Below, piece by piece: positions 1-64,000 of a DNA stretch of 64,000 nt. A program made the translations under genes and the position numbers. The DNA is from Harriotta raleighana (Eukaryota): NCBI GenBank assembly GCA_050575255.1, contig JBNZDD010013718.1, forward strand, positions 1,808,253 to 1,872,252, read 5' to 3'. The stretch's first letter is position 1. The number at the start of each line of letters is the position of its first letter. The notes under the pieces are model-generated. The model worked only from the letters and a program-made list of their open reading frames with translations, had not been told where the DNA came from and searched no databases.

Positions 1-900
1 CAGGAAGAACTGGGTCAAGCTTGTCTCACTTAATTTAATTTAGGAGCTTTACAAAGAACATCAGAGTCAGAGAGGAGCCTTTCATGTTAATCCTGAGGAT
101 TGGATTGAAGCTCAATCCAAGAGACGAATGGATTTGGTTTTTCAAAAAAACTTTTCTCACAACATTTTTTTAATGTGGTGCTGCTAATGTTACCACATCT
201 GAAGTACTTCAATTGATTCCCCTATTTACCAAATGTGCAATTTCCATAACACCAACGAATGCAAGTAAACTCCGAGTGAAAATTATTTTATTTATTTATA
301 CAAATAGCAAAAACGCCATTGACCTTGGGCTGTGAAATCTATGCCAAGTGTCAGTTTGGCTTAGTTCATAAAACTCACCCCTCGAGGGATAATAAGGTCA
401 AAAAATTGTAGGTTCAAGACTTGAGCTCCTAATCGAGGCTGAAACGGAATAAAATCTTGGATGTGCTGTCTGGTGTTAAACATCCTAGAGCATTCATTTG
501 GTCTCGTTGCTCTTTAAGTATTTGGTTAATCATAGAGTTCTGGAACAGAATTTGCCATTGATCACGGTAATGGATACTGATTTGTCCACGTTTGTGGTTA
601 GACCTGGGTGTCGGGCACACATTGAGCTGTGGTAGCGGTTGTGGTACTGAGGCATAGACTTTTATTTAGCATCGAGGGTCCATAAGATCAGGGTCCTCAG
701 TGACACTAAAAAGTTTTCAACCACTTAGGAAGCAAGCAGTTTGGACAGTATTTAGTATTTCAGGTTATTAATTGGAGGGCTGTTGCATTTCTGATCCACA
801 TTATTACTTGTTAGGAGGATCCAAAATAGATCATTGGATGTTCCTCTCTCTCACTCTCAGTTCTCCTAATGATGTATTTATTTTAATTGGTGAAATATGT

Positions 901-1248
901 CCTGTTGCTTCCATGCTAGCTGTGCCCTCAGGTTCCTCGCATGTGAACCTAGACAATGAATGACAGAAAGGCTGTTGAACTATGGAGGATAATAATCAGG
1001 ACATGTACGGATTATTCCTATTATAAGGGTATTCCCAGATATANCCTGTTGCTTCCATGCTAGCTGTGCCCTCAGGTTCCTCGCATGTGAACCTCGATAA
1101 TGAATGACAGAAAGGCTGTTGAACTATGGAGGATTATAATCAGGATATGCACGGATTATTCCTATTATAAGGGTATTCCCAGATATAGTTTGTGCACTCN
1201 GACATGTACGGATTATTCCTATTATAAGGGTATTCCCAGATATAGTTT
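901..1248. repeat. N-joined near-identical tandem copies (901-1043, 1045-~1187, partial 1201-1248); probable haplotype or assembly artefact
   Basis: Single n at 1044 and 1200 at copy boundaries; a few substitutions between copies. Confidence 0.85.
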
Positions 1249-1367
1249 AAACAACAACAACAAAATTACATTTATAGGGCACCTTTCACGTCAGGGGGAC
1301 GTCCCAAGGCGCTGAAACAGGGGGCACTTAACAGGCGAAAGAACCATGGCCTTTTTTTCTCCTCTCA

Positions 1368-1680
1368 CTAACAACAATAATCCATGCATGTAGTGCTTTA
1401 TTTCATCTTCTAGGCGTCTCAAAGCGCTTCACAGAATGTAATGTAAACTGAATTGATTGCATATTTGCGGGCAAAATGCAGCAGCCAATTGCACGCGGCA
1501 GTGTCTTCCCAAACAGGCGTGAAATGAATTGACCAATTTTATTTTTAGCGTTTTTTTTCTTGAGGGATTATTATCAGGCATACAGATAAGGAAATTTTCC
1601 CAAAGTGTTGCCCTGATAGGAATCAAACCCAGGTCTCTTGCTTGCAAGGCTAATGCTCTTACCATGGAGCTACAGGACCA
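1368..1680 (-). mobile_element. tRNA-headed SINE with Deu-like core and L2-type tail, near full length
   Basis: Shares gcagccaattg, ctcaaagcgcttcacagaat and the tRNA-like head with the 5547 copy. Confidence 0.85.
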
Positions 1681-4149
1681 CTGGAGCGAGGGGTGTTGAG
1701 GTGGATTATATTACTTAGTGACATATCGAGAGAGGCATCAATGATCAATCAGTGCTTGCCAAGCATTCACAAGGGCTGAGTTAAGTCAGTGTTCAATCCG
1801 CGGTGTGTTTCCAGTTTCTTCCTGATTGGAATTCCATGACTGACGTGGTAAATCCAGAAATACTCCATCAAGAACATTTATTTTGTTTCTCCTTCATGAT
1901 CCTCGGTGTCATCTTAATTATATAATGTCGAGAATATTTGGAAAAGCACCACACGGTAATTTAACCTTAAATGAAAGCAACTCTGGCACTTCAGACCCCG
2001 ATCGCAACCAACTGAGCCAAGCTGATGCGTCCATCGGTTGACTTTTAAACCATTTCTGGCAAGTCCACAATTTCGTCAAGGGGAATCAGATAGAAATGTT
2101 GCAGCATGTTTGCAAGATTTGGGTGCGACCATTTCTTAAATCACTTTGCACCCAAATCTTGCAAAGCCAAAGATTTCCTACAGAAATTATATGGGTCATA
2201 ATAAGTTTCAGGCATAAGAACTTTCATGTGTGTGTAAAAAAAAATCACCTTGAAGTCTCCTTCCTTGAAACAAATCAACTGTAGAGACCACAAACAGGGA
2301 GGAAACTAACTTATTAATGAATATAAAGACAGTTCTTTATTTGCATGTTTTTTTTCATTTTCCCTATGTGCTGAAAAGCTTACACAGCAGGTTGCAAGAT
2401 CAATTTTGAGGAATCAGACATGCACACAATTAGAAAACAGATTATTTTTCCCAATTGTTGTTTGTATAGACTGCATGTAATTTCTTTTCTAATCACATTT
2501 AAAATTACATTCCTGTAGAGCAGGTTGAAAGGAACAACCTTTTGTTTGTTATTAATGCTTTAATAATATGCTGCTTTAAAATTTGTTTATGCAATTTATA
2601 TGTACTTCGAACCAAGTATATTTACAATCTAAGAAGAACGTAAAGCAAGTAATGCAAGTGTGTTAATTATTTTTCAAACAAAGTTGAAAATAATTCGATT
2701 CCCCACAGCACATTTTGTCGGACCTATGTAATCCTTTCTTACAAGGAACATAGAATCATGGGGAAACAAGAATGAATGTGGTGAGCAATTAATCTGTGAG
2801 ACAATCCATTTGTGGCGTTTGGCAATGGCAGAGATTAAAACGCCTTTTAAACGCCTTCCACGTGAGGCGTGAATAGTGGTAGATTTGGGAATGTTCTTCC
2901 CAAGGTTGTTGCTCAAATATGTTTTAAGATCAAGGAAGTTACAGATTACTTTCTCTTAACAGAAGCAATATTTGGGATGGAATCCATGACCAGAGTACGT
3001 GGTAGGTCACCTATATGACCTGTGTGTAATTTGACCCATCTTGTCTGATCCTGCTAACATTGGAGGAGTAGATGGAGTGAGGCAAATTGTGTACAGTAAT
3101 TCAGTAATGCCTGATACAGTAACTCCCGATCCTTCATCACTGACTTAACTTTGTCACTAACACTTAAGTCAACATTCCTGCCAATATCCAGACCGTATTT
3201 ATTTATGTGCGTATTTATACTTATGCCTAATTTATCATTCCGGATAACTCATCACTAAACTCTCTTCCATTGGAGTGATGAGTTATCACTTTACCGTATC
3301 GTTTTTCTTTGCCAAGCAGCAAGTTAAACAGGGTTAATAAAATAGGATGTTCCTGCTATTCCTGGACAAAGATTCTTTTAAAAAGAAATTTAGGATATAA
3401 CATTACAATAAACAAGTAAGTCAAGTTCTGTTTGAAATGAGGTGCTGCAGACTTTATCTTGAAAGGGACCTTGACTTCAAGACAGATAAATTATCCGCTG
3501 ATTAATGCTGTTGTTTTTTTTTAAATGAATGAGGAAATTCCAATTTCTTTTCATCATTAAGCCGTTCATTTTGTGGAATTATTTGTGTGACCTCGAAGGG
3601 GGGTTAAGTATTAAATGTGGTTGTTTTGAAACTGTAACACTGAGCTTCAAACAATTGAATGACTCACTCTATGGTTCAGAGAAGGTCATTAGGAAAAATC
3701 AAGCAATGAGTCATGAGGCAAGACAAAGTTGGCGAAGCCATTTCCCATTCCCTTGGAAGTACATTTGCAACTGCTATTTTTTCACACAGAACCTGAATTC
3801 TTAAAGCCTGCACCCACCCATCCTCACCCCACCCCCTCCCCCACAACCCCAACATGTAGACTTTCTATTAAATTAGCCAGTCAAACCTCAGAAGGTAGGT
3901 TCAACATCTTGCACCATATATAATAGCTCCCACAAAACAGTCACTACACTGAATAGTATATACTATGAAGGGCTTTGAACCAATGCGAAAGCCATAATAC
4001 AAAATGTGAGTGGTATTGCAGGAGACCAGAGCATGTGGAGCAGGGTTGGCCAAGAAAACACATTTTGTTGATCGCATATTTCTTAATTGATGCCATAAAT
4101 CAATCAAGAAAAAAAAACTAAGAACACATTATCAATCGAACACGGACTT

Positions 4150-4385
4150 ACCTGGCCTCGCGCCAATGTTCGAGTGACCACAATATCCGACCCGCAGGCC
4201 ACAGGCTGGCCACCACTAGAGAAGAGGTATTTGAAAATAGATTTAAAAATCTTTAAATTGATCCCTTGGGAACAGGCATCCACTGGAACTGAACAAGGCT
4301 CAGTGTGATGTGCTCACGGAGCCTGGTGAAGGAAAGATATGGACGAAGTTTCTGAGTAAACTGGAGCTCTTGGACTCTCTAGATG
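4150..4385 (-). mobile_element. Degenerate L2 LINE fragment
   Basis: Minus strand reads ...REHITLSLVQFQWMPV..., similar to the L2 REHITPxLxxLHWLPV motif. Confidence 0.55.
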
Positions 4386-4579
4386 CTGAAGTCACGAATA
4401 AATATATAAATAAATAAAGATTTGGGTTGTGTTATTGGTGATGTAAGATAGGGACATAGGTGCACAATTCTGCCCAGCCATCTGTTTTTCCAACAAATTT
4501 ACTCATTTACCTCCAACCGCTCAAGGCACATTCCTAAAGAAACTTGAAACACATTTGTCTTGTTAAAAAAAATGGCACA

Positions 4580-4585
4580 TTTATT
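4580..4585 (-). terminator. Polyadenylation signal AATAAA
   Basis: AATAAA at the end of the UTR-like block, followed by T-rich and GT-rich downstream sequence (gtgtttcaagtttcttt). Confidence 0.8.
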
Positions 4586-5546
4586 GCTACATAAATGTTA
4601 TATACATAGTGTTTTCTGTTATCGTTGACAGAAAATTTGAACTTGCCGTTGGATGGAAAGGTTCGTCGACAATACCTTAAATTTGACACGGGTACAAATC
4701 TGCATTAACCAACAATGGAAACTTCGAGAACAAGATGTGAAGCAACTTATCTCAGACATTTAGCTTGTTACAATACTTTATAGGTACTACACGGCTTAGC
4801 TAGAACCTACAATGGTCTTCGAATGCTATTTTATCTTTTTCGGATATTAATGGACAGGTTACGGTAAATAACCCTACAATTTTTCTACCTAATATAGTAA
4901 AATAAAGTAAGAAACTTTTTACTGAAAACTTTTGATTTCAAAAATCTAGAAAGAGTAATATTTGGAATTCAAGATTTTTTTTTACAAGATTATTGTATAA
5001 AAGACTACCTACTGCGAAAAATAAGCCAAATGTTTTCTTTTTCATGTTGAAGGAAAGCTTTGGGGCATAATCCAAAGTCTATTATAGCCAAAAGTGAAAG
5101 AAAGCTTCAAACCAGGCTTAAGAAAAGGCCAGGCCATGGCACGTGAATATTTTTGCACGTTTAAGCAACTGGCATTAGACACTGAACTGATGAACAAGGC
5201 CACAGATACAGTAAATTGGGTATTAATTTATCTTGAATTGCAGTCATAATGAATCAATTAATATGACGAAATCCTAAATGACTGTTGAAAATAATTCATT
5301 CTTGGAGAATCCTCCCAAAACCAAGCGTTTATAACATTCCTCGTCATCAGCCTGGCTAGACGATTCGTTCGTTCGTATTTTTGTTCTTTCTGTTGTCTTT
5401 GCGAGTGCTCAAAGTAAAGGAATGCATCGTTTGTTCATCCTGTTGTGCCGATATATTTTAGACATTCAAACATGAAGTGACCCAAGTCAGTTATTTTCTC
5501 TCTGATGCTCATTTTGGAAGTGGAAGACAGTTTACATGGAAGCTGA

Positions 5547-5875
5547 ATAATAATGATAATAATAATCCTTGCATTTGATATAGCGCTTTTCACATCTTAT
5601 CAACGTCCCAAAGCGCTTCACAGAATATACTGTAAAGTGAATTGACTGTATATTTGTGGGCGGAATGCGGCAGCCAATTGCGCCCAGCAGTGTCCCACAA
5701 ACAGTCATGGATTGAAATGACCAATTTTATTATAGTGTTTTTTTTTTGGAGGGATTATTATTAGGCGTGTGGAGTAAGAAAACTTGCCCAAGGTTTCGCC
5801 CTGATCTGCCTGGATTCGAACACAGGTCTCATGCTTGCAAGGCGAGTGCTCTAACCACTAAGCCACAGGAGCTCC
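5547..5875 (-). mobile_element. Full-length tRNA-derived SINE inside the TCF12 3'UTR
   Basis: A box TGGCTTAGTGG, B box GTTCGAATCC, tail ending GCGCTATATCAAATGCAAGG(ATT)n. Confidence 0.92.
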
Positions 5876-7544
5876 ACTGATGGAAGGGATGCAATTTTTT
5901 TTGTATTTAAAAAAAATGTGAGACATCGGTTCGGGTTTGGAAATGCAAGCGATTTAAAACTCATGTCAGATAATACTATGTTCATTTCAAAACTCAAGGT
6001 AATTACGCTATGGACTGCAATCATTCTCTCCTGAGCCCACTCCACTGGCTAGCCACACAGATAAGGAGATATCAAAAACAAAGTATGGTCTCAAAAAGCT
6101 GGTGACCCTAATTCTTTTTCTTCTTTGGACAATTATACATCAACCTCACAGCTCACTTGTTCATCTTTACGCTCCAAGCTCTGCTGAAACAAGACGAGCT
6201 CACAACCTTCAGAGCCTCAAACCATTGTTTTGCTTTTGTGCTTAATTACAGCAAACACTTTTCACGTGTACTAAATGTAGTAATTAAGCTGCTTAAAAAA
6301 ACTAAAGCAATTCTAAAATTAGAAATTCTCTGATTTGCACGACACATTGCAAGTTATACTACTCGTATGAAGCCTAAAACGTTTGTATAATTACAAATAA
6401 AACAAATAAGAATGCTTATTTTCTTGAAAGATGCTTGAACGAAATCTACCCATAATCCAAGCTAAGTGAAGCTATGGTCACAGAACTTGCTCCTGTTCAA
6501 ATAAAAAGCACATTTAATATAAAGTAAATTGTTTACGACACAGGCATTAACTCAAGATAGGAAAATGTGTATATTGTGACTACAACTGTTCAAACATACA
6601 GAGAGCAAAAAAAAATTAACAGTCACTCTAACAAGGAATTTTCTGATACATGGAAAATGCTATTTGTGTGGCCAAAGGAATGGAGATACAATCTCTTCCC
6701 TCCCTTTTTTAAGACACTAATAGGTTCTGGGAATGCTAGGTGTTAGAGGCTGTTACTGCTTTGTTCCCTGCATGTGAACAGCTTTGAGTAGGATGCTAAC
6801 ATCAGCTAGCTGCAAATGAAACTACGATCTTAACAATTCCCTTTCAAAGTAGACCTTAATAGTTCAGTAATAATAAATAAAAATTGTCTTAAATGCATTC
6901 ATCAACCAACAAGTTTAGGCACAAGGCAACGTCCACCAACAGGCGGAACAAATGCAACAGTCTCTGATTGTGTAGCAGCTCCACTTTCAACAGACTGATA
7001 TGTACTGGGTTTTGAATGGGCCAAAATTCAGACTCAGGAGAAAATAGTTTCAGAGAGATGAACATGACACAATGTTGATCAAGAGATTACTTCTGGGTCT
7101 CTGTTTCTGGTGTTGTGTTTTTCCAACTGTGGCTTTAATGAAGGTTAGTTGGCAGGGTCCTTGTGTGGAAAGATGATTCACTTGTTATTTTACAAAAATG
7201 ATCCAGACTTTTGACCTGCAGACAAGAACACACAAAAGTCAGCAAGTTTGTAATCCCTGCAGGTTTTCGCGAAGATATTTCTTAAGATAGTTTTGCTAAG
7301 ATTAATTCCAAAAGCAAAATTTCCGATTCAATTTCCAATCGTTACAGCTGCAGTGAACTTAACAGAAGGTTCACGTGGCTTACTCTCAACATACCATTTA
7401 CTTTCAGATAAGCCTGATTGATTACAAAAAATCATTGTTTTGCAATGGCAGGAAATATTTTCACAAAATAAATGGGCAAAAAAATTATACTTTCCATAAT
7501 TCTAGGTATAAGATTCTTTCAAAGAACAAACACAAACTCTTGGC

Positions 7545-7722
7545 TGCTAATTTCTTCGGGCTGATCCCTATTCCACATGCCTAATAATAATCCATCCCTC
7601 CAAAAAACTACGATAATAAAATTGGTCATTTCAATCCATGATTGGTTTGTGGGACACTGCTGTGCGCAATTGACATCGATAAGATGTGAAAAGCGCAATA
7701 TCAAATGCAAGGATTATTTATT
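7545..7722 (+). mobile_element. SINE of the same family, partial with internal deletion
   Basis: tttgtgggacactgctgtgcgcaattg ... aaatgcaaggattatt. Confidence 0.85.
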
Positions 7723-8451
7723 CACAGCAGGTAGCCATTCAGTCCACAGTGTCTGTGATGGTTCTCCTGACTAAAATTATAGCACAACTTTATATATTTT
7801 TAAAAAATCTTAATCAAACTATTTATTTGCAATTCTCAAGTCTAATTTACCCAGCAAACATATCCAGTTTACACATGCACAAGGCACCTTTCGTTTTGTA
7901 ATTTCAGACTAGTTTTTTTCATATTAAAAAAAAATCAAACACCTCTCACTTCAAAGTGAAGATTTCTCAGTAACGTTGGATCCCGAACAAACAAACTTTT
8001 CCTAACCACATCTGCAGCATTAAACTGATTATTAACGCTGCTTTTTCACACCCATAATCAACGTAGGACAAACTGAAACCGGGCACTTTTCACAACAGGA
8101 ACCTGGCATTTTTCACAACAAGAAACTAAGAGGGTGGGTGAGGGGGTTAATTATACAGTCATGGATAGAATAACTCATTCTCCATTCACTCTGTACAACA
8201 GACCCATCTGTTGCTCAGAGGCAATTCATTATTTTCATTCCGCACACACGTCTATCAATTTAAAATATTACATTGACTGCATTTGCTTATTTTACAGCTT
8301 GTGAGTTTACAGTGAACACGTGTTACGCATCAAAATGATGGATAGCTCAACCTCCGTAAAAGATTTCATTGCACAGTAAAGAGCAGGGAGCCCAGAGCAG
8401 TCGTTTGCTCTGCCGTCCGACCTTCCATGTTAAATGATTCATCTTTGCTCC

Positions 8452-8552
8452 ACAAATATACAGTCAAGTCACTTCACAGTATATACTGTGAAGCGCTTTG
8501 AGACGTTGATAAGATGTGAGCGGCGTTATACCGAATGCAAGGATTATTATTA
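8452..8552 (+). mobile_element. SINE 3' fragment
   Basis: gtgaagcgctttgagacgttgataagatgtg...gaatgcaaggattattatt. Confidence 0.85.
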
Positions 8553-8713
8553 CAATCGATCAGGAGAAAGCTCTCGTCACGTGCAATTTGAGCAACTTCC
8601 TTCTTTGAGAGCGAAAACAATTTTAATTGGAACAGTATTAAAGGCGACTTACTGGTGCGTCGAAAGAAATTGACTAAGAATTGTGTATGCAGAATTGTGT
8701 ATACCTGGCAAAT

Positions 8714-8979
8714 TTACATATGAGCCATTGGGTTGTTAGTGTCAGTGAGGCCAGAGTGTGTACCAGGGTGAGCAGCAGAGTGAGCAGCAGAGTGAGCTGC
8801 AGAGTGAGCAGCAGAGTGAGCTGCAGAGTGAGCAGCAGAGTGAGCTGCAGAGTGAGCAGCAGAGTGTGATCCATGGTGTGCTCCCGAGTGTGCTCCAGGG
8901 TGTCCCTCTGCTGATATGGCAGAAGATTTCTCTTCTTCCCTTCTTTTAAGGCAGGCTGCTTTCGGGTTCAGGTTCCTCT
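8714..8979 (-). CDS. TCF12: TCF12 exon 20 equivalent, last coding exon (exon continues to 8705), with (HSAA)8 insertion
   Basis: ttaaag acceptor; (E)[17 protein letters not shown]...NPMAHM then TAA; CAG|gtatac donor 9 nt after the stop. Confidence 0.96.
8771..8866 (-). repeat. Coding minisatellite, 8 x 12 nt CACTCTGC(T/A)GCT, encoding (HSAA)8
   Basis: Eight contiguous 12-mers counted directly; the two variants mostly alternate, giving a 24-nt higher-order period. Confidence 0.97.
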
Positions 8980-9523
8980 CTTTAAACAGATCAGAAGCCA
9001 CAATCAGAGACTGAAATCCATCGAGCATACAACACAACACCAGGCTAGGTACGACACACCCTTAAAAGCAGGCCATTACACAGCTCCAGATATCCTAAAT
9101 CAACGTAGGAACGTACCTTCTACCATTATTTGTGAATTTAAGTTACAGTTAAAGGGTGTGATCTGTTGACTTGTGGTAGTTAAGTTTGAGACAGACACTT
9201 GGGAAATTCAGTGTCGGGATCTCAAGATGAGAACGAACAACGGATTCTATTACGGGTAAGATTCTATTACAAGAATCTTGTGCTGTATGAAAGGAGAGGG
9301 CTAAGAGTGAGCTACTAAACTCCCTTGGTTTAGTCGAGGTGACAAACTTATTGTAAGCACAAAAAAAAGGCAAAACTCTCAAGGATTTGCGATTGAAACT
9401 ACTTTGGTGGGGAACTGACACATTCTAAACAAAGCCAGACAGATAATACAAGGATAACAAACAGCGATATACCACGAAAAACACGTTGAGAAGCAGTCTG
9501 TAGTGTATCTGGTGTGTACTGAC

Positions 9524-9753
9524 CTCGGACCTGTTGTTCCAAGCTGAGGATAACGGCGACTGCTTGATGCAGAATAAGTAGCTTGGTTTGGGGCTTTTCA
9601 CTTTTCATGTGAAGTTGACACATGCGTCCGAGCTCCTTAAATGCCTCATTGATGTCTCGTACGCGAAGACGCTCTCTAGCATTATTTGCCATCCTCCTCT
9701 CCCGTTCCCGTTCCGCTTTTTGCTCGGGATTTAGGTCGTCGTCTTCGTGATTA
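9524..9753 (-). CDS. TCF12: TCF12 exon 19 equivalent, 230 nt, bHLH domain
   Basis: acgcag acceptor, GAG|gtcagt donor; [59 protein letters not shown]. Confidence 0.98.
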
Positions 9754-9782
9754 CTGCGTTCGGAAATAAAGACACCATATGA

Positions 9783-10105
9783 ATCACACCCATTCCAGTC
9801 GAGCTCCACTGTCTCCCCGTCAACGAATGGGTCGATTTCAAGATCCTCACACTCGCTTTCAAAACTCCTACATACCCTGGCACCTCCCTACCTCTTTGAC
9901 CTGCTTACCCACCCCACCCACACTGCATCCAGAAACTCTGGAACACTCTTCCTCGGGCCTGACGACCTCCTATTCCACCGTGCCTATGGGTACCCCCCCC
10001 ACCCCCCACCACTACCTCCGGCTCGGAGTCATTCTCCGCCACCGTCAAGCGCTCTGGGGCGCTATCCTGTGTGAGGGGTCTCTCTCTAAATGCAAGTTGT
10101 TGTTG
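9783..10105 (+). mobile_element. L2-clade LINE 3' remnant filling most of intron 18
   Basis: Degenerate [13 protein letters not shown]...[24 protein letters not shown] (L2 ORF2 C-terminus) plus tail aagcgctctggg...taaatgcaag(ttg)n. Confidence 0.85.
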
Positions 10106-10201
10106 GAAGTACATCAAATAGTGTAACCTTCTACTGAAAATGACATCGGTGATTTTGCTGCCCTAAGAAGATCACTGCATTTTATAGTATCTACATTTTA
10201 C

Positions 10202-10364
10202 CTGGATCTATCCCCCGATTGGAGTTTATCACTTTTGGATCCATCCTCGTCTAATCCCTTGTCATCAGATGAGAAGGAGTCTCGTGTATTCTCGTCCTTC
10301 TCCTCTCGTTTGACATCAGCTTGACTCAAGGCAACAGTCTGACTTTGCAAACTACTGGACGGTC
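10202..10364 (-). CDS. TCF12: TCF12 exon 18 equivalent, 163 nt: (G)PSSSLQSQTVALSQADVKREEKDENTRDSFSSDDKGLDEDGSKSDKLQSGDRS
   Basis: gtatag acceptor, CAG|gtaaaa donor; phase 1 to 2; acidic pre-bHLH region. Confidence 0.92.
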
Positions 10365-10527
10365 CTATACACACAAAATAAATACTAATAAAGCAAGCCC
10401 CAGGTCAACTGCGGTTTCCACGCACAAACAACATAAATTATTTTTGAAAAGATTTATTTCGGTTCACTTATTATTCAATAAAATGCACAACGGTGTCATT
10501 TAGAATTAGATTACTATGAAGATATAC

Positions 10528-10642
10528 CTCTGCAGTTATCCTGTGGATGGTGATTTAATTCTGTACTTGTTGGGGGAACTGTACTGGGGAGGATCGAATG
10601 GCTGTTATGGAGACTGACAGATTCATCCCGATGAGAACCAAC
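10528..10642 (-). CDS. TCF12: TCF12 exon 17 equivalent, 115 nt: VGSHRDESVSLHNSHSILPSTVPPTSTELNHHPQDNCR
   Basis: ttatag acceptor, GAG|gtatat donor; phase 0 to 1. Confidence 0.93.
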
Positions 10643-13600
10643 CTATAAAAGACGACAATTTATTCTACTATTGCCTACTATGGAATAATTACCATACGGA
10701 TAATTAAATATAAGTATATATTTTTTTTAAATCATGAAACGGGAGTGCTATTATTCCACGGCTTCAGCATAAATTGTTTTTAAAACAATTTACTTTATTT
10801 GGCAAGCTGTAACACGTAGCTTTAGTCATAACGTTTAAATAACGTGTTGCTATCCCAATTCTTTTTTGTGCGAATAAAAAAAGTCAAAAGCTCTATGAAT
10901 ATGAAGGTGTTGAAACAATATGAATGGTGCAGGAATCAAAAAATACTTCACTTTCATTACAGCAGATGAACGAAAAAATGCTCAATTATGTGGATCACAG
11001 TCACAGCAGGCTGTAGAGTTTACGCGCACCCTCACAACACAAAATTAAACCACAGTTCAGTATGATCTGATCCGCATCACAACACCCACAGGTGCACAGC
11101 CCGGAAAAATCAGGAGCAAGAATCCAGAGTGATATTTTCCTCCCCGCGCAGCTCAAGGCAACGAGTTCAGCAAGACGCTCCATTCTTCCAAGAGTTGGGA
11201 GTGAGGAAAGAATGATTGAGAGAAAAAGGCAACCATATCCCACTTTGAACAGGCGATCTGCTACAGCGATGAGAGGAGAGCTTTCATGCATGATATTTGA
11301 TGGGACAATTTTAAACAAAGAGGAGATATCCACAGAAATCGTGGTTCGTTAATGCCAAACAATGACCCAATGAAAAGGTGTGTGCCTTCAGGCTAGAACA
11401 CATTCATTTGGAATGAAGCTTCACCTTGCAATCCAACGTAGGCGAGGGGAGTATTGTACTGCAGGTGTGAGACATCCTGATGATATAATAACCAATCCCA
11501 TGCTGGCTGGGGCGAGTTTATTCAACGCAGACCTTGCTAGTATCTTGATTAACTGAATGACTCACTGCCACACTATGTACTCACTTATATTTTCTGGAAA
11601 ACTGAGAACATCAGAAATGTAAACTCCCCATTAGAAATGCCAGTGCGAATGCCAAACCCCCAAATTGCTCTTGGGCGCACATATGCCTAATTTACTCCCA
11701 TAAGACGTCTAATTAAAATAGCATATGTTCAAATATCAGGTTTAACTATAGTAGCAATGGTATCGCTTTCGGCTTTTATATTGGTTCAGAATGTCGGACT
11801 TATTCAAAATGTGTTTTCTTTCCTAAGCATGAAGATTTAAGAGCCGAATTGTTCCGAAAAAAAATTCTCCATCAAAAGTTGGTGAAATATTGATAATGCT
11901 ACACTGATTTCAAAAGATGTAGAAGCTCAAAAAGGCCATCTTTTGTTATTATCACCCAAAATAGATCTACGATTTGTTACATGTTGTGATATTGTTGCAG
12001 ATTCTCCTCCATTTTGATGAATCTCATAAATCCCATGTCTTAAAAGATTTTTTTTTAAAATTCACCACAAGATGATAGTGAACAAGCAGCAGTTTATTCT
12101 AACCCCTAAATTAGCCTCAGATAAACTTACATCAATTAGAATAAACTATTTAGTCACCTTGACTAAAGCCAAGTGAGTTTAGCAACCCTCTGTTAGACCT
12201 CTCCTTTCATACAAAAATCTTGACTTGAGATCCAAGTAATAGCATCCATTGTTGTTGCCTTGATATCCTGATAAAAAAAATTATAACTGTTTTAACTATT
12301 TCATACTTGATTTTTAATGATAGTACTCACAGCTCTAGATATAATTACTGTATTCTTTGTTTCTCATAGTCACAAAACTAAATTTGTTCTCAGAAAATTT
12401 TGTAATTTTTCATTTTCTGATAACTGAATTTAAAATTCAATTCACCCATTTAATTATTATAATCTCCTGGTGAGAGACATCAAACAGTTTTTCAGTATCC
12501 AACGTCGAGGAGATGGAAACAAATTCACTTTGGTTTTGTCCACTTCAAATAGTCGCACTGAAATCAATTGTTTACTTGGGATAGTTTTGTGATCAAGTCA
12601 GATTTGTTTTATATTGGATGGATGATTAAATCGTCCAATTAATGTGCAAGTTTCTTCCAATTCCATGCACGTTCTAGTCCTGTATACTCTTTCCTACACT
12701 TCAAGCTGAAAAATTAGGTGCGTAATTTTCCAATTTACCCATGAAAGATGTAATATTAGCCACACAAAAATAAATGTGATACACAATCTGAAAAATTGCG
12801 ATAGTTAGCAAATCAAACAGCTATTACTACTCTGAGCACCTGGTGGCGATGATGCATCAGTTCTATCCACATAGCATTTAACACACAATTGGGCTCAACA
12901 GTCAGTTTATACATTGGAGGAATAATTCCATTTTAAGCACTTGGAAATGTCTTTCTGGAGTTGCGCAAATTACATAAAAATAGTATGTTCAGTCTTCACC
13001 AAAGCACTACATTATGGTGAGAGATCTGCACATAGCTCTTACAATACCTTTCATTTTAGAATTGTAATTTTGATATGATCACACAAAAGTAAAAACCTTC
13101 CCCAAATTCTGAGGTATTGCGAAGTTCACCAAACTTACCTTCTACAGTATTTCCAATAATTAAATGAGCAGCAAGAAATTGACATGCTCAGGTTTAGCCT
13201 ACTGAAGGAAGCAAAAATCACACCTATCTTTCAAGGTTTCCTATTAAATTTCCAAATGCTTATTGAAAGATTGTAATAATTATACTTTAATTTATATCGC
13301 GTTTTCCACATCTTATCGACGTCCCAAAGCGCTTTAGTACAGTATGTTCTTACTGTGCTGCCATTTTTGAGCATGTAAATAATACATGTCAAGGAGAGAA
13401 AATCCTGAGAAAAAGTAACCTTAATGTAAAAGTGCTCTACAAACAACCAGGGGGAAAAAAAACACACTGGTGGACTTTTAATATTTTTCATTGGAGTAAA
13501 AATTTTCAGAAAGGTTCTGAACACTGTTCAGCATTTTAAAAACAGATATCACGTTGGTCAAAATCTATTTTGGAAAGTAATCATTACAAACTCCTGAACT

Positions 13601-14874
13601 CCTAACTGGCTCAGACCAGCCTCAGACCTTCTTTTGATGTGAGCTATTCTGCAGCCATTGCTGCCCAGTAACATTTGGTATGGGCGGGGAAATCGGACAC
13701 ATATTTTAAAATTGTCATCATGCCATCTGGCAGCATGATGTAAGCATTTGTTATGCTGGGGCAATAGTGAATGCATGAGATTTAATGTGATTTTTAAAGC
13801 AATGTGTTACAAATTAATAATACATCAGGGATATATATATACACACACACAGAGTCGGTATGAACACTATTTAAAAATCTATCTACACGCATCTAAATAA
13901 CCAGTTTTGCATGATTTTACAAAAACCCGATACAATGTAAATCTTGTTTTATCAAGCAGATCTATGTGGTTTTACACGTAAAGAAGATTTTCACCAATGA
14001 GCCTGTCCAAACACCAAACTAGAACAACCCAGGAAAATCTTATATTATCTAACCCTGTAAAGATTATCAATTTTGTTTTTACCTCAATGGGCTCTGGAAC
14101 TGTGGAAATAAAGAATAGAATGTTGACATTTTGCCCAATTTATTATTCTCAGGGGTCCAAAGGCTTTGATGTTTACTGCCATGACTGTAGAATTAGAATA
14201 AATTGTTCCCAAATGCAAGAATGAATTTGGAATCGGTTCAAACTATAATAGTGTAACACAAAAGAAACCTGCACTGTTGAGATGTGACTGCCTTATTCTT
14301 GTATCGTAGCAAAACCAAAAATCAACTGTATTTTCCGCCCAGAGTATTCGTCCGCTTTGTCGCAAAGCAAATTTACAGACAAGTTAAAGACCATCCTATT
14401 CAAGAATTCTCTCAGATTTCAATGAACGCAGCCACTAACAGTCTCTAAATATGGTTCTGTCAGTCCATCTCCACCTCACTTCCATCTGGGCACATTGAAT
14501 ATTTTCTGGGTCCCATCAACTGCTTAAAATTCCTCTTCCCTTGGAAGGTCAAATCATTTTTAGACAAGATTTTCTGGTGACAGGATGATTATGCTTGTTT
14601 CCTCCGAGACCCACTAGAAGATTTCCAGCCTCAAATAAGTTTGGATTATAATTGTTTGCATACTTGTGGGATAAAGACAATAAAAGGGGAAACGAGAGAG
14701 GATTAAGCAGGATGGTTGGTGTTTGTGTAGAATCTAAACACAGGTACGGACAGAATGACCGGTGCTGTAATTTTCTATCTGATTCTATGTTTCTGAAGTG
14801 TGGACTGGATGAGAAGAAGGTGGCAGAAGACAGGCTGTGGATGTCCATGTGTTTCATCTATAGTTAGTAAACAA

Positions 14875-15120
14875 GCAAATGGAGAGGTTAGAATTTTTTC
14901 ACATAGAGAATAGGTAGGATAAGGGAGGCAGAATCCATATTAACTTTCAAAATGGAACAAAATACCTAAAAGGAAGTAAAGTGCAGAGGTAATGGGGAAA
15001 ATAAGACTGAAAAGATCAATAAGACTGAAAGGATTGCTCATAAAAGAGTCAGCAGAGACAATGGGCTGAATGACCACCTTATGTGTTGTCAATTTCTCTG
15101 GTTCTATCTGCTCTATGATT
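14875..15120 (+). mobile_element. CR1-like LINE 3' remnant
   Basis: ggattgctc...agagtcagcagagacaatgggctgaatgacc...ttctat tail; similar to 54423-54543. Confidence 0.6.
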
Positions 15121-17798
15121 TTTTGTTAAATCAATGGTTCCCACATTTTCAACGAAGGTACCATCATTTGATACTATCTGGGGACTCGTGTATATATTGC
15201 TTCCCTCCACTGATCCTTCCACTACAGCTGTGCTCAAAACCCTTTCGCTAAAAAAAGCTCAATTTCAGAACCACAAATTACACATTCCTGTAGCTTGTTT
15301 TTCTGTTCATGTTGCCAGTAGCTCTGTTTCTCAAAGTCATTTTCCAAGTTTCTGCAACTCAGGGCCCAGCTAGCCTGTTTTACCCATTTGCTCCATAAAC
15401 TTCTAGGACATTTGTGCCAGTTCTTACACATCTGCAAAAAAATGCAACTATAATCTAAAAATCCTCTGTGGAAATAATTTTCTCCATATGATTACAGCAG
15501 AATCTCACAAGGCTTTGCACTGTTTTCTTTTACAGGATTAGGAAAGAGGGAAGAAATACATTTGGACCACAAAGCAGGTGTACTTTATCCCAATTTTCCT
15601 GCTGTCCAGAGAACTCCCATTTACTCTTGAAAAATGATTAATATTCTTACAGATTTAACTCCATTAAATGTATTTTGCTTCTCCTGCAAAACTGGCTCGA
15701 TTACAGACTGGCTACACTCAGAGACTTAATGTGAATTTGATGATTTTTTTCTTAATGCAGCATTCTGAGTTTTATCATTAGTGACTACAACTGTCCATGG
15801 AACAGAGACCTAGCCGTCAACAATAAGAATTACTCTGCTAAACAAGTTTCATACAATAAATCCTGCCACAATGCAAATGTAGCCATCGTGTGGAAAACAA
15901 AATAGAAACCATAATGCCCACGCAAACAAATTAAGGCATGGCATTTCCTGACAATCGATCATTTACATATCAATCATTAATCTTTCAGCATACATGACAC
16001 CCTACATCAAGAGGAGTGCATTCAGTCACATCAGCATATCAGCACCAAAGTGAACCAACCCTCCTCACCTTATAAATGATCGATAAGTAGTATGCACAAA
16101 AAATATAACCGAGAAAGTGTTAAGACAATAATCCCATCTTGTTTCAAACACTATTTTTGTGTGTATAAGTGAAATTTGCCATATTAACAGTAAATTCAAT
16201 TTAACAGCTACTGCTAAATTTAAGCTTACATAATGTAGGGCCTACACAAGCACATTTTAATCAAATTGACCCCATACATAAATCATTTCCATTTATTCAA
16301 ATTAAATGTGCATGGAGTTAATTTGATTTCAATTTATTCCTGATAATTCAGCTCAACTAAAAATACAATTTGCTAAATATTTTCAATAAAACTTTCAACT
16401 TCCAAACTACGCTCAAACAGATAATAAAATTCTTAGATTTTACAAATGAATATAACTTTCTTTGCCTTGGAAAATGAATGGAAAGCTTAAAAGCTTGACA
16501 TAAAACTAAGCGTTTGTAGGCACAAGGAAATTTAACGAGCAATCCATTTATTTAAAAGAATTAAACTCTTTAGATTGATGTTCACATTGATCTTGTGCAA
16601 TGTTGTAAATAGTTAATTCCAAAACGCTAATCATGTCAAAAGTACCTTTAACAGCGAGAATAAAATTTACAAACATTTTTGCTTTTCTTTCCCCATTTCA
16701 ATTCTTTCTGCGACTTTCTTGTCCAATCTAACTGTATTTCAATTTCTTCCAAAAATGAAATACAGTACATTTATTTATTCAGCCTCCCAAAGTTCTCACT
16801 TCCAAAATAAGACGGTGGAGCCACATTAAATAGAATAGATTTTTGGGGGCAAAAACTATCGCTAGACTATCGCTAATTTACATTTTGGCCAACCCCAAAA
16901 GGCACAAGAGTAATGATTGATATGGTTGCATCAACCTATCTCTGATGTGGATGATTCAGAAATTGGGGGCGTTTGACCATTACTGTGTTGTTCAGACATT
17001 TTAATACACAACAGCTGTCCAATCAGAACACGTCCACATTGCAACAAATATAATATAAATAAAAATAAATAAAATAAATAAATAAAATGTGGTATAAATG
17101 CTGGTGATCTTATTGTGGCAGCAGATTATGCATTACCACAATTTGTACGTGTAGCAAAACACAATTTTAGAATCGAATTTAATGACACATGGCATTATTG
17201 ACACTTTGCCTCCATACAAATCACCCATGGGAGATTTTTTCACCACTCGTTGATATTTCCTGAACTCAATCGCTGTAACATTCAATTAACAAAATGCAAT
17301 GCCTTGCAACCTAAACTCAAACAAAAAAAAACTCTTAGACACATCGTGGTGAGTCCAATTGCACATGGTGGCAGTTCACAGTGCGACAATGTGTATTTAT
17401 CCAGTGTCTTTCGTGCAAACTGTCTCAAAGAGCTCAAAGCCAGAGGAGGAAATGAAAATGAGAGATGTAAGGACATTAATGAAGTGATGGTCAAAGAGAT
17501 GCTTTCTCTTGGGTGGTTTTTGAAGGCAAGGAGAAGGGGAGCAAGGCAAAGTTTGTGGCTTATGCCACAAATGCTGACCTACACATTTTGACTGTTGCAT
17601 GAAAACCTGAATGATTCATTATATTAATCTGTTGAACGAGTGGACATTCCGAAATCCAACGAGTTTATCGAACCTCATTTCAACAATAGCTATTTGCTGC
17701 GGCAATCAACTTCGCCTTCGATTTATTGCGGTAGAAACTAAAACCCGTCAATAAAGAATTTGGCACCTTTCTGCTTTCTGAATATAGAAAATAATTAC

Positions 17799-18005
17799 CA
17801 TTGATGCTTGTCGGCTGGAAGTTACCAGCACAGATGCTCCATAGTTTGAATGCAATCCTCCAATTGGCCCATTTTGTGATGGTCCCAGTAAACTATGCAT
17901 TTCACTATGGCAACCAGACATGCTTGTTGAAGGCCCTACAGCATGGTTTCTTAGAACGTGGATAGCATCATCCAATCGGTCTAAGCGATCCTCCATTCGA
18001 GTCTG
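17799..18005 (-). CDS. TCF12: TCF12 exon 16 equivalent, 207 nt: [24 protein letters not shown]...SSRQASM
   Basis: caacagCAG tandem acceptor, ATG|gtaatt donor; [12 protein letters not shown] motif. Confidence 0.97.
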
Positions 18006-18395
18006 CTGTTGAGACAAATACGGTGATAGAACAAACATATTTTCTCTGGCACACATCTGATCAACTTAAATGCACTGTGCGTCAGTTAGTGTGTTAGGTA
18101 TAACCAGAAAAAAAATGCCCACAAAAAACACAAATGGTTGCAACAGCAGCTACAGGCATTTGATGGGAAAAATAAGTTCAAATTGTGTGGATATCTGGTA
18201 AAGTGTTTTTAAAAATATATATATATATGTGTGTATTTAAAATCTATGGATTTCTCAAGCACAAGTAACAAACGGTTGTTTGATGTGCTCCTTTATCGGA
18301 TGTGTAAATCTTCAAGTAAAAAGGAATGGTTTAAAACAAAGTGAAAAATTGTGTTTCAAGGCCGGAAGAGATTCATGGAAGAGTGTTGCAGCTCA

Positions 18396-18572
<177 letters not shown>

Positions 18573-19364
18573 TTAATACAAACAAAAACACTTAGAAAGC
18601 TCAGCCAAGCCAATGGGTTAAATAAGTGAACGGCGGAACCATTTTAAAAATTGTTAAAAAGAAGTAAACAGAAATTTAGCCATCAATGATTCTGTGCTCA
18701 TTTCAGAGTGCATATAGACATGCAGGCTGTTTAAATGGAAAGCGAATTGCACACATCTTTTATTTTCCCTATCTGATCTACAGTTTCTGCCTTTGATCAC
18801 ACACCATCAGTAAATCCCCCCCTCCTCCACCAACCACTAGGAGAATGATCCTTTTCCTAAATCTTTCTGTAGAAATCTAACTCTCCTATTAGCACCTCAA
18901 TTCTGATGCTCTTCCTCAGATTATATTTTTTTTTGGGTGATGGGGTGGCGATTGGAAGACTGAACTTGCTTTCAATATAGAAGATTACTAAGAGAATCCA
19001 TTTTACTGTGAGTAAACTAGCTCAATGTATTGTTAAAATGAAAAAGTGGAGAATGTCAAAAGAAATCAGTGGAGCAAAATCTACTCGTAGAAGACAAGCA
19101 TGAAACAACAACAACCAAATGACATTTGCATTTCAAGTGCCTTTCATGTCAGGAGGACAGCCCCAGGCGCTGGAAAGTGCAAAGTGAAAGTGAAAATGAA
19201 AAGTGGACTGGTGCATCGGTAACGGCGATTGCGACCTTCACTGTTGATTCTCTCTCCAGTTCACTTGCTAGAAGGACTGGCAGTGCGGGGGTATTGTTAA
19301 GCTTTCATATTCAAACTACAGCTGGCAGTAAAGGATTTCACAAAGCGGGTCAGGTCTGTCTTAC

Positions 19365-19435
19365 CAGTGAGTGAAGAGAGTTTTCATAGTTGGGAGATGA
19401 AGGGGTCGCTCCTGGTCTCGACCACTGGTTAGCGC
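19365..19435 (-). CDS. TCF12: TCF12 exon 14 equivalent, 71 nt: (G)ANQWSRPGATPSSPNYENSLHSL
   Basis: aaacag acceptor, CTG|gtaaga donor; phase 1 to 0. Confidence 0.94.
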
Positions 19436-20544
19436 CTGTTTAGATCAAGATGTCCACAGGAAAGTTGCACGTTAGGGGTGTACAATTTGAAAAAAGATAC
19501 AAGCTTGAAACACACAAACACGATGCATCAAATTGGGAAGAATCCATTGGCTGAATGTACCATTTCAAAAAGTGTGTCGAATAAAGTAAATATGTTCAGG
19601 CTCCCTGGAAAGCAAAATCTGTGTCATTCAGATAAATCAATGCTAAGCGACTATAATCAGAACTTTACAGTACTGTACAAACCTTTGAAATTTTTAAGGT
19701 GTAAACTGATCACATTTTCACCAGAAAATACACCACAAAATGCAATTTGGAGCATTACGTCGCAGATATGAAATGAAACCATAATGTACCTTTCAACATC
19801 TACTACGAAAGATAAAAATGAAACTGAATACTATACACGATACCATTCAACAATGATGGGTTGAACTACAATAATATTTGCTTACTTTCCTTTATGCAGT
19901 CAAGTTGGGAGTTTCGAAAAATAGAAACATTCTGAACAAGTAACGTCATCAGAAAAATTCAGTGACTGCCTCGATTACAAAAGCTAATCAAGTTAAACGC
20001 ATGGATATCTGGTCATCGGATTGCTACCAGTCGGAGTCATATCATGCTGAGCAGTCATCACATTTAGAAACTGGGGATGATTAATTTCAAAATAATTACA
20101 TTTTACAGCTGTTTGAAAGTTTTCGGGAAGGAATGTGCTCGCATTTCGTATTAAACACTACAGCGGATGTTGGGTGATCTGTACATTCCTTGCTTGTTAG
20201 GCATAACTAACTCTACCAAGACTTGTGTTGTTCATAACGACGCTTTTAACCAAGGCTGGATTTGTCTCCAAATCATTAACCAAAAAAGTTCTGAACCCAT
20301 TCCAGCTTAATCCGGACTCTCTCAGGGGTATATTTCGTTCCTATGGCTGTTCCAAAATGCACAAATGTGAATTGGCTGCAATCGTGTAACATAAATCTTC
20401 TTTCCCCATACCATTTTTGTCTACTCACCATACTAGCAAAATCTAAGTGCCATCAATGAAACACTGCTGTAATGCCTGGCAACTTGCAATGTCTTTGTGC
20501 ACACCAAACAATGGCCATCTCGTAAGGCCTCTCATTTCTCTAGG

Positions 20545-20960
20545 TAATAATAATATTGCTTACACTTAATATAATGCCTACATCGTCAGAGCACCCCAAA
20601 GCACTCTATGGGCATTTTCTGACCTGTGCTGTGATTAATTGTAGGCAAACATGTCAGCTAATTTGTTCACACTCAGCAATGTCCACAAATAAACAGGGAA
20701 TGAATGACCAGTTGATTTGGAGAATTATTGGGATAGTACATCAGGAAAAAAACGCTCTATCTTTTCAAACAGTATTACAGGGATTTTAAAGACCCCCTGA
20801 ACTGGCAGATGGAACCTCTGTTTTAATTTCCTACAAGAAGGACCACACTTATGACAATACTGCGATCCCCAGCACCTCACTGGAGCATCAGCTGTGAGCT
20901 AAATGCCAGTAAAATTTGATCAATAACTGACCCAAAGGCCAGGATGCTGACTGACCAAGC
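20545..20960 (-). mobile_element. Old, diverged DeuSINE (AmnSINE1/SacSINE1-like)
   Basis: gggattttaaagaccccctgaactggcagatggaacctctgttttaa...cactggagcatcagc resembles the reverse complement of the Deu domain (recalled consensus). Confidence 0.65.
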
Positions 20961-23024
20961 AAATAGCCAAGATGACATCTTTCTGCAACGGAGGGTACAT
21001 TGAAGAATGCAATCTGTAGTTGATTCAGTTGGTTAATGGAGTGGGGGGGAGATGGGAAATCAATTAGCCACGAGGCTGAGTCCTATTAAGACTACTAACC
21101 AGAGATTCTAGTGAAATCATTCAAGATTTTGCTGATCAAACTGATACCTTTTATTTCGGAAGGGCATCCTTCACAATATTTTTCCACCAACAGAGAACAG
21201 GGGTAAAAAATGATTAAAGTCAGAAAATGAATGACATCTAGATTTAAACATTGAAGAAAGGAAAAGTTTTAGGAAATTTTAAAAATAGGATTTACGCTAA
21301 TCCCACTCCAGAAAAAAAGTTACACAAAAGTACAATTTAAAACATTTTGGGGACGTCTTTCTCGCTAATAGCTTTGAAATGCTGCTTTGTAATCAGCAAA
21401 GTGCACCTGTGTAAATCTCCAGTTCTGTTCTGCAAGATCAGCAAATTAATCGACACGAGGCATTTTCATCTTGAATGTGACCACAGAATCAAATGAGAAA
21501 CTCATTAATCCCTCATTACACAATTCAACAAGATGCATTTAGTTATTACTGTAAGAACTGCCTGAAGCAGCTGTTCAGTAGTAGCGCACAGATTCAAACT
21601 AAAGCTTTGCACTTTTTCCCTTCCCCAAAAAAGCAATTCAACTCAATATTCACAGCCAGTTCTCCAACTCTACATACAAATAATCTGGTAACCAGTGTTC
21701 CCTCGTGAATTATAGGTAAATATAATTCCCTGGCTATGTCAGTTCGCCCGTGCTAGAATTCGAACTTCCTAAACTATTGGGGATAAAGAAAAGTCAGTCT
21801 TGCGAAAGGTGCCTGAGTAACATCAGCTGTGTATCTGGAGATAAGCAGCAGAGATAAACTTAGTGTACGTGGCAGGATCCAATGGATCCCGATATAGTGG
21901 ACACTTGTATCTCATCTATACTTTAACATTCCACAGCAAATCAGATAACCGAATAACAGCAAATTAATCTGAATAAAAGACTCTCAAATAAACTGTTCTA
22001 TAGATAACAGAGGCAATGGGAAGAACCATTAATCGAGTAGGAAGGACTTTATTGTACATCACAACAATGCCGTGAAAAAAAATATGCCCATCTGTATGAG
22101 GGTTCAATAGCAAACTACAGTAATGTATAAAGCAACAACTTGGGTATCACGACAGTGTTCCTGTGGAAAGTTTAGCCAAGTTGACAAATGTCGCAGGTTT
22201 AACCTGAATAATGTTGTTAATAACATGAGGTCTTATTTCTATGGCAACTTTCGTGGAAAACTCCTGAAACAGCATTCAGAATATTGAGCAGCTGGAAAGT
22301 ATTGCAATGCATTCATTACAAGCAACTTACATTGGGCTGAAACTAACTTTCCATGAATGCTAATTGAGTACAGTAAATGAAGACACTCCCAGCCCTCAAG
22401 TTTTCCAAAAGCTACATTGGATCTTCACAAAGTTTGGAAGGTGGCTGACAAGCTATTGACGTTGTTGAGAATTTACTGAAACAGATTAGCTGTCGTATTT
22501 TCCCCATTCAAGAGTCACCACACTTCAAAGTAAACCACAACTTGAGAATGTTCAGCGTAATAAGATGCAACATTAAATATAAATATTTGTATTGAAATTG
22601 TAAGGCGCCAGATTAGAAATCTGAAACACATGCCAAACTCCAAAATAGTCAAAATCGGCATAGACGGAGTTTGATTCTCCCTAAATATATGTTTCAAACA
22701 GCTGTAAATGTGGAAAGCCCGACCACCAAAGGTGGGAGTGGGAAGAGCACAAGACAAGGAGCAAGCCAAAGCGGAGAGAACGGGCAGACTGGTAGCATTT
22801 TAGTAGGTGGCGGAGGTAGGGAGGAACAAACCGCAAACAATAGTCATGTGTAAAACAGGACAGCTTCAAGTTTAAGACTTAAATAAATGTCAACGTTTTC
22901 GCCAGTTGCACAATACTTTGGGAGGTTAAAAACGTAATAGATGTGATAGCAATCAAGCTATGTCTCCTACTTTGTTGGATTGTAGGACTCTGCAAACTCT
23001 GGGAGTTGTCAGGTTTCTCATCTA

Positions 23025-23189
<165 letters not shown>

Positions 23190-24667
23190 TCACTTGTTAC
23201 TTGCATGAAAATTGTACAACTGCAATATCTGCCAAATTTTGATTCAGTTCTTCTGTAGGTAATGCAGCAATCTTGCAACGAACGAGTTGCAAAAACTGGA
23301 TCCATTAATTCTCCCAACTGTCTCCACACCCAAGTGGCTATAAAATTGTTCACAACATTTTGGAAGGCTTAAAATTCTACAGCCTACCTTCGAATAAGGC
23401 GCCAAGCCCCCAGAATACATTCTTTGCTGTCACAAAAAGTCACAAAAGAATCAACACATTTTAAGAAACCTGCTACCTATTTAAACAAATGCACTGCAAA
23501 TTAAAGTTTGGGATTAGATACTGTGTATGGCACAATATGATGCCTGCAAACATAACAAATAGGATTTGTCATCATCAGAGCAAAATCTGGGCACACAATG
23601 CTTAGGAAATTTCAAACTCCGTGCTGATATTTTTGTCAGGTGATAATCCATACAACCATTAATACATAAGGCCTTATGATGCAACACATTTACTTATTCC
23701 GCCAGATGCTGAAGTTGAAGTTAGGCAAATTGTGGCTTTGACTTAATGAAGCTTTTATGCATCAAGTTTTACTTTTTTCCAACAAAAAAAAAACCTGGCA
23801 CTGTGAATTCTTGAGAAACCTATAACTCAGCAAAGCATTTTCCAGCAAAACAGTTGCAGATGTAATTGAATAAACTACTCAACAGACAGAAACCGTTCCT
23901 CCAAATACCTTCTGCTGTAAACATTCTTTATTAAACAATATATGAAGCTCCGCTTAACAGGTGTTCATGATTCGGATGCCACGGTAAGGATTATGAGTAG
24001 GTGAATGCAATGATCTGCCAACCACAGTCTATCCCTGGAGGTTTTATTTTTAAGCCTATTTCAGATTTTATACATCTTTGTACAGGTAATTTTATCAAGA
24101 TCACAATTTAAGAGACCTTCATTTATGGCTTGTTTACCAAAGCTCTTCTACATGCATGTACTAATCAGCAAAATCTCAATAACAGCAAAAATAAATTAAA
24201 TTTGTTACGGACAAAGCTTTATTTTTTTAAAACTGCGCAAGATTCAAGTTTCCCAGTTTGGCACAAACTGCTGAAATAAACCAAATGTTTCAGTTATAAT
24301 ACATCAGATTATGGGCATTTTCTTTTTAAAAAATCTCCATCTTCATTAAAAAAAATTTTTTTGTTTAGGGGATGAAGAAGACCCAGAAAAGATATGAACC
24401 ATTTCAGTCCTGTCGTCACTGCCAAAGTGACACAAAAGTCAGTTTTGCTGTAATTTGCGCCGTCATTTGACACGTTAGAAAACCATAAACTGTTTGCCAG
24501 ATTTTCTCTCATATAAAGTTGGTGCAATTCTGATGGCTTTAATGGGAGACGTGCAGAAAAAGATTAAGAAGATCCTATCGCAACAGTGTCCGGATCCAAC
24601 AATTTAGTGGAGCACAAAGAAAAGCAATCAAAAAAAAATCTACTTCAGTCTCCATTTTTGAACGGTA

Positions 24668-24736
24668 TTGTGAAGTGCACTGAGACGCTATCCGGCGTGG
24701 AGAGCGCTATATAAATCAAAATTGTTGTTGTTGTTG
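24668..24736 (+). mobile_element. Isolated L2-type 3' tail; similar tails at ~1250-1320(-), 13275-13335(-), 19105-19175(-), 37445-37510(+), 53338-53410(-), 59207-59260(+), 60530-60593(+)
   Basis: gagacgct...gcgctatataaat...(gtt)n motif. Confidence 0.7.
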
Positions 24737-50558: not shown

Positions 50559-53500
50559 CTGAAAGACAAATAACGTAACCATCACACAATTCTTGCACCG
50601 ACTGCTCTTCTTGAAACACTAGCTGGTACCAATTCACGTAGTCACAAATTGCAGAGCAACAGCATAGTCTGTTGAATTTCAATCACTATTGAAAGTTGTT
50701 TTTTTTGAATATAGGGTGTTGGGGGGGTGCGGGGATGGGTGGGGGTAGTGGGGGGGGAAATGTTTTGAATCGGAAAATGGGAGATCATTTCTGAAGTAAG
50801 TACCTTAAGAAGCGACTGACCAGTGGGAAATAAAGCGCGAATCACCCCCACAAAGATTAATGCGTTAAAAACCCCCCCCATACAAACACACACACACTTC
50901 CAAGAATGGAGCGAAATGAAATACATCAGTTAATGTCCAATTCAGCATGCAGCTCTCATGCCAGTCCTCTAATCGGTCATGGACTGCTGGGTGAATGCTA
51001 CAATATTAATCCAAGGTCAAGAAGTATGCCAACAAAACAAAAGGATTCTTATGATGGATCCAGGGGGCTTCTTATGATGGATCCTGTGGTTTTCAAATTA
51101 GCTTGTCATTTTAAAATCAATCATCGTCCCAATTCTCTCCACTTCTAAAAAAAAATACACACGTGGCATTCAAAAGCTCAAGCTATTTCAACTCAATGCA
51201 GGAAATGTACTTTGTATTATTTCAGAACGTGTGTCAAAATTATTTTACTCCGGATTTTTCGCACACTTCCTGGATTAATCCTGTCTCCTCCTCCATCCCC
51301 CCCTCCCCCCCCACACACGGAATTGAGCTATACGATTAATTTAATTTGCCTATGTATTTACAATCACAACAAATTAAATACAATATCAGAACTAAATCAG
51401 TACCTGAATGCACTATTTGGATTGACAAGTGCACTTTCATAAAAGACTGCTGATAAGTCGATTTGCTATATTGTTCAACAAGGCAATATATGCGAGCAAT
51501 ATGCTTGTAATAACCGATAACTTTGCAAGGCAAAAATGTAGGTGATTATTTCAGAAAGATATTTTCAGGCAAATTGGTTCTCTGTTATTTTGAAAATCGT
51601 TGGATATCTGAATGTGTTTTTTTTTTAAAAATGTTACAACCTCAACTTTAGACCAACATTTTACACCATTGATTACTGCTTGATGGTGCCCTTTGGGATA
51701 TTGGAACATTCAGAGAGAAATTCTCCATGGAAAACAAAAGACCAAAAGAAGTTCTTTGCACATCTGCCCCAAACTAGTGATACCAATTCATATTAACTAG
51801 ACAAATCCTCAGTATAATTAATACAGAAGGGCTGATTTTTTTTTGGCATCTATTATTCAGCTGTTAGTCTAGTTGTCTGGAATAGACAATGGGGGGGGGG
51901 AGAAGGGGTTTCCATTTTGAAATATGGCCTTAAACCTTTCAATTATTCCACATTGCATCCTATTTATTGTAAAGGATGTACTGCAGTAGTAAAATCTGCA
52001 TGACTTCAAAATAAATAATCTGAAAACACACTCTATTAATTTAAGTGTTTGTTTGGAAAAATATTTGCAGCTCAAAAGAACCCATTGTCTTCTCCACAGA
52101 AAATACAGTGAATGGAATTTAAAAATTAATTAGAATTTAAAAATGCTAAGATGAAGTCCTAACCAATCCCCCACACTCCAGGCTGTGGCTGTATCCATCG
52201 TTCAAGTTGACAGAGGCAGTTTGGCAAAGTCGGATTATTTCAAACAAAACAATCTTAAATGAGTAATCAATAAGAGCCGGCAGAAAATGAAACCAATTAC
52301 GATGCTTTCTCCAATGTTTTGTCCTGGACAAGGTTCCATTAAATGGATTGTGCTAACCTGCATGGCTTGAAGCTGAACTAATGGGCATTACTACATATTC
52401 AAATTTACTTTGGGAAGAAGGCGCAAGGCAAAACAGGAAAGGTACGAATTTGACAAACGTATGATGTTGCAACAACAACAATCATGGCAAAAGTTTTCTT
52501 TTACTGAGCAACAAAAACATCTGTAAGATAGTAAGGCTTCAAGGCAGTCTCCTGAAATTTTAATTATCATCTTTGACGCTAAAATGTCTTGCAGACTTGA
52601 GGAGATAATGACAGTCATCCATCAACTACATCCTGCCAGAGTAATCAGGCTAATCTAACTCACTGGAGTAAAAAAAGACAGCAACCTGGGGTACTGAGCA
52701 CTAAGGCACTGTAACATAATAAACAGATGCAAATAAATGACATTCAAGCTCAGAGTTCTTTGATTATCAGCAGCTAAAATAATGCTACCGCATCTTCAGA
52801 TTCAAAAATAAACTTAAACTTTGTTGTAATTATTGGAAACCAACAAACTTGTTATTTCCGCACAAGGTTCATTAAATCCCTCAACTTTCACTGTTGCCAA
52901 AGTACAAAATAGAACAATGGAGCACTGCTCCTCTCTGGCAATTCCCACATCAACTTTGCAGTCGTATCTCCACCAAGCTTGGAAGCAGTCCCATTTTATA
53001 ATGGTTCTGTGGTAACGAGACATGGCCAAAAAGTGAGATGAACTGAGTCTATTGTGGATTCTGCAATCCAACAAGTCAGTACTTCAAGGCACTGGCTCGT
53101 CATCCAGACTTCTGATGATCTGGGTGAAGAGATTTATTTTCCTCCAAAATTTCAAGCAAATTTGCTGAAGTGCCGAGTGGCTATCACTGGACAAGTAGAA
53201 CAATTTCGACAAATCCAACATTAACCCAATGTTAGCTTCTCTCATCCCATCTTTATCTGGTCATCAGCGAGCAAGGGCTGTCTCTCCTACTTCTCTATTA
53301 ACCAACTCTTTTAGTTGGTTTGAGGCAACAAGTGCAAACAACAACAACAACACAACAAGTTACATTTGCACAGCGCTTTCACATCAGGAGGACGTTCCAA
53401 GGTGCTGGCTGGACAGTCAGGACAAATTCAAATGGTAAGCAAGTGTAGATAAAATTAAAGTAAAACCCTTAAGATTTCCGATCAAATCAAATATTTGGTT

Positions 53501-53674
53501 TCTTTCTTAAATCTAAAGATTGATAGGCGCTTTCAACTGGTAGCTTTTCCCAACAGCTGCCATTTGCACGTACAAAGTGGGTTTCAGATCCTATTTTAAC
53601 AGATGCTATAAATATTCCAGAATAAATTGAATGTCACAAATAATCAGTGTCATTTTATTTTGAGACACCACAAG

Positions 53675-54000
53675 TGGGACTAAATAATGCAGTGTGTCAT
53701 AACAGTGTCCTTTCACCGTTGGGACCTAGGTTTGAATCCAGCCTAGACTAACGGGCTGCAAGTCATCTTTCTGATCATTTTAGCATTGCTGTATGAAAGG
53801 AATTCGGGCAGTCTCAAACCGATTCCTTCTGGACATGCTCTCACACCAAACACATAACTGCCCCCAAATTTGTGACAAATGGGACAGTTTCACGGTGGAT
53901 ATGGAAATATCACAACGATAGGGAGTGTTTTTCGGACACAGTGTTTAAAGGCATGCGGTTGGAACAGTGGATAAAGGGAACTTTGCTCCGTATCAAGCCC
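53675..54000 (+). mobile_element. LF-SINE-like element
   Basis: B-box-like ggtttgaatccagcc followed by co-linear blocks resembling the recalled LF-SINE consensus. Confidence 0.6.
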
Positions 54001-54177
54001 TGAATGTATGTCTAGGTTTTGAGTGCATCAAGCTAACCCAGGTTGTCAGAAGGAAAAAGCGTTCCTTTGAAATCAAACGCTTTATTTTCTTAAACATGTT
54101 CATACTAATGTTTTCAACAAGAGTACCCACCGAACAATAGTATAAGAGGTATTTAGACAACAAAACCGTGGACTTAC

Positions 54178-54242
54178 TTGGCACACTGGTATTCCTGCGT
54201 CTCTGCCATATGGTGGCCGCGGACCTCTTTCTGAAACTTTCC
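54178..54242 (-). CDS. TCF12: TCF12 exon 6 equivalent, 65 nt: (G)KVSERGPRPPYGRDAGIPVCQ
   Basis: ttctag acceptor, CAA|gtaagt donor; phase 1 to 0; resembles recalled human [22 protein letters not shown]. Confidence 0.9.
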
Positions 54243-54296
54243 CTAGAAGTGAAAACAAAATCATTGATAGGATTGTATAGAAACTGGAAAACGCTC

Positions 54297-54411
54297 ATAA
54301 TAATAATAATAATCCTTGCATTTGATATAGAGCTTTTCACATCTTCTAGATGTCTCAAAGCACCTCACCAGAATATACTGTAAACTGAATTGATTGTATA
54401 TTTATGGGCGA
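54297..54411 (-). mobile_element. SINE 3' fragment next to the exon 6 acceptor
   Basis: (aat)n ccttgcatttgatatagagcttttcacatc...gaatatactgtaaa. Confidence 0.85.
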
Positions 54412-54422
54412 AATATTTGGAA

Positions 54423-54543
54423 AGGGAAAGTATGAGAGAGAGAATGGTGACTGGGGACTGAATGGATTGCTCTTTCTGGCAGGCAGTGCAGACACAATGG
54501 GTTGAATGACCTCCTTCCGTGCTGTACATTTATATGACTCTAT
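54423..54543 (+). mobile_element. CR1-like LINE 3' tail
   Basis: ggattgctctttc...acacaatgggttgaatgacctccttccgtgctgtac...atgactctat. Confidence 0.65.
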
Positions 54544-54817
54544 AAGCCACTCTTTATTGGCAATTATCTTGAAATGTAATTGAAAATTAAACACGCATGA
54601 AAATGAAAACTTGTTTTCTTAAAAAAAAGTTGAAGGACGAAAAAATCATCACTAGTGTATGTCAAGCAACCATATATTTTGTTGAGAATTAAGCTAGTTT
54701 ACAAAAATAGCTGAATAAATCTAGGCGTTTAATTGAATTCAGTAGTTCAGAAACTGAGCTTCTTAGCAATGCAACAATGGTGCCTTCGTCATCCACTGGA
54801 AAACAATACATTCATGT

Positions 54818-54911
54818 AACAATAATAATAATAATCCTTTCATTTGATACAATGCCTGATCACATCTTCGGAGACTTCTCACAGAATATACTATAAAGTA
54901 AATTGATTGCA
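54818..54911 (-). mobile_element. SINE 3' fragment
   Basis: (aat)n cctttcatttgata...cacagaatatactataaag. Confidence 0.75.
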
Positions 54912-55037
54912 TTTTTAAAAAAAAAAACGATTAAATCAGAAACCACTTAAACATTTTTTTTAATTTCAGTTTCTTATTACAGTGTTATCAGTACAGCAAT
55001 TTACAACTGCAGAAACGTAGATTTTTTAAAAATCAAT

Positions 55038-55345
55038 GTAATAATAGTAATCCTTCCTTTGGTATAGCGCTTTTCACATCCTCTAGATGTCTCAAAGCAC
55101 TTCACAGAAAATACTGTAAAGTGAATTGAGTGTATATTTGTAGGCGAAACATGGCAGCCAATTGTGCACAGCAGCGTCCCCCAAACAGTCGTGGATTGAA
55201 ATTACCAATTTTTTTTTATATAAAAGGGACTACTATTAGGCGTGTGGAGTAAAGAAACTTGACCAAGTTTTCGACCTGCCTGGGAACGAACCCCAGGTCT
55301 CTTGCTTGTAAGGTGAATGCTCTAACCACTGAGCTACAGGAACCC
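55038..55345 (-). mobile_element. Full-length tRNA-derived SINE
   Basis: Co-linear with the 5547-5875 copy, including the tRNA-like head. Confidence 0.9.
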
Positions 55346-58300
55346 ACAATGTAATTCAGTAGTCACAACACATACATCTTCATTTGGTCGACTGGTATAC
55401 TTATTGCAGAAGTGGATGGCTCTTTAATTCACAAGTATATCAGCACCGAATGCCATCTTATCCCATTAACTACACCTGACTGAAGTATTAACATTTTGTG
55501 GCTTTTTTTTTTGTAGTGGATATAAAACGCTTCAATGCAGCACGGTCAAATTACGATTTGTATATACTGTACAGGCATACTCTCAACACTGTGAACACCT
55601 GCTCTTGCTAACTGACATCCCAGCGATTCAAGGCAAACCACATAAATAGTTTTACTGTGTTATAAAGACATCCGTATTTCCCGTCCGTGCAACCGAGTGC
55701 ATGTGTTTCTGCACTTTCCTTTGTTTTGTTTCAATATTTTTTTAAAAATACTCGTATGTCTTGTAAATATCCAGCAATTGTTTCCGGCATAGTCAGCTTG
55801 ATCTTGTTTCTGATACACATTACAATACATTCGCTTTCTCACCTCAACTGCACTTGTCACTGGGTGAGCCGGCGGTGGGGTTGTGTGGGGGAGAGGGGGG
55901 AAGGGAGGAGGGGAGGAGGGGAGGAGGGGAGGTGTAAGTGGGGTCTGAAGTGGCTCCAAGGTGACATGTTTGCCAATGAAAAGTCGGAATCGAGCCAAAT
56001 TTCTGTGGCGATCTCAACAGGCGGGAATTGGAGGGACCAGCAACTGGGGATAAGGCATCATCCCACTCGGCTGACCCAAAAAACTGTATTTCACAGCAGA
56101 TAAATAAAAAGAATTCACAAACCAGTCATTCGTCACAATCCTGTCAAAAGTTTTGACATGTTTTGAAGCTGTTTTCCTTCTCTCCCCACCCGCTGCCCCC
56201 GTAACAAAAAAAACCCACTTCATTTAAGCACTCCCTGGAATGCACAATTTTGTATTTGATTCCATCCTGTTTATACAGAAGGAACTTTATTGCAATGTGG
56301 TTCTCTGGGTCCAACAGCTCAGAGGCAGTGTTTCAAAAGAGGTGGGTTTAAAACGAAACAGACAGCTTCCAAGATGAGTATGACATCATCTCCTAGATGC
56401 AATTTCTTGAACATAGCACATGTGCAGCAACCAGACAACTTGCAACCTAAAGATCGGACTTTTTTTTTGAGCTCTGGAAGCCAGCTAGTCATCACCAGAA
56501 GCCAGATTGATCTAATTAGCTTGGGATCCACAGAAACCCAGAGCTGTACGTGATGCCGTGCTATATCTGATGTGCTTAAATCACATTTCCCTGTACTATT
56601 CTAAGGTAACCACTAATTCTCAAGAAACCTACTTAAGCACTTTGGCATGAAAAGGCTATCAAACACAAAGTAAATGTGCTGTTAGCAAAATAAATTGCAA
56701 CACGAATCATTTTGCTCACATTAACTAGAATCAGCAATTTTCCCACGAGAATAAATTTTGTACAAGATAAACGGAAGGATATTTTTGGTCGCCACTATGT
56801 AAATATACGAGGAAGTCTTAAAAAAAAAGATAAATATTTTAGCGATTACATTGGTGTTTGCTGTCAAATGTTTTACAAATCATGGCAACTGTTTTATTCA
56901 TTTGTAAGACGACTCGCCGCATTTTTCTGAGCAACCAAACAAGGTGATTAAGCCAACAGCTGACAGGATACAGATTACAAGTCAACAAAAGTTCAGAGCA
57001 AAAAAAATGAAAGGCCCGGCAATATAAAAGTGTATTCGCCACCATGTTGTGTTTATTAGACAGGCATCTTATAAACAAAGTAATGCATTTACTAGCACAA
57101 GCTTTCAAGCCCGCTCAAAAGATTTACACAGATTTCTGTTAAGATTAACGATAAACATCATGTTACCAAATATAGGATTTGGAACACGATAGAGTAACTA
57201 CGTATATACTGTCATACGGGTCAAATATTGTTTTACGCAGAACATAAAATACGCCAACTTGCATTGTGTCACAATTGAAATCACTGCCTGCGCTCCATAT
57301 ATAAGAAACACCTCCGATGTCAATGGGAGTGATAATACGTGCTTTAAGTATATCCACATTCATTTAAGTGTGTGTGGAGATGATGGGGGAATGGGGGGGG
57401 AGATAGGAGGAAGTTTATTGTGTAAAGTAATGGGAGTTTCCAGATTGCCCCCAATTACCACTGGATTTGCAACTTATGCTTGTGTTTAACTCTGTGTGTG
57501 TGTGTGTGTGCCTCTATGTGTGTATGTGTCTGTGTATATATATATATGTGCTTGGAGAATCTGCCCTCTGACCCTGTTCACCTGTTGGACCTGGTCACAC
57601 TCCGCCACTTGCTGTTGCAAAATAGGGTCAAAATAAGAAGCGGAAGCCACAAGATCGCTCATCTGAACAAATAAATTCAGCCGCAGAGGCTGGAAGGTTT
57701 AAACACAGGCTAGAGGCAGCTGCTCCTCTTACCATACAAAGAATTAATGCAACTTTTCACTTTTCAAGTCTGCAAATCCATAAAACAAAATGTTTCGAGA
57801 AGCCACTAGTTAGTTGAATTGAGGAAAAGGGATTTAACTGCCACTATCACTTCCTTCTGTGGTTCAAGTTTGGCAGAAATCATTTTTCTGGTTTATTTTG
57901 GTGCATAAAGGAATTAGCATGGTTTGCCTCAACAATTACAGGATTAGTATTAACGTATCATGGACTTTTATTACCTTGCTTGACACTCACTTTCACTCTT
58001 CCCAAATACAACTTCTAAAATGAATAAACCTCACGGAAAACATGTATATGGCAAGGCAAAAAGCTATTTTATTTATCACGATCAGATGTATCATTTGAGA
58101 TGCTGTCTCTTGTATGCAAACAAAAAAATTCACATTTTTAACCAAAACAGTAGCTTTTTATTTAGTAAATCAGACATAATTAGCCGTTTAAAAGGAATCA
58201 TGTAGGAACCAGCAACACACAAAATCGAATGCATCAATCTCTTTCTAAAAACATGGGGAAGGGCGGGGGGTGAATTTCAACCACTCCTCTGAAGATTGAA

Positions 58301-58603
58301 CACAAATATTAAAGCAATAAATATGGTACATTGAGGGGGAAAATTGACACTTGAAAAATCAGCATTTTCCTCTCACCAACAGTTCTATGCTAAATCCAAA
58401 CAATGCTGTGCTACAAATATGTTTAAAAGTTTGTAAAGCTTGCTGCAATCAAAGCAACTGTGTGACATCACCTGTACTTCCAAATACAGTACCATATAAA
58501 TCTGCCGATTTACAAATTGAGTATTTACCAGCATCATATTTCAGAAATGCGATGCATACGAACTAAAAAAAACTTTTGTGAATGCTAGATTTGCATTTAT
58601 TCT

Positions 58604-58770
58604 TAATAATGATAATCATCCTTGCATTTGATAAATTTGTGGGTGAAACGTGGTAGCCAATTGCGCACGGCAGAGTCCCCACAAACAGTCGTGCGTTGAA
58701 TTGACCAATTTTATTATTATGTGTTTTTTGGGTGAGGTTTTATTATTAGGAATGTGGAGTAAGGAAACTC
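58604..58770 (-). mobile_element. SINE, partial with internal deletion
   Basis: ccttgcatttgata...gccaattgcgcacggcag...gtggagtaaggaaact. Confidence 0.82.
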
Positions 58771-61700
58771 GAGTCTTCAATTTGTATTGCCAATAAATAT
58801 TCCAAACTCAATCTGACTGCAATGAAGAGGTTAACTTTCCCATGCCAGTAAGCACAGCTGCTGGACTAATACACCCTCCACCCAACCTATTTGAGCCAAA
58901 TTACTCATTCAGCTATTAACAATGGGAAAGCAGCACAGGAAAAACGCCAAGTACAACACACAGCAAGATTAGTAATAAACTAAGACATCCCTACAGAGGT
59001 CGGTGATCTGTAATCACGACTTTAACCTAACCATTACCTCATCATACTCCACACTCCATCTTAGCTCCATTCTACCCTGTGTGTCTACAGTTTTTAAATA
59101 TCAAGGGTTGCTAAAAGAAAAAAAAGGTGATTTTTGGCCATACACAATCGAGAAAATGCCCATTGAAGGCTAACTCAAGTGGATTTTATTCAAATGAAGA
59201 TTTTAACCCTGACGTGAAAGGCGCTCTATAAATGTAATTTTGTTTATTGTGTTTGTTTGTGTTAAGTTTCAAATAAATCAGTCAGGCAGAAATCTGACAA
59301 AAAGTTGAAAGAAACCAGATGTGCAAAACCAAATTCCATTCGCTTAGCATCAGAGCGACTTCTAAGAGTGTTTACAATAATGCTGGAAGCTTTTGTATTT
59401 GCAATGCAACATACACAAATGCATCTGGCTCATGCTACAATTGTGTGATATCTTTCTGCAATAACCTTGTACATTTTTTTAAAACACTATCTTAGCATTT
59501 TTATAAAATGCCAACATGTTAAGAGCCAGTTTACACGGTGTTTTCACACATTGTATTACCATCTATCCAGATTCATTAAAATTTCCACTAAATCTAAATT
59601 CAAAATTCCACCAGCATTTTGTTTGTCAGGTGATGGTAAATGCAGCTGAAAGCAATACTGTATACTATACTCAAAACTGCATCTTAAAAGGTGGCATTGC
59701 ACTTAAGCAAGTCTTGAAAAACTAAACACGCGAGGTGTAGTTATTTAACGTACTACACTTTTATGTAGTTTATACCATTTTTAAAAACAGTTCCGTTCTA
59801 ATCACTGTTGCTTTCTGCTTTTGAAAAGCTTTTTTCCTATCAATCATAACACACATTACCACCATAGATCACGTTCTTGGTGAATTCACAACATCACAAT
59901 AGAGGTAAATTGAGAGGGTCCAATTATTTGGTCAGCATTTCCTACACAATCAGTTAATGAGTTAAGACAGAGCACAGTTCTTGAAGTACCACTTAACAGA
60001 ACAAAATGACATATCCTTGACATATCCTGAAGTTGCCAAAATAAAAATTCTACTGCAACGTGAAAAGTTGTTTCAAATCTCATCTAACAGTTAATCATCT
60101 TTGCTCAGCCTGATAATACTGTCACTCCTGCTTCAAGCAAGGAAATAGACAGGCTTCAAGTCCGCGCTCATCATCTAGGATCCTTTGCGTTCCTCTCTAA
60201 AAAAAAACCTAACATCTGATATTATTCAGAATCTCTGGAGAAACAGCTGGCTAAATGAATGATGCGACCGCTCTCAGTGGGAAAACATGAAATGATTTCA
60301 CATGCGTTTTACATAGATTCTACCAAACTGTGTTAGACAGTCAAGTTTATTTGAGCAGCCCTACGATTAGAATTCAACTATTATTGGATGGTGAACAATA
60401 TCTTTACAATGCAGTTTTTGCTTGTTCATTTAAATAGTGGCCCACTAGATTTTCGTTTCTTCCTTTGTGGGCAGTGTGTGTGAAGACACACGAAGCATTA
60501 TATTTCTCAACAGCCATAAGGAAAGCCATTTAGCGCTCTGAGACGCTGCCCGGCATGGAGGGTGCTATATAAACCCAAGTTGTTGTTGTTGTTGAAAGAG
60601 AAGGTAAGCTAAGTGGCTCCAAATTTGCGATATGAACTGATCAAGAAAACTCCACTTCCAAGATTCTAAGTTGGTTACTGAGAATTGAAAATAGCACATA
60701 CTTTATCGTAAAACAAATCTGATCAAAGACTTTCCCTCAAACGTAGTAAATTTAATCATACTGTACATCCCGGAAGTTGCCTAGAAATGGCGCGAGTGGA
60801 TGTCAGGTAATGGAAGAAATTCAAGTAAATGACTTTCTGCTGTACACCTTCAATGAATGAAGAGTATTTTGAAATCAAAATTATTTCCTCTAAACTGTTC
60901 CTTTTAACATAACAAGTTCATGTTTGCTTCTTACCTCCTCTCCTGGAGGCAATTGACTTATTTTCATTCCACAGGGAAACTTTTCCAGACACTAAATACC
61001 CTCCAATACATCTCCCGAGTGTTTTTTTTTGACATGATCCTTGACACAAAGAGTTGACAGGTTATTCCACCTTGGATGGACATCACAGCTGAACCCAAAT
61101 CTGTTATCATCCAATGTTTGCAAACATGGGAGTCTCTTGATAAGAATCAGCTGGGTCATTTCCCACTCCATAACCCAGGGGCACTGAGGGTAATTGTAAG
61201 TGACCCACACAGACTGCACTGGCTGAAACCAACTATTTGTGATTCAAACCTGCTGTAAAGACAGAATGTTGTGTTCAGTATGGGTGTTGTGTCCTTATCC
61301 CCTTGGCCTCATTGGAACTTCTCTTTCTTTTTAATGACACTGTTTTAAATACCGTAAGTTGGCTTTTTGGGGGGAAGTTTTTGCTTGTTTAACCCTACTG
61401 CATACTTTAAATCTATTTAGATTACACATGCATATTTAACAATATGTTTTTAAAAACCTACATTACCACAGCAAGGCAATTGCTACTAATGTATAAATAG
61501 CAATATACATTTTCCTCTAAAACAAATTTGATTATACTTTTCCAAGAAACACATTCCAGCGCTAAAACACTCGGACACAAGTGAATTTACTTGCAGCGAA
61601 ACAGCCAACTAGCTAGCTATCCAACATCTTCCCATCTGTGGAATACATCGAAACTTTCCTTTCCTTTGAGAGAGGGAGAAAGAGAGAGTGGGAAGGAAGG

Positions 61701-62699
61701 AAAATAAATCTATTGGTATGTACATATGGAAATAACCTGCATCCCTTCCTTCGAACCAGCATTCCCTGACCAGAATGAATTATGGTGAAGCTAGAGGCGA
61801 AATTGTATCCACACACGACAATCCATTATCCTTGTTCAAGTTAATGTTCCATGTTGAGCCAGATGGCACAGTACACATTCAACAAAGGAAATTTCTCAAA
61901 CTTGTTACAATCAGCGCTCATAGTCATCCAAAACACTGACACAAACAGCTTTATTGTGTTTTGTGACTATCCATGGCAATAAGAGAAAACGGAACAGGAA
62001 AGGGGAAGGAATCGTGTAGCGAAACTGGGTTAAAAAAAATGCAGATGGTTCATATTATAACTAGATGCATTAAGTGCATTAGACACATTCTATGATTCCA
62101 AGAAACTGAGAGTTAATAGCGATAGTAACTGACTAATGCAGAGCGTTTGTGACTTCTAGCCAGATTTGCTAAGGATTGTAAAATAAAGGTTAAACTAGTT
62201 TTAATTTGGTTGGCAAGGATTGTTGTGCAATTAAGTGTTTTTTTTCCAAAGGATGTTTTATATTTTATCTACAGCGAATGAACCACACCTAATCAAGTTA
62301 TACAAATGCTCATAACTAGAGAACAGCAAAAGAATTTCTGGCAGTTTGGAGTTTCACAGCAACAGTCCATTTACGAGCGAGTGGAAACTGACCCCGTACA
62401 ATAAAAGCAATATGTACATGCAAACCAATCAAACTATTTGAAATAAACTAATATTTCAAACACATTTCTCCTGAAATTTAAGACGCATATTTTAATGACT
62501 AGGAATTTGCAAGTGATCCGCCATGGTTATTTTATTTGCAGGTCAAAGATAACATTAAGAAGGCCCTGAAGTCTAGCGTACCTAGTAGCAGACCTCACAT
62601 CAAGCATATCTGGAAATACAACTAGAGCAGAACTTCATTTCAGCCCCCGCAGTGACAACAATAAAACGCTGAGAAAACACACGATCAAATCCTGATCTC

Positions 62700-62945
62700 A
62701 GCATCAATTTCTGTTAATTACAGCCTTGTCAGCAACACGATTATTCAAACTGCTCATGCAAATGTTAATGAGTCCTTATTTGCATATTTATTTTTTCCTT
62801 TGTTGAAATGTCATTGATTATTACATTCTATGATGATGAATGCGGCTGCTGATATGCTGTGATATGTAATTAGTCATTAGGTGGAATGAATAGATCAATT
62901 ATGAGGATGGACCAGGATTAAGCAATACTGTATAAAGCAAGGAAC
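62700..62945. promoter_or_regulatory. Candidate conserved intronic enhancer (intron 5)
   Basis: Inverted octamer pair ATGCAAAT (62756-62763) and ATTTGCAT (62778-62785), Sox-like CTTTGTT, several TAAT cores; no repeat similarity seen. Confidence 0.45.
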
Positions 62946-63784
62946 GCGCCTGGCATCCCCAAATATCTTTTTAAACGACGGCCAGCGATCCAAAGTACGT
63001 CGCACCCATCTCCTTCCCCGGCGAAACTTATTGCGGAGAATAAAAAAAAACTTCAATTTCGGTTACGAAAATCACCACGGAAACGGTAATTCTAAAACCA
63101 CAGATTTTTTCCCCCCCCCCCATCCCCTCCCATCTTGGCCGGTGGACGAGCAGAGTTTAGAATTTGAATATCTCTGGTCCTGCCATGCCATAAAATTGCT
63201 TCCCAGACCATCAGACTGCCATTACTTTGCCGTACGAGTAATGCAAATAAAACAAGGCCTGGACCTTTCCAGAGAGCTGCTGCGCTGTTTCAAGGAAAAG
63301 ACTAATTTGGCCTTTGGAGCCTTCTCACTGTTACTATCCTCCAGCCAACACAAGCTACTCCCCGCCGCCGCCGAGGACGACGACAAAAAAAAAAACACAT
63401 TACTGCAGACCAGATGGGAACATTCCACATGACTAAACCAATCAATCACCTCAGTGGGGCGCAGGTGCAACACAGCCGTACAGCAACACACCATTTCACA
63501 GTCTATCGGGCACAAACACATGGTCACCAATCAATGGCACCCCGAGGACCTGAGAAAGAGGGAGGCTCTCTCTCTCGAGTTTTACTGGTCCATGCCTGAT
63601 GACTTCATAATCACACATCATTTCATTCACTGGAGGATACAACCCAGCAAACTAATAACCTTCCACTGGAAACGGTCATGTTGTGCATATTAATAAAGTA
63701 CTGTACTGATGAGAGCAAAGCAATTTACTGTATACATTGTAATCGAAACCGCAGCACGCAAGAGCGGCTGCAACATCAGCCTGA

Positions 63785-63901
63785 AGCAGCACGCCCACAA
63801 ATAATACAGTCAATTCACTTTACAGTATATTCTGTGAAGCGCTTTGGGACGTTGATAAGATGTGAAAAGCGCTATATCGAATGCAAGGATTATTATTATT
63901 A
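63785..63901 (+). mobile_element. SINE 3' fragment
   Basis: cacaaataatacagtcaattcactttacag...gaatgcaaggattattattatt. Confidence 0.87.
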
Positions 63902-64000
63902 TATACTGCTCCCGAGCTCGGTGGGGGAGGAGGGTTTATTCCATTCACTCTATTATTATCGCGTAAAATCTCAGTTCGGCGTTAAATCGCCTTTTGAAAA

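Follow-up and report, generated by a model that had tools for sequence, protein, structure and literature searches.

A periodic histidine tetrapeptide array in the C-terminal tail of TCF12 (HEB) from the holocephalan Harriotta raleighana

The window analysed here is a 64,000-nucleotide stretch of the Harriotta raleighana genome (contig JBNZDD010013718.1, positions 1,808,253 to 1,872,252). Its minus strand carries TCF12 (HEB), recognized by 15 exon matches to Callorhinchus milii TCF12 that run from 54252 to 8717 (Table 1); the gene's 5' end falls outside the window. Identity to the C. milii protein is at most 538 of 553 residues over query positions 105–657 (an upper bound, the best match being taken for each residue), and the 24-codon alternatively used exon at 18468–18539 (minus strand) is identical to C. 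milii isoform X1 in 24 of 24 positions. Phylogenetic analysis placed the gene as sister to C. milii TCF12 with support of 99/97, in a short tree that omits P0033 and P0122 (both missed by the motif filter), and the other three E-protein loci are separate. These data support orthology to TCF12, not to TCF3 or TCF4, and agree with the first-pass annotation, which had named the gene HEB.

The layout of a class I bHLH E protein is present, with the bHLH domain followed by a conserved segment that we take to be domain C. Within the last coding exon, residues 1–18 are invariant among 14 aligned E-protein tails. Domain C is described as necessary for dimerization in human E proteins (PMC4511211, citing Goldfarb 1998). 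The repeat array begins eight residues past this segment, which is itself unchanged, and the gene that carries the array is intact. The reading frame is open from the array through the conserved TCF12 end motif to the TAA stop codon; since this motif follows the array in frame, the array is presumably translated. A GT donor-like site lies past the stop, at 8704. Further downstream, the interval 7763–7720 (minus strand), likely part of a 3' non-coding exon, matches the alternative C-terminus of the C. milii model P0006 in 8 of 13 residues. P0006 exits the repeat after four units, which reflects either a splice from within the repeat or a gene-model error.

Table 1. Features of the TCF12 locus (positions in the window)
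Feature	Position	Strand	Basis or remark
Thirteen upstream TCF12 exon matches	10204..54252	-	Compared with C. milii isoform P0205
bHLH exon	9524..9750	-	PF00010, E 1.1e-11; 5' boundary approximate
GT-AG intron before the last coding exon	9523-8980	-	Sequence
Last coding exon of TCF12/HEB, coding portion	8714..8979	-	Runs to the TAA stop at 8716-8714
Conserved segment after the HLH	8927..8979	-	Eight residues separate it from the first unit; helical in AlphaFold
Three older His-led units (12 residues)	8867..8902	-	HSGA-HHGS common to C. milii
Young pure block, eight 12-nt units, (HSAA)8	8771..8866	-	Units 0-1 base apart
Synonymous A>T, first HSAA unit	8858	.	3/3 X12 reads, 0/3 X11 reads
Two last units, HPGT and HSGL	8747..8770	-	Align with the ancestral TCF12 pair of vertebrates, His-x-x-x-His
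Putative 3' non-coding exon, start	7717..7766	-	Acceptor-like site near 7766

At the centre of the array are eight near-identical in-frame 12-nt units (Tandem Repeats Finder: score 181, period 12) that are distinguished solely by the wobble position of their third codon, which reads T,A,T,A,T,A,T,T from one unit to the next. With the three units before and the two after this pure block there are 13 His-led tetrapeptides, which place His at positions 27, 31 and so on to 75 of the exon translation and create 12 adjacent His pairs spaced by four residues. Both the eight units and the 13 His periods had been reported in the first-pass annotation and were recovered here; the array lies where it had been placed, except that it extends 8 bases further, to 8747. 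Ala makes up half of the residues of the pure block, with a longest run of two. The array as a whole has two Pro and no Gln, and His accounts for 14 of its 52 residues, again with a longest run of two. The pure units differ pairwise by 0–1 base; the three older units are 2–4 bases apart from each other and 3–6 bases from the pure units (an overall range of 2–6). The block of eight is thus a recent layer on an older repeat. When the 1.10-Gb assembly was searched with a 29-nt exact pattern taken from the repeat, only the TCF12 locus matched (six overlapping matches; control, none), and an origin from a dispersed repeat or transposon was rejected on this ground.

Raw reads were available as three sets (X11, X12 and X13) from one sample, possibly the source of the assembly itself. 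Read depth over the array is 1–3 in X11 and X12 and zero in X13. One 150-base X11 read (8737–8886) and three X12 reads (8745–8876) account exactly for the binned depths, although the X12 reads have common ends and may represent only one or two molecules. The fitted reads run through the array into both flanks with eight units, and no indel was listed, in agreement with the unit number first reported. An assembly error could be suspected from the thin read support and from other signs of imperfect assembly in the window, where duplicated stretches sit beside single Ns. However, the read-depth fits and the expansion seen independently at the same site in C. milii make it exceedingly unlikely that such an error accounts for the unit number. 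We regard the observation of the array as confirmed and an artefact as unlikely, if on thin read support. Length polymorphism, which had been suggested, was not seen in the two read sets of this one sample, which cover very few molecules. Elsewhere in the window, identical stretches at approximately 34017–35044 and 35419–36446 are offset by 1402 bases, with one N (35303) in the gap. A duplication of 144 bases (901–1187) sits next to Ns at 1044 and 1200. Both are likely to be overlap artefacts of the assembly. A very-high-copy repeat fragment is found at 8440–8560, just downstream of the stop codon, where depth rises to tens of thousands compared with 1–3 around it.

In the public predicted proteins of the C. 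milii orthologue (XP_042200001.1–XP_042200004.1, RefSeq predictions; P0005 and P0204–P0207 in our set) a corresponding array of His-led tetrapeptides can be seen at this place. It differs in having seven mixed units, only two of them HSAA, and in being predicted as disordered throughout. Both tails hold the same 12-residue sequence and the closing pair of units, from which we infer an ancestor with about six or seven units. Outside these two species Lithobates has three His-led units and the other sampled TCF12 tails have one or two: two in rays, coelacanth, bichir, paddlefish, amphibians, turtles and birds, one in jerboa and lungfish. The short mammalian linker described in the first-pass annotation is borne out by Jaculus (P0066), which keeps one His there. 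In 46 distinct canonical-length TCF12-type tails His occupies position 30 in 42 and position 34 in all 46, mostly as His-Pro-Gly; these counts lean towards His, because the searches were ranked by a His-rich query (best 120 of 6023; 76; 26) and passed through a length-and-motif filter.

The comparison comprises two holocephalans and rays of four genera (Mobula, Hemitrygon, Hypanus and Rhinoraja). Among the matches listed in the homologue and representative searches and in the cluster listings there was no holocephalan TCF12 other than that of C. milii, and the only shark sequence was a Mustelus fragment of another paralog, so that shark TCF12 tails lie outside the sample. The three paralogous E proteins of the same genome have short tails without expansion. 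The array therefore consists of in-frame tandem units in one paralog only, and their number differs between species. A de novo, species-specific origin was rejected, given the ancestral His pair and the C. milii array. Alignment of the C-termini places the expansion in holocephalans, on top of a His pair that is nearly universal among the sampled tails. The lineage specificity proposed in the first-pass annotation thus holds only for the young pure block, since the spacing is ancestral and seven units are already present in C. milii.

Chimaerids are estimated to have split from C. milii about 187 million years ago (PMC12952989, on Chimaera phantasma); if H. raleighana is counted with them, the array has been kept for that time, and its long retention argues mildly for function. 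All seven distinct unit types of the two species keep their His, whereas positions 2–4 took at least seven changes; under a simple neutral site-count model this retention has P of about 0.06–0.08 and is not significant. Moreover, the His codons of the array are CAC in 13 of 13 cases, synonymous base included, so the low rate of change at this position need not mean selection on the residue. Since unit number and sequence both differ between the two holocephalans, no fixed geometry has been kept. A representative search returned period-4 His arrays of 8–24 units in 10 of the 18 non-E-protein matches that were examined, several of which look like translated tetranucleotide repeats; the pattern evidently arises readily. 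An independent His-rich, His-Pro-like stretch occurs in insect-type Daughterless fragments (P0198 from Cataglyphis niger, P0168, P0181, P0186 and P0193), right after the same conserved segment as in TCF12.

The genome holds four E-protein loci: TCF12, TCF4, TCF3 and one more. Three of them each share a contig with a top-scoring CUT-domain gene, which we take to be ONECUT. The fourth gene lies at C13415:90883–100628 (plus strand; loci L033, L020 and L010) and consists of open exon matches, with a PI4KB exon upstream and fragments downstream that are presumably UBAP2L-like; a Pfam search of six neighbouring fragments left five without identification. Its bHLH is identical in 56 of 56 residues to the Mustelus asterias ‘TCF4-like’ protein P0184, with which it groups at 100/100 in the short tree; the deeper placement is unsettled in that tree. 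The fourth E-protein paralog of the two rounds of vertebrate genome duplication (2R) has been supposed lost before the jawed vertebrates diverged (PMC8199221). It is plausible that the gene is a surviving 2R ohnolog and possible that it is a chondrichthyan duplicate of TCF12. The papers listed in a literature search included none on it. For research on E-protein and immune evolution, the possible survival of a fourth 2R paralog among cartilaginous fishes may be of greater importance than the array. Near the TCF4 bHLH exon, at a distance of about 450 bases, there is also a weak match to the bHLH query on the opposite strand (C13731:2336497–2336628, plus strand, L014; 57%, E 4e-6).

Growth of the array by replication slippage from the ancestral His-led tetrapeptide pair is likely, and to that extent the slippage proposed in the first-pass annotation stands. 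The 24-nt unit proposed with it is plausible but unproven: of the 56 possible orders in which five T and three A can stand at the wobble base, four alternate as much as the observed one. Two His four residues apart are present in vertebrate TCF12 tails. From these, duplication in the holocephalan stem lineage would have produced about six or seven units, which would then have diverged. One HSAA unit would have been amplified recently in the H. raleighana lineage, perhaps partly as a 24-nt dimer. The resulting tail follows the bHLH and domain C, and at neutral pH it would be mostly uncharged and disordered; with this placement, low charge and disorder, dimerization and E-box binding should be left intact. 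The His at every fourth residue would simply follow from the length of the 12-nt unit.

The first-pass annotation had also proposed that the His at i,i+4 could form a metal-binding helix. In its fullest form this would mean that Zn, Cu or Ni bridges His pairs in the pure block, folds the tail and thereby regulates HEB. Helices that carry such pairs are well known as metal sites in protein engineering (PMC3994163), and AlphaFold, run without an alignment, predicts a helix over residues 40–70 (pLDDT about 77–83, pTM 0.31). A Lifson–Roig estimate (with residue helix propensities, side-chain and capping terms left out) gives the pure block only 1.5% helix, compared with 84% for Ala32 and 40% for (HAAA)8. 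In this model an extra 0.75–1 kcal/mol per unit would raise the helix content to 33–62%, but 0.5 kcal/mol yields just 10%. The older units common to both holocephalans are Pro/Gly-rich, and in C. milii TCF12, folded with 25 sequences, helices extend through residue 654 while the repeat has pLDDT below 50 (residues 652–692) and no helix. Helicity would thus be conditional and confined to the new block at best. No further structural guide came from Pfam (nothing at cut-off for the repeat tail), from the PDB (10 related sequences, no TCF12 tail among them) or from the Atlas (no usable match for the C. milii tail).

The geometry and the supply of metal weigh further against a metal-triggered helix. 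A strict period of four turns each successive His by 40 degrees on a helix, so that the stripe circles and presents no single metal face; the mean resultant of the eight His is 0.125. Neighbouring His on a helix could still chelate, with at most one metal per two units since each bridge uses two His. A prediction with two copies of the exon product and four zinc ions scored 0.01, which speaks neither for nor against. Labile nuclear zinc is reported at 0.1–0.2 nM in HeLa cells (PMC8963189), whereas a two-His sheet site binds Cu with a Kd of 0.3 µM and a related engineered sensor works at 0.1–5 µM zinc (PMC3994163). From these literature values, zinc occupancy would be 0.002–0.2% per site and any of the 12 pairs would be occupied in at most about 2% of tails, unless multi-His sites bind far tighter. 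The engineered sites (PMC3994163) share the His spacing with the HEB tail, but they sit on pre-folded scaffolds and respond to metal at sub-micromolar to micromolar levels, while the fold of the tail is at most predicted. We therefore consider the metal-binding proposal weak, and a metal-triggered helix very unlikely.

The predicted helix, together with an Ala content of one-half, would also suit an alanine-rich module in which the His are incidental and which recruits a co-repressor or co-activator, as alanine tracts do in HoxA11 or PHOX2B. There are precedents for such gains (PMC4540963; HoxA11, bioRxiv 2020.02.19.956243). However, the block offers no hydrophobic face, and its longest Ala run of two falls short of the uninterrupted run by which polyalanine is defined. 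With only two HSAA units in C. milii, the module would moreover have to be very recent. We judge this reading highly improbable.

A His-based modulator under selection has more in its favour; a pH-sensitive or condensate-promoting role had likewise been suggested in the first-pass annotation, and such tuning may or may not occur. It would gain about six positive charges per tail, or twelve per dimer, beside the DNA-binding domain as the pH falls from 7.4 to 6.5, and would so change condensate, chromatin or cofactor contacts. The 70-residue tail has 15 His and a computed charge of +1.7 at pH 7.4 and +7.5 at pH 6.5 (assumed pKa 6.5, unsmoothed). With 6 His per 20 residues and a shift of +5.8 it has the density and charge shift of the BRD4 type, for which the His-rich disordered region of BRD4 is the precedent (PMC11118380). 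The charge threshold of the BRD4 screen is passed by 18,596 mouse regions (PMC11118380), so passing it says little. The HEB tail resembles the BRD4 region in being part of a nuclear regulator, disordered, dense in His and low in charge; unlike that region, the tail is Ala/Ser-rich and strictly periodic, has neither a His block nor a Pro/Gln block, and contains no aromatic residues. TCF4 phase-separates in vitro, but the predicted drivers of its condensates are N-terminal, not C-terminal (bioRxiv 2025.06.18.660356). Every unit type has retained its His over a long time and the last His is invariant in the 14 aligned E-protein tails, although the retention is not significant, as noted above. Overall a selected pH or cofactor modulator appears doubtful, if worth keeping in view. 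We also entertained the broader idea that holocephalans turned a two-His HEB motif into a length-tunable His ladder, switched between coil and helix by pH or metal and adjusting E-protein activity, for which tails of 2, 3, 7 and 13 units would form a ready allelic series; this we think improbable.

On balance the array is probably a coding 12-nt minisatellite that forms a tolerated, flexible low-complexity tail and tunes activity only slightly, if at all. The single locus, the unexpanded paralogs, the disorder predicted in C. milii, the low helix estimate and the differing unit number all speak for a tolerated tail. Against it count that the array was kept and extended in two holocephalan lineages, that His is kept in all unit types, that AlphaFold draws a helix over residues 40–70 and that a His-rich stretch recurs in ant Daughterless. 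Also on that side, repeats gained by one 2R paralog are reported to alter activity in the cases tested (PMC4540963; HoxA11, bioRxiv 2020.02.19.956243).

Known systems resemble the array in part. As in the paralog-specific low-complexity regions described by Rado-Trilla et al. (2015; PMC4540963), one ohnolog gained an Ala-rich region outside the DNA-binding domain. The TCF12 array differs in being a periodic-His tetrapeptide without a homopolymer, found in holocephalans only, and its effect is a candidate one; TCF12 does not appear in the main text of that paper. With the polyhistidine speckle signal (Salichs et al., 2009; PMC2644819) it shares the character of a His-rich transcription-factor tract outside folded domains with more than six His. 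The tract definition there asks for at least five pure His with interruptions below 50%; the His of the array make up 27% of the tract and run to two at most, so it falls outside that definition. Among the papers listed in our literature searches, which covered few subscription papers, there was no account of a His array in the TCF12 tail.

As most likely read, the array is a repeat that one ohnolog grew out of a conserved tetrapeptide, in a lineage that evolves slowly, and as such is of modest interest. It does provide a natural series (1–2, 3, 7 and 13 units) for testing if spaced His, rather than runs, can tune a transcription factor. This question was left open by Salichs et al. (PMC2644819), who suggest that His spacing may matter and report no specific code. 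If the tail did prove responsive to pH or metal, it would represent a novel mode of control for E proteins, the regulators of lymphocyte and neural fate.
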